Shown here in pieces: positions 1 to 64,000 of a stretch of 64,000 nt of DNA. The stretch spans positions 805,197 through 869,196 of the forward strand of contig OZ287694.1 of assembly GCA_965649825.1 (NCBI GenBank), given 5' to 3'. The notes beneath the pieces were generated by a model that saw nothing but the letters and a program-made list of their open reading frames with translations, was not told the DNA's origin and did no database searches. How positions within the stretch are numbered: the first letter of the stretch is position 1; the number at the start of each line of letters is the position of its first letter. Source of the stretch: Penicillus capitatus (lineage: Eukaryota > Plantae > Chlorophyta). The translations under genes were made by a program, and so were the position numbers.

Positions 1-3000
1 GGCATTGTCTTCTTCTATGCCGGTGCCTCGGCCACCAACTTCTTCTACAGATGTGAAGAAGATCTGTTCAATGGAGATGATAGTGATGCATGGACCTCTA
101 TTCTGGCATGGCTCCCTGGTGTCTACGTTGGCATCTTCGTGCTGCGTTTCCTGGAGATTGCCATCGTGGCGCCGATCGTGGGATACTTTGGTTACAAACT
201 GAGGCTCAATGAAATTGTCTTCATCGCCTTGGCGGGTCTCAGGGGAGCTCTGGCTTTGATTTTGGCACAGGAGCTGTTACAGTACGAATTCCCGGAGGAA
301 GAGGGCAAAGATTTCGAGCAGGAGAAGAAGGTCCGAGCACAGAGCGCCCTGTGGGTTTGCGGTTTCGTCCTGCTGACGCTTCTGATCAACGCTCCCGGAA
401 TTCCCTTCCTCTTAAAGTTCTGCGGCCTTCAGAGTCTCTCGCCCCTTCAGTTGAAGTACAGAAAGAAGAGTGAAGATGCCCTTCTTGAATACACACGTGC
501 GACCATTGACGATATGAAAGTCGATTCCGCCGCCGTCATGCGTGGCATCAACTGGAAGCTGGTCGAAGACTTCATCTACAACCATCCAGATGAGCCCCGT
601 GGCGACGAGGTCACTCCTAGCAGGACTGGAAATACCGCGAATGGGGCGAGACAAGGTCGAGTGGACGATCGCTGGTTGCTGGTCGAATCCCTCAGTCAAC
701 CGCCTTCGATTCCGACCTCGAGTGCAATCCAAACGCGACGCAAGTCGTTGGATGACCAGTACAAAGCGACGCCGACAGACGAGGCGCCGTTCGGTGGAAG
801 CTACCGCGAACAGGCTTCGCTTCTGGGACAACAGGAAGAGGGACGCAAGACAGAACCGATGATCTCGACAGGAACGGGCCATGAGACAGGCAGCTCTGCC
901 ATGTCGGGACAGAAGAAGACAAACTGTGTGATTGTGGTCTACCACAACGGCAATGACTTCAACATGTTGCAGCAGGCACTTGAGCTGCCATCGAATATCA
1001 AGGTTTTCATGGAGAGAGCCGAATTCCCTGCCAAGGAGTCAACGCAGAAATTCTTTGCCTCGACGGGATCATACTTCAATCTCCATCGCAGAAACGTGGA
1101 TCTCACAACCTTGTGGCCGGAACCGGCATCAGCCGGGCAGCCATCGAGTCGAGAATCTAGAATCGTTGTCCGTCCGACGGCTCAGAAAAAAGACGCACTC
1201 ACGGGCTCGAGTCTGAGCAGAGGACTGCTGGAGGCAGATATGTCGGGACACGATGATGATCAAGACTCAGCGAGAAACCTCGTTCTGACCGAAGCGCGTT
1301 TCCGTATGTTGATGGGACTGAAGAAATACTTCCAGCAACGCCGCACCAATGGTTATCTCTCTGCACAGGTAAATTCTTGTCACGAGGTGAAAATGTGTGA
1401 GATGGCGGCGCATAGGCTTTGCGATTGCTGGAATGGGCGTGCGATTACAACATGGAAGAGCCGGAGATTCCGTTACACGTCTGGGATCTGATCGCCAAAG
1501 ATATCAAGAATCGTTTCCTGATCAAACTCGCTTTCAAAGTGCGTTACTTCTTGAGAAAGGCAGATGTTGCGATGAAAGGATGGCCGGACTTCCTCGAAAG
1601 AATTGCCACTCCAATTCTGAAATACACTGCCAGGGGACTCACTGTCCTGCTTGCTGGTGATCTGCATCTGGCTGTCGAATCGGCCATTGAGTACTGGATT
1701 GCACTGAATGCCTATCGGACGCACTCGTCTTGGCTGGTCAACGCAGAGACGTCACAGGATCTGGCAGCCGAGATCCGTGATCAGGCCCAGATGGTCTGGT
1801 CTTTCATCGTGGATCGCGAAATCGAGTCGCCCGATCGATTCGAGGCCATTCAGACCTTCCGTGCAAAACGCGCCATTCTCTACTCTCAAATCGGATTTGT
1901 GGACGAGCTCTTCGAATGCGGTCTGCTGGAAGAAGTGGAACACGAGCACCTGAAGCACGCGCTGGAATTGAAGAGAGCCCATCTGAGCAAAACCGGCGCC
2001 GTCTTACAGAACTTCGATCTCACCGAATTCCTCAGCAATGTCCCGTGCTTTGCCAATATCTCATCGGAGCTCTTCAGAAGTTTGGTCTCGACCTGTCAGC
2101 TGCGTCTCTTCAAGGGCGGGGATTTTATCTCGAGTGATCCGTCCGAGCAGATGGAATCGTTCAGTATTCACATCATCATTACCGGCATCCTGCGTTCCAG
2201 CTACACAAACACGTAAGACGTCCCATCACCTCAAGGGAATGCGCCGAATCGAGTTGTCTTCGTTGTTGCTTAGTCTGGGCAAGACACACGAGTATCATTT
2301 GGGACGAGGCGGGATTTTTGGATTACTGTCCGCGTTGTCTGGTGAACACCATCCTTGGATGGGCAAGGGATATGCCGAATTGAATTCTGTGGGTGCGTGA
2401 CTTCCCTCTATGTTTGGACGGGGTCGTCTCATGCCTGTGGCTGTAGGACATGGACCTAGTGTGCTGACAATACCGCGAAGCACTTTGATGAATATCCACA
2501 GCAATGCCACGAAAGGCTTGTTACAGTATCAACAGTTGGAATTGGACCTCTTCCGAATGGCAGCTCTTTATATTCTGGAGTACATGAAAGAAGAATTCCT
2601 CAGCGTCGTCACCTCTCTCTTTTTGGAAAAGGTGTGAGATCTGGTGGTCACACTTTTCGTGTCGATGATGGCGGCCTGTTGTAGGATGATCAGGAAAATG
2701 ATTTGGTGGCAGGCGGAAAGAAGAAAGGAAGCAAGTCGTCCCTTTCCGAGACAAAGAAATCTTTCCTGCAACACTGTGATGGCAGCTCCTTCGCAACGGG
2801 GCCTGGAAAACACGCCAGTGAAACTGAGAATGCACCACAGTTGGTGAAAACGAGTTACGAGAAAGCGATGGAGATGTTGAAGAACACCAAAGAAGGCATT
2901 TTGCAAGGAGAGCTCGTTCTATTGCCTCCAAATGCTAAATTCGTACAGTGCTCCTCTTCTGTCCTTGTCATCGGAAGCATAAGTGCCGGAAAGAAAGGAC

Positions 3001-3248
3001 CCGTAAATTTTGCAGCGCCTATGGTGTTGCCGATGTTCGCTGCAAAGGGCACCTTCCCGGTAGAATACAGAACCGGCCCGCACGGTGCCATTGTGCTGAG
3101 CTGTGTTGACAAAGATGCCGCTAAAGGCGGCGCCTCTGGCCCGGCGACATCGAGTCAGGGAGGAATCGACGATGGAATGCGTATTGGAGCCGATATGGCA
3201 TCTCTTCCATCTGCTGCTGCGCAGATGCATAAAGAACTTTTTGATTAG
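1..3248 (+). CDS. SOS1: SOS1/NHX7-like CPA1 Na+/H+ antiporter with C-terminal cyclic-nucleotide-binding-like domain (5' partial, spliced)
   Basis: Frame open from base 1 with TM segments and the CPA1 motif AGLRGALALILA. Long cytosolic tail with a cNMP-like segment (FLSNVPCFANIS...GILRSSY). GT-AG introns near 1370, 2214, 2633. Stop TAG at 3246-3248. Confidence 0.8.
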
Positions 3249-3489
3249 CTTTATTCTTTCCTGTGTGGGTATCATCGACGTTATTGTTGTTTTTGGCAGA
3301 CAATAAGTGAGAAGTTCGCTTTGTTAAGAGATACCTTAATTCAGAATGTCTCCTCGACGCGAACAGATCGCTATCGATGCTTTTGGCTGCTGTGATGTGA
3401 CCCATCCCCTCGCACGTCGTGATGTGACACGCTGAAGGTTGCTGCGCAAAACTGCTGTTGTGCTGTTGCGCACCGACGACGTCTACGCC

Positions 3490-4236
3490 ATGGGTTTTCT
3501 CGCATTCATCGGGCCCTTCCTGCTTGGGACTGGACCCATGCTGGCACTATTCACCCTGTTTATTGCCCGAAAGTCCTTTGTTGTCCTATTGGCCTTAGGC
3601 AGTGCCTTTTACTGGCTCATTGTCTTGCTTCTTCTGGGAGCCGTGTTTCGAGCCTGGACACCGTTTGACGACAGCGCCGGCGTTCATGCCGTCGCCGTGC
3701 TCGTGAGCGTTGCCGTGGAACAGTGTGCGAACTATGGGCTGCATCGGCTGAATGGACAACTGATCGAAATACTGCAGGAAGTTGGGAGGAAGCTGGGACA
3801 CGGCTTTACTTCCCTCGATGCACTGTGGCTTTCATTTGGCTTGGGATTTGGACACGGAGCCACACATCTCACTTTTTTCTTCGTCAGTCTACTGGAGGCG
3901 ACAAGCACAGATGGAACCCTCTACGATTTCGAGACCTGTCCACAGCTCTCGTTCAATGCCTCCTCTGCTCTACTGGCTCTCGGCTTTGCCCTGTTTCACA
4001 CTTTCTCGACCATCGTCTTCTTCGAAGGCCTGACGCACAAGGATCGAATACAGAGTGTCACACCCCCTCTTACACATCTGACGGCTTCGATGCTGACGCT
4101 GATCAACTTTGGCAAAAAGGGCTGCCTTGCGACGATTCCTTTGATCCTGGCCATCGGCGTCGGAAGCACTCTGTGGGCGATGCATCTCGTCTGGAGCGCG
4201 ATCAAAAGACAATTTCCTACCGAAAGAGTGACATAG
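3490..4236 (+). CDS. APH1: Gamma-secretase subunit APH-1
   Basis: Intronless ~248 aa polytopic protein with GLGFGHG (GxxxG) motif, two conserved TM histidines (FHTFST, THLTAS) and an N-terminal LGTGP resembling APH-1 TM1. Confidence 0.85.
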   Translation: MGFLAFIGPFLLGTGPMLALFTLFIARKSFVVLLALGSAFYWLIVLLLLGAVFRAWTPFDDSAGVHAVAVLVSVAVEQCANYGLHRLNGQLIEILQEVGRKLGHGFTSLDALWLSFGLGFGHGATHLTFFFVSLLEATSTDGTLYDFETCPQLSFNASSALLALGFALFHTFSTIVFFEGLTHKDRIQSVTPPLTHLTASMLTLINFGKKGCLATIPLILAIGVGSTLWAMHLVWSAIKRQFPTERVT

Positions 4237-4314
4237 AGCGTCTCCAAATACAGGACTGCTGCTGGCCTTGATGTAAAACCATCAACACAGTGTCATACTG
4301 TTTGTGTTTATCAT

Positions 4315-5663
4315 TTACGTGGCGACATAATCTTCCAAGTACCTCGCTTGCATACGATAGCTCCCAATGACGCGAAAGAAAAGACAGATCTCTTCGAGCT
4401 CGGCCAAGGCCGCTTTGACATCGGGCTGCGTCACCGAGCCTTCCAGATTGATATAAAAGAGGTAGTTCCATGAGGGGTGTTTCTCTTCCATAGCTGGGGA
4501 ATGCATGTCTCTCGAATCCAGCCACAGCAGATTGATCCCGTGCGCTCCAAAGATCTCCAGCGCCTTGCCCAGCGTGCCCGATCCTTTGTCGTTAGGCAGA
4601 GCGAAGAGAATGGAGGTCTTGGCTTTCTCGGAGGGCGCAGGGGGATTGGATTGTCGTCCCAGCACGGCGAAACGCGTAACATTGTCAGGTCTGTCTTGGA
4701 TACTGTCTTGCAGCACGGTCAGGCCATACGTATCGGCACAACCACGACTGCCAATGGCAGCCAGTCGGTTCGTGGGGTACTCTGCGACCATCCTGGCGGC
4801 GACAGCCGTATCGTTCAGACGTTCCAGACGTGCCTCAGGAAAATGCTCCGTCACAAATCGCTCGCACTGAAACAGAGCCTGAACGGAAGGTCGCTCGATC
4901 AGCGATGGGAGTGAATGTGTGAGACCTGGATGTGACTGGCGATGACTTTGATGTCTTCTTTTCGAGCAGATGGTTTGGCCAACAGTGCGTGCTCGATGTT
5001 CAGAAAGACCTCGTCGACGATATGCAGATCATACCTGCAGATAAGGTCGTACAGAATCCTCGTGCGTTTGGTAATGTAGTTCTCGATAGGAACCAGCGCT
5101 CGATCGGCGTCTCCTCGTAACAAATCCTGTAGATCTCACACAAATGCGATCGTTCGTCTCGATGATGCGTGATGAAGACGGACATCGATCGTGCCTCCCC
5201 ATGAGGTGACGGGTCGGAGATGCGCTGTTGGATAGAGCTTCCGCGCCGCTTCTTCGCAGAATGCCCCGGGCGATCCAAAGTATGCCACCTAGAATGCCCG
5301 GTATGATGTGACGTCTCGGTCAGCCATGGCATCACTCACAGTTTCGACACGTGAAGCATCGGTCGGCATCTCGCTTTTCTCTGCCGGTTCGATCGTCACT
5401 TCCGAAAGCTCCTCGATCAAATCGAAACCATTCACCATCAAATCCCTCGCCCGCGCGTAGAAATCGCGTGGTCTCTCGAACGGCGAACCGTTCAGCATCG
5501 CACGGTCGTCGATTGTCGCCCTTAGCTTCAACGCTCTGCGTCTTCGTACTTTACAAGCACAGCTTTTTATCGCTGCACGTCTCTTGGCTGATGCGCACAG
5601 AAACCGCGTCCGATAGGCGACGCGTGCGTTGAGTTGCATAATGCCGACACGGATACGTTCCAC
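4315..5663 (-). CDS. ADT: Arogenate/prephenate dehydratase (PDT + ACT), divergent copy
   Basis: Spliced exons give VAYFGSPGAFCEEAA, ALVPIEN, EHALLA, DTAVAA, DNVTRF, KTSILF, WNYLFYINLEG and RVIGSY. The N-terminus is transit-peptide-like; the start codon is uncertain (5663 or 5639). Confidence 0.85.
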
Positions 5664-6827
5664 GTTTCATTTTTTAGATTGCGTGGCAATGGACCTGTGG
5701 TGCTCGGGGTTGAGACGTAGCGTCCCCGTTTGGAGTAGCGGACAACGGTTGACCCGACTTCGCCGACGCACCTCAACATCCGAGCGTCGCAGAAGACATC
5801 AGCTACGAATTAAAGCCATGGACAGAGGAGCAACGGCGGCGGCGTCAGTAAAGAAAGTGGCGTTTCAAGGAAAACCGGGAGCCTATAGCGAACTCGCCTG
5901 CATCGAGGTCTTTCCTCATCTCCAGCGCAACCCGTGCGAGTTATTCGACGATACATTTCAGGCAAGCAATACCGAATCCGAATTCTCACTCCAATGATGT
6001 GATGTGACGTAGGCACTCGTGCAAAACGATGCTGTCGATATGGCATTGCTGCCAGTCGAGAATTCGTGTGGAGGGACGATTCACGACGTCTACCTCCTGC
6101 TACCCAAGTATGGTTTGCATATCGTCGGCGAGTACTCGCTCAAGGTAAATCACTGTCTCTTGGCGCCACGTGGAACGCAGTTGACCGATATTAAATACGC
6201 CCTTAGTCACAAACAGGTCCGGTCTCTCACACTTTTCCGAAGGTCACACATGAGACAGGCATGTGGCATTAGGCACTCGCTCAATGTAAGAAATACTTGA
6301 AATCGAAAGGCATCACGCCCAAAGAGTACTCAGACACCGCCGGAGCGGCAGAGCTGCTCTCAAAGGAGCCACAGGCCGAGACAGCTGCCATCGCCAGTTC
6401 TAAAGCGGCAGAGATCTACGGTCTGGAGATACTGGACTGCAATATACAGGACATCAAGGATAACTATACGCGTTTTGTGGCATTGTCCCAGACGCCGTTG
6501 CCGCCGCCAATGCACGCGGACTCATCCAACGCCAAAACAACCATTCTCTTTGCGTGCAAAGACGGACCGAGCGGGCTGCTCGAGCTGCTGTCTGTGTTTC
6601 ATGCCCAGGGGATTGTGATGGAGAAGATCGAGCCTCAGCCCAATCCAGATATCCCACTCGTCGATTCGGCCAATGGCAAAGTCTACGGGCGGAGCTTCAA
6701 TTATCTCTTTGTCGTGGACTTCGTTGGCAGCGTGTCAGATCCACGCTACGCTCTGGCTCTGACGCATTTGGAAGAGCATTCTGAATTCTATCGAGTATTG
6801 GGGAGTTATCTGAAGCACAGGTTCTGA
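5629..6827 (+). CDS. ADT: Arogenate/prephenate dehydratase (PDT + ACT), plastid-targeted
   Basis: VAFQGKPGAYSE, LPVENSCGG, VNHCLL, DTAGAA, NYTRF, FNYLFVVDF, RVLGSY. Two short introns (~5962-6012, ~6217-6260). Arg/Ser-rich N-terminus; start uncertain. Confidence 0.9.
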
Positions 6828-6897
6828 AACTGCGGTACGTATGACTTGACACGTAAGCAGAGTTACACGCAGTTCGCAAAGAAAAATCTAAAAGACT

Positions 6898-7766
6898 TCA
6901 TCTTTTCTCGAATAAAAGAGTGAAGTTGTTGGCTGGCATTGGAATACGTTCGAGGAATGTCAAGTCCTGTGACGCGGCAAGCTCGATCAATGTGTCCAGA
7001 TTCCGAACGCCGTAATCAGGATGCATCGATTTCAGCATCTGATCAAAACGAACATTGCTCTCTGACGTATGTTGACCACCTGACGGACAGTCTCGCCGAT
7101 TTGGGCCTTATCGCGTGTAAGGCCTTACCGATTTTGAAGGGTCCATAGAGGATCAGCCGGCCACCCGTGCACAGAACACTGCTTGCACCGCGCAAGAGCC
7201 CAGTCGTACACGCAAACGGCGAGATATGGATCATATTCACGCTCAGAACCATATCAAACGTCCTCTCTTTGTTCGCCTCGAAGGCCTGGGAGGGAGAAAT
7301 GAGAGCAGAACAGTGACTGAGAGCGCATTGCCTGACCCGTTATCTTTTCGTCCACGAAGAGCGGCCGCAGCTGTGTCCAGTATGGATCGTGTGTTGCGTG
7401 CGTGGACCACAGTTCATCGCGCACATCCAGTAATACAGGCTGCAGGACAATGTCTGGTACCCGCCTTTCGCTTGTCTGTGCCAGTTTTGCATGGGCAGCG
7501 ATGCTGGTGAAGTGAGGGGAAACGTAGTCGGACGGCTGCCAGATGATGGGCTCTTTGCCCAGGCCTTGAGCTGCGAAGTGTCCTATGTGTTCTCCATATC
7601 CACTCCCCACTTCAAGGAAGAAAAGATGCGACAGTCCAGGTCGACATCTCTGTGGAGCATAACGTCGCAGAACATCGAGCAGTGGCGTCTTGTTTCGACC
7701 GGGGGCTACAGCGAACACGGCGTTGGACGTATCAACGGCGTCGCCTCGAATAGAACGGCTTTCCAT
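6898..7766 (-). CDS. METTL26: DUF938 / METTL26-like SAM-dependent methyltransferase
   Basis: LEVGSGYGEH, WQPSD, VNMIHISP, LILYGPF and the C-terminus YGVRNL...MPANNFTLLFEKR* after splicing. Confidence 0.85.
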
Positions 7767-8068
7767 TCTTCTGCACGGCCGACCCGTGGTCAGAATTCGA
7801 TGAACGAACAGCTCCACGCGAAGCGACATGTCGCTCGAGACAGCGACAGACGTTGATTCTTTCTTCATCTTTCGCTGCCGTCTTCTTTCACGCAAAACGT
7901 GTTACGACTTCGCCGTCTTGTGCAGTAAGTGGACAAAAACGGACCCGCCGCCTCGGCGCTTGCAAAGAAGATGTCGGTGGAGAGTGCGTTCGCCGAAGTT
8001 TTCGCTGACGGGGTTGGAGGATGGGGTACATAGGTAGTAATGGATCCTCCTCTGGTGTCAACTACTGT

Positions 8069-9209
8069 ATGAAACTCGACAAGAAAGGGTGGTACGCAAC
8101 CCACGAAGTGAGCGTCCTCCGCTCGTCGACCGTTCGTCGGTTGATGGACGTTTTGTGACGTTTAGTGGAGAATTCACCGTGTCTTTCTCGACACGAAAAA
8201 CCAACGACTGACGACGCCCATCTTCGACTTCGCCGAAAGCCGCTGGTAAGCTCGACAAGACGGCAGCTCAGAGAGGACGCACGCTGAAGCGTCGCTGCCG
8301 CCTTGTAGGCAGCTGAGCATCGAACACACATCTTCGGGGGCGTTGAGCGTCTATCTGCATACCAAAGACCGAAGACGAGCGACGGTGCATTTTGGTTTCG
8401 CCCTTGTCAATTTTTCCGACGAGAAACTTACCAAGAGGCTTGGTAAGCAGTTGAAGATGATGCGGCCGATATGACCGGATGCATATGGACAGAGAAAAGG
8501 ACCGTCTATCAGCCTTCTCACAGCAATTGGGGTACCAAAAACCTGGCATCTGTCTTCGAGGTGAAAGATCCAGCCTCCGGTTTTTGGTTGGGCGATTCGC
8601 TCGTGCTCCAAACGAGCATCCGAATCGTCCAGCCCGAAAACGAACTGGGATCCGTTTCTGCATCTGGCAATAGTGTGACCTACAAAGTACCCCCGCTCTT
8701 CACGCGTCGCTGTCTTTATCGTGTCTGAACAGTGGAGTCTAAAGAAGATCAAAGAAAAGAGTCCTTTCAAACTGGACTCCGAAGAGATTCCGCTCGGCAG
8801 AATGAAATGGTATTGCCAATGCACACGCGTACATATCTCTAGCAGCCGTCGATGTTTCTAGGAAGCTGTTTGCGCATCCACATGGTTGGAAAGGATCTGA
8901 CGATCTGTCGTTCTATGTGTTTAACTGTTCAGAACAGGGAGCCAGAATTAACCTAGAAGTGCGTGTCGTCAATCATGCCTATCCAGCAAAGACTTGTGTA
9001 AAAAGTGCCAGCCGACTCGCTATGGCTCCGTTTTATGTGCTGCTGTGTTTCTAGGCTTCTCCCAGACCATCGGCGCAAAGCAGAGTTTGGGATGGGAACA
9101 TCTCTTGCCAGCCAGAGCGCTGGAGGACGAATCGATGGGATTTCTTCAGGGAAGCTGGATTACTTTCATTGTTCTTATTAGTTTGGACGGTCGTCCTGCA
9201 CTGGCATAA
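8069..9209 (+). CDS. Tandem MATH/TRAF-domain protein (spliced; 5' end uncertain)
   Basis: Spliced translation gives two MATH-like units: WRIH...RWQLSIE...LSVYL...NWG and WSLKK...WKLFAHPHG...LSFYV...LGWE. Stop TAA at 9207-9209. Confidence 0.7.
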
Positions 9210-9811
9210 GGAAACAGACGTTTACCTTGGATGCCCGATCAACACATCTGTCGTTCGCCAGCATTATCACATATTCTTATTGTTCGGGAACGCATTCTTC
9301 CCGTTACTATTTGTGTTTAATGATCGCTGTCTTTTTGAATGCAACTAAATTCTGTTCCTGATGGGCAGATGCGCGCCTGCGAGCGCCGTTCTGAACAGAG
9401 AGATGTACTGAGATACACAGAAAGAAAGATGTTTGAATCAGCTCTTGTCTGCACTGCAGGCAATCCATCTGTGCCTTTACATGCGGAAGGGATCGCGTTC
9501 GGACAGAATAGATATGACCGAAAGGGACGGAATTGAGGAGGATGTGCTATACGCCAAAGCAAATGCCTTACGACCGTGTGCTTCGGACGGCCAGGTGGCA
9601 TGCGTCTATACCCACTCTGTAACACGCGATGATCCTTCTCACACTTTTGATAGAGCCCCTCTAACTGTCATTCAATAAAGTCCTTCAGACGTACACGAGA
9701 CTCGGTATAAAACGTCACCTCGAAGGCCGAAGTCGTGTTTCGTTCCGTCGACATTCGTCTAGATGACGGCAGAATCTGTTTCAAACGCTTAGCTCTTGTT
9801 GGGGGCAGTCC

Positions 9812-11768
9812 ATGTCAACATATCATCATCCAGTGGATTATCATCATCCATTCTCTCGCGCACAGAAGATGCCTGCCATTGTCACAACCGCAACCGACTG
9901 GCGTAGAGTTGAATCGTGGTCGCCTCGACGGGAGAGCGGCGACAAAAAGAAGATCCGTTCATTTCGACTTTTGTCTACAAAGCGACTACAACCATCTACC
10001 AAACGTGGCCGCCCGAGTCTTCGAGGAACGAAGTTGTCCGCAGCGTCTTCTGCTGAAAGTATTGGCGAACCGTTTGACGACGCTTTGATCTCAGCTGCGT
10101 TGAGTGAACGTCGTCCCTGGTGGTCTTCGCCCTACGATGGCCAAATTCTGCAGTTTGCTCTTCCCATTCTCCTGGCTAACCTCGTCATACCGATAACGGC
10201 CTTTGTCGACACAGGTATCCCTCCCTCGCCCTACGGCGGCTCACAGCTGCGCTCATTTCTCACTCTTTTTTCGCTGTCAGCCGTCGTGGGGCGATTAGGG
10301 ACGGCACAATTGAGTGGAATCGCACTCGGCACCATCACCTTCTCTCTGATCAGCAGCTGCCTTGCTTTCCTTCCAGTTCTCATTGCTCCTTACGTCGCCC
10401 GAAATCATGCAGCCAAGAAATACGATAAGGTCTCAGACTCTCTGTCGTAAAACGGTTCCCTTGCTCACACAGCAGCAGGTCTCCTCATATGTGGCCCAAG
10501 TCTTGTGGCTGTCTCTTGGATTGGGTATCATTGTGGGCACCTTTATGTTCACTCAGGCAGATTTCGTCATTAATCGTAAGTCATCCATCCTCTGGCAACG
10601 AGATGCCCATGACAACTGCACACAGTGCTCAAGCCCGCCAGCGAAATTCGGCCGTTTGCAAGGACCTACCTCAGAATGGCGGCGACATATTTACCTGGTT
10701 ATATCTGCTTTGTCTGCTGTGGCGGCGCACTCAGAGGCCTAAAGAACACGGCATCGATCCTCAGGGCTTCAATTGCCTCCTGCATCATCAACTCCGTTCT
10801 TGATGTCGTCTTCGTCTTTGGTCTGTTCCTTTATGCTCCTCTGCATCGAGATCAATTGTGTGGCGGCTGAAGGGTTTAAATGGTCGATTGCTGGAGCTGC
10901 TCTTGCAACGGTCCTGTCCGTGTACACCAGTGTCGGAATGCTGCTGCACAAACTCTTGCATTCCGGTGTCCTGCGTGCAAAAGATTTTTTACAGTGGCCG
11001 GATATCGGGACGATTGTTCCCCTTGTCAAAGAAGGTCTTCGATACAGTCTGCGATCGGTTCTCTTAATTGGAATGGTGGCCTTGGCCTCTGTCTCGATAT
11101 CGCAACACGGCTCAGTCGTGCACGCAACGTTCGAGCTCTTCAAGCAGTTCTCGATGTTCATGTTCACGATCACGATGTCACTCGAACAGACGGTCCAGAC
11201 AATGAGTGCCAGCGCTCTCGGCTCAGATAATCCTGAAAAAGCACGTGGAATCATTCGCAGAGCCATCCAAGTGCGTGCGCCCTTCTCCGATCGCCTAAGT
11301 GTGAGTGGAATGGTTGTCGATCAGATATCCTTTGTTTTCTCTTCGGTATCGGCAGCTATGTTGATGGCGTTTTCCACACAGATTGCCAGAATCTTCACGA
11401 GCGATCCTGCCGTCATTCTTATGTGCGCCAGCACTGGACCCCTCTTCCTGATACTTTTCGTAAGGCCTGCCCTCGCCGGACATTCGGCTGCCAACTGCTT
11501 TGTTTTTTTCTAGCCGATTGGTGCCGTGGTATCTATTGTGGATGGAGCGCTCATTGGTGCTTCTAAGGTACCGTTGGTCTCACTCTCACAAGGCCTCGGT
11601 TATTCTTTGGGCATTCTCGCCATATTAGGATTCAATCACGCAGGATGGCTTAACGTTACCATTGCATGGTGCATCATTCGCACAGGAATGCTTCTCAGTG
11701 GTGTCATCACTGCCCCTTTCCTCTTTTCTTTCAAGTCAAGTCCGTATGGCTTTGCCCTTTTGCCTTAA
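9812..11768 (+). CDS. MATE (DinF-like) efflux transporter with N-terminal extension
   Basis: ILQFALPILLANLVIPITAFVDT, AVVGRLGTAQL, LEQTVQTM..ALG, DGALIGA. Multiple short introns and many TM segments. Confidence 0.85.
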
Positions 11769-11944
11769 CGCATGTGCCTGGCCTCATAAACAACGTACCA
11801 CACTCAGACAATTCCTTTTTCTTGAGATTCTTTACACGCCGCTCCGGAAGGCAGAACAACTGCCTTGTCGTGGATCGGCAGGTCCTTCGATACGTATCTT
11901 TTTGCTCAAAGAGCCTGAAAACAACTGAACACATATTGTGTTGT

Positions 11945-12894
11945 CATCGTGTTTCTGGAAGGATTCCCGAAACTAAATCGATTGAAATCGCTGTTGCTGA
12001 ACAACAATCGGATCTCACGGATAGGTCGCCATCTTCACGGTATCGACGTGACGTCTCACGCCTGCGGATCTGCGGACGAGCATTGTATGCTACGGTAGAT
12101 TCATTGCCGTCTCTGGAAATGCTGATTCTGACGAACAACAAGATCGAACAGTTACAGGTGAATGGCGTGATCATCATCCACAACCGTAGCTTCTCCCTGT
12201 GCTTGTCGTTCCAGGCACTGGATCCGTTGAGCATGTTGCCAAGCTTGAATCATCTGAGTCTTATTGGCAATCCGGTGACAAAGCTTCCCAACTACCGGTG
12301 CGTAAAACTGGGTTCAATGGCCGACAGCGATATCCGAGATCGGTTTGTGTGATGACCTTGTGCTCTGTTAGGCAGTATGTGGTGCAGTTGCTACCTCACC
12401 TGACGGTTCTCGATTTCACAAAGGTGAAAGCAAAGGTAACTGGTTAGGGGCGGTATCACCCTTGGGTGGAACCAACAATCCAACACGACACACACTTCTC
12501 ACTCTCTTTGTCGCTCTTTATCATGGCTGCCACTTTAGGAGCGACAACAAGTGGATGAGAGTCACCAGTTCGATCCCGACAAAGACATCGAGATGAAGGA
12601 AACGGAGGTCCAGTCGTCCAAAAAGAATGCTCCGACTGCTGAGCAACTCACCGCGATCAAAGCAGCTATACAGAATGCAGGCAACTGACGCACTCTTATG
12701 TTCTCACTCTATTTCTGTTTCATTCTTGCAGAGACACTAGAGGAGGTGCGTCAACTGGAAGCGGCACTCAAGAGCGGCGTCTTGCCATCAGAAATGCAGG
12801 AAGCTGAAGTTCCATCCACGGTTTCACCTGCGCACCATTACCCTAACCACACTTCCCGTTGCAGGACGTCGCCGAAGCTTCCAAAGATGCCGAC
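11945..12894 (+). pseudogene. SNRPA1: U2 snRNP A' 3' fragment (no start; native C-terminus replaced)
   Basis: Near-identical to 41949-41007(-). Begins mid-exon at IVFLEGFPKL and diverges after DVAEASKDAD. Confidence 0.9.
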
Positions 12895-13674
12895 GAAGAC
12901 CGATGCTGAATGCACCTTACGTCGGCGAAAAACCACAACAACAATTCCATTCGTTTCGAGATGCAAGCAGCTGTGTCGCCTAGATTTTCGTGGCGATGTG
13001 ACTGCCACGTGGAAAGGGGTCCTGCGCTTCGAGGGGCACTCGATGTCTTTTCAGAGAGCCTTCTGAGATCTCGAGGGGCGCTTTTCCTTGGCTCTCGTTC
13101 GACGCTGACTCATCCTGCCCAGGGGTCACCTCACTATCCGGGTATTTGACAGCGAACTCGAGCCTTTCGATCCATTCTCCGAACGCTTGTTCTTTCTTTC
13201 TCGCGACTGCGAACTCCCGCTGAGCATTTCCGTCGAGACGCAGTCGCCGCCGCATCTTCATTGCGATCCCATCTGAGCCTCTGTCAGAGGCTCACGTTGT
13301 TCTACGCGGCCTCAGCCGAAGACGTGCCGCACAGTTCAGCCTGGCACCCTATGGTGCAACGACGCGCGCGGTCAGAGACGCCTCAGAAAAGCGCTTGGTC
13401 GGGCGGCTGTCGAGAAGAATGGCCGAGGTACCCTCGGATCCCTTCCGCGCCCTTCGACGGTCCTCCACTCGTGCTGAGCACGGACTTTGACATCGGTAAG
13501 ATTACGATGGCTCATGACGAATGACTAACGGTAATATTTGCAGGATCTACGTTCATCTTGGTAGTTGATCAGTGTGGAATGCTACCTGCCCTGGTTCTGC
13601 AGCCAAGTCTGTCAAAGCCATTCCAGCCGATTTTGAAAATGCCACTCAACTGCGCCAGCTCCACCAGTTAAGCA

Positions 13675-14026
13675 CCATCAATGATCCTGCACCGGAATCG
13701 TCTGAAGCCATCCAGACCAAAGCAGATGCCAATCTCCTCTTGTGCACGAAGAAATCGAGCCAGATCCGATCGATGGATCTGTAAAGAGATCACCTGCCTG
13801 CCAGCTCGCATCTCCTGTCGAAGAGGAGACGCCTACGACGCACGAAGACAGCCAGAGCATGCTTGGCTAAGATCCCCGTACATGAGTCTGTCGATGATCT
13901 GCCTTTGATGCAGATCATCGCAGACCTTGTACATAGCTATAGCTACTCCATGTGCATGAGTCTGTCGATGATCTGCCTTTGATGCAGATCATCACAGACC
14001 TGCACATGGAGGCTCTCAACAAGCCA
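13675..14026 (+). repeat. Direct repeat R1 (with 2 hairpin units)
   Basis: Aligns with 16923-17361 at roughly 85-90% by eye. Palindrome cores GATGATCTGC-CTTTGAT-GCAGATCATC at 13893 and 13967. Confidence 0.9.
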
Positions 14027-16922
14027 TATCTACACCAATGTGCACAAGTCTTCCGAAGCTCTGCCAGTCGAAGCAGTGCAACGAGGTCCTGCACATGAAG
14101 ACAACTCGACTGTTTTCATGTGTCGATGCCGCATTGAATCGAACTCGGCAAGCAATGGAGCAGGACTGAGTGTCTACCAAAGAGCAAGCGTTGCGCTCGA
14201 GAACTCCACAGTCTTATCCAACCGTGCAGCCAACCTCGGTGGAGGCATTTACAGTCATGGCCCCACATTCAGTACAAGAGACGTCACTTTTCAGAATAAC
14301 TCTGCTGGTGACCAAGGGGGAGCGTTGTTTGGAGACCAGTTGAGTGTCTTGACAATCGCAGAATCGATCATCAACGGCAGTAGATCCAGATACGGAGCTG
14401 GCATCTTTGGCCGTGTGAACAGCAGTGTGACGATCCGTCTCAGCGATATACAACACAATCTGGCGACTGTAGCCGGAAGTGGAGTCCATTCGGAGAATTC
14501 AGTCGTGAACGTGCATCAGAGCTCCTTCTCAAAAAACAAAGCATCCATTGGTGGTTCATTGTTGCTCGTACATTCATATCTGCATGTGGACAACGCCAGC
14601 TTTTGGGACGAGGTGGCCACACAATCTGGACGGTCGATGGCCTTGATGCAGAACAGTTCAGCAGCGGTGATCGATGTGTTCGTCAAGAACTGTGCGGTGA
14701 GGACGGGAGGCGGAATAACACTTTCTGGATCGAATATGACATCTTCCGAACTGTGGATCTCCGCGTGCCGCGCTGAAGTTAAAGGCGGCGGCGTCTTCGC
14801 AAACAGATCATCGAGATTCCTGTCATCCAGCTCTTCATTCAGCGACAATGAAGCTGGAGAACATGGCGGCGTTGCCTTCGAATCGGACGAGCCACAGCAT
14901 CTGGCACTGCAGCTGAACGAATGTGCATTCAATTATAACAGTGCTCATTTAGGAGGTGCGTCTAACGACCTGCGATCATCCATTCTGAACACACACGTGT
15001 GCAGGTGCTGTCCATGTGTCTACTGGTTACGGACCGAGAAGCTGTTCCCGGACCAATGCTTCGTGCACATTCGTCGCCGTAACTGGCTGCCGTCTCTTGG
15101 GAAACAGCGCCGACGTTGCAGGTGGCGGCATCTTTGTGCAAGATGCCAATATCTTGCGCTACTCATGTGGCAGCAAGAAGACAAGCCGTCCCACCAGAGC
15201 TGCACTCGAACAAGACCCTCCAGAAACTCGACACCTTCCGTCCAAATCGCGAAGCGTGTTCCGATTGGGAATCAAACGATGCCCATCGCTACGGACCGAT
15301 TCTTGCGTCCTATGCCCAGTCCACTCGGGCATTCATCGAGAACCCAGAGAATCCAAACGAAGAGGCACGCGTCAAAGATCATCGAGCCGTTGTTCGCAGT
15401 CACAGAAGTGGAGATCCCCTTCCGTCGCTTTTCGTTGACGTTGTGGATGGATTTGGCCAGAACCTGTCCCTCGGCAGAGAAGATGCAGTCATTCTGGCAA
15501 CCATCTCGTCTCCGGATCGGTTCATTTCTGGAGAACTGACGGTGCCCCTAGACGAGCAGCCTAAACCGTTTCCAGCGATTTCAAATCTCCAGCATCCAGG
15601 AGTCTACGAGATTCATATCAATTTCAGCGAACCTGGACTGCCAGCTCTCCTGATTGAAGTCGAAGTTCGGAGCTGTCGGATTGGCGAGTTTGTCCAGGAG
15701 AACGGCACGCTCTGTGTGCAATGCAGTGGATCGCAGTACAATTTCAAATCCAATCACTCTGCCTGCGTGCCTTGTCCGGAACATGGAAACTGCACGACCG
15801 GTGTCATCCACCCGGACAAGGGATACTGGCACCGAATCCCGTGTTCGCAGTACACGCAACAGTGTCTCTCGAAAGAGGCTTGCGGCTTCGCCGAGCGTGA
15901 GGCGGATCTGATGGCGGCAACGCAGGATGTGGACAGCTGTGATTACAATGAGACGCTGGACACGGCATACACCGAAGCACAGTGCAAAAAAGTGATCTCT
16001 ATTGACTGGCGTCCACATATCTATGGATGGAGTGATATGGCCTAGGGATATACGGGTGTTCTCTGTGGATCGTGTGAATCGGGATATGGACGCTCACTTG
16101 CCTTCAACTGTGGCAAGTGTTACAGCGATTTCGCCGCAGCTGGACTCTTCGTGCTCTCTCTGATTGTGCTGTTCGGTCTTTCGTGCTTTGCCATTCGAAG
16201 CAATCTTCCCAGAAAACGTGTGACACCCTCCACGGCTTCTAGAGTCAGCCGAAGGAATCGTATTCCAATTGTGCAAGCCGAACAGCATGTGACGGATGTT
16301 CCGGTCGATTTTCAGATGGTGGAAATGCTACAGAGTGGATACGTACCGCCAGAGATCGTCCATCCAGACCTGATCATGTCCGCCGCTCTCCAAAAGAGAA
16401 CGAAAGACGATCCAGTATTGGCCGAGAACCACATCGTCGAGATCTTCAAAGTGCGCCATCTCTGCATACCCTGGCTCAGAATATTGACCGCTCTCTTGGA
16501 CTGTCAGATCACGGTCAACTTTCTCCAAATTGTGGCATCCGCTGCGACCATCAATGCAGGCTGGAACACGTGGATGCTTTCGTTGCTCTCGGCAGCAGGT
16601 AAGGACGTGACGTGCCGTGATCCGGTGTCTACGGTGTATGCGATTGGCAGATTTTGTGAGTGGAGCCGCATCTGAGGGCATCGTGCTCTCCATCGACTGT
16701 TTCTTCGGTGCAGAACAGGAACCCGCTCGGTCCATCATTCGAACATTGATCTATCTGCTGGTTCCTGTTGCCGTTCTGACGTTCTACATTGCCTTCTGGC
16801 TGACGCTGATGTGGACACTCGATGAAAATGCGTGGTACTTTGCCAGGAGAGCACTGCTGAGTCTTCTGGTCACGTGGCCTACCTGACCTACGTCTCCATC
16901 ACCCGTACAGCAGTCAATCGAG
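14027..16922 (+). pseudogene. Truncated polymorphic-membrane-protein-like (FxxN/GGA beta-helix repeat) protein with Cys-rich and TM regions
   Basis: Repeats such as FQNNSAGDQGGALF, FSKNKASIGG, FSDNEAGEHGG; then CVQCSGSQYNF..CVPCPEHGNC and TM helices. Apparent frameshifts near 15190 and 16872. No native N- or C-terminus. Confidence 0.75.
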
Positions 16923-17361
16923 CCCAATCGATGACCCCGTACCAGATTCGTCTGAAGCCATCCAGACCGAAGCAGATGCCAATCACCTCTCGTGCAAGAA
17001 GCAAAATCGAGCCAGACCCCATATCGATGGATCTGTGAAGAGGTCACCTGCCTGCCAGCTCGCATCTCCTGTAGAAGAGGAGACGCCTACGACGCACAAA
17101 GACAGCCAGACCATGCTTGGCAAGAGGCCTGTACATGAGTCTGTCGATGATCTGCCTTTGATGCAGATCATCGCAGACCATGTACATAGCTACACATCTG
17201 TGCATGAGTCTGCTGATGATCTGCCTTTGATGCAGATCATCACAGACCTGCACGTAGCTATATCCAACAGGCCATAGCTACCCATGTGCATGAGTCTGTT
17301 GATGGTCTGCCGTTTGATGCAGATCATCACAGACCTGCACATGGAGGCTCTGAACAGGCCA
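16923..17361 (+). repeat. Direct repeat R2 (with 3 hairpin units)
   Basis: Homologous to 13675-14026. Palindrome cores at 17146, 17215 and 17301. Confidence 0.9.
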
Positions 17362-19130
17362 GAGAATGACGTCCCCACCGGACTCTCCTTCTTCGTCTCA
17401 AGCCCCTGGAGCAATTGCATCCATGAATCTATCGGGTCATTCAGGTTCTGGAGAAAATGCACCGATGGATTAAATGGCTCCTCGAAAACACGAATCCTCT
17501 CTTCTCAAGCTGGACAGGCCAGAGACGATGGCAGCGATCTTACATCCAATACCATTATTGCCTCCGCCGTGTTTCAAGATGATGGACTGGCAGTTTAGAA
17601 GGTCTCGTTCGACTATTGATTGGCAAACCTGCTGGAGTGACACCGCCAAGCATCCCTTAGCAACCCCCAGACGATTAATGGACCGACAAGATTCTCTTCC
17701 ATGACGACGGAGTCTCCGATGCCACTGCAGAATGTCCAGTTGCATCACCTCCTCGACTCACACTCGAGTCCAGAATTCCCATGCCATACGTGTCCATAAT
17801 GGCTGAAAATCCAGCCATCGAAGAAATGGAGCACTACTTCTTCCTTATCACTCCCACTGCGCCCAATCGTCCCTTCAGCGAACTGCTTAGTGATCTCAGA
17901 GGAGATCAAACCGCTGGTGTTGTGGAACTCGCGGAGCTCAGCATCACTCTGTATCTCAATTCTGCTTCGGGATCGAGGTTAGACAATTGGGTGACAGAGA
18001 AGATACAAAGAACACCCTCTCCTGTTTTTTGACTGTGACATCGTAATGTGAGATGCTGCTCTTGTGTGTTAAACATATTGTCTTTGCAGTGACAGCTGTG
18101 TATAAGCATCATCCATCGTTAATCGATTTTCAACTCGGCACGTGCGTTACGCGACCACGTTGAGCGACAGCGTTGCAGCTAGAACCATCGCCGGAATCTT
18201 ACAACAAGGAATCAACACAAGAGTGTAGGTGGTGCACAAAGCAGGCGAACTCTGGTTCAGGTGACGGATCTCTCGACATGTGTATTGTCCTCTGGATGTA
18301 GAAGACTTCTTCGATCACGATTGCGTCTACGTCGTCCGACCAGATCTCCGTCGCAGATGGGCAGAGAGGTCTCTTCCTTGTCATCGTGTGTCCCTTGACC
18401 GAACAACGTCAACACCGACCTCCATGGCCAATGGACCATCTCTGGTTGCCGAGATGTTATGCAAATGTGCTGAGGTCCGCAAGACCTATGCATCGTTGCG
18501 AGACATGTCATTCCTAGGGTTTGACTTCGTATTTCCAGTAAAGATCCCGCAGGTATTGAGCGTTCCGCGGAGAGTCGCGCGAAACTGTAATGTTTTGGAG
18601 AAAAAGAGAGACAACGTTACGTGCCTTGAATCCAATCTACATTGTCAGGTGCTTCTGCTTAATTGTCTGTTTCTTGAGGGAGCGTCATGCGAACTCCCTT
18701 GTCTCAATGTTGCCTCGTTCTGTGCGACATGCGTTGCTAGAGAGAGCATGGCTCTCTTTGGTCTGCATCCTGTCCTGTCTCTTTAAAGAGTCTGTTCCCT
18801 ATGCATTGGTGGCTTTCAGATTCAAAGCTTTAGCATTCGACTGTTTCGACAATGTCCTTGCAGACAGCAAAGTTCTGTCGACACTGAAGATAAGGCGTTC
18901 GCTGCATATCATTGAGTTCGCAGTCCTTTCCCTTTTGTGAGCGATGTGGACATGGATCAGACGATGAGGAGGGCAGTGGTCGGGTTTAGTCACATGTTCT
19001 CGGTGACAAAACCCTTGACAAACGCGTCTATATTCTTTTAGCTGAGAGGGGAAGCCAATTCGAAGGACTGGAGCCAGTTGACCGCGCGGTTTCTAAGACA
19101 TACCATACTCAACTATGGATTTAGGGAAGG

Positions 19131-19285
19131 CCGTTTCGGCCTTGCAGGCAATAAACTGGGACAGATCGAAAATCTAGGGGCTACTGAAGTGAGATAAATG
19201 CCTTTCTACAAAATGCACAAGCAAGAGATGCCCGCGTATTAGATGTCAGATCAGTTTGACAGTCTCGTTTTCTCGGACAATGCCA
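19131..19285 (+). pseudogene. SNRPA1: U2 snRNP A' 5' fragment (exon NKLGQIENLGATE + intron + start of the next exon)
   Basis: Matches rc(42103-41948). Ends at GACAATGCCA, exactly where the 11945 fragment begins. Confidence 0.85.
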
Positions 19286-19353
19286 ACATGGAGAACATGT
19301 CCCATGAAAAACTGCGTCCTTTCGCGGACAACATCCTCGAGCGTATGCGCATC

Positions 19354-20037
19354 CTATTGTGATGTGACAGGTGCCGAGATCGGCTCCGATATCGACTGGT
19401 TGACGGGGACGACGCAGATCGATGTCCGGTAACGACTTGTTCCCGTTCTCCCCTCTTCGCCCGCACTTCCAATGCGCGTACTATACGAGATATACGTCAA
19501 TGTATTCCTCTCCCGGTCATAGATCCGTCGGATCCTCAATGTCTTGTTGCCAAAGACTAACAGCGTTCGACTTTTGGTCTCTGAGAACACTTGCTTCCCT
19601 TCGGGCCCACCCAAGACACTCATTTCCGGTAGGGTAATGGGTCCTGTCGCTGCACAGGTAACAGAAGACTGCGAGGGCTCGTTGATAAAATCCATGCTCG
19701 CGACTTTGTCTGCGAAGGATCTCTTGAAATCCGACAGATAGAGGGTGACGCCTTTGACGACTGGATCTTCCACCGCCATCACTTCGACGGCGTCTTTGAA
19801 AACGAGACCACTCGCATTGAACTCGCCAACTTTGCGCGCTTCCAAAGCAGAAACGGAGAAAACGAGCGATGCCGTGCAGAGACCGACAAGACCGACGCCG
19901 AGCGCGATCTTACGCGACGTCCCAAGAACCCAACGCGGCAGCGATGGTGCACAGTGTGAGACGCGAGGTGTGGAGCAACAGACAAAGTGTGAGATACGCG
20001 ACATCTTTAGTGGCGTGGCGCGATGGACCGACTGCAT
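19354..20037 (-). CDS. CreA-family protein (PF05981-like) with putative organellar transit peptide
   Basis: VEDPVVKGVTLYLS, SSVTC..TGPI, KQVFSE, RIYDRERNTLTYISYS and ICVVPV follow the E. coli CreA pattern recalled from memory. Intronless. Confidence 0.75.
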   Translation of the reverse strand: MQSVHRATPLKMSRISHFVCCSTPRVSHCAPSLPRWVLGTSRKIALGVGLVGLCTASLVFSVSALEARKVGEFNASGLVFKDAVEVMAVEDPVVKGVTLYLSDFKRSFADKVASMDFINEPSQSSVTCAATGPITLPEMSVLGGPEGKQVFSETKSRTLLVFGNKTLRIRRIYDRERNTLTYISYSTRIGSAGEEGRTGTSRYRTSICVVPVNQSISEPISAPVTSQ

Positions 20038-20101
20038 CTCGCGAATGATGCACGTACGTCAGGATGCAATTGGCCATGTCTCTGCTTTACCCTCCGTCCT
20101 T

Positions 20102-20350
20102 TCATTTTTTGGACTTCTTATGCGGTCCACATTTTCGCGTCGGCGCAAACTCGCCGAATTTGTGCCCAATCATGTTCTCCGTGATCGTGCGCTTGATAAA
20201 CTTGTGCCCGTTGTGGATCTTGGCCGTGAATCCCACGAATTCTGGCAGGATCATCGCCGCGCGTTGCAGAATGAACGCCTCGCCGGATTTCCATTCTTCC
20301 ACTGTCGGCATACGAAACGGCGGCACGCCTTTCCAAACGGACCTCGGCAT
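20102..20350 (-). CDS. rps19: Nucleus-encoded mitochondrial ribosomal protein S19 (uS19m)
   Basis: MPRSVWKG start (mitochondrial type), [28 protein letters not shown]. Confidence 0.85.
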
Positions 20351-20456
20351 GGTTGTCGGTACGCACCGCCACAACCTTCACCAATTCCGTTGCTGATGAC
20401 GACAATCGATCGTGCATTCCATTTTGATTTCCGGCGGCGCTTGTGCCTACCGAACC

Positions 20457-21041
20457 ATGCGTCAGATATTATCGACTCGTGCGATCGACCTGCCAGATGA
20501 CGTCGACGTCTCCGTCCGTTCGCGTATTGTGACGGTCAAGGGACCACGCGGCACACTGGAACGAAGCTTCAAGCATATCCAAATCGATATGTATATCAAA
20601 GAGGAGGAAGGGCAGAAGAAACTCCGCGTGGATGTGTGGTTTGGCAAGCGGAAAGCGACGGCGGCGATTCGAACCGTGACCTCTCACGTGCAGAATATGA
20701 TCACGGGAGTGACCAAAGGCTTCGAATATAAGATGCGACTCGTCTATGCGCACTTTCCCATTAATGTCAATATCATCGACGGCGGCAAGACCCTGGAGAT
20801 TCGCAATTTTTTGGGCGAGAAGAGAGTGCGCGTGGTGAAGATGTTGAAGGATGTCCAGGCCGATCGATCCGGATCGGTGAAGGATGAATTGGTGCTTTCT
20901 GGAAACGACGTCGAACTCGTGGGGCGATCGGCGGCGCTGATCCATCAGAGCTGTCTTGTCAAAGGCAAAGACATTCGAAAATTTCTGGACGGCATTTACG
21001 TTTCGGAGAAGGGTCTTGTGGTCAAAGACGAAGAGGAATGA
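20457..21041 (+). CDS. RPL9: 60S ribosomal protein L9 (uL6), intronless
   Basis: [54 protein letters not shown]. Confidence 0.97.
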
Positions 21042-21076
21042 CATCGTATATCAACTGCTGATGTTGTTTCTTATTG

Positions 21077-22945
21077 TTAAGCGACTTTGGATACGACACC
21101 GGCACCGACGGTACGGCCGCCTTCGCGTACGGCAAACCGTAGACCAGGTTCGATCGCGATCTCTTCGACAAGGTGAACGGTCGCCGAGACATTGTCCCCA
21201 GGCATCACCATTTCCACACTTTTTGGAAGCTCAAACTCACCTGGTCACACTTTTAGACGTCACATCGCAGCCTCTGAGTGTGACCTGTGATATTTGCTGT
21301 GCGAAAGAAGAACTGAGGACGGTAACGGGAGAAGAACGGTTTGTGTCGGCCGCCTTCTTCTTTGGTCAAGGCATAGAGCTCCGCTTCAAATGTTTTGCAG
21401 GTTTTGATGGTCCCAGGAGCAGCGACGACTTGACCTGAACATCTCACTCATTGATGGTCACACAAATGATGACTGATTAGATGAATGACCTCGGTAGACC
21501 TCGGATCGTTTGAGCCCTCGTAGCAGCAGTCCGACATTGTCACCGGCCTGTCCTTGGCCAAGGGATTTCTTGAACATTTCCACGCCTGTCACCGTCGTTT
21601 TCTGTTTCTCCTTGAATCCCACGATCTCTATCTCATCGCCAACCTTGATCACTCCTGTGAAGGGGTCGTTATCAAGAGTGTTGTAAAATGCAGGGGATGG
21701 ATTGCCTTTTTCGACGCTTCCTGTGGCGACGGTCCCTCGACCGGGAATACTGTAGACGTCTTCGACAGGCATCAGAAAGGGTTTGTCCAAATCTCGCGTC
21801 GGCAAAGGAATGCTCTCATCCACAGCTTTCATAAGCTTTATGATCGACTCTCTGAACGCAAACGCATCGTTCTCCGACACACTCTTGCGATCGCCCACTT
21901 TCCGAGCTTTGGATTTTCGTTGTTCATAGCACAGAGGGCTGACCCATGCACAAAAGACGTCGCATCGCCATCGAATCTACATTCCTTGCGTCTATTATGT
22001 ACTCAAGAGATGTGTGATGTCACACTTGTAGAATGAAAGGAGATCTCGAACTTCCATTTCGACCAATTCCAATAACTCTTCATCGTCGACCAAGTCACAC
22101 TTGTTCAGATAGACCACCATCGCTGGCACACCAACCTGTCCTCTCACCTTTCCAGTCCACATAGAGTGATGATCACGGAAGACCTGCCGGGCAAGAAGGA
22201 TGTGCTCCCTTGTCTGTGGCATTGGTCCATCCTGTGCAGAGACAACCAAAATAGCGCCATCCATCTAAACCGACACATCACACAATTTCCATAAGGTCAC
22301 ACATCTCTCTCACTTGCGCGGCGCCGGTGATCATGTTTTTAATGTAATCTGCGTGGCCCGGGCAGTCCACATGCGCATAGTGGCGGTTATCTGTCTCGTA
22401 TTCGACTAACACCACATGCAGCTGTCAGTCACATCACACCATTCTGTCTCGTCAGCCCGTTCTCACCAATAGCTGTCGAGATCGTAATGCCTCGTGCTTT
22501 CTCTTCTGGTGCCTGATCGAACAGATCCGATCATACAGATCCGGTGAATAGCATTTACTTTGTCGATCTGATCATAGGCACGTTCCTTTGCCTGTCCCAT
22601 CTCTGCCAAGACCTAAGCGCATCTCTGAGAGAATGCACGCACGATTTCTTTGTTCCTGCCTTCGTGATCGCTGCCGTCAGTGTTGTCTTGCCATGATCCA
22701 CATGTCCAATCGTTCCGATGTTCACGTGAGGTTTCTTTCGCTCGAAAACCTCAGTGGCTAGACTCCGATTCAAAAATGACACAACAGACCATCCGCCGCC
22801 TCCGCTATGCAACAGGATCCTGTCGCTGAACGATCGGGATGGTATTGGCAGACGTGGGTATGGACGGAGTTGATCCTATGGGCCATGAACACCACGTCGA
22901 CGCAAGGGATCGTCGCATCGCCTCGGCGAACTGTCGACGCATCAT
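21077..22945 (-). CDS. TUFM: Mitochondrial elongation factor Tu (many short introns)
   Basis: Presequence [12 protein letters not shown]; [36 protein letters not shown]; ends [13 protein letters not shown]. Confidence 0.95.
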
Positions 22946-23173
22946 CGTGACGGCCGTCATCGCTGACGTCGGTCGGTGTCGATCTCTTCTTCGACACGCG
23001 CGTGTTCTTTGGGTATCGCGTTTAAACGCCCGTCCACGGCGTCCTCTCCTTGGTGTCTGTCTCTCAATACGGGCACGCAGGCGGTGCGGGTCCCGTTCGG
23101 CTCGACACGATCGATCGACGTCTTGTCAAGACGGTGGCGGCAAGGTCGTGCCCATTGAAGATTTGAAGCGACG

Positions 23174-23900
23174 ATGGTGTGCGTCAAGGAAGTGCCAGCC
23201 AATCTCTTTATCGAGGCCTATGCTGAACACTTGGCCAAAAAAGTGCGCCGCGCACAACGACGCCCTGCCACAACGGCATACCACCTCTGCTGCAGCTGAC
23301 GTTGCCTGAATGGGAGACGATCGTGAAGACAGCGAGTTTTAAAGAAATGCCGCCAGCAGATGCGAACTGGTACTGCGTCCGTGCAGGTAAGGAAGCAGTA
23401 AACGAAGGGGTATGTTCAGCCCCTCGACGTCAGGACGACGCTTTGTTAGATGCGCCGTCCTGCGTCTCGAGGGGAGAGTAACGGACGGTCATGCATCATT
23501 ACCGTACGCAGATCACTTTGCGTTTCGGTTGGTTTATGTCCCATACGCTCACTCCTGTCCTGTCACATCATGTTTGACGGCTGGTTCATGATGTTTAGCA
23601 TCGATTTGTCGAAAGCTTTATTTTCGGCAAGAGATCGGCGTCGGGATGTTTCGTAAGCTCTATGGAGGGAAGCATCAGAAGACGGTGAAGGCGGGGCATT
23701 TCCGTAAAGCGGCCGGCGGTCTGATTCGACACATTCTGCAGCAGCTGGAGAAAATCGGATTCGTGGAGAAGAGCACCGAGATGAAAGGGGGACGAAAACT
23801 GACGCCCAGTGGACAGCGAGATATGGATCTCGTGGCAGGCAGTGTCCAATTCGACTCCTATCTGGACGAAATGATCACAGAAGAGGCGGCGCCGGCCTGA
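23174..23900 (+). CDS. RPS19: 40S ribosomal protein S19 (eS19), two introns
   Basis: MVCVKEVPANLFI, LPEWETIVKT..KEMPP.DANWYCVRA, KLYGG, GGRKLTPSGQRDMD. Confidence 0.9.
23420..23548 (+). ncRNA. Candidate intronic box H/ACA snoRNA
   Basis: Lies in the unusually long RPS19 intron 23387-23598. Layout: hairpin 23420-23474, H box AGAGTA 23475-23480, second hairpin with internal pocket 23483-23541, ATA (ACA variant) 23543-23545. The pocket is complementary to a conserved 18S rRNA stretch recalled from memory. Confidence 0.65.
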
Positions 23901-23949
23901 AAGATCGACGTCGATTGGAGAGACACGAAGCCACAGGAAACATCGTAGG

Positions 23950-24985
23950 ATGAAAAGACATGTGAAAAGACGTCGTGTCAAGATCTGTGCCCCTTTCGCT
24001 TTTTGAAGTGTCTCCTGCAGAGAGAGGTAAAAGAGAAGTGGAGACATGAGGTCTGCGGACCCTGTCAAACGCTGCCAGACGGAAGGAGCGCTCAGCCAGT
24101 TGGGCAATCGTAGTTCCTTTGATGTGACAGGTCGATTCAACATCTCTCGCCGGATGCCTTTTTGCGGTGTCGATACCAATGCCCTTGCAAAACAGCTGTT
24201 CTCCAATCGCCACTGTTCTTCGAGATCTCGGCTGCCGTGTCGTTCGCAATGCCTGCGACGAAATGGACGGTCGTTTTGTTTTGGCGCATGCTGGCGGCGT
24301 ACAGGAGGACAGGAGCAGAGAAGGGACGCGCAATGCGTCGTGCGATGGGATTCAGCGGAAGACGTCTATGCAGCGTCATGGATCGAATGCGGAGAGATTC
24401 CACCAAACACTTCTCATCCTCTTGCTCTTCGATCTCCATCTCCACGACCCGTTCGTCCATCTCTCGGATTCGATCCAGACGGCGGCGCAGAATCTCGCCA
24501 TCCGATGTGACATCCATCATGCATCTCTCTGTCTGTACAGACTACAAAGCATGCCGTTATGGATGAAAAACGTGAAATTCTCTCTGTGCCTTGGATTCGA
24601 ATGGCTTGGGTGGTAAAGGTGCTTTGCCTTCAGAGGTCTTTTCCTGCGATAGATGACATCCGTTGGAATCATCCCGTAGTCTATCTCCATCCTCTTCGGA
24701 CAGACAGCGCAGTATTCTGTGCAGCTTTTGTGCGTCCTTCTCTGTCGATCGCTCCCCAGAGAGACGACTCTCGGAGACCCACTGCACCAGGCGCTCGACC
24801 GTCGTACGCAGCAACTCCACGACATCTATCTTTCCGTCCTGCCATCGCAGCACCTTCTCTTCAAAAGGGGACGACGTTTTGCGCGTAGTGCGCTGTTCGT
24901 TGCCTTGTGCGACGCGACGAGGAGTTGGACGATGTTGTCCGGGTCTTCTTCACATGACGGCGATTTGATTTCGATTGACGATACC
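23950..24985 (-). CDS. Hypothetical spliced protein (exon pieces 24557-24853, 24137-24520)
   Basis: Protein-like acidic/helical ORFs joined by plausible short introns. No family recognised; boundaries are approximate. Confidence 0.35.
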
Positions 24986-25018
24986 CTGCGCAAAAGAAAG
25001 ACGTCGAGAAGCGAGAGA

Positions 25019-25090
25019 TGTCACTGGGGAGAATCGAACTCCCGTTTCTGGAGCCACAATCCAGTGTCCTCACCACTAGACGACAGTGAC
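25019..25090 (-). tRNA. trnH: tRNA-His(GUG)
   Basis: rc gives GTCACTG acceptor stem, D arm GTCTAGTGGTGAGGAC, anticodon arm CTGGA-TTGTGGC-TCCAG and T arm GGGAG-TTCGATT-CTCCC, followed by a T-run. Confidence 0.95.
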
Positions 25091-25149
25091 GCTTCGTCCA
25101 GACGGTCACTGGGTCCCATAGAGCGACCAAAAAACACAAGCCGTACCGC

Positions 25150-26314
25150 GGGCAATCCGTTTGGCTGCCTGTGTGTTGCATAAGGCACGTCCCCTTCTTC
25201 TTAGCCCTCTCGAATCCGCACGCGAGCTCGCGGCATCGCACGAGCAGACTCGAGAAGCCATCGACAAGGGACAACGGAGGCAATGCTGCAGGGGAGGACG
25301 ATGGGATGCCGTCGGAAATCCACTCAATGGTGGACAATCTCTCACACGTAGAATCACAGCGCTGCTCGATTTCGTTGAAGGCGGCGCAATGGGATGCGAT
25401 TTTGGCTTCCAAGGCAGCGGCCTGTGCGTTATGACAGTCGTTGGGAGTTTTCGCATACTGTTGACCGATCTCACTCTTTCACGAGCACGTTGCTCTTCTT
25501 CGAGAGCATGTGTGACGTCCTTTCGCGATTTCGACAGTTCGCTTTCGAGATGCCGCGTGGATTCTTCCAACTCCTTCCAAGCGACCTCCGTCTGGCATCC
25601 TTGCGTCTCGGTCGATATCTGCTCAACGGCACCCACAACGCGTAACTCCTCCTCAAGATCGTCGATCGTTCTTTCGGCCTCTTGTAACTCCCCTTCCAAT
25701 TTTGCGTGTGCTTCTCGCAACAAGGTCAACTCTTCTGCACGCGAGGTTGCCTCGTCCGACCATCGTGCCCTTTCCTACGGCCACGATTCTTGCCGCGTCA
25801 CCGTCGGCAGCGACTCCACTTCATCCAAACGCTCTCGAACGCGTTCTTCGACGGTCTGATTCCAGTACGCCACCAATTGAGCGCCGACGCCGTCCGGTCC
25901 GCGCACCGCCAAGCGTTCTATCGTTTCCAGATCCGCATCGTGCTGATCCGCATCGAACGCGGCCGACTGCGTCAAGGCTTCGTTATTCACTCGACTCAGC
26001 ACACGTTCCGACCATTCTTTGAGTCCTCGACGTGCCTCTTCTCCCTCAAGCAATCGTCGGCGATGCTCATCGACCGTCGCCCGAAACAACGTCACTGCGG
26101 TGGAACACCTTACGACAGCACACGATCAGTCGACGGTCGTCTTCTCTCCAGCTACGTTTCACTTTTTCCAGTAAGTCGGCGTTGAGCGTGTGCCCCGATC
26201 GACCGTCGTTTGGACGTCTCGCGTCTCAATCTCGTTGTCATCGTCGGACGACGTTTCCTCTGCGATAAGCGCATGACCGAATAGATCGCGTGCGATTTCG
26301 TCGTTGTCCTCCAT
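25150..26314 (-). CDS. Hypothetical coiled-coil protein (spliced)
   Basis: E/R/L-rich heptad ORFs (25775-26095, 25450-25729). Putative ATG at 26314. No family recognised. Confidence 0.45.
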
Positions 26315-26337
26315 CGACTCGCCAGCGCACAATGACG

Positions 26338-27100
26338 TCAGACCTCGAACGCAACGCGCGTCATGACGACAGAAAACGACGCTTTACACCGTACGTGTGG
26401 CGTTCTACACAGCAAACGTTTTGTAGCGCAAGATAAAGTCCTCAGTATCCACTTCCGGATGCGATAGAAGATACTGAACGTCTTTAGCCACATGCCGCTT
26501 TGCTGTGTAAGTGAACAGCGCATAGATTCCTTCCTCGTTCCTTGACGAACAGACTCTTGCCTCAGGACAGGCGAAAAGACCGGCCTGTACTTCTTTATGG
26601 GGTAGGCCAATGTGTACGGGCCCCGAACGGAGACCTCCACGTTTTCGGCATTGTTATTCAGCAGAAAAGACTCCAGCCGTGCCAGTTGGTGATCCCTAAG
26701 GCGAAACGAGCGCTGTTGGCAGCGGTTGTATAAAAATGCACGTGCAAACCTTTCCTCTTCTGTAATGATGGTGCTCAAACAGAGAAGCGTCTCATAACTG
26801 CAGAAAAGACGCGCCGTTAGCGACGATGCCTCCATATACCTTCTCTCACGCACTTTCTCCACAGAGATCTTCCTGGCGGAAGGCCATCTGGCAAAGAAGA
26901 CGGCGCTGCCTAAACAGACAGACCTACCTGTCAATGGTATCCATACATGCATGCCTCCAGGGTTTGGTTATGCCTTGGCAGCCAAGGGTACGAGTGGGGC
27001 ACGGTCAGTGGCGATTCGCCCACGACCGACACCTCGGTAGTGCGGTAACTGGGTTGGTAAGCCGACGGGGACGGTCGCGGTGACGAATCGCGTCGTCGGG
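26338..27100 (-). CDS. Hypothetical protein
   Basis: 204-aa ORF 26338-26952 with protein-like composition; ends uncertain. Confidence 0.35.
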
Positions 27101-27156
27101 GAGATGCGCAGCGAACGGAGGGAAGACATGACGACGGGTCACCAAAATGCAAAACG

Positions 27157-28268
27157 TTAAGGTGTCTGAAGACGACGTCGTCCCCTTCCCTTTCTGCGTT
27201 TCTTTTTCTTCTGCCCGTGCAAAGTACTGCTGCCCTTTCGTTTTGGATCCGTCTTATGTAACGGCATCGATTCTGCCCAGTTCGACTTCTTCTTAGTTTC
27301 CAATGCCCCTTCATCGATCGGAAGCGATGCTGAAGCTGTCCCAAAAACAGCACCCAGTCCTAGTTGCTCAACGGCGGCGAGAAAAGCCTCTTCTTCCTTC
27401 GTTTCCTTCACCTTCTGCATCAGTGTATCGAACACGAAAGAGCTACAGAAATGCTTTAGATCTTCACTATATGAATACACATCCAATGACGCAACTGAAT
27501 TTTTCTCTCGAGGACTGGACGAGGCGACGTGGCTGTTCGAAGTGTCTTTGCAAAGGGTAAGATCACACAGGCGAAGCTGCGCTGCGTCATCGCATCACTC
27601 TTTTCTTCCTGTAACGCTTTGTCGAGCTCTTCGATGTAAATCTCCACAAAATGCGACGGAATGCCAGGCGCCACACCGTCTTTCGAAAAGATCTCGTCGC
27701 CCAGAGATGCAAAGAACTCCTTGTGCGACCTGACAGATAAACATAGCGTCGAATCGTAAGATCACACAAAAGCGAGAGGACGTGTGGCACCATTGAGTGC
27801 GCACGGCTAATCTCCAGACGGCGTGAAGCATCTTCCGTGCCAAGGTGTAGTACTTATCCAACCGATACTGATCGATCATGATCCATTCACGACGGAGCGT
27901 CGCCAAGAACGTCGACCAAAACATCCGACGGCACTATATCACTCTTTTCTCACACTTTCCAGCGACGTCCCTTACCTTCAGCGTCATGTCCTCGTCCAAA
28001 AGACAATCCGAAATCGCGCATGCCCTGGCGTGCTGCAAACACGGCCGTCTTGTATGGGAAACTGCTTGGAAGGTGAGTATCGCACTTGTTGCGTGTCGCC
28101 GTCGAGGTTCCACATTCCATAGAACAACCCTTTCCACAGTTTCATTCCCGTTTCCTCCGTCCCATCTCCTGCATCGCGGAGAAACGGCCGCACGCGTGTG
28201 AAGGCGTCATCGCGCACGTCGTCGAGGGCACTACCGAGGTCCTTTGCGAGTCTTTCGACGTCGCTCAT
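27157..28268 (-). CDS. RRP1: RRP1/Nop52 ribosomal RNA processing protein
   Basis: KLWKGLFYGMW and REWIMIDQYRLDKYY are Nop52-domain motifs. Basic C-terminal tail. Confidence 0.9.
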
Positions 28269-28331
28269 CGGCCGAGACGTGAGTGACGTGACAGGACACG
28301 CCGTACACTATTCCCTCGTTCAGCGAAGCCT

Positions 28332-28876
28332 ATGTTTAACGCCCAGAACGTCGGCGAACGCGGAGGAAGTCGCCCTTTCGTCGTGGGACTCGTTCTCCTT
28401 CTTCTCTTTCTGAGTACGACGCAAGATTGGGGCTCACCTCCTCGAAATACATCGAGAAAACAACTCAAAGAGAGCACTCCGCAGGACGTTGCCGTCGAAA
28501 CGAAAGAAATCGTAAGCTGCAGAGCTCATTTGTCACATCTCATCCGCTCTGTTCTATAGATCATACGCAATCTCGTGAGAAGTAATGAGAAATTGGAGGT
28601 GATGCCAATCAGCTTCGGCGGACAGCAGTCATGCATTGTTCGATGCTGTAGGCTGAGAATGGGGAGCTGCGGTTAGAGCTTGCTGTTCTGAGGAGTGCAT
28701 CGAAATCGATGCGGTCCATGAACAACGGCCAACCGCCGGACGATGTATCCGAGTCCGCTTCCGAACAGACCACCACCATCGAGGACGCTCAGAAAACGCA
28801 ATCGAAGGATGTACATGAGCAAAATACGGACAAGGAAGCATCGTTAGAAGACAGCAAGACACTGCCGCAACTGTAA
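28332..28876 (+). CDS. Small protein with an N-terminal TM anchor and a coiled-coil (uncharacterised, plant-like)
   Basis: TM segment PFVVGLVLLLLFL. Two GT-AG introns join to IIRNLVRSNEKLE and AENGELRLELAVL; stop TAA at 28874-28876. Confidence 0.55.
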
Positions 28877-28910
28877 GCATCATCCTGTACTGTGTTTCGC
28901 ATCTGCATCG

Positions 28911-29638
28911 TCACCGGACACGTTTCTTGGATGATCTCTCGACGGACGGCGGTGATGCACCATCGACGTCCATCGCATCGCTTTCTCTCTCCGTCTCGTT
29001 CTCTCCCGCCGCCTCCGAAGATGCTGATCTCTTCTCCAATGTCTCCTACAGTATCTAGCTGTCTTGTCACAGCGTTTTCAGCTAAGGACGTACGATGATG
29101 TCCGGGATGTCGGGCTCAGGTTTCAGCTTCAACGATCCTTGCATGAAAGCTTCTGAAATGGAAGCCGTCATGAAAGTCTGAGTCACGAGATGATGTATAG
29201 GTGCCTTTGGCTTTCTGAAATCTTTTGCCTTCCATGTGTTTCTTCACCGCATGGACACCCACGCCGATTAACTGACCCGTCAGTGCACAGTAAATGCTCT
29301 CCCTGTCACATCAACGAGGCAGGATGCAGCGGGCGGCATCGTAGCATACTCGAAGTTCTTGGATCGAACAAAGAAAGGCTCAAACTGCTGCATCTCGTCA
29401 AAATGCGCCTCCAGATCTTTCAGTCTTTTGAATTTTTTGCCACTGGTGTCGATGAATAGGTCAGAAGGGATCGGTTGCGGCGGTTGTACTTGACAAAGGC
29501 TTCCAGTACTTCGAGCCGCGGAACGAATTCGCGCCCGTTTCTTCGACACCTCACCCGTCCATTCGCTAGCCACTCAAAATCATCACCCCTCGTCTGCACC
29601 CATTTTCGCACCGCGCGGTCATTCGCATCCGTTTCCAT
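28911..29638 (-). CDS. SURF2: Surfeit locus protein 2 (SURF2)-like
   Basis: FEWLANGRVRC, GKKFKRL and FEPFFV resemble SURF2. Acidic tail ending KKRVR*. Confidence 0.6.
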
Positions 29639-30310
29639 CCGTTCCTTGTGATTCTTCGGACGAGGTCTGACGTCGTCTTGATGATGTGACATCATCAAGG
29701 TCCCAAATTCAACGTTGCTTACAAAAAGGCCATTCGAAAGCGAACGTCTTCGTTTGTCGGTTTCAATGTTCCACACTTTGCTGCTTGTATTGCAACGACC
29801 AGTTGACTAAAGCGAGAAGTTTCATTGTCATTAGTTTCGAGTTCCCAAATCCTTCGTTAACCGCACTTGCTGCTCTTTTTGACTCGAACGCTCTGTGCTT
29901 GCGTATCGTGGGTGTCCCGTTTCAGTACTTGTGATAATTCGACATCTTTGAGCGTCACGCACCAACGGGCGAGGTTTCCGCTTCGGACGTCGTCGGGATG
30001 TTTACTCCAGTCAAAAGGTAGCGCCGCGTGGCGTATGCGTGAAATTCGAGGTGTATGTTCGTGCAGAGGAGCGCCACGTTTGTTTTCATCTGGAGCTGTC
30101 TCTGTTCTCAAGTCCGAAAAGCTGCAAGGCGGTATTCACGGAAACAGTGAGTACAAAGAAGATCAGGAGGACCATTCCCCGAACCATCGTCGAGCCGAAC
30201 TGAAAGGGCCCATTCTCAGTCAAGACACCGTGTGGAGAAACGACGGGGCGTCGCTCTGTGGCGGCGTCTTTGGGGAAAATACCACTACTGCTGTCGCTGC
30301 CGCTGCTGCC

Positions 30311-32580
30311 ATGGCGGCTTCACCTCAAGTCTATGACCATGCAACCCGGCCGGGTTTGCAATCGCATCTTCAGCTTTCACAAGGAACGGCACAACGTCCA
30401 CCAGCCGTTAGCGCGCCCCATCCGATAAGGACCACCCAAGTCTGTCGCAGCTTCACGCTGCCTTCTGCAAAAGACTGCGTTATGGATGGGTCTTGTTTAC
30501 AGGAACCTGCGTCGTCTCTGTCATTTGATGAACAATTTGGAGGATGGCGTGATCTGCCGACGGCGTTGTGGAATCCGACACCGAACGCGACGGCGCCACA
30601 AGACCTCTGCAACGAACAACCCGCACTCGATATGGAAGCTTTTCTTCAAGTACGTTACAGGGCATCGTTGCGCGATGGGACGTTTGTATGTTGGCAGGAA
30701 CTGTCTTTGAGCGAATCCTCGTCTTCCCAGGCAGATTTATCCAGCTTCGACACGTCGGAAGGAACAAATCCGCAAGTCGGGACGGATTTTTGCAACAATC
30801 TTTCGTCTCCTGTGTCAGCCGGCTACGACGCCACGGCGATGCCCTCAGCTTTGCAGGCAACTTACGACCCACTGCTGACTCTCGCCATGGTCGATCCAAC
30901 AAAAGCAGTCCATCACTTCAACGCAATGCCGTTCGATGCGCTAAGCGCTGCCATCGGTGCGCATCTCTGGAATACGGGACCCGTTCCGGACGTCGCACTC
31001 TTCTACCTGTTTCGCAAGGTCGTGACGGCTACGGAAATATCGACGGAATCGATGACGTGTCCGTTATAGGTGCACAGCAAAGAGCAAGCGGACCAAGCAG
31101 TGACGGCGCTGGTCACGGATCGCGAAATTCGCACCCATCAAGGCGTTACGACGCCTTACTCTGAAGTGACGTCCGCTGCAGTATTCAACGCCCTTAACCG
31201 GACAGGCACGCAACCGTCACATCAGCAGAAAGATAGTGAGGTTTAACGGTTGTGTGATGGATGGGACAGGTGGCGAGACTCTGGTGGTAGCAGCAGCCGA
31301 AAAAGCATTTGAACTGGGTCTGACCCTCTCACGTAGTAACATGTATCATCTGATGAAGCAATACAGCGTTCAAGGAAAAGTCGACCACGTCGAGAAGCTT
31401 TTTAGAGCGCTGGAGACCTCTGGAAAGAGTTGGAATTCCAATTGCATCGTCATCATGATGCTGGCCTACTTTAATCAAGGTCGATTTGAAGATGCCGACA
31501 AACTGCGTCATGAGCTGAACGCCCGTGGCATCAAGATTTCCGAAAGAATTGAAACACGTCTGGACAAACTTTTGGCGGGAGAAGAAAAATGGAGATGGGA
31601 AGATAAAGTGTTCTACAGACCCAGGAAAGCACATTTGGCTCCTCCCCCTGGATTCCAACCCCTGCATCAACAACTGCCATCCATGATGACGATGATGCAG
31701 CCATTCATGCGCAGACCTGGATCGATGCACGAGGCAATGAAGGCGTACAATCCCTACACGTCGTCTGTACAGTCTCTGCATACGAATGCGATGCCGTCTC
31801 AGAAGGAGCCAGAAGACGAGTACATTTTGAGAGATCTGCCGCCTGTGACTCTCAAGGATGCCGTCAAGGAACCAAGGTACAGAGCTCCTCCTTCGCTATT
31901 GACGTGACGTGACGTGCTGTGCAGAATTCACTTGAATGTCTTGCGATCTGCTGGATTTGATGATCTATTCACTGTCCTGGAAGACTTTGTCCGTGTAGAG
32001 GGTCCCGTAGAGAACGTCTGCATTTCATTCCTCTTCAGAAAGGTGGATACTAAGCGCGACGTCGAAAGAGCGATGAACTTTCTGAAATCAGAGAGATCCG
32101 CCAGGGCAACTGCCGGCGTCTCTGAGGAGTATAACGAAACAACATGCTCAAGGATCTTCACCGCGCTCTTCCGAACGGGTAAGGTTCTTGGATGTGTGAC
32201 GTCTTGGTAGACAGCTGTGTGATGTGACAGGTGCTTCTGATCTGGCCTTTAACTGTGCCGAAAATGCTCACGAAACTGGATTGGTTCTGTCGGGTAAAGC
32301 ACTCCATGAACTGCTTAAGAGCTTTGCGACGCGGAACGACGTCGAGAAAGTAGAAGAAATTTGGAAGTTGGTCAAGTTAAACGGCAAGCCTAGTTCTAGA
32401 ATCGTTTATTCCATTTTCAGAACCTACTTTGACAATGGTATGATGGAAAGAGCCAGTGCCTTTCACAGGGAAATCCAAAACATCGGTATCAAACTGAGCG
32501 CCTCGGCGACTCGTAACATCGAAGATGTGCTTTCTGGCGTGAAGAGCTGGGTCAGAGATCCACATTCCAATGAATTCTGA
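30311..32580 (+). CDS. PPR-like helical repeat protein with two tandem ~190-aa modules
   Basis: PPR-like 35-aa helices (YHLMKQYSVQGKVDHVEKLF; ELLKSFATRNDVEKVEEIW). The modules align (LFRKV...RTG...AE.A.E.GL.LS). Start uncertain. Confidence 0.65.
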
Positions 32581-33473
32581 ATTTTGACGAGAGATCCGTC
32601 TGGGAACTGCGCTGTGCTGTGTCATGCCTTTCTGTCGTTCGTTGTGTAAGATGTCACCTGATGGTGACGAGGCATTCCATGAACTTCTCTCTCTGCAATT
32701 TCTCACATTTTACACGGACACTGAGATTCCCTTTTGAAAAAAAGAGATCTGTCTCATATGATCCAGGTGGACGTGCCATACCTATACCATTATTTCCACC
32801 AAAGCCGCCGCCACCACCACCCAGATAACGTTTTTCTCTCCTAAGCAGGCGTTTTAGATAGTTGCATTCTGCATGAACGCATGATCTGTCTTTTTGTGCA
32901 ACGATTGAGGATGGCTGTGCAGTGCCTATCAAAACCCGGCTCTACACGTGGCACGGGCATGCACCATTGTTCTATAACTGTAAACATCCTTCTCGTCGAC
33001 GTAACAGTCGCGAAGCCACAACACCGAACATTACTCGTACGACACAGAACTTCAGCCACCGTTCGTAGAGAACAACAACATTCTGAGCGCTTTTCCTCAG
33101 CGTGCCGTTGTTCTTGTCAGTCTCTCCTTGCTAACATAGCATCCGCACCCAGTGAGGTTACCCTCCGCAACGTACGTCCCACACAAAACAAACCCTCCAT
33201 GCGCCTCGTCTGCCTCGTGACCCGCGCCGCTGCATACGAAGCAGCTGGGAAGAGTCGCTTATAACCCTGCTCTTTCTCTGTCGCGTCGTCTACCCGTCTG
33301 TCAGAATATTCTCTATCCAAATCATGCGTATATTCGCTTTTGTCTGCATCTCCTTTTCGCGTTTTGCTCTTGCGGCGGATTTGTTGTCGACTGTCTCTCT
33401 GAGTGACATTACGTGTGTGCGCAGTTGAACGTCTCAACGGGGATAACATTCGACCTCTTGCCTTTGCGACGTC

Positions 33474-35250
33474 ATGTGGGACGATTACGTCTGGATTGTC
33501 GTGGTCGGTGCCTTTTTGGCCTTTTTCACGGCGTACGGAATTGGAGCCAATGATGTCGCCAACGCTTTCGCTACCTCCGTCGGCGCAAAGGCCATTACCA
33601 TTACGCAAGCTGTCTTTATTGCCGGCATCTTCGAATTCGCCGGAGCCGTACTTCTCGGTTCGCAAGTGACGGATACGGTCCGTAAGAAGATCGCAGACCG
33701 AGAAGAGTTCGATGACGATCCCGAAGTCCTCATGTACGGAATGCTTTGCGTTTTGGCAGCGACGGGTATCTGGCTGACCTTGGCTTCATTTTTGGAGCTG
33801 CCCGTCTCAACCACCCATTCCGTCATCGGTGGCATCATTGGCATGGCCCTGGCATTTAAGGGCAGCGATGCTGTTGTCTGGTACGAATTTGACGATTCGA
33901 AATCAGACCTCAATAAATTCAAGGGCGTCGTGCCCGTCATTGCATCGTGGGTGATCAGTCCTTTCTTGTCCGGCTGCTTCGCCGTTATTCTCTTCTTCGG
34001 CGTCCGTTTGTTGATCTTGCGTCAGGCCGATTCCGAAAAAAGGGCATACATGTTCTTCCCGATTCTGGTGGGACTCACTGTCGCCATCAATGTCTACTTC
34101 ATTGTCTACAAAGGATTCAGCAGAAAGATCAAACACGATGGCAAAAAGCAAAAACTGAAAGACATCTTGGGCGACTGGGCACATCTCTTGGCATGGGGTG
34201 CCGGTTTTACCTCCGCCTTGATCGTGGGCCTCATTGTCGTGCCATATCTCAAAAAGAAAATCGAAGAACGACGACAGATCCGCCTTCAGAGCGCAAAGGC
34301 GGCAGGAGCAGAAGAAGGCACTGCTCAAAAGGAAGCAGCCGCAACAAATGAAGAAGAGTCTGGTGTTCAGGGCCGATTCAAGAATGTGACATTCTTTGAT
34401 CACGACGTCCATGCCATCATCGATGAAGATCAGACCGTCAATACCATTCACGAAACTAGTGAGAAATTTGATCATGATACAGAGGAGGTCTTCAAGTACC
34501 TCCAAGTTTTTACCGCCATGTGCGATTCCTTTGCACATGGTGCCAACGATGTAGCGAACTCGATTGGACCCTTTGCGTCGATCTACATGATTTACAGAAA
34601 AGAAGTGGCAAACAGTAAAGCAACGGTCCCTGAGTGGATCCTGGTTTTGGGTGGAGCTGGTATTGTGCTGGGATTGGCAACATATGGATACAACATTATC
34701 CGTGCCATCGGTGTCAAGCTTATCAAAGTGACAGCCTCTCGCGGATTCTCCATCGAATTGGGAGCCGCGATTGTCATCATTTTGGGATCTCAATACGGTA
34801 AGCCTGTGTACCCCCTGTCCTCACGCGCCTTCATTCTCCTGTTCAGGTATTCCTCTGTCGACGACACACTGTCAAGTTGGGGCGACTGTGGGTGTTGGGT
34901 TGCTGGAGGGCAAGAATGGTGTGAATCTTATGTTGCTGCTAAAAGTGATTGGCGGCTGGATCATCACTCTGATCATTGTCGGTGGCACCTCTGCCATGTT
35001 CTTTGCTCAAGGAGCCTATGCGCCATCCATTGTGAACTTGAGAACAATCAATCGCTTCGAACGGGGTCTTGTCGATATCTCCGCAACGTTGGGTGAGAGA
35101 ATGGGAATGGAAACTGATGCTGAAGTCGCAGCGCGGAACAATGAGTTCTTGGAGGATAAGAACGACGACAGTCGTAGCCAGATCCGCTACACTCTTGATC
35201 TTTTGAACAACTACACCGCAATCTGTTCGGCATGCGACGGTCGTAACTGA
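33474..35250 (+). CDS. PTB: PiT/PHO4-family Na+/Pi symporter (PTB-like)
   Basis: Both signatures GIGANDVANAF and AHGANDVANSIGP, plus PVSTTH and PLSTTHCQVG. One intron ~34797-34848. Confidence 0.95.
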
Positions 35251-35724
35251 GGAGTGTGCCTTTGTGCTGCAAATTCTGAGAGTGTTTTTTACGTTACCGA
35301 AAAAAATCAGACTCTAGTTTTATCCTTCTGTGCTGTCTATACTTTTGGATCCGCACCAAAAATTCCGTTCGCATCCTCAAAACATTGCAGGAGGCTCCGC
35401 TTTGACGGTATGAATGTTTTTATGGTATGGACTCTGTGCCGGCTCGATGAACGTAATCTGAATCATATTGCCACACAACAACGACACAACAGCACGAACA
35501 TCACTCATCCATTTGCGTTGGATCTATGTTATGCGTCCTAAATCTTGCTGCTCGTCATTTTGCAGTCGTGATGTGTGATATCGGGTGTCAATAAGGGACA
35601 ATTGATCGGAATTCATTGACAAAGAGCATGGCACCTTGTATATCGATGACGATGTTAAGGACAATCATCAGTTTGATTAGAAATCTGCCATCCTCGAATA
35701 ACGGCGTCAAAAGAAGACATCACT

Positions 35725-36574
35725 TCAACGATCCTTCTGTTCTCCTCCTTGCTTCGCCGAGCTTTCACCAGCTGTACCCTTCTTTTTTCCTTTCTGCTGA
35801 AAAAGTGTGAGCACAAAAAGAGTGAGATAGAGGAATGTACTGGAGGATTGTCGGAGGCAATCTTGGCGGTCAGTGCAGTAGCATAGAGAGACCATGCCAT
35901 GTAAGGCACCAGCAGAGAACCGGCAGTCTTGTTCTCTTTGAAGAAAGAGGCGATCGTCGCAGCCAAGACGACATCCAACACTAAAACGCACAGCTATCGC
36001 TCTCGCTTGAGATCGAAGAGGTCATCCGACCGGCAATGTCGATCAAAGCTAGCTTTAACATGCGGGCTCCGAAAAAGAGCGGGCTCCATAGGGAGTTGAG
36101 CACCAACTGGCTTGCGTAGAGGGACAATGGCTTCTTCTGAACAGCAAAACCTAATCTCACACGTCAGCGCATTCTCACTCTTTAGACTCAGGTTACCTCC
36201 TTTTTGCCAGACGAGCCACGAAGCTGTGCCCATGCAGCCGTAGAGAACCGTCCATACTGGCCCAAATATCCAATCCTGTATATAAGTCTCCGTTTCCATA
36301 CAATCGGTTTGCGCAAAAGTCGATCTTACAGGAGGGGTCCATTTCGGTTTCTTTAGCTTTTTGTACCTAAGATGGAAGGGGTCAGGGAAAAGGATGCGTG
36401 TAGATGCGAGAAGCCTTACCAGGCCTGGACACTGCCCCTGTTGAGGTAAGCAACAAGCGAACCTTGCACAAGTGGCACTCCAATGGCGATGACCTGTCAA
36501 CCAAGCCCAAGGTCCAGCTCCGCGACGGCGACGTGTCCGGAACGGCGTCTTACGAGAGATAGATTCTGACCCAT
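35725..36574 (-). CDS. TSPO: TSPO/TspO-MBR translocator protein
   Basis: Spliced [55 protein letters not shown]. Confidence 0.92.
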
Positions 36575-37022
36575 GGGTCTCGCCAGCGACACGCTTGGTA
36601 AGGATGTGAGACAAACCGTATATGCATCGTATATAAATGATGATGCCGAAGATTGCAGAAAGAGTGAGAACTGAACGATGGTCGCAATATGTCGAACCAT
36701 CATTAAAAGGAACGTCTCTTCAACAGGAACCATCACGACTGCCAAAAAATCGCTAGCAACGTACGAGAAGAGGCATGATGTTCACTCTTTTCTGCTAAGG
36801 GTATGCAAAGTCGGCATCTCGTCGGGCTGCTTCATCATTTGTGTGACCGATGTACTTAGAGACTTCATCATGGTATCCACCGGTGGCATAGTGTGCCGGG
36901 GTCAGGGAAGGACATCAATTCTGGATCGGACACGCATCTCACAAGAGCAACAACAGTCGGCGTCTGTCAGGAAGAGCTGTCGTCAGTTGCCTTCTGCACG
37001 ACGCATCAATAGAAAAGCATTT

Positions 37023-37748
37023 TCATTCTATGCCGATCATTTCATTGCACAGCGTCTCGGCCATCGATGCAGTGCAGAAGTAGGCGTAGGCCACGTAGGC
37101 TGAAGAGAGATCCGTTCCCTTCTACCCTCTGCAAAAATACAGTAACTGCTACTGTTGCCAAGACACCAGTATTGTACCCAAGGTCACACTTTTTGGATTC
37201 ATTCTAGCAGGAGATCTCACGGAGTATCTGATAAAGCAGGGCCAGTCTTGTTTGTGTATGAAGTAGAACGATGGATAGTAAAGAAGATCCAAGTACAGCT
37301 GCGCACCATACGCGATCATTGGCCTATTTGGTTTGTCGAATCCCTGTTTTCGCATTTCAAGTGTACGAAGATGCACCTAAAGAGTGATCTCTTTATGTGA
37401 ATCGTCCATAAAGCTGTGCCCAGAGACACATAAAAGGCGATGTCTATCCGACTGAAGAAAGCTACAGACTGATGGCCATCCAATCGGCATCAAGGGAGAA
37501 AATGAGATTACAAGAAGTGCCCATTTTGGCTTCTTGAGGCCTTCTTACCATAACGATTATCATAAGTGTGAGGCACATACGATATATCTACGATGATCAG
37601 TGCACCGTTGGTCAATCTTCTTGCCGTGTACGATGTTCGCGACTGTCAACTTGATCAAGGGGGCGCTAACGCACACTGCCCCAAAAGCCCGACATTGAGC
37701 GTCGGATCGTTTAGGTGCGAGCGGCACAAGGAAAAGCCCTCGACCCAT
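37023..37748 (-). pseudogene. TSPO: Divergent tandem TSPO paralogue, probably degenerate
   Basis: Exon layout parallels the neighbour (MGRGLFL; W*EGLKKPKW; YGAQLYLDLLY; PYVAY). In-frame TAA at 37545-37547 where Tyr is expected, and no AG at the homologous acceptor. Confidence 0.6.
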
Positions 37749-38191
37749 GACGCCACAAAAAAGAATAACATGAGGTATAGAGCTATGTGTAAATGGAAGT
37801 CTAGGCGCACGTCTATCACTCTCGACCGCGTTCCGCTCTTCTATCCGTCCAGCGATCGAGATCGTCGCGGCCAAAGATCACGAAAAGACGTCCCATCGCC
37901 GTCATCCCAATAATTGAATAGAATGTCATGGATTTGACAGAGGTAGAATACGAATCGGCCAAATGTATGACAAGAAATCGAGAATCCATGAATCTGTTGC
38001 ACAAGGAATCGCAAAGGGTCTACGCATCAACCACACTTGCATAGATCTGTTCTTCTCTGTAAGAATACTGACGGATCGTTCACACATCCAACACACAAAT
38101 AAACAATCCCTCTCATTGCTGCATGCATTCTAAGGCATCGTAACAACCAAGAATGTACAGCTCCATCCATACCAATCACCAGCACGCCACT

Positions 38192-40010
38192 TTATGTTTG
38201 CAGCAGACCTTCATCGGCCAGTACATTTTTCCAGATGTGCTTTATCTTGCGCTTTGCTCTGAGTTCAATCTGACGAATCCGTTCCGGCGTCAGGCCGAAG
38301 ACCTTTCCAACAGAGAGCAGTGTCTTTGGCCGTCGATAATGCAGTTCTTCCAGTCCGTAACGCATCGTCAAAACTTGACGTTCTTGCGGATCCAGTAAGC
38401 TCAGGGCAACATCGAGATACTCCCGAATGCGTTGCTGTTTCAGAAACTCCATCGGATCGCTCTTCTCGTCTTCAATTCGATCGACGAGCGCATCACCTTC
38501 CTCGCCACTCTTATTTAAACGTTTCTTTGTTCTCTCCAATGACACAGTCCGTACGTATTTTAAGTGTTTGCGGACTTTTGTGACAGTCATTTTCGCTTCT
38601 TTGGCAATGGCTTCGAATTCTTCATCGGTGGCGGGTTTGGGGATAGAGAGCGTGTACATGGCCCGTCTGATTTTGGAGACGGTGTACTTGGCATAAGGCG
38701 TTATGACAAATGCCGTAGATTCGCGTGTCAGGCAGTCGGTCATCACACGTCGAAGACGTGGATAAGCATACGATACGAAACGGTACCCGCGTGCGGGATC
38801 GAATCCCATAACAGCTTTTGGCAAACCCTTCGGCCCCAATCCTTCGATGATTAAATCTCCGCGATGCTGCTTCGCGAACGAACCCTTGAACAAACTAACA
38901 GAAACCGCAGTTCGGTCAGCACTTTGCCAGAGATGACGCACCGAGCAGTGTAATAGACGAAGCCAGTGTTGTACTGGACCATCATGCGTTTGGCATCTTC
39001 TCCCTTGTTCAGAGTCTGTCTGACCTCCTCTGGCATTCAGAATTCAGATGCGGCGAGATGCGATGGCGGAGAGAGACCTAGTTCTTGTTCGGCGGCCTTG
39101 GCAATCGTTTCGATCGTTGGCGTCGTCCCCGTCTGCTCTCGAATCTTGTCCCGCAGCTTCATCAGAGGCACTGCTCGTTGAACGATGGTGCTCAGAAAGT
39201 ATTCTTGCTTCCTCGTCAGCAGTGGCGCCTTGGCAAACCTTTGTCCCTCTCTATACATTCATAGACAGTATGGCATCACACTTCTCACACAATGCGAAAT
39301 TTCCTACTTCGGCATGTTTAACAATCTCATTTGTAAACGCAGCGCTTCCAGCATTGACTGCTCGAGGTGCTCCGACCCCAGCGCTGGGTGCGGCGCAAAT
39401 TCGTCTTCGTCGGGTGATTCCTTAAGCAGTTCCAAGAGTTCCGGCGGGTACAGCGGCTTTTGACTTCTCTTCGTATATCGTCGATGCTTTCGTTGCCCAA
39501 CCACTGTTTCTTGCTGCAAGGCAGATGTCTCATCATATTCCATCGAAGAAAAGAGTTTTAATCTGCCGCTTTCCGACCGCTGCCACGGCTCATGCAAATT
39601 CTCACTCTCTCCCGATGTCACATCTGCCATTCCATATGCGGATTAGATCCCATCGATGATACTATGTGCATGACCTGAATCCGCTTCCACTGTGAGGGAG
39701 TCTTTAGAGTAGGGATCTGCCCGGGGATCCGTTATGTCGTCGAAGGTAGCCATCTGTCGTTTCATCACTGCATAAATAGCATCGCGAGGTACACGTTTAC
39801 CTGTCCTTCGAGGGCATCTAAATGCAAAGCGGTGTGGCGCCGCAGACCGTTGCGACGTGGCAGGGACGCGATTCTTGACGTCCACAGTTTCCCTTGCACG
39901 AGCGGCACGGCACTGGGTCGCACGTGCGTTGCTGAAACGCGCACTTGATACTGTGACGTCATCTTTACCATCAGATCACGCACGGGCGTGGACGGACACA
40001 TGGAAGGCAT
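38192..40010 (-). CDS. SIG: Nucleus-encoded plastid sigma-70-type factor (divergent; 5' exons uncertain)
   Basis: Region 1.2 LLTRKQE, region 2 DLIIEG..FDPARGYRF, region 4 VLTMRYGL..TLLSVGKVFGLTPERIRQIE. Transit-peptide-like N-terminus. Confidence 0.85.
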
Positions 40011-40045
40011 TCGGTCACGTCACATCATCGAAACTCTCCAACACG

Positions 40046-40896
40046 ATGTTGGCGTCGAGTGTTTCGCGTTCAGGCGTCGTTGCCGGACATCGACGCGGGT
40101 CGCTCTGCTCGGCGTTGCGCACTCCGAAGCTATTGGGAAGCTGCGAACGATGTTCTCTCTCGATCACTGCTCGGAGTTACGAAGCTGGGATCGGGATGTT
40201 TGGCACCAAGTGTGGCATGCGACCCTTTTACACGGAAGACGGCAGCTGCTACGGCGTCACCGTTATCGGATTCGACGAAGGAAACATCGTGGCCCAGGTT
40301 AAAACGCAAGAGTCGGATGGGTACGATGCCGTGCAAATCGGCTACCAAGTGGCCAAAGAAAAGAAAGTTAAAAAACCTGTCCGCGGTCATCTTACCAAAT
40401 ACAACTGCCCTCCCATGCGCCGCCTACGCGAATTTAAAGTGAGAACTGGCAATGAGGTCCTGACGCATGATCAATGTGCCCTCTCGTGTAGCTCAAGGAT
40501 GCCGATGTGGTGAAATCGTATGCATCGGGGCAGCAGTTAAAGGTTGAAGAACTTTTCAAAGTGGGCGATCTGGTGGACGTGGCAGGGATCACGATCGGGA
40601 AAGGCTTTCAGGGAACGATCAAGAGATGGGGTCACAAGAGAGGTCCCATGTCACACGGATCGAAGTCGCATCGAAAACACGGATCGATTTCGTGCGGAAG
40701 CGCCACGCCTAGTCGGGTGTTTCCTGGGATGAAAATGGCGGGAAACATGGGCAATAAGCGACGGAAGATACGTAAATTGGAGATCATGGAGATTGAACCT
40801 GAAGAGAAATATCTGGTCGTGAAGGGATCCGTTCCTGGAAAGCCTGGAAACGTCTTGGAGATTACACCGGCGAAGATCGTTGGCGTCAATGTGTAA
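40046..40896 (+). CDS. rpl3: Plastid 50S ribosomal protein L3 (uL3c)
   Basis: Transit peptide, [54 protein letters not shown]. One intron near 40440-40495. Confidence 0.95.
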
Positions 40897-40982
40897 TGAG
40901 ACGAACACCAATTTTGAAAGAGTGAGATCTTCGATCACAGAGATTTGTATCTGCAGTGCCTTGTCTACGTGGGGTGATACTC

Positions 40983-42259
40983 TCAGTCAGCGTCCTGCAT
41001 CTCTTTGTCGGCATCTTTGGAAGCTTCGGCGACGTCCTGCAACGGGAAGTGTGGTTAGGGTAAATGGTGCGCAGGTGAAACCGTGGATGGAACTTCAGTT
41101 TCCTGCATTTCTGATGGCAAGACGCCACTCTTGAGTGCCGCTTCCAGTTGACGCACCTCCTCTAGTGTCTCTGCAAGAATGAAACAGAAATAGAGTGAGA
41201 ACATAAGAGTGCGTCAGTTGCCTGCATTCTGTATAGCTGCTTTGATCGCGGTGAGTTGCTCAGCAGTCGGAGCATTCTTTTTGGACGACTGGACCTCCGT
41301 TTCCTTCATCTCGATGTCTTTGTCGGGATCGAACTGGTGACTCTCATCCACTTGTTGTCGCTCCTAAAGTGGCAGCCATGATAAAGAGCGACAAAGAGAG
41401 TGAGAAGTGTGTGTCGTGTTGGATTGTTGGTTCCACCCAAGGGTGATAACGCCCCTAACCAGTTACCTTTGCTTTCACCTTTGTGAAATCGAGAACCGTC
41501 AGGTGAGGTAGCAACTGCACCACATACTGCCTAACAGAGCACAAGGTCATCACTCAAACAGATCTCAGATATCGCTACCGGCCATTGAACCCAGTTTTAC
41601 GCACCGGTAGTTGGGAAGCTTTGTCACCGGATTGCCAATAAGACTCAGATGATTCAAGCTCGGCAACATGCTCAACGGATCCAGTGCCTGGAACGACAAG
41701 CACAGGGAGAAGCTACGGTTGTGGATGATGATCACGCCATTCACCTGTAACTGTTCGATCTTGTTGTTCGTCAGAATCAGCATTTCCAGAGACGGCAATG
41801 AATCTACCGTAGCATACAATGCTCGTCCGCATGCGTGAGACGTCACGTCGATACCGTGAAGATGGCGACCTATCCGAGAGATTCGATTGTTGTTCAGCAA
41901 CAGCGATTTCAATCGATTCAGTTTCGGGAATCCTTCCAGAAACACGATGGCATTGTCCGAGAAATCGATACTGTCAAACTGATCCTGGCATCCCATACGA
42001 GCGCACCTCTCGTTTCTGCTTTTTGCGGAAAGGCATCTATCTCACTTCAGTGGCTCCTAGATTTTCGATCTGTCCCAGCTTATTGCCTGCAAGGCCGAAA
42101 CGGAACTTCACGGTTCGGTAGGACAAAAGCCGAACCCCTGAGGCTGATTTCGTACTGCTGGATGCAGTTCATGTACTGAGGACTTTGCAAGATGAGTTCC
42201 GGAGTCAAGCGCCCGGCAATGCGTGGACCGACAGCCGGCGTTGCATTCACCGTCTCCAT
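40983..42259 (-). CDS. SNRPA1: U2 small nuclear ribonucleoprotein A' (intact)
   Basis: GRLTPELILQSPQYMN, LRGNKLGQIENLGATEDQFDSIDFSDN, LRR repeats, GNPVTKLPNYR, LDFTKVK. Complete ORF after splicing, including one GC-AG intron; TGA at 40983-40985. Confidence 0.92.
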
Positions 42260-42357
42260 TGTCCACGACAATAATGCGACGGACGTCCACAATGAGTTCA
42301 TCCCGTCATCGACGTCGACGGTCTTTATGTCGCAGCTTTTAGCCAAAGTCGTCCGTC

Positions 42358-42870
42358 ATGACACAGCGAAGTGGTCGCATCCATCTGCTCGAACGGCACA
42401 ACTTCGAATTTTATGACGGCGCCGTGAGCATCGGACCTTTCCGCTCGTTCGCTGCGATCGTCGGCCCCAACGGCTCCGGCAAGTCGAATATCATATACGC
42501 CATCAGTTTCATCCTGGGCGTAAAGATGGAACATCTTCGAGGGCGCCTCGAAGATCTCCTTTACGACCGAGGCAAGGCCACGCGATGCGCGGTCAACGAG
42601 CTCCAGTCCTTCGACTTGGCTTTCCCTCTCAGCTAAAAGAATATAGACGCGTTTGTCAAGGGTTTTGTCACCGAGAACATGTGACTAGGCCCGACAACTG
42701 GTCTCCGCATCGTCTGATCCATGTCCACATCGCTCAAAAAGGAAAGGACTGTGAATTCAATGATATGCAGCGAACGCCTTATCTTCAGTGCTGACAGAAC
42801 TTTGCTGTCTGCAAGGACATTGTCGAAACAGTCGAATGCTAAAGCTTTGAATCTGAAAGCCACCAACGCA
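42358..42870 (+). pseudogene. SMC1: SMC1 (cohesin) N-terminal fragment
   Basis: GRIHLLERHNF..YDG...IGPFRSFAAIVGPNGSGKSNII.AISFILG with Walker A. The ORF stops at 42636; only faint degenerate similarity continues to about 42870. Confidence 0.75.
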
Positions 42871-44343
42871 TAGGGAACAGACTCTTTAAAGAAACAGGAC
42901 AGGATGCAGACCAAAGAGAGCCATGCTCTCTCTAGCAACGCATGTCGCACAGAACGAGGCAACAATGAGACAAGGGGGTTCGCATATCGCTCCCTCAAGA
43001 AACAGACAATTAAGCAGGAAGACCTGACAATGCACATTGGATTCAAGGCACGTTGTCTCTCTTTTTCTTCTCTAGATCATAACAGTTTCGCGCGACTCTC
43101 CGCGGAACGCTCAATTCCTCCGGGATCTTTACCGGAAATACGAAGTCAAACCCTAGGAATGACATGTCTCTCAACGATGCACGGGTCTTGCGGACCTCAG
43201 TACATTTGCATAACATCTCGGCAACCAGATATTGTCCATTGGCCATGGAGGTCGGTGTTGACGTTGTTCGGTCAAGGGAAACATATGAGATGACAAGCAA
43301 GAGACCTCTTTGCCCATCTGCGACGGAGATCTGGTCGGTTGACGCAGAAAAATGTGTGATCGTAATCACAGTCGCAGACGCAGTCGCGATCGAAGAAGTC
43401 TTCTAGATCCAGAGGACAATACACGCATCGAGAGTTCCATCACCTGAACCAGAGTTCGCCTGCTTTGTGCACCACCTACACTCTTGCGTTGTTCTCCTTG
43501 TTGTACGATTCCGGCGATGGTTCTAGCTGCAACGCTGTCGCTCAACATGGTCGCGTAACGCACGTGCCGAGTTGAAAATCGATTAACGATGGACGATGCT
43601 TACACACAGCTGTCACTGCAAAGACAACATGTTTAACACAAAAGAGCAGCATCTCACATTACGATGTCACAGTCAAAAAACAGGAGAGGGCGTTCTTTGT
43701 ATCTTCTCTGTCACCCAATTGTCTAACCTCGATCCCGAAGCAGAATTGAGATACAGAGTGATGTTGAGCTCCTCGAGTTGCACAACACCAGCGGTTTGAT
43801 CTCCTCTGAGATCACTCAGCAGTTCGCTGGAGGGGCGATTGGGTGCAGCGGGAGTGACAAAAAAGAAGTAGTGCTCCGTTTCTTCGATGGCTGGATTTTC
43901 AGCCAATATGGACACGAATGTCATGGGAATTCTGGACTCGAGTGTGAGTCGAGGAGGTGATGCCACAGGACATTCTGCAGTGGCATCGACGATTTCGTAT
44001 TCATTGAGGAAAATCTTGTTGGTCCATGCATCGTCTGGGGGTTGCTGATGGGTCTTGGCGGTGTCACTCCAGCAGGTTTGTCAATCAATAGTCGAACGAG
44101 ACCTTCTGAAACTGCCAGTCCATCATCTCGAAACACGGCGGAGGCAATAATGGTATTGGATGTAAGATCGCTGCCATCGTCTCTGGCCTGTCCAGCTTGA
44201 GAAGAGAGGATTCGTGTTTTCGAGGAGCCATTTAATCCATCGGTGCGTTTTCTCCAGAACCTGAATGACCCGATAGATTCATGGATGCAATTGCTCCAGG
44301 GGCTTGGGACGAAGAAGGAGAGTCCGGTGGGGACGTCATTCTC

Positions 44344-44783
44344 TGGCCTGTTCAGAGCCTCCATGTGCAGGTCTGTGATGATCTGCATCAAACGGCAGAC
44401 CATCAACAGACTCATGCACATGGGTAGCTATGGCCTGTTGGATATAGCTACGTGCAGGTCTGTGATGATCTGCATCAAACGGCAGACCATCAACAGACTC
44501 ATGCACACGGGTGTAGCTATGTACAAGGTCTGCGATGATCTGCATCAAAGGCAGACCATCGACAGACTCATGTACAGGCCTCTTGCCAAGCATGGTCTGG
44601 CTGTCTTCGTGCGTCGTAGGCGTCTCCTCTTCTACAGGAGATGCGAGCTGGCAGGCAGGTGACCTCTTCACAGATCCATCGATATGGGGTCTGGCTCGAT
44701 TTTGCTTCTTGCACGAGAGGTGATTGGCATCTGCTTCGGTCTGGATGGCTTCAGACGAATCTGGTACGGGGTCATCGATTGGG
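44344..44783 (-). repeat. Direct repeat R2 (copy B, 3 hairpin units)
   Basis: rc of 16923-17361. Confidence 0.9.
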
Positions 44784-46895
44784 CTCGATTGACTGCTGTC
44801 CGGGTGATGGAGACGTAGGTCAGGTAGGCCACGTGACCAGAATACTCAGCAGTGCTCTCCTGGCAAAGTACAACGCGTTTTCATCGAGTGTCCACATCAG
44901 CGCCAGCCAGAAGGCAATGTAGAACGTCAGAACGGCAACGGGAACCAGCAGATGGATCACTGTTCGAATAACGGACCGAGCGGGTTCCTGTTCTGCACTG
45001 AAGAAACAGTCGATGGAGAGCACGATGCCCTCAGATGCGGCTCCACTCACAAAATCTGCCAATCGCATACACCGTAGACACCGGATCACGTCACGTCACG
45101 TCCTTACCTGCTGCCGAGAGCAACGAAAGCATCCACGTGTTCCAGTCTGCATTGATGGTCGCAGCGGCTGCCACAATTTGGAGAAAGTTGACCGTGATCT
45201 GACAGTCCAAGAGAGCGGTCAACAATGCAAGACAGGGTATGGATATGGCAGAGATGGCGCACTTTGAAGATCTCGACGATGTGGTTCTTGGCCAATGCTG
45301 GATCTTCTTTCATTCTCTTTTGGAGAGCGGCGGACATGATCAAGTCTGGATGGACGATCTCTGGCGGTACGTATCCACTCTGTAGCATTTCCACCATCTG
45401 AAAATCGACCGGAACATCCGTCACATGCTGTTCGGCTTGCACAATTGGAATCCGATTCCTTCGGCTGACTCTCGAAGCCGTGGAGGGTGTCACACGTTTT
45501 CTGGGAAGATTGCTTCGAATGGCAAAGCACAAAAGACCGAACAGCACAATCAGAGAGAGCACGAAGAGTCCAGCTGCGGCGAAATCGCTGTAACACTTGC
45601 CGCAATTGAAGGCATGTGAGCGTCCATATCCCGATTCGCACGATCCACAGAGAACACCCGTATATCCCTAGGCCATATCACTCCATTTATAGATATGTGG
45701 ACGCCAGTCAATAGAGATCACTTTTTTGCACTGTGCTTCGGTGTATACCGTGTCCAGCGTCTCGTTGTAATCACAGCTGTCCACATCCTGCGTTGCCGCC
45801 ACCAGATCCGCCTCACGCTCGGCGAAGCCGCAAGCCTCTTTCGAGAGACACTGTTGCATGTACTGCGAACACGGGATTCGGTGCCAGTATCCCTTGTCCG
45901 GGTGGATGACATCGGTCGTGCAGTTTCCATGTTCCGGACAAGGCACGCAGGCAGAGTGATTGGATTTGAAATTGCACTGCGATCCACTGCATTGCACACA
46001 GAGTGTGCCGTTCTCCTGGACAAACTCGCCAATCTGACAGCTAGCTCCGAACTTCGACTTCAATCAGAAGAGCTGGCAGTCCAGGTTCGCTGAAATTGAT
46101 AGGAATCTCGATGATCTGTCTGCGAAGACACCGCCGCCTTTAGCTTCAGCGCGGCACGCGGAGATCCACAGTTCGGAAGATCTCATACTCGATCCAGAAA
46201 GTGTTATTCCGCCTCCCGTCCTCGCCGTACAGCTCTTGATGAACACATCGATCACCGTTGCTGAACTGTTCTGCATCAAGGCCATCGACCGTCCAGATTG
46301 TGTGGCCACCTCGTCCCAAAAGCTGGCGTTGTCCACATGCAGATATGAATGTACGAGCAACAATGAACCACCAATGGATGCTTTGTTTTTTGAGAAGGAG
46401 CTCTGATGCACGTTCACGACTGAATTCTCCGAATGGATTCCACCTCCGGCTACAGTCGCCAGATTATGTCGCATTTCGCTGAGACAGATCGTCACACTGC
46501 TGTTCGCACGGCCAAAGATGCCAGCTCCGTATCTGGATCTACTGCCGTTGATGATCGATTCTTCGATTGTCAAGACACTCATCTGGTCTCCAAACAACGC
46601 TCCCCCTTGTTCACCCGCGGAGTTATTCCGAAAAATGACTTCTCTTGTACTGAATGTGGAGCCATGACTGTAAATGCCTCCACCGAGGTTGGCTGCACGG
46701 TTGGATAAGACTGTGAAGTTCTCGAGCGCAGCGCTTGCTCTTTGGTAGACACTCAGTCCTGCTCCATTGCTTGCCGAGTTCGATTCAATGCGGCATCGAC
46801 GCATGAAAACAGTCGAGTTGTCTTCATGTGCAGGACCTCGTTGCACTGCTTCGACTGGCAGAGCTTCGGAAGACTTGTGCACATTGGTGTAGATA
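44784..46895 (-). pseudogene. Pmp-like repeat gene fragment, copy B, internally deleted
   Basis: rc of 14027-16922 minus about 14820-15614. Extra AGCT duplication near 46040. Shares the frameshift equivalent to 16872. Confidence 0.75.
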
Positions 46896-47247
46896 TGGCT
46901 TGTTGAGAGCCTCCATGTGCAGGTCTGTGATGATCTGCATCAAAGGCAGATCATCGACAGACTCATGCACATGGAGTAGCTATAGCTATGTACAAGGTCT
47001 GCGATGATCTGCATCAAAGGCAGATCATCGACAGACTCATGTACGGGGATCTTAGCCAAGCATGCTCTGGCTGTCTTCGTGCGTCGTAGGCGTCTCCTCT
47101 TCGACAGGAGATGCGAGCTGGCAGGCAGGTGATCTCTTTACAGATCCATCGATCGGATCTGGCTCGATTTCTTCGTGCACAAGAGGAGATTGGCATCTGC
47201 TTTGGTCAGGATGGCTTCAGACGATTTCGGTGCAGGATCATTGATGG
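46896..47247 (-). repeat. Direct repeat R1 (copy B, 2 hairpin units)
   Basis: rc of 13675-14026. Confidence 0.9.
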
Positions 47248-47811
47248 TGCTTAACTGGTGGAGCTGGCGCAGTTGAGTGGCATTTTCAAAATCGGCTGGA
47301 ATGGCTTTGACAGACTTGGCTGCAGAACCAAGGCAGGTAGCATTCCACACTGATCAACTACCAAGATGAACGTAGATCCTGCAAATATTACCGTTAGTCA
47401 TTCGTCATGAGCCATCGTAATCTTACCGATGTCAAAGTCCGTGCTCAGCACGAGTGGGGGACCGTCGAAGGGCGCGGAAGGGATCCGAGGTACCTCGGCC
47501 ATTCTTCTCGACAGCCGCGCGGCCAAGCGCTTTTCTGAGGCGTCTCTGACCGCGCGCGTCGTTGCACCATAGGGTGCCAGGCTGAACTGTGCGGCACGTC
47601 TTCGGCTGAGGCCGCGTAGAACAACGTGAGCCTCTGACAGAGGCTCAGATGGGATCGCAATGAAGATGCGGCGGCGACTGCGTCTCGACGGAAATGCTCA
47701 GCGGGAGTTCGCAGTCGCGAGAAAGAAAGAACAAGCGTTCGGAGAATGGATCGAAAGGCTCGACTTCGCTGTCAAATACCCGGATGGTGAGGTGACCCCT
47801 GGGCAGGATGA

Positions 47812-49233
47812 GTCAGCGACGAACGAGAGCCAAGGAAAGGCGTCCCCCGAAATCTCAGAGGGATCTCTGAAAAGACAGCATCTGTTCGGATCGCCAGCGA
47901 AGCCACTTCGCCCGAAGCTTTTGAACCCGCAGTTGGAGAGAAGAATGTCTCGAGTCGCAGCATTCTTGTCGTCGGAGGAACGGGAACGCATGAGCGTCGG
48001 GTCTCCGCATCTCTCGACCCCACAACACCAAACAGCGTTACTCGTTCGTAGGTCGTGCGCAAGCCGTTGGATGGTGGGTACGACGTTCGCTGCATCGTCC
48101 TAGTACGGCAGAATCCAGCAGACTTCATGCGGGACTGGGGTGCCACGACGGTTTTGGTGAGGCACTCGTATGGGGAGGCCCTCCTTTGTGCTAAATACGG
48201 ATCGGTGTTTCTCGCAGGCCGATCTGACGAACCCCGCATCGCTACCTGCTGCAATGGTCGGAATTCATACCGTCATCGACTGCGCAACGGCACGGCCAGA
48301 AGAATCGGCGCAGAAGCTCGATTGGGAGGGCAAAGTTGCTCTCATTCAATGCGCCCAAGTGTGACCAATGCAGAGGTCACACACCTTTCTTCACACACCT
48401 CTCCTGACGCAGGCGGTGGGGATTCAGCGATACATCTTCTTCTCCATCTTTAACTGCGACAAGCATCCAGAGGTCCCACTGATGAACATCAAGACCTGCA
48501 CCGAGGAGTTCCTGGCAGAGAGTGGAATGAACTACACCATCTTCCGGTTGTGTGGATTCATGCAGGTTGGCCGGTCGTGTGCACACAAGGCAGCGATTGG
48601 GTGTTGACTTTATGCAGGCTATCATCGGAAACTACGCGGTTCCCATTATGGAAGAGACTCAGGTGTGGAGCACAGACGACGATACGCGCACGTCGTGCCT
48701 CGACAGTCAAGACATCGCTCGTATGACGATGGCCGCTCTCCGCTACAGAGAGACATTTGGTAAGGGAAACGATGCCGGTCGATCCTTCTGATCCGTCATC
48801 GGCTGCTGCTCCAGGCAAGACGTTGACGTTGGCAGGGCCGAAGGCTTACACGACAGACGAGATCATCGAGATGTCCGAGAAGAGAGCGAATGCCACAGCG
48901 AAGGTTACAAAGGTCGGATGTCCATCACGGTGAAGACAAGAGACCGTCATGACAGGAGCACTCGTAGGTGCCTGTGGGCGTCCCGAAGGCAACACGGTCG
49001 TTTCTCCGCGGTCTTCAGTGGGCCAAAGACGCTGCCGATCGATTAGCCTTTGCCGAAGTGCTCTCTTCGAACGAAGTCTTAGCGCTGAGATGGAAGAGAC
49101 CATGAAGCTGCTACGAATCGACCCGGCCTCCTTTACCACGGTTGAATCCTACTTGGACGAATATTTCAAACGCATCCTATCGAAATTGAAAGAGGTGGCC
49201 GCCACAAGCAAGCAAACAGATTTCTACATATAA
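47812..49233 (+). CDS. HCF244: HCF244/Ycf39-like atypical SDR (PSII assembly factor); 5' end unresolved, possibly degenerate
   Basis: DFMRDWGA, GIHTVIDCATARPEE, DWEGKVALIQCA, CDKHPEVPLMNIK, RLCGFMQ, DRLAFAEVL and C-terminus SKQTDFYI*. The Rossmann motif reads GGTGTHERR. Confidence 0.85.
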
Positions 49234-49257
49234 CCCAGACATGTTGAAAAGATCGAT

Positions 49258-49330
49258 TGCTCGTGTCCGGGATTGAACCGGAGACCTTCTGCGTGTAAAG
49301 CAGACGTGATAACCACTACACCACACGAAC
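49258..49330 (-). tRNA. trnV: tRNA-Val(UAC)
   Basis: rc GTTCGTGTGGTGTAGTGGTTATCACG-TCTGC-TTTACAC-GCAGA-AGGTC-TCCGGTTCAATCCCGGA-CACGAGCA forms a full cloverleaf. Confidence 0.95.
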
Positions 49331-49383
49331 GTACGAACAAACGCATGAAGCGCGCTACATCGTTTCTTGTAGAAAGACGTGTT

Positions 49384-50760
49384 TTATGAAGACCTAGGAT
49401 TGTTGGGTTTGTGCTGATCGTGAAAATGATCGAAGGGCAAGACATTAGATCCATAGGCAAAGCCACCACATGGCATGATGCGTCGAACGTGCGCATAATC
49501 GTGTTGAATACCGTAGATACTCTCTCGGACCTTCCGACAAAAATCTTCGAGTGGAAGACGCAGCGACGGATTTTCAAGGCTCTCCACATTCTCCAGTGCA
49601 CCATGGAGGAGAAACGCAAAGAGTGTTGTCAAAGGAACGGACCACAAGGCCACCGATAGCATCGACATCCAAGGAAATGTTGATATCCATGCCATCAGTG
49701 CTTGTTCCGTCAGACTGCCACATAATAGCGCATTCTCTCTCTACTCAATGGCCCAGGCAGGCGTTACCTGGAGAGGAGGGGATCATAGGGTGATGGTGCA
49801 GAGTAACATTCGAGGACAGCAATCCCATGGGACATACGGTCAAGGATGGCCGTCATGTTCGATGCCACGTACACATCGACACATTGCTTAGAGACGATAT
49901 CCGTTAGGACTTGTAACGCAAAGGTTATGCGGTTCTTGCATTCGACCTAGAGATATCGTGGCATTCGGAGGCATCGATCAAAGGGATCGTACGATGGCGA
50001 AGAACTCTGTAGGCGTGAGCATGCTGCATAGCTCGTCATGGACGACTTCCGTCGTTGTCAGCGATCCACGCAGGGCATGTGCCAGTACAAGGAGCCATTT
50101 TCCGAAACGCCGCTGCTCGAGTGTCGTCGTCAGACCTGTCATTGCCTAGAAACTGTCTAAACAGGGGCATCTCTGCTACAGCGTGTCACTACCAGTCGCA
50201 TGAGATCGTTCGTATGGGCCAGCAATACATGGAGCGTTGTCTCGGCTTGTCGACGCCGGGCATGCGATATATGATAACGTGTGAGAATCAAGGCTCCGAC
50301 GCCGAACGTCGCAGACGCCGGCCATGCAATAGGACACACAGGGAGACGCAGACTGCCTTTGGAGAGATATCTCACAAACGCCACCACACCGCACATTCCT
50401 GCGTCAATACCAAATCCCTCATCGGCACAAAATCGCGCGAAAAATGGACCTGCAGCGCAAGACATTGACTGCACGGCTTTCCAGAAAGCAGCCTGCGTTA
50501 CCACCTGCCTGAGAACAGAAGATCAGGCCATGCCCACCTGCACGACTGCTTGTTCACTTTGGCAGTCGTCCAACGAGTATGTCTTGCCGTTCTGCCCTTT
50601 TGCGACGAATCACATCCGCAATCTACTTCGCGCCATGACGCGGAGCCACCCTTGCAGTCAGTCTTACGCGTAGGCGGCTTGGCTGTTTTCTAGGATACTG
50701 CCCCGCGAGATTCTGCGTTGTCATCCTTGGCCGTGTCAGGTGGCGTTCTCTGTCACCATG
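49384..50760 (-). CDS. Hypothetical spliced protein with hydrophobic segments
   Basis: Protein-like ORFs 49384-49695 and 50157-50504. No family recognised; ends are guesses. Confidence 0.3.
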
Positions 50761-51032
50761 CAACGGATATGACATGAGCCGTTTGACATGCCGCTCGTGA
50801 CGTCGCTCAAAAGGCATTCCTTTTGGCGGCCGCGTTGCATGCCTTCGCCATACGTCTCCTCGACACCTTCTCCATTCTTCGCATCGACCCACATGCATCA
50901 CTCAACACAGCTAAGCAGCGATAAGACGCGTCAAAGATGTCCGTTCCAAGCGTCGTCGACATTAATGTACATCCTATCCATCCACGGGTGTCGTTGTTCA
51001 TTCCTTCGGCCATTTTGCGATTGGTTTGAATC

Positions 51033-53480
51033 ATGCTGAACCCTACGAAACGTCTGATAGCGCCGCGCAAGCAACAGCCGCAGGCCAACCGTCCGCCTCG
51101 TCCACCATTTTGGCTCCAAGCCCGCCGTATTGTTCTGCACGGAATCCGCACGGCGCGGCGACGTTTTGAGCACTTACATGCGCGCGGCTGCTTGGTGGTG
51201 CAGCAGTGTGTCGAAACGGTGTTGCCTCCTGATCTCTTGGCGCCATCCGTGATCCTGCGACTGACGGATCGCCCCTGTTGCAGCGTCTCGAATGCCATGG
51301 GCTCGCTCTTCGCCTCTCGCGGTATCCTCCCAAAGGCAGACAAATCCGAAGAGAAAGAGAAAAAGGAAGAAAAATTTTTCATCAGTGATGTCCTCGTGGT
51401 CGGTGTGGAAGGAGAGCTTAAACAAGTGGCGCACTCCGTTTTGACTGTTTTCCCCAACTTTAGCTACACATTGACAGAGATCAACAACGACATGCGCAAA
51501 GTATTAGACACGGGATACTTTAAGGGTATTGCCGCATTCTCTGCTTTCTTCAATTCTGAGGTCTGGTCGATACGAAGGTTGCTGGCCAAGGCCAGAAGTG
51601 ACGAGAGATGGCATCGTCCTGTACGTCGATGTGGAGCCCAATCCCGAAATCCGAGGCATTGTGTCGAAAGGAGCCAGTGCTTTGCCGCCCTCTGTTTTTG
51701 AAGACGCTGTGAAGAATCTTCTGGGGAAGACGTTCAATTACAACGACTTTAGTGAAGCCATGCGTCAAGTTAATGACTGGTATTCAAAAGAAGGCGTCGT
51801 CGGGGAGGTCACTCTTTTTAACGTCCGTATGATAGCTATGAGAAGAGTGAGATTTAGGTGATTGATGCCAACTTTGATGAGCCCAACATTCCAGTGCTCA
51901 CCATATCGGAACCGATCATCAATCGCATCGATCTGCGGTACTTTGATGCCAGGACAGGCGAAGCCAAGGAGGAGGGCAACGTCAAAACCGATGTCATTAT
52001 GCGACACGTGAGTACGAAGGTTGGCGGCGCCATGAACACCACAACGGCGCAACGGGATGTTGAAGCCATTTTTGCAACGGGACTCTTCGCCGACGTCAAA
52101 ATCCTCATCAATCGCGATCCTGACCACGCCTACGAACCTGGCCGCGAATTGGAGACACCAAGAATAAACTTCCTCATCGATCTGTACGAAAACCCGAGGA
52201 CGGGTGGGTTGGGTATCGGTGCTGGATGGTCAGCACAGTCCCTGACAGAAGGCAGCCTCCCAGGTCTGACACGAGATCGTTAAGAACGTTCCATAACGGG
52301 TGGTCGTGGAGGCAGGGTTCGTGGGAAACGTCGAGTATATAGAAAAGAACATGTTTGGCTTGGGACAGAAACTGATATCGCGAATGGAATTTGGTCAAGT
52401 TGACAAACTCTTCAAGGTTAAGCCACAGGAGACGTCATCCTCTGAAGGCGTGCTCATGCTGTGATGTCAGGTGGAATACGATGAGCCTTGGATGCTGGGG
52501 GATAAACATCAGACACAGCGGACGTTCAGTGTGATGAATACGCGAACATCTGGCAATCCGTTCTACGCATCTGCAGCAGGAGCAACAGGCGTCGAGCGTT
52601 TTAAGACGGTCATTGGACGTCTCTTGGGAACGATCACCATGCAACGTTCCGTAACAGATCGCCTGAGAGCGACACTCGGTCTCACGGCACAGCGCATTAC
52701 GTTGATGGATAATAACTCCCGTGCCATTCGGCAAGATTTTACGCGTTCTCCGGTCAATGTCAGTGGCGATTTTCATGACCTCATGTTCGGTCCCTTCGTC
52801 AAAGTCTGCAGACTTCTGCCGCTCTGCAGATGAGAGACGGGGCGATTTAGGTTGCTTGTACTGGATGGGCGAATACGAACTTTGTGTTCACCGTCGATAA
52901 GGCCATTCCCGTTCGGCGTGACTGGCTCAGCATTACTAAATGCACCGCCAGGGCTGAGAAGGTGTTTCGGTTGGGTCCCACTTCACTTGTCATCTATGCT
53001 AAGGGCGGTGCCACGGTCGGAAAGGTATGGGCAGTCCATACCTGCCCATCTTTTCTTTCAGCGGGGATGCAGTAGGTGCCACCTTATGAAGCCTTTCCTC
53101 TTGGAGGCATCAACTCCATCCGAGGCTACCGAGAAGGGAGCGTCGGGACGTCCTGTCATTTTGTTGAAGGAACAACCGAGCTACGTGTCCCGCTCGTCTC
53201 GAATCTTCAAGGAACCGTTTTTGTCGACGCTGGATCCGATCTAAACACAGGAACGGGCGTCGTCGGCAATCCTGTATACCGCAACGCATCATCACGACGC
53301 CTGATGTGACGTGATCTCGGTGTGTGTATCTAGGGCCGCACAATGAACAAACCTGGGCGTGGAATGGGCATTGGATTCGGTGTCCGTGTGGATTCGCCTG
53401 TGGGGCCATTGCGGCTGGAATGGGCATGGAACGATCAGAGATCACGATTATTTCACGCAGGATTCGGAGATCATCGATAG
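51033..53480 (+). CDS. OEP80: OEP80/Toc75-V (Omp85/BamA family) chloroplast outer envelope protein
   Basis: POTRA-like segments, [43 protein letters not shown]; TAG at 53478-53480. Start uncertain (may lie ~50790). Confidence 0.9.
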
Positions 53481-53794
53481 AATCCTCAACACGCTACGGC
53501 ATCCGACAACAACGAAATCCCTTATAATAAACACGGTGTTATACAGGGTGGCGATGTGTGATGCGTGGGCGCGTTACTGTCATGTCATGTCATCGAAACG
53601 TCACATCACGTTTTGACGCGTCGTTCGTTCAACGCGACATTATATATCGACCGACGGACCGGTCCCGTCGTTGACATGACGTCCAGGCTCTCTCCCGACG
53701 CCGCCCATTCGACTGTGTCCCGCCATTGTCGTCCAAGGTCCCACCCACACTCTCCTAGAAACGCGGCGACGCGTCGTAAACACTTGTTTGCAGA

Positions 53795-56700
53795 ATGTAC
53801 TACTGCCGTGCCCTGAAAGGCGGTCCTTCCGGAACCCGTCGTCTCATCCCATGTCATAGCCTTCTGCGTCGACCCGTTGTCTCACCGAGTGTTCGTGCGC
53901 ACTGGATTTCGCCACAGTCCCGAGTCAAGACACGATTCTTTGGAAATCTCACCATCTGTCGCCCAGCGGTGACTCCCTTACGTCGACGATGCGTATTGAC
54001 GGTTCAGGCACTCTTTGAGAAATTCACGGAACCGGCGCTTCGTAGCGTCGTTGCCGCTCAGAAAGAGGCACAGCGTTTGAATTCTACCGAAGTGTGTGTG
54101 ACACGCACGTCTCTTGACAGTCAGTGAGTGACGAGGTCATTTCACCATAGGTCGAATGTTATCATCTGATGTTGGGCTTGATTTCGGCGGATAATAGCTT
54201 CAACGGATTTCTCGAGACAGGTGTGACGGTTGACCGTGCTCGCACCGCAGCCGAGATGCTATTGCATCGCACACCGACGAAGGAAGAGCCGTCCGAGAGC
54301 ATCCCTTTCAACAGAGACACCAACACTGTCATGAAATCTGCCCTCCAAGTGTGACATCTAGACAGCATAGACACGGCACAACAAGTGTAACCGTCGGTAC
54401 AGTTGGCGCAAGAGATGGATGTTCCGTACGTTCTGAGAGAGCACCTGCTCATCGCCCTCATGCGACAGGATGATCTCACAGTCAACAAACTCTTGGCCAG
54501 GTAAGAAGGATGGTATGGATGATGGACGATGTGGGATGCTGCTGTGTAGTTTGAATTTGAGTGCAGAGTCCATTCTGACGATTGCGAAGCGTCGAATTCA
54601 GGTGGAGTTGGGAATGGAGGGTCGTTCCCTTCCGGAACCGGCCACACAGACGAAGCCCACAATGCAGACGAAGCAGCTGAAATCTGTGGTCTACAAATTC
54701 AACACGGGCAAATCTCCGACGCCCACGTTGGATTCTTTGTCCAAAGATCTCTGTTTCATGGCCGCCAGGGGAGAGATCGACCCGATGATCGGCCGCCAGA
54801 CAGAACTGAAAAGAATCATACAAATTCTGGCACGAAAGAGCAAGAACAATCCAATTCTTTTGGGAGAAGCAGGCGTTGGCAAGACAGCCGTTGCCGAAGG
54901 ATTGGCCCATTGCATCGTCTCCGAAACGGGGCCAGACGGCGAACCTCTTCCAGCTTTTCTCAAAGGCAGACGCGTGATGCAGCTCGACTATGCTCTGCTC
55001 ATTGCGGGTGCCAAGGAACGGGGAGAGTTGGAGAAACGCGTGACGAAGGTCATCGCAGAGGTCAAGTCTTCTGGCGACGTGATTCTCATGATCGATGAGA
55101 TCCACACGATGATCAGCTCGGGATCCATTTCGTCCAGATCTGGTGAAGGATCTGGAGGACTGGATGTGGCCAATATCCTCAAACCGGCTCTGGCACGAGG
55201 AGAGCTGCAGTGCATCGGTGCCACGACGCTGATGGAGCATCGCAAATACATCGAAGCCGATGAAGCATTGGCCCGTCGCTTTCAGCCAGTCATGATCCAT
55301 GAACCGACAACGGAAGAAGCTGTCACTGTTTTGAAGGGATTGCAAGAGCACTATGAGCAGCATCACAAATGCATCTACACAGAAGCGGCAGTGGAAGCTG
55401 CGGTGAAGCTATCGCATCGTTATATTCATGATCGATTCTTGCCGGACAAGGCGATCGATGTCATGGACGAGGCAGGAAGCCTAGCAAACATCCAGAGCTT
55501 CTTTGCCAAACAGAAAAATCCTTCTCCAGTAGATTCCGAGGCGACCTTCATGTGGAAGGAACTGGAAGATGTTCTCACGGCCAAGGCAGAACACATTCGC
55601 GATGGCCTCTACGAAGAGGCAGAGCTCCTGCGCGATCGTGAGAACGTCTTAAAAGCGAAACTGTGCGGTCCATCGGCCCACGGTCCAGCGATCCCTATCG
55701 TGGACATTGGCGAAATCGAACACGTGATTTCGGCGTGGACCGGTATACCGACGCAGCACCTGACGAGTGTGGAGAAGCACAAAGTGGTGACGTTGGATAC
55801 GAAACTCGCTGAAGAGATCATTGGCCAGCGACGTGCGATCTCCGCCGTCTGTCGTGCCATGTGCCGTGCGATGAGCTGCATTCGTGATCCGACCCGTCCC
55901 ATCGCATCCTTCCTCTTCTGTGGGCCAACAGGAGTGGGCAAGACAGAGCTGACCAAGGTCTTGGGCGATCATTGCTTTGGCAGTCGAGATGCCATCGTCC
56001 GTCTGGACATGAGCGAATACATGGAGCGTCATAACATCAGCAAGCTCATTGGTGCCCCTCCTGGCTACGTGGGTTACGGAGAGGGAGGCAAACTGACGGA
56101 ACCGGTCCGACGCAATCCGCACTGTCTGGTTCTGTTGGACGAGATCGAGAAAGCGCATCCGGATGTGTTCAATATGTTGCTGCAGATTCTGGAAGATGGT
56201 CGTCTGACAGATTCGGAAGGCAGAACCGTTTCGTTTGAGAACACAATGATCATCATGACATCCAACATCGGCTCCAGTATCATCTCTGAAGGCGGCGCAC
56301 ATCAGATCGGCTTTTCTTTCGATGAGAATAAAGAAACGGCGAGTTACGATCGCATGGTGTCCTTGGTCCACGAAGAAATGAAGAATCATTTTCGTCCAGA
56401 GCTCATCAATCGTATCGACGAAGTGGTCGTGTTCGAAAATTTGGGGCTCTCTGAGTGTCATGAGATTGCCAATATTCTGCTCAATGAAGTGGCACGACAG
56501 TTACTGGAGCTGCATGGAATTCATTTGCACATTACGTTAGCACTGAAAGAGTCCATCGTGAAACATGGCTATGATCGCAGTTACGGGGCACGGCCATTGA
56601 GACGCGAGATTACGCGCGTCGTGGATGACACCTTGTCGGACGCCATCTTAGCCAACAAGTATCGCTTCTCACTCTTTTGCATTCGTATCTCACTCTTTTG

Positions 56701-56905
56701 CAGGTTACATGAAGGTCAGCACATTGTTTTGGACGTCGGATCATCTCTCGGCGAGACAGTACTGCGAGAGATTCCGGCAGATGAAGCGTGTATCGAAGTC
56801 AAAGGACGCAAGTATGGAAGTGTTGTCTTGTACAATAGCATCCCTGAAACAACACCCATCAACACGGCAGAGGACAACCCTCTGCATCAATCCGAGCCGC
56901 AATGA
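53795..56905 (+). CDS. clpD: Plastid Clp protease chaperone ClpD (Hsp100)
   Basis: Transit peptide, FEKFTEPALRS, ClpD-like GFLETGVTVDRAR, Walker A motifs GEAGVGKT and GPTGVGKT, RLDMSEYME, GAPPGYVGYGEGG. Confidence 0.9.
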
Positions 56906-57280
56906 AGTCTGCCAACCGTCGGGGATTTACTTGTTGAGTGTTTCTGTACATTAGAAGTTCCGACAGCTGTAGCTATAACCGTAAGCAAAGAGTGTTCAAT
57001 TCATCTTTTTATGACTTGGTACCGTCGTCGTTGTTGGTGATGATGTGGGTGAAGAATTTATTCATCGAATAGCACATCCATCGAAGCAAGATGGAAACGC
57101 CCAATGCACTACTGCTTTTGTGTGACAATGGTATGAGAGTTCAGAAGTGCGTGAATGAGGGATAGGATGGAAGAAACGGTTATCTCTGCATTTCCTGTAT
57201 GACGGCGACACTCTATTGTAATATTCTATGTGTGTGCATTGAGAGAAGAAGCACGTCTCACAGAACGACATCCAACGGCG

Positions 57281-60200
57281 TCATCGACCTCGGGCGCATA
57301 CATCTTTGGTGGCAGCCATCTGATCTCGGCCTGCCTCGTTTGTTGGACCAAGCCTGATGACAGCGTCCGCGCAGACGTCATCGGTAAGCGATGTGACAGG
57401 TGTGATCTCACTCTTTGCTCGACTGGCGAGTGCTGGATCAAGATGATCTTGCACTTCTTTGCACCAGAAAGTGGCATCACGCATGGTCTTGACGGCGGTG
57501 TGTTGGATTTGGAATCGAAAGGGACTGCCAGACACAGGCTGTCCATCGAGGTCCAACGACAGTGCATGCAATCCTTCTCTGTTTGCTCGATAGGTCACTC
57601 GATAACAGTCGGGCTCCCCATCCACGCCGTCGATCGTGACCATGCCGCCCGGATGGCTCTCATCATCGACGAGGCGATGCAGATAGGCCATCACAACGTG
57701 GTTCTGTGTTCGAAGCTCGCCGCCGTGGGAGAGGAACAATGGCGTGACGGTGACAGCAGAGGAGGTGTGTTCAACGGGTGTCGGATCTAAGCTGCGCGGA
57801 TTGTTCATGACATCCGCCACGCGAAGGAAGAGAGTAGCCACGCATCTCGGCGCGCTCCCCTTAAGTCCATCTCCTGTGACCATGCAGGCGGCAGCAGAAG
57901 GTGGACCAGCTGAAATCTCAACCGTCGATCGGTAGAATACCTCCTCTCGGTCATCGTGTGGTGCCCTCCAGGTGCAGGATAACGTATAGCGTCCGGCAGT
58001 TCTGGTCTGGTAACTGACGGTGTAGGTTCCGTCGTTGAGATCTGTCACTCGGCAAGAGGCTTCGGCTCGACGCTGCTCTTCGTTGAGGATAACGTTGAGG
58101 GTATCTCCACCAAAACGCCGTCGGTTGCCAAAGGCATCGCACGCGGCGATGACGAATGTCTCTTTTCTTCCCACTGTTCCGATGTGACGCGCGTTGCCTT
58201 GAACGGCGAAGCGGCCGGCGCATGGCAGCGAAGGAACGACGTGGCATTCGAAACCGACAGCATCTCTCGGCAACTCTTCGGTTTGCACCCGTCCTAAGGG
58301 CAGCCCCTCCACACGCTGACCTTTCGTACGAGTGGCATGCCTCGGTAGGTGCCTGCCGTATGTATGATATAGGAGATGAGGTATCGACCATCTCGGAGAT
58401 CGTCGATGGTCACGTTGGTATCGGGTAAGGAATCGAAAGTCACAGAAAGAACCGCGCCGCCGTGGCGAATCGCATTCCCTTCTGCATCGCTCGCCTTTGG
58501 CCCACGCATCTTCATTAAGACCGCCCGTTCGTGAGCAGAGAAAACCGAACCTGCAGCATAAAGTGGCTTCGAATGCCGGCGACAGCAAACCGTAGGCCAT
58601 AGCCAAAGAGAATGCATTTCTTGAGGTCCATCTTCCCCGACGCCACGTGAACCATTGCGTCTTCCGGCGAGACGTCTGCTCCGTCGCATTCAATCCGCCA
58701 TCTGTAATCGCCGGCGTGGCGTGTGGACCAGGAGAGCATATACGATTTGTCGTCCCATCTCTCCAGCTTTACTCTTTCGCAAGCTTCGTCATAGAGCGAC
58801 GCATCGCCGCCACTCCATTCCTCACTGCTCCGATCGACGCTTCCTTCATCGAACACCCAACCGAATGCATCGAACAGAGGACTGCATAGCACATCGCATG
58901 GGAGATGAAAGAGCATCGTGAAATCGACTTTGGCATCTCAGTGCTCGACGAAGAAACGTGATCTGGGCGGTTGGAACCGATGAGGAGATCCTCGATGTCT
59001 CTTTCGGTCACGTCCGCGACGTCACTCTTCAACCAACGTACCCTATTTGGCATCCAAGTCCACCTAACATGCCAAAACGTCTCGGTCACACTTTAAGGCC
59101 GTCTCTTCAACGAGGTTGAGCCACAGACGAAAACTTCTGTCGCTGTTGCTGCAGGGATGGTTAGCGTCGTCCAGAGGAATAAACTGAAAGGTGTTCGGCT
59201 CATTTACTGCCGTTGTATTGGACATGTAGACAATGCTGTAGCATCCGGGGCGGTGAACGGCATCGCGAATACGGACGCCGTAGGCTCTTCCACCGACAGG
59301 CATGCCTTGCATCGTCAACTGCAAACCGTACCTACATCGCCACATGATCGCGGAAACGATTCGAGCAGCCTATCTGACAGGCCAGCGATTTCCGAAGCAT
59401 AGGAGACGCTGTAGCTTCCATCCGACGGGTCGTGAACGGCGCCTTCGAAATATGTGGGTCCTGTGAAATTTGCCTGAAGCTGAACGCCGCCCGTTCGACA
59501 TTTGTTTCCGTATCGATCGGCCATGACGACTCTGAATGAGGCCGAAACGCCCCGCGCCGATTCCAACGACGGGTTCCGTAAATCCGAAACCGTTGAAGGA
59601 GATTCGAGCAAAGCACTCAATGGTTTGTGACTATCCATCCAGCTCTGTAAAGGATCCGCCGGCCCAGGAACGACGTCCGTCTGCACTGCCGTCGTTGTCA
59701 CAGGAAGAGAAGCGATGAACACTCGCATCGTGTATGGTGCAGCGTAAGAACTTTTCCAGGATATCAAGACGCTTCCTTTTTCTGCAAGGATTTTTTTCCT
59801 GGCCACTTCTCAAAGTGCGTTGCCAATCACCTGGCTCGGCTATGCGTTGCTCAATAGAAGCGTCCACTCTTCGGCGCATGTCTTCGTCAGGGGAATGCGG
59901 CCAGCTGCTGCTCACAGTCGCCAGATCGATCTCTTTCACGTGTACCTCGCATTTCACCTGCGATGACGACACCCGGCATCTGCACACAGAACGCGACGCC
60001 AGGCTATCAACCACGCGTTCGTCCGTTCACTTGTTTCCAAAGACGTCATGTGTCAGCAGTGCGAACGTGGCCCATTCTCCAGCGACGACACTGGCGTGTG
60101 CCATGCCGTCTGTTGACAGAGGAACGAGTGTACATGCGGCAGGAGAGACATCGCCGGGAGAGATATGCACACGGAGAGAGGTACATGACACACAGCGCTC

Positions 60201-61727
60201 TCTCGTATTCGCCTCCGTCTCCAACCAGACCTGTGGCGTGTAATCTCCTTCGCTGTAAATCACAAACCCACCTAAGGCCGTCTGTCCATTGCCCCGCGCC
60301 AGCAATCGGGTGCATCCCACCTTCGTATTTACCATCGCCCAGATCGTCGAAAGTGATCGAAGTGGAAGGCGTGGAATCGTCTGCCGCGATGAGGATTCCA
60401 GAAAACTGTGCGCCGCCTTTGGTCACGACGTTGCCATGGAGGTCTTTGCTTTGAATCTTGAACGACGCTTTACTCCCCGCGACTGCTTGAATCGCACACG
60501 CTCCCTCAACAAACGTCGTCGTTAAGGGTGAGATCACATCGGTCTCGACAAAGAGATGAAACGGCGATCGTTCCAGCAAGTCTCCGTTCAATTTCACCGA
60601 GACGTCATACCTACACCGCGTCCTCCTCAGCAATACTGTATGGCTTATCGTGCAACCCGTGTACACCATCCGTGCGTCATGGCCCGGTACAGAACACTAT
60701 AGGTGCCGTCAGCGTTGTCGACAACATCCTTGAGATCGACAGAGCTGGGACCCATAAAGAGCACTTCAACACTGTCGCTGCCTTTTCTTCTTCGATTCCC
60801 CTCTTGATCGCGCACCGTCACATCAAACCGAGATCTTCTTCCAGCCCTCGTTGTCCTGTCGTCCGGTCCACGAATGGTTGTGTACTTTGGCGAAGAGACA
60901 GCGCGCACGGCATCCAACTGAGAGTTCTTCTGAGACCAGACAGAGGGACGAGTGATCTCACTTTCAAAGGGAAGCCAAGTACAGGAACACGACGACAGCT
61001 CAGACTGATCCAATAAGACCCACTCGTGGCAACGGTCAGATGGATCTATCTCCGACGATCGCAGATTTAGATCTCGCGAACAGAGAGACAGCCAACGTGC
61101 GACCTTGAAGAGTTTTCTCGCAATGATCTCTTCGATTTCGGCGATGAGCTTTCCGGTCCGTGTCCGAACGGTGAGATCGAAATTCGTCAATGTCACTGTC
61201 GGCGACGGATTGATTGCGTCGAAAACGCGAATGTAGATCGCTGTCTTGACGTCTGTCAATACTGAGCGGTGCATCATCGGCTCGGCGCCACACAGAGGCG
61301 GGATCTTCGCCTTATTATCTTTCAGCACAGCCTACTTGATTTCACAAAAAACCTCTCGCCAATGCCATTGGTGACGCAAATCTCGACCGCGTTGGTCGTT
61401 CTCAGTCTCAAAAGCTTGTTCTGTGCCTTCGCTCTTTTAGAAGGATCGCGAAGGGTGGCCAGTGCACTGCAGAGGGTTTTTGAGCCTTTACGCGTTTTGA
61501 GCCTTGAGTGGCGGCGACTTGTTCGATGTTCTCTGCCAAAAGGGCCGAGTGCGTCGTTCATCGGTCGGATGACTGAGACGTTCGCAAGACTGCCAGTCAT
61601 TGTTTCGCCCTGCGGAAGACGCCTTGATTGAAGCGCTCGTGGAGATTCGACGCTCTTTACTGTCCATCCTCTCTTTACTCTTTTTCCCGTTATCGGACGG
61701 ATCAAGCACGGCGGTACGTACGTTCAT
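57281..61727 (-). CDS. Large multi-filamin (Ig-like) repeat protein (spliced)
   Basis: Repeated F.I...D..GN....GG..F.V...V.D..DG.Y.V.Y units, e.g. ACDAFGNRRRFGG..DLNDGTYTVSY, ADRYGNKCRTGG..DPSDGSYSVSY, RDQEGN..DNADGTYSVLY. 3' end approximate. Confidence 0.8.
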
Positions 61728-61971
61728 TTCTTAACTTTGAGAGCGAATTCGCACAGTACCCGTCGTAAGCGTCACTCTTTTTACGCCGAGAAAAGTGTGA
61801 TAACGTCGAGAAAAGAACGACAACAAACAAAAATGCCAAACGGCCGATACCATTGCCCAGTTCAAAACGGACCTCAAGACTTAGCTTCTGTCTCGCGACC
61901 ATAGAGAAAAGAGCTTGTGTCACGCCTCTACTCTATCGCGGTTTCCTCCTTGAAGATATCATCAGCTTTGG

Positions 61972-64000
61972 CTACAGAGCACATCTATGTCGAGCCGATT
62001 CTTTGGCAGGCAGTGGAAGAGTGACCATATGTGGCAGATTCTTGGCAAAGGGGTCTTTCATTGGATTCCATTGGCGATACTGGTCATTGCCGCGAGCCAT
62101 CTCCACAGAAGGCGGCACGTATTTCTCACCAGTATCAGACACCAAAGCAGGCGACACGCCAATGGACACCTTCCTCCTCCTTGATCACACAAACGCACCA
62201 TAAAGATGTTTGATACGTATCACGAAGCTTGCCTCTGCTTTTCGGTTATAACATTCCTGTACGATTTTGTCTGCCGATTGCGGCGATGGACTTTCAACGA
62301 TTCCACGATCTTGGGCAATCGAAAGAACTTCGCCTCGTCCAACAGCATTCCGAACTCATACTTGTCTTCGGGCAAATTCACATCTCTGCAATGGTGTCTT
62401 CATAGAATGACTAAGCATTGCGTACAGACTTACTGCAGATTCGAGTATTTCACGTCTCTCAGGAGATCGAGTATCAAAGCGAAGATATTTGGATCGCGAT
62501 TCAATACAAACTCCAAATCTCCCACTTTCCTAAGTTCTTTGCCTGGACCCTGGCCCAGCTTGGTTCGACGCCTTTTCTCTTTGTTTTGCTTCTCTGGATG
62601 CAGCATCATGCAGAAATAGGAATCTGGAATGACTTCCAGTGTGCTCTTCGCCGTCACGAATGTCCGTCCGGAGACGTGAATGGTGACAGCGTCTGACGAC
62701 AAAACCATCTTGGAAGGCTGAGGTGGCGACAGATCTGCCTCCATCTCATACGCCAGCTCCGGCTCCACAGCATCAAGCCGTGCCAAGAGTGACTCATGAT
62801 TGAGTCTCTTTGCCAGCTCTCTTGCAGTCTCCCCCTCACTGTTCTTCAGTTCCGCATCTTGTTTTGCCGTAAGTAGGGCCGACATGGCGCGTTCTTGTGC
62901 CCATCGTATGGCGGTGTGCACAGGCGCCTCGCCATCATGATTCAGAATCTTACGATCGGCACCGTACTCTACAAGCTGTCCACATAACTCAGAATGTCCA
63001 CACGATGCACTCCAGTGCAGTGGAGTATTCCCTTGCTAAACACACACATCACCCTTTTCGCAATAGATGTATATTTTTACAAAGTCTTGGAGATTAATGT
63101 CCGCCTCCGTTTCCTTTAAGACGGGCGCCATTTGTCGAGTGTTCCGAAAACTTATATAGTGCCAAGCATTCCAACCATCCTACACGCACTGTCGACCATC
63201 GATCAAAGGCAGAGGGAGATAATGATCCGAGCCTTGTCGCGAACAGTGGCATCTGCTCCGGCATCCAACAGAAGGCTTGCCACTTTGTCATGGCTCCCTG
63301 CCAAGGCCAACAACAAGGCCGTCCGATCCATCTAAAACCAAAAAATGACTCCAAATCTCCCTGGCAATTTTCTCAACAAACAGCTTGGCTTGCTCTCACC
63401 TTGTCTTTGAGATCGAGGTTTGCCTTAGCCGCGATTAAGAGCTGCGTCACCATAAAGTTCCCATTTCGTGCCGCCGTCATCAGAGGACTCGTTTTCTCCT
63501 AGAGAATACGTGTGAGATGTGTGAGACGATGATGTGACGTACGTAGTCAAGGATATCGATCTTTGGATCCTTCATCAAGAAAAGCTTCACCATTGCATGA
63601 CGTCCTCGATCACATGCGTAATGCAATGGCGTCCACAGACTGCTATCAAACTTCGTGCAATCCGCTCCTTCGTCCAGCAAGTCCGCCGCCAAGAAATGAT
63701 TCCCCTCGCGTGCGAAGCGGCACAGCGATTTGACTAACTGATGCATTGCTTTCGGAATCTCTGCCAACAACGCATACACAAAGCCATCATGACGGACTGG
63801 GCACACGCACTGCTTCGAGGTCGAGGTTTTATGGGCGTGTAGATATATTCCTTTTCATCAAAGTACTTCTCATCATCCAGATCTCCGGGATCCATGGTCT
63901 CCCAAAACGGTCGGTGTTTTGTAGCGGGTCGCAGCGCCTCGACACCGTACCGGGAGATGAATTCATCCCTGGTGTCAGAGGACTCACGAAAAGACCGTCC
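61972..64000 (-). CDS. Ankyrin-repeat + BTB/POZ (KCTD/T1-type) protein, 5' partial
   Basis: Ankyrin motifs (WTPLHYAC..GR, NGNFMV..LL, HTAIRWA). T1-BTB motifs VTIHVSGRTFVT.KSTL...PDSYF and LNRDPNIFALILDLLR. Confidence 0.75.

Follow-up and report, generated by a model that had tools for sequence, protein, structure and literature searches.

The analysed window is a stretch of 64,000 nucleotides from the green alga Penicillus capitatus. Self-BLAST of this window revealed a 7.3-kb segment, here called copy A, which is a circularly permuted version of a second segment, copy B, located 22 kb away in inverted orientation. Copy A is inserted in a 246-bp spacer between two convergent genes, MATE and CreA. 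Together with at least two further copies (C and D) on the same contig, both segments make up a family of at least four members scattered over 225 kb; that contig also carries a second head-to-tail junction and a native parent gene cluster. The features of both copies and their flanks are listed in Table 1.

Table 1. Features of copies A and B and of their flanks (positions in the window; a slash marks a junction).
Feature	Position	Strand	Evidence or remark
Left flank of insertion site, 3' spacer after MATE	11769-11944		last 10 nt (ATTGTGTTGT) same as in the empty site of the relative
Copy A, inserted circularly permuted duplicate	11945-19285	+	order d2/a0-R1-b-R2-c-X/d1; self-BLAST
d2, U2A' 3' part: mid exon 3 to 5 codons short of the stop, introns kept	11945-12901	+	97.5% to B 41949-40997
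J_A, head-to-tail junction	12899-12906	+	alignment of A, B, C and D
Leftover of an ancestral 343-bp sequence preceding segment a ("filler" of the initial annotation)	12907-13043	+	full-length alignment to copy C
a0, non-coding-looking segment	13044-13670	+	equals B 47877-47251; A-B divergence 2.4%
R1, 380-bp direct repeat with 69-74-bp tandem units	13671-14051	+	self-BLAST and repeat analysis
b, internal 2.84-kb piece of a large PMP-repeat Cys-rich membrane-protein gene	14090-16918	+	Pfam Chlam_PMP match
R2, second copy of the 380-bp repeat	16921-17297	+	87% identity with R1; self-BLAST and repeat analysis
c plus X (TPMT-like gene region)	17298-19130	+	tblastx/tblastn to relative L004 3241-4783; alignment
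Ancestral sequence downstream of X, gone from B	19088-19130	+	alignment
Deletion junction in A	19126-19135	+	alignment with relatives
d1: U2A' intron 1 tail, exon 2, intron 2, first part of exon 3	19131-19285	+	87.8% to B 42103-41948; aligned with relatives
Right flank of insertion site, CreA stop codon 69 bp away	19286-19353		relative reads CCAAAATTGAAATCATGTCC
CreA gene, single exon, synteny anchor	19354-20037	-	Pfam CreA, 5.5e-28
Copy B, resident locus with intact U2A'	40997-47877	-	RPL3 side syntenic with relatives
U2A' intron 1 and exon 1, bidirectional promoter, SMC1 remnant (~first 115 codons); missing from A	42104-42592	-	tblastn, 82-83% to the SMC1 N-terminus of the relative
Deletion junction in B (L004-equivalent 4736/9409)	42585-42595	-	alignment with relatives
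Junction of the B-specific 781-bp deletion within the PMP fragment	46097-46110	-	copies A, C, D and E all keep the sequence
B flank, also duplicated in copies C and D, ending at J1	47878-49265	-	93.3-93.8% identity to L007 and L008
tRNA-Val(TAC)	49258-49330	-	donor breakpoint of J1 lies 8 nt inside its 3' end

Four matches connected the plus strand of A with the minus strand of B, with E-values (0 to 6e-46) far past chance: (i) A 11945-12906 with B 41949-40997 (97.5% identity); (ii) A 13044-14825 with B 47877-46097 (97.4%); (iii) A 15607-19087 with B 46110-42587 (94.1%); and (iv) A 19131-19285 with B 42103-41948 (87.8%). Overall, A and B diverge by 2-12%. The elements are ordered d2/a-b-c-X/d1 in A and a-b-c-X-...-d1-d2 in B. 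This permutation had been proposed in the initial annotation from the sequence and was borne out here, as were the junction strings, which were found at their positions. Three further features had escaped mention: 781 bp of A (14826-15606) are missing from B, about 484 bp of B (42104-42586) are missing from A, and a 380-bp direct repeat occurs twice within each copy (in A at 13671-14051 and 16921-17297).

The left end of A at 11945 reads TTGT/CATCGTGTTTCTGG and the right end at 19285 reads GGACAATGCCA/ACATGG. In B, both ends abut at 41948/41949 (GGACAATGC-CA-TCGTG) with a 2-nt CA overlap, at a point within exon 3 of U2A' that lies between ...FSDNA and IVFLEG.... Copy A is exactly one unit long, its ends being adjacent in the donor (41949 and 41948). 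Since the CCA of the right junction is common to donor and target, the end overlap in the donor could be anything from -1 to +2 nt. If the breakpoints were independent and the donor measured 7 kb or more, ends coinciding within ±2 nt would be expected at below 1e-3.

Within d2, the exon spacing is identical to that of B (tblastn with human U2A') and a match to Pfam LRR_9 was obtained; d1 is nearest to B rather than to C or D. Segment b is 95.2% identical to the intact gene at locus E (L011 11574-14407). Each tandem unit of R1 has a palindromic core (GATGATCTGC...GCAGATCATC), and R1 and R2 are internal repeats bounding only the PMP fragment, not the duplicated unit. At the deletion junction in A, sequence downstream of X (L004-equivalent ~4783) is fused to the tail of U2A' intron 1 (~9890) at a CYGTTT microhomology, which takes out TPMT2, SMC1, the promoter and U2A' exon 1. 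Copy A still carries its introns, DNA from the promoter side and from between genes, and portions of four genes in differing orientations, and is thus not RNA-mediated. An LTR retrotransposon or a retrocopy, including one derived from a circRNA, was rejected because introns and promoter-side DNA are retained and R1 and R2 do not bound the unit. Transposase, integrase and Rep domains were found neither in any ORF of A (Pfam search of individual ORFs) nor in the genes called in L001, and copy A has no terminal inverted repeats. The earlier statement that transposase, TIRs and LTRs are missing is thus supported.

Copy B has undergone losses of its own. Its deletion of TPMT2 and most of SMC1 (a gene identified by PDB matches) has breakpoints unlike those in A, and its 781-bp deletion sits between CGAGATTCnTnTCA microhomologies. 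About 45 bp of ancestral sequence present in A are missing from B. Since A keeps this sequence and the TPMT2-SMC1 deletions differ, the assumption in the initial annotation that present-day B was the template is not supported.

The initial annotation had also described about 150 bp of unrelated filler joining the two ends of B inside A. No match to A 12907-13043 was indeed found elsewhere in the window or in the first six loci (word size 7), but the stretch aligns end to end with copy C outside the window (L007 ~6295-6440). It is ancestral sequence from beside segment a, kept in the paralogue C and lost from B and D, which have a 343-bp deletion junction in common (CAGATGC/TGTCTTTTC). Because the filler is ancestral donor sequence, the head-to-tail junction J_A is direct: the U2A' end is fused to a position that precedes segment a by 137 bp, and the two sides share 0-1 nt of microhomology. 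With this reinterpretation, no templated insertions are left.

The polarity of the duplication follows from a related genome (L002, ~85% identical), in which MATE and CreA are adjacent at a clean empty site with collinear flanks of 80-86% identity. This empty-site comparison, named as a check in the initial annotation, identified A as the derived copy. Likewise, U2A' of B is syntenic with relatives and the permuted copy A is the derived one. As copy A is missing in L002, the insertion postdates the split from the nearest sampled relative. Against the empty site, the left junction has a microhomology of C and the right junction one of CCA (3 nt, common to the donor end), and no target-site duplication was detected at copy A; microhomology at the junctions of copy A amounts to 0-3 nt. 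Every junction is also present in a second sequence from this species (L001 and L006; 99.6-99.8% identical, with 88 and 44 differences). Inversion-based models, such as a simple tandem duplication plus inversion, were rejected by reasoning: they would invert or relocate the block from CreA to RPL3, yet this block is collinear with the relative. Searches for J_A and for a conserved string of U2A' exon 3 gave no matches in the JGI metagenome collection, which lacks this lineage.

The single event described in the initial annotation holds for A itself, but A is not isolated. In C and D, a second and independent head-to-tail junction, J1, fuses intron 2 of U2A' to the 3' end of tRNA-Val. Copy D appears to be unit-length and permuted as well, with ends abutting in SMC1 (intron) within 0-4 nt. 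Together, J1 and the abutting ends of D suggest that unit-length permuted products arose at least twice in the family. Copies A, C and D each end at different points, which lie within host genes: exon 3 of U2A', an intron of SMC1 and the 3' end of the tRNA gene. An origin of the c-X-d1 arc of A from the C/D lineage was considered and rejected, the arc being nearest to B.

Divergence between A and B is bimodal, with 2.4% on one side and 7.7% on the other side of a switch at ~17653 (2*dLL = 79; reached by 0 of 200 shuffles). The A branch is about five times longer in c than in d2. The flank has the tree ((B,D),C), with the 343-bp deletion common to B and D, and elsewhere the tree is ((A,B),(C,D)). 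These conflicting trees and the shared deletion point to active gene conversion in the family, and the bimodal divergence would fit later gene conversion. Extra events would then be needed, namely two conversion tracts if B was the partner. Selection alone was rejected as the cause of the bimodality, because it is A's own, presumably neutral branch that is about five times longer in c than in d2.

We consider a circular DNA intermediate, which was reopened and end-joined, to be the best explanation for copy A, and a probable one. The route suggested in the initial annotation, circularisation and reopening within U2A', remains the most economical reading, although the circle itself is only deduced from its product. 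Copy A would be a DNA-level duplicate of an ancestral segment upstream of and including U2A', comprising the 343-bp stretch, a0, R1, the PMP fragment, R2, c, the TPMT-like X, probably TPMT2 and SMC1, the promoter, and U2A'. This segment, or a copy of it, would have closed into a circle when its downstream end, which lies 5 codons short of the U2A' stop, was fused directly with the upstream end; end joining could have produced this joint, or the circle could have popped out of a transient tandem duplication. A single break within U2A' exon 3 would have opened the circle, and the linear unit-length molecule would have been ligated by non-homologous or microhomology-mediated end joining into the broken MATE-CreA spacer (246 bp) after the split from the nearest sampled relative. 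Subsequently, the copies would have decayed independently, A losing TPMT2, SMC1, the promoter and U2A' exon 1, and B losing TPMT2, most of SMC1, 781 bp and 343 bp, and A would have been homogenised by gene conversion from 11945 to ~17650. The extra events that the bimodal divergence requires count against this model, and so does a coincidence that it leaves unexplained: the left breakpoints of the two independent TPMT2-SMC1 deletions are only ~47 bp apart.

Judged by sequence alone, a free circle, a tandem duplicate resolved to unit length and replication from a looped template would fit alike. Replicative template switching (MMBIR/FoSTeS-type) at a broken fork in the MATE-CreA spacer could have built copy A without a free circle, by copying from U2A' exon 3 to the gene end, then from upstream of segment a through a-b-c-X, then from U2A' intron 1 to exon 3, and finally returning to the spacer. 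All junctions have 0-6 nt of microhomology, the jump from X to intron 1 inside A could be such a switch instead of a later deletion, and a replicative interaction was invoked for similar human cases in the available text of Chicote et al. 2020 (PMC7450558). We nevertheless regard this path as unlikely, given that the entry and exit points in U2A' coincide within 2 nt and independent switches do not predict unit length; such a length is expected if the template was a circle or a loop, and the circle then returns to the explanation. The reinterpreted filler also leaves this path without templated insertions. Less probable still is a tandem duplication at the donor that created J_A, after which two cuts at the same site in neighbouring units, for instance where U2A' exon 3 is repeatedly fragile or cut by a nuclease, freed a linear fragment of unit length and the array later collapsed. 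Head-to-tail junctions, of which the family has two different ones, are a signature of tandem duplication too, and CA at both ends would fit a filled-in 2-nt staggered cut. However, no tandem array survives at B, C or D, so that both array loss and an unidentified site-specific cut would be required, and release by recombination between units would yield a circle, i.e. the main model.

The sharp change point at ~17653 and the unequal A branch could also reflect a two-step origin, in which a younger piece d2-a-b (~2.4% diverged) was added beside an older insertion c-X-d1 (~7.7% diverged). We hold this to be highly unlikely, as the second piece must end seamlessly at the first and start exactly where the far end of the first stops in U2A'. 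This demands two coincidences, or a circular template anyway, and gene conversion, independently evident in the family, is the simpler explanation of the pattern. An autonomous or non-autonomous mobile element moving via a circular intermediate (Crypton, Helitron or IS-like) would account for several copies on one chromosome and for the hairpin-forming tandem units in R1 and R2. It is very improbable in view of ends that differ in every copy and lie inside host genes, the lack of terminal repeats and target-site duplications, and ORFs of A and genes of L001 in which no recombinase, Rep or transposase domain was found. An assembly artefact, either a chimeric join or a misplaced repeat, has to be considered because the source is a metagenome-type long-read assembly, but we give it hardly any weight: the copies are 2-12% divergent and set apart by four indels of 137-781 bp, so that they are not collapsed repeats, and the same architecture is present in a distinct sequence with 88 natural-looking differences.

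Retrocopies derived from circRNAs (back-splice products) have an exon order permuted with respect to the parent gene, and they lack introns and flanking DNA. Copy A resembles them in its permuted order and differs from them in keeping introns and intergenic DNA. These, and the retained parts of four differently oriented genes, show that the copy is DNA-mediated and no circRNA retrocopy. To our knowledge, fixed footprints of circle-mediated duplication that are resolved to the base pair are seldom found outside yeast and mammals, and no case in algae was found in the searchable literature, a limited collection. Copy A would be best explained as a further example of duplication via circular DNA, for which yeast, cattle and human cases are already known. 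For the cattle KIT locus, Durkin et al. are said to have described in 2012 that colour-sidedness arose by serial translocation via circular intermediates. PMC12235870 describes the Cs29 and Cs6 alleles. As at KIT, a permuted copy was inserted elsewhere and a second circle-type event would then have involved the first product, which makes the process serial; the cattle events, however, span hundreds of kb, occurred between chromosomes and have a visible phenotype, whereas the segments here measure 7-13 kb, stay inside a 225-kb part of a single chromosome and are not linked to any known phenotype.

In wine strains of Saccharomyces cerevisiae, the 17-kb "region B" from Zygosaccharomyces bailii was amplified via circles (Galeote et al. 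2011; PMC3053389). As far as the available text of that report goes, the likeness extends to several dispersed copies, varied internal organisation, little or no breakpoint homology, eccDNA deduced from copy structure, and non-homologous insertion. Region B is described there as foreign, with a functional ARS and recent copies that are polymorphic between strains. The segment studied here, in contrast, is native, older (2-12% diverged) and spans parts of the essential host genes U2A' and SMC1; no origin function is known for it. Human counterparts are the eccDNA-mediated insertion duplications of Takahashi and Innan 2020 (PMC7188851) and the circular-intermediate segmental duplications of Chicote et al. 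2020 (PMC7450558). The available text of these two reports presents the same reversal of order from A-B to B-A, only microhomology or short indels at the breakpoints, and a model of circle formation, cutting, and reintegration. The cases given there range from a few kb to hundreds of kb, and for most of them no outgroup empty site is resolved to the base pair. At the present locus, one can read the empty site, the overlap of 2 nt between the ends and the direct circle junction, and the family contains a second permuted copy.

The record at this locus is unusually complete, as it includes the donor, the copy, the empty site, the putative direct circle junction, the opening point, post-insertion decay, and probable gene conversion, together with a second permuted copy and a second head-to-tail junction within the same 225-kb neighbourhood. 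It shows how such events can split the essential U2A' into pseudogene halves and leave the likewise essential SMC1 intact only at a new position. A more far-reaching possibility, which we put forward tentatively and hold to be doubtful, is that the U2A'/SMC1/PMP-fragment segment took the form of circular DNA time and again in the germ line of this siphonous-type green alga, and that these circles perhaps replicated themselves for a while. It would thereby have seeded serial permuted copies (A opened in U2A' exon 3, D in an SMC1 intron; junctions J_A and, at the tRNA gene, J1) and moved the one SMC1 (cohesin) gene that is still intact 185 kb away from its ancestral place. If so, eccDNA would repeatedly drive changes in gene order and the relocation of essential genes in an alga, rather than having acted once by accident.

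Self-comparison of the window, with A, the permuted duplicate between the MATE and CreA genes, read on the + strand and B, the resident locus, on the - strand, resolved the two copies into four collinear blocks. Given the permuted order of these blocks, A is a cyclic permutation of B, as proposed in the initial annotation, and the junction strings quoted there are present as given. At its left end A reads TTGT/CATCGTGTTTCTGG and at its right end GGACAATGCCA/ACATGG (slashes mark breakpoints). Across the same point B reads GGACAATGC-CA-TCGTG, so the ends of A adjoin in B with a 2-nt overlap. According to tblastn with human U2A', the break point lies in exon 3, between ...FSDNA and IVFLEG...; the gene is complete in B and present as two halves in A, with introns at equal spacing. 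A 228-aa ORF, oriented as MATE, extends from the 3' flank of that gene into the 3' half of U2A' and was also called by the gene caller in the ENA contig L001 (P0038); it could give rise to a read-through or chimeric transcript.

Features of the duplicated segment and its family (plain coordinates refer to the window)
Feature	Location	Matching location	Strand	Identity or remark
Whole copies	A 11945-19285	B 40997-47877	A +, B -	
Block 1	A 11945-12906	B 41949-40997	A +, B -	97.5%
Block 2	A 13044-14825	B 47877-46097	A +, B -	97.4%
Block 3	A 15607-19087	B 46110-42587	A +, B -	94.1%
Block 4	A 19131-19285	B 42103-41948	A +, B -	87.8%
380-bp direct repeats	A 13671-14051 and 16921-17297	B 46871-47224 and 44408-44758		87% (between repeats)
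228-aa ORF	11666-12352		+	
SMC1 remnant	42192-42592			~115 codons
tRNA-Val	49258-49330			
tRNA-His	25019-25090			
Copy C	L007 and L012, contig 1.08-1.10 Mb			only intact SMC1 and TPMT2
Intact SMC1 and TPMT2	L007 8368-12462 (ctg340529, ~1.09 Mb)			in copy C
Copy D	L008 4053-10782, about 1.21-1.22 Mb			98-99% identical variant L009 on 31.8-kb contig
Locus E	1.225-1.241 Mb			native cluster of full-length PMP genes
Full-length parent of PMP fragment	L011 11574-14407			95%; in locus E

The head-to-tail junction within A (J_A) reads GACGAAGA/CCGATGCTGAATGC. Positions 12907-13043, previously described as ~150 bp of unrelated filler, turned out to be ancestral sequence. In the further family copy C, segment a is immediately preceded by 343 bp which are missing from B and from the other copy D, and A 12907-13043 aligns full length to the 137 bp of this stretch that lie closest to a. 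J_A is therefore a direct join, leading from U2A', 5 codons before its stop, to a position that lies 137 bp upstream of where B now ends. The 343 bp were lost from B later.

The single-exon CreA gene beside A (Pfam) served as synteny anchor and recovered three loci. Its closest named relative is from Caulerpa lentillifera (64%), so that the organism is probably an ulvophyte green alga of Bryopsidales-like affinity. The exact CreA protein was found on a 1.84-Mb contig (L001; ENA ERZ25074695 ctg340529), which carries the entire copy A with all junctions and is 99.575% identical to the window (9361-30032). The 88 differences look like natural polymorphism and are clustered, with ~0.8% in 21.8-29.7 kb and hardly any between 10.9 and 21.8 kb; only 4 events fall inside A. 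The window comes from another haplotype, strain, or assembly than this contig. B is likewise carried by L006 (99.785% identical), so that the architecture is present in two distinct sequences. In a relative (L002; ERZ26696514 ctg303759), whose CreA is 90% identical and whose two flanks are collinear with those in the window (80-86% identity), MATE and CreA adjoin. The empty site reads ...ACATTGTGTTGT/CCAAAATTGAAATCATGTCC and the filled site of the window ...ATATTGTGTTGT, then CATCG...AATGCCA as the insert, then ACATGGAGAACATGTCC. From this empty-site comparison, A is derived and was inserted into the 246-bp spacer of two convergent genes. Base-pair comparison with the empty site revealed no target-site duplication and microhomologies of C at the left and CCA at the right junction.

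Pfam and structure-database searches identified in the segment U2A' (LRR_9), part of a gene for a Cys-rich membrane protein with PMP repeats, and a TPMT-like region X; B alone further carries SMC1 up to about codon 115, together with a short bidirectional promoter and the first exon of U2A'. As initially annotated, the segment contains no transposase, nor did these searches find an integrase or Rep domain in it, and terminal inverted repeats are absent. The 380-bp direct repeats exactly flank a 2.84-kb internal PMP-gene fragment and consist of tandem units of 69-74 bp that each contain a palindrome with a 10-bp stem (GATGATCTGC...GCAGATCATC). This repeat-flanked structure may have arisen by duplication at a long staggered break or by Campbell-type integration. 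Two tRNA genes were also detected in the window.

A and B have been shortened in different ways. Downstream of X, A keeps ~45 bp of ancestral sequence that is missing from B and then passes, through a CYGTTT microhomology, to the tail end of U2A' intron 1, while B jumps 47 bp earlier, into SMC1 codon ~75. These differing jump points show that the two copies bear different TPMT2-SMC1 deletions. B has further lost 781 bp between CGAGATTCnTnTCA repeats, a sequence kept in A, C, D, and E. A was not copied from present-day B.

Taken together, the unit length, the direct head-to-tail junction, the end-joining-type junctions, the retained introns, and the lack of element machinery point to a circular intermediate as the origin of A. 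Such a circle might have been closed by end joining or have popped out from a transient tandem duplicate; cut once, it would then have been end-joined into a chromosomal break. The earlier proposal of circularisation, reopening within U2A', and insertion between MATE and CreA is upheld with respect to permutation, unit length, and empty site, but not with respect to the unrelated filler and to present-day B as template. We estimate the probability of an exact unit length arising by chance from independent breakpoints at under 1e-3.

Template switching without a circle, excision of a unit-length linear fragment from a tandem array, and arrival of the two arcs in two steps each fit fewer of the observations or bring back a circular template. 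The same applies to a mobile element, against which the absence of transposase, integrase, or Rep domain, of terminal inverted repeats, and of a target-site duplication also speaks, and to an assembly artefact. The initial annotation had named misassembly as a concern; in a comparison of assembled sequences, L001 and L006 show the same junctions, and since A and B differ by 2-12% plus several indels, a repeat-collapse artefact is very unlikely.

Circle-based duplication is reported for the cattle KIT locus, and the pattern of A matches it. That locus is covered in PMC12235870. A also matches the circle-based duplication of a 17-kb region in wine yeasts (PMC3053389) and those in the human genome (PMC7188851, PMC7450558). 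A literature search in a library of limited extent retrieved no algal example. Circle-based duplication as such is already known; A is an unusually well resolved case and possibly a serial one.

Tracing SMC1 elsewhere in the species via 90% protein clusters yielded three more loci, all on the same contig (C, D, and E). Copies C and D have in common a junction (J1; TTGCTCGTG/CATTTTGTGG) at which window position 49265, within tRNA-Val and 8 nt from its 3' end, is joined to 42017 in U2A' intron 2 with TG microhomology. J1 is thus a second head-to-tail junction in this neighbourhood, independent of J_A. Copy D starts and ends at one SMC1 point, an exon/intron border, with 0-4 nt overlap, and, judged by its own two ends, appears to be another unit-length permuted structure. 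C and D have 13 kb in common; these contain part of a PMP gene that is complete on the D side alone, and C runs on in register into the remainder of SMC1. By this pattern D seems to be the primary copy, and C seems to have formed later by recombination via the SMC1 homology. The variant L009 (20x coverage) has a ~340-bp indel ~90 bp past the D/W junction, which suggests a second haplotype or strain. Another partial copy of the c/R region (L012 19-876, 84-90% identical) is located ~10 kb to the left of copy C, so that the family comprises more fragments than the four main copies.

Divergence between A and B is 2.4% from 11945 to ~17650 and 7.7% beyond (change point 2×dLL = 79, reached in none of 200 shuffles), and rooting with the relatives reveals derived changes in both copies. 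Selection alone as the cause of the uneven divergence of A is ruled out by its own branch being ~5 times longer in segment c than in d2, the 3' part of U2A'. Quartet sites favour ((A,B),(C,D)) in a0 (26:1:2), b (41:1:1), and c (29:5:3). In the flank 47878-49265, however, B and D are closest (B-D 3.9%, B-C 6.6%, C-D 6.0%), and they have an identical 343-bp deletion in common (window 47877/47878; L008 ~8271). This conflict makes gene conversion evident in the family and, at the sequence level, provides direct evidence suggesting conversion between B and D, copies 55 kb apart. Gene conversion also accounts most simply for why one arc of A looks young. The insertion of A is at least one quarter as old as the split from the relative.

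In the relatives (L004, L005) the U2A' locus has the order X - TPMT2 - SMC1(-) - U2A'(+) - RPL3, with the cohesin gene SMC1 head-to-head with U2A' in both. These two loci are on long contigs of one sample (ERZ26696514 ctg303759 and ctg303802) that agree in gene order around U2A' and have almost identical ORFs (e.g. SMC1 hinge 97%); they could represent two haplotypes, two species occurring together, or a pair of homeologous chromosomes. B of the window species has lost TPMT2 and most of SMC1; the intact genes are ~185 kb distant, inverted, in copy C. The TPMT2-SMC1 losses in A and B are tolerable because of these intact copies. Since the only intact SMC1 is in C, this duplication family has also moved an essential gene to a new place.
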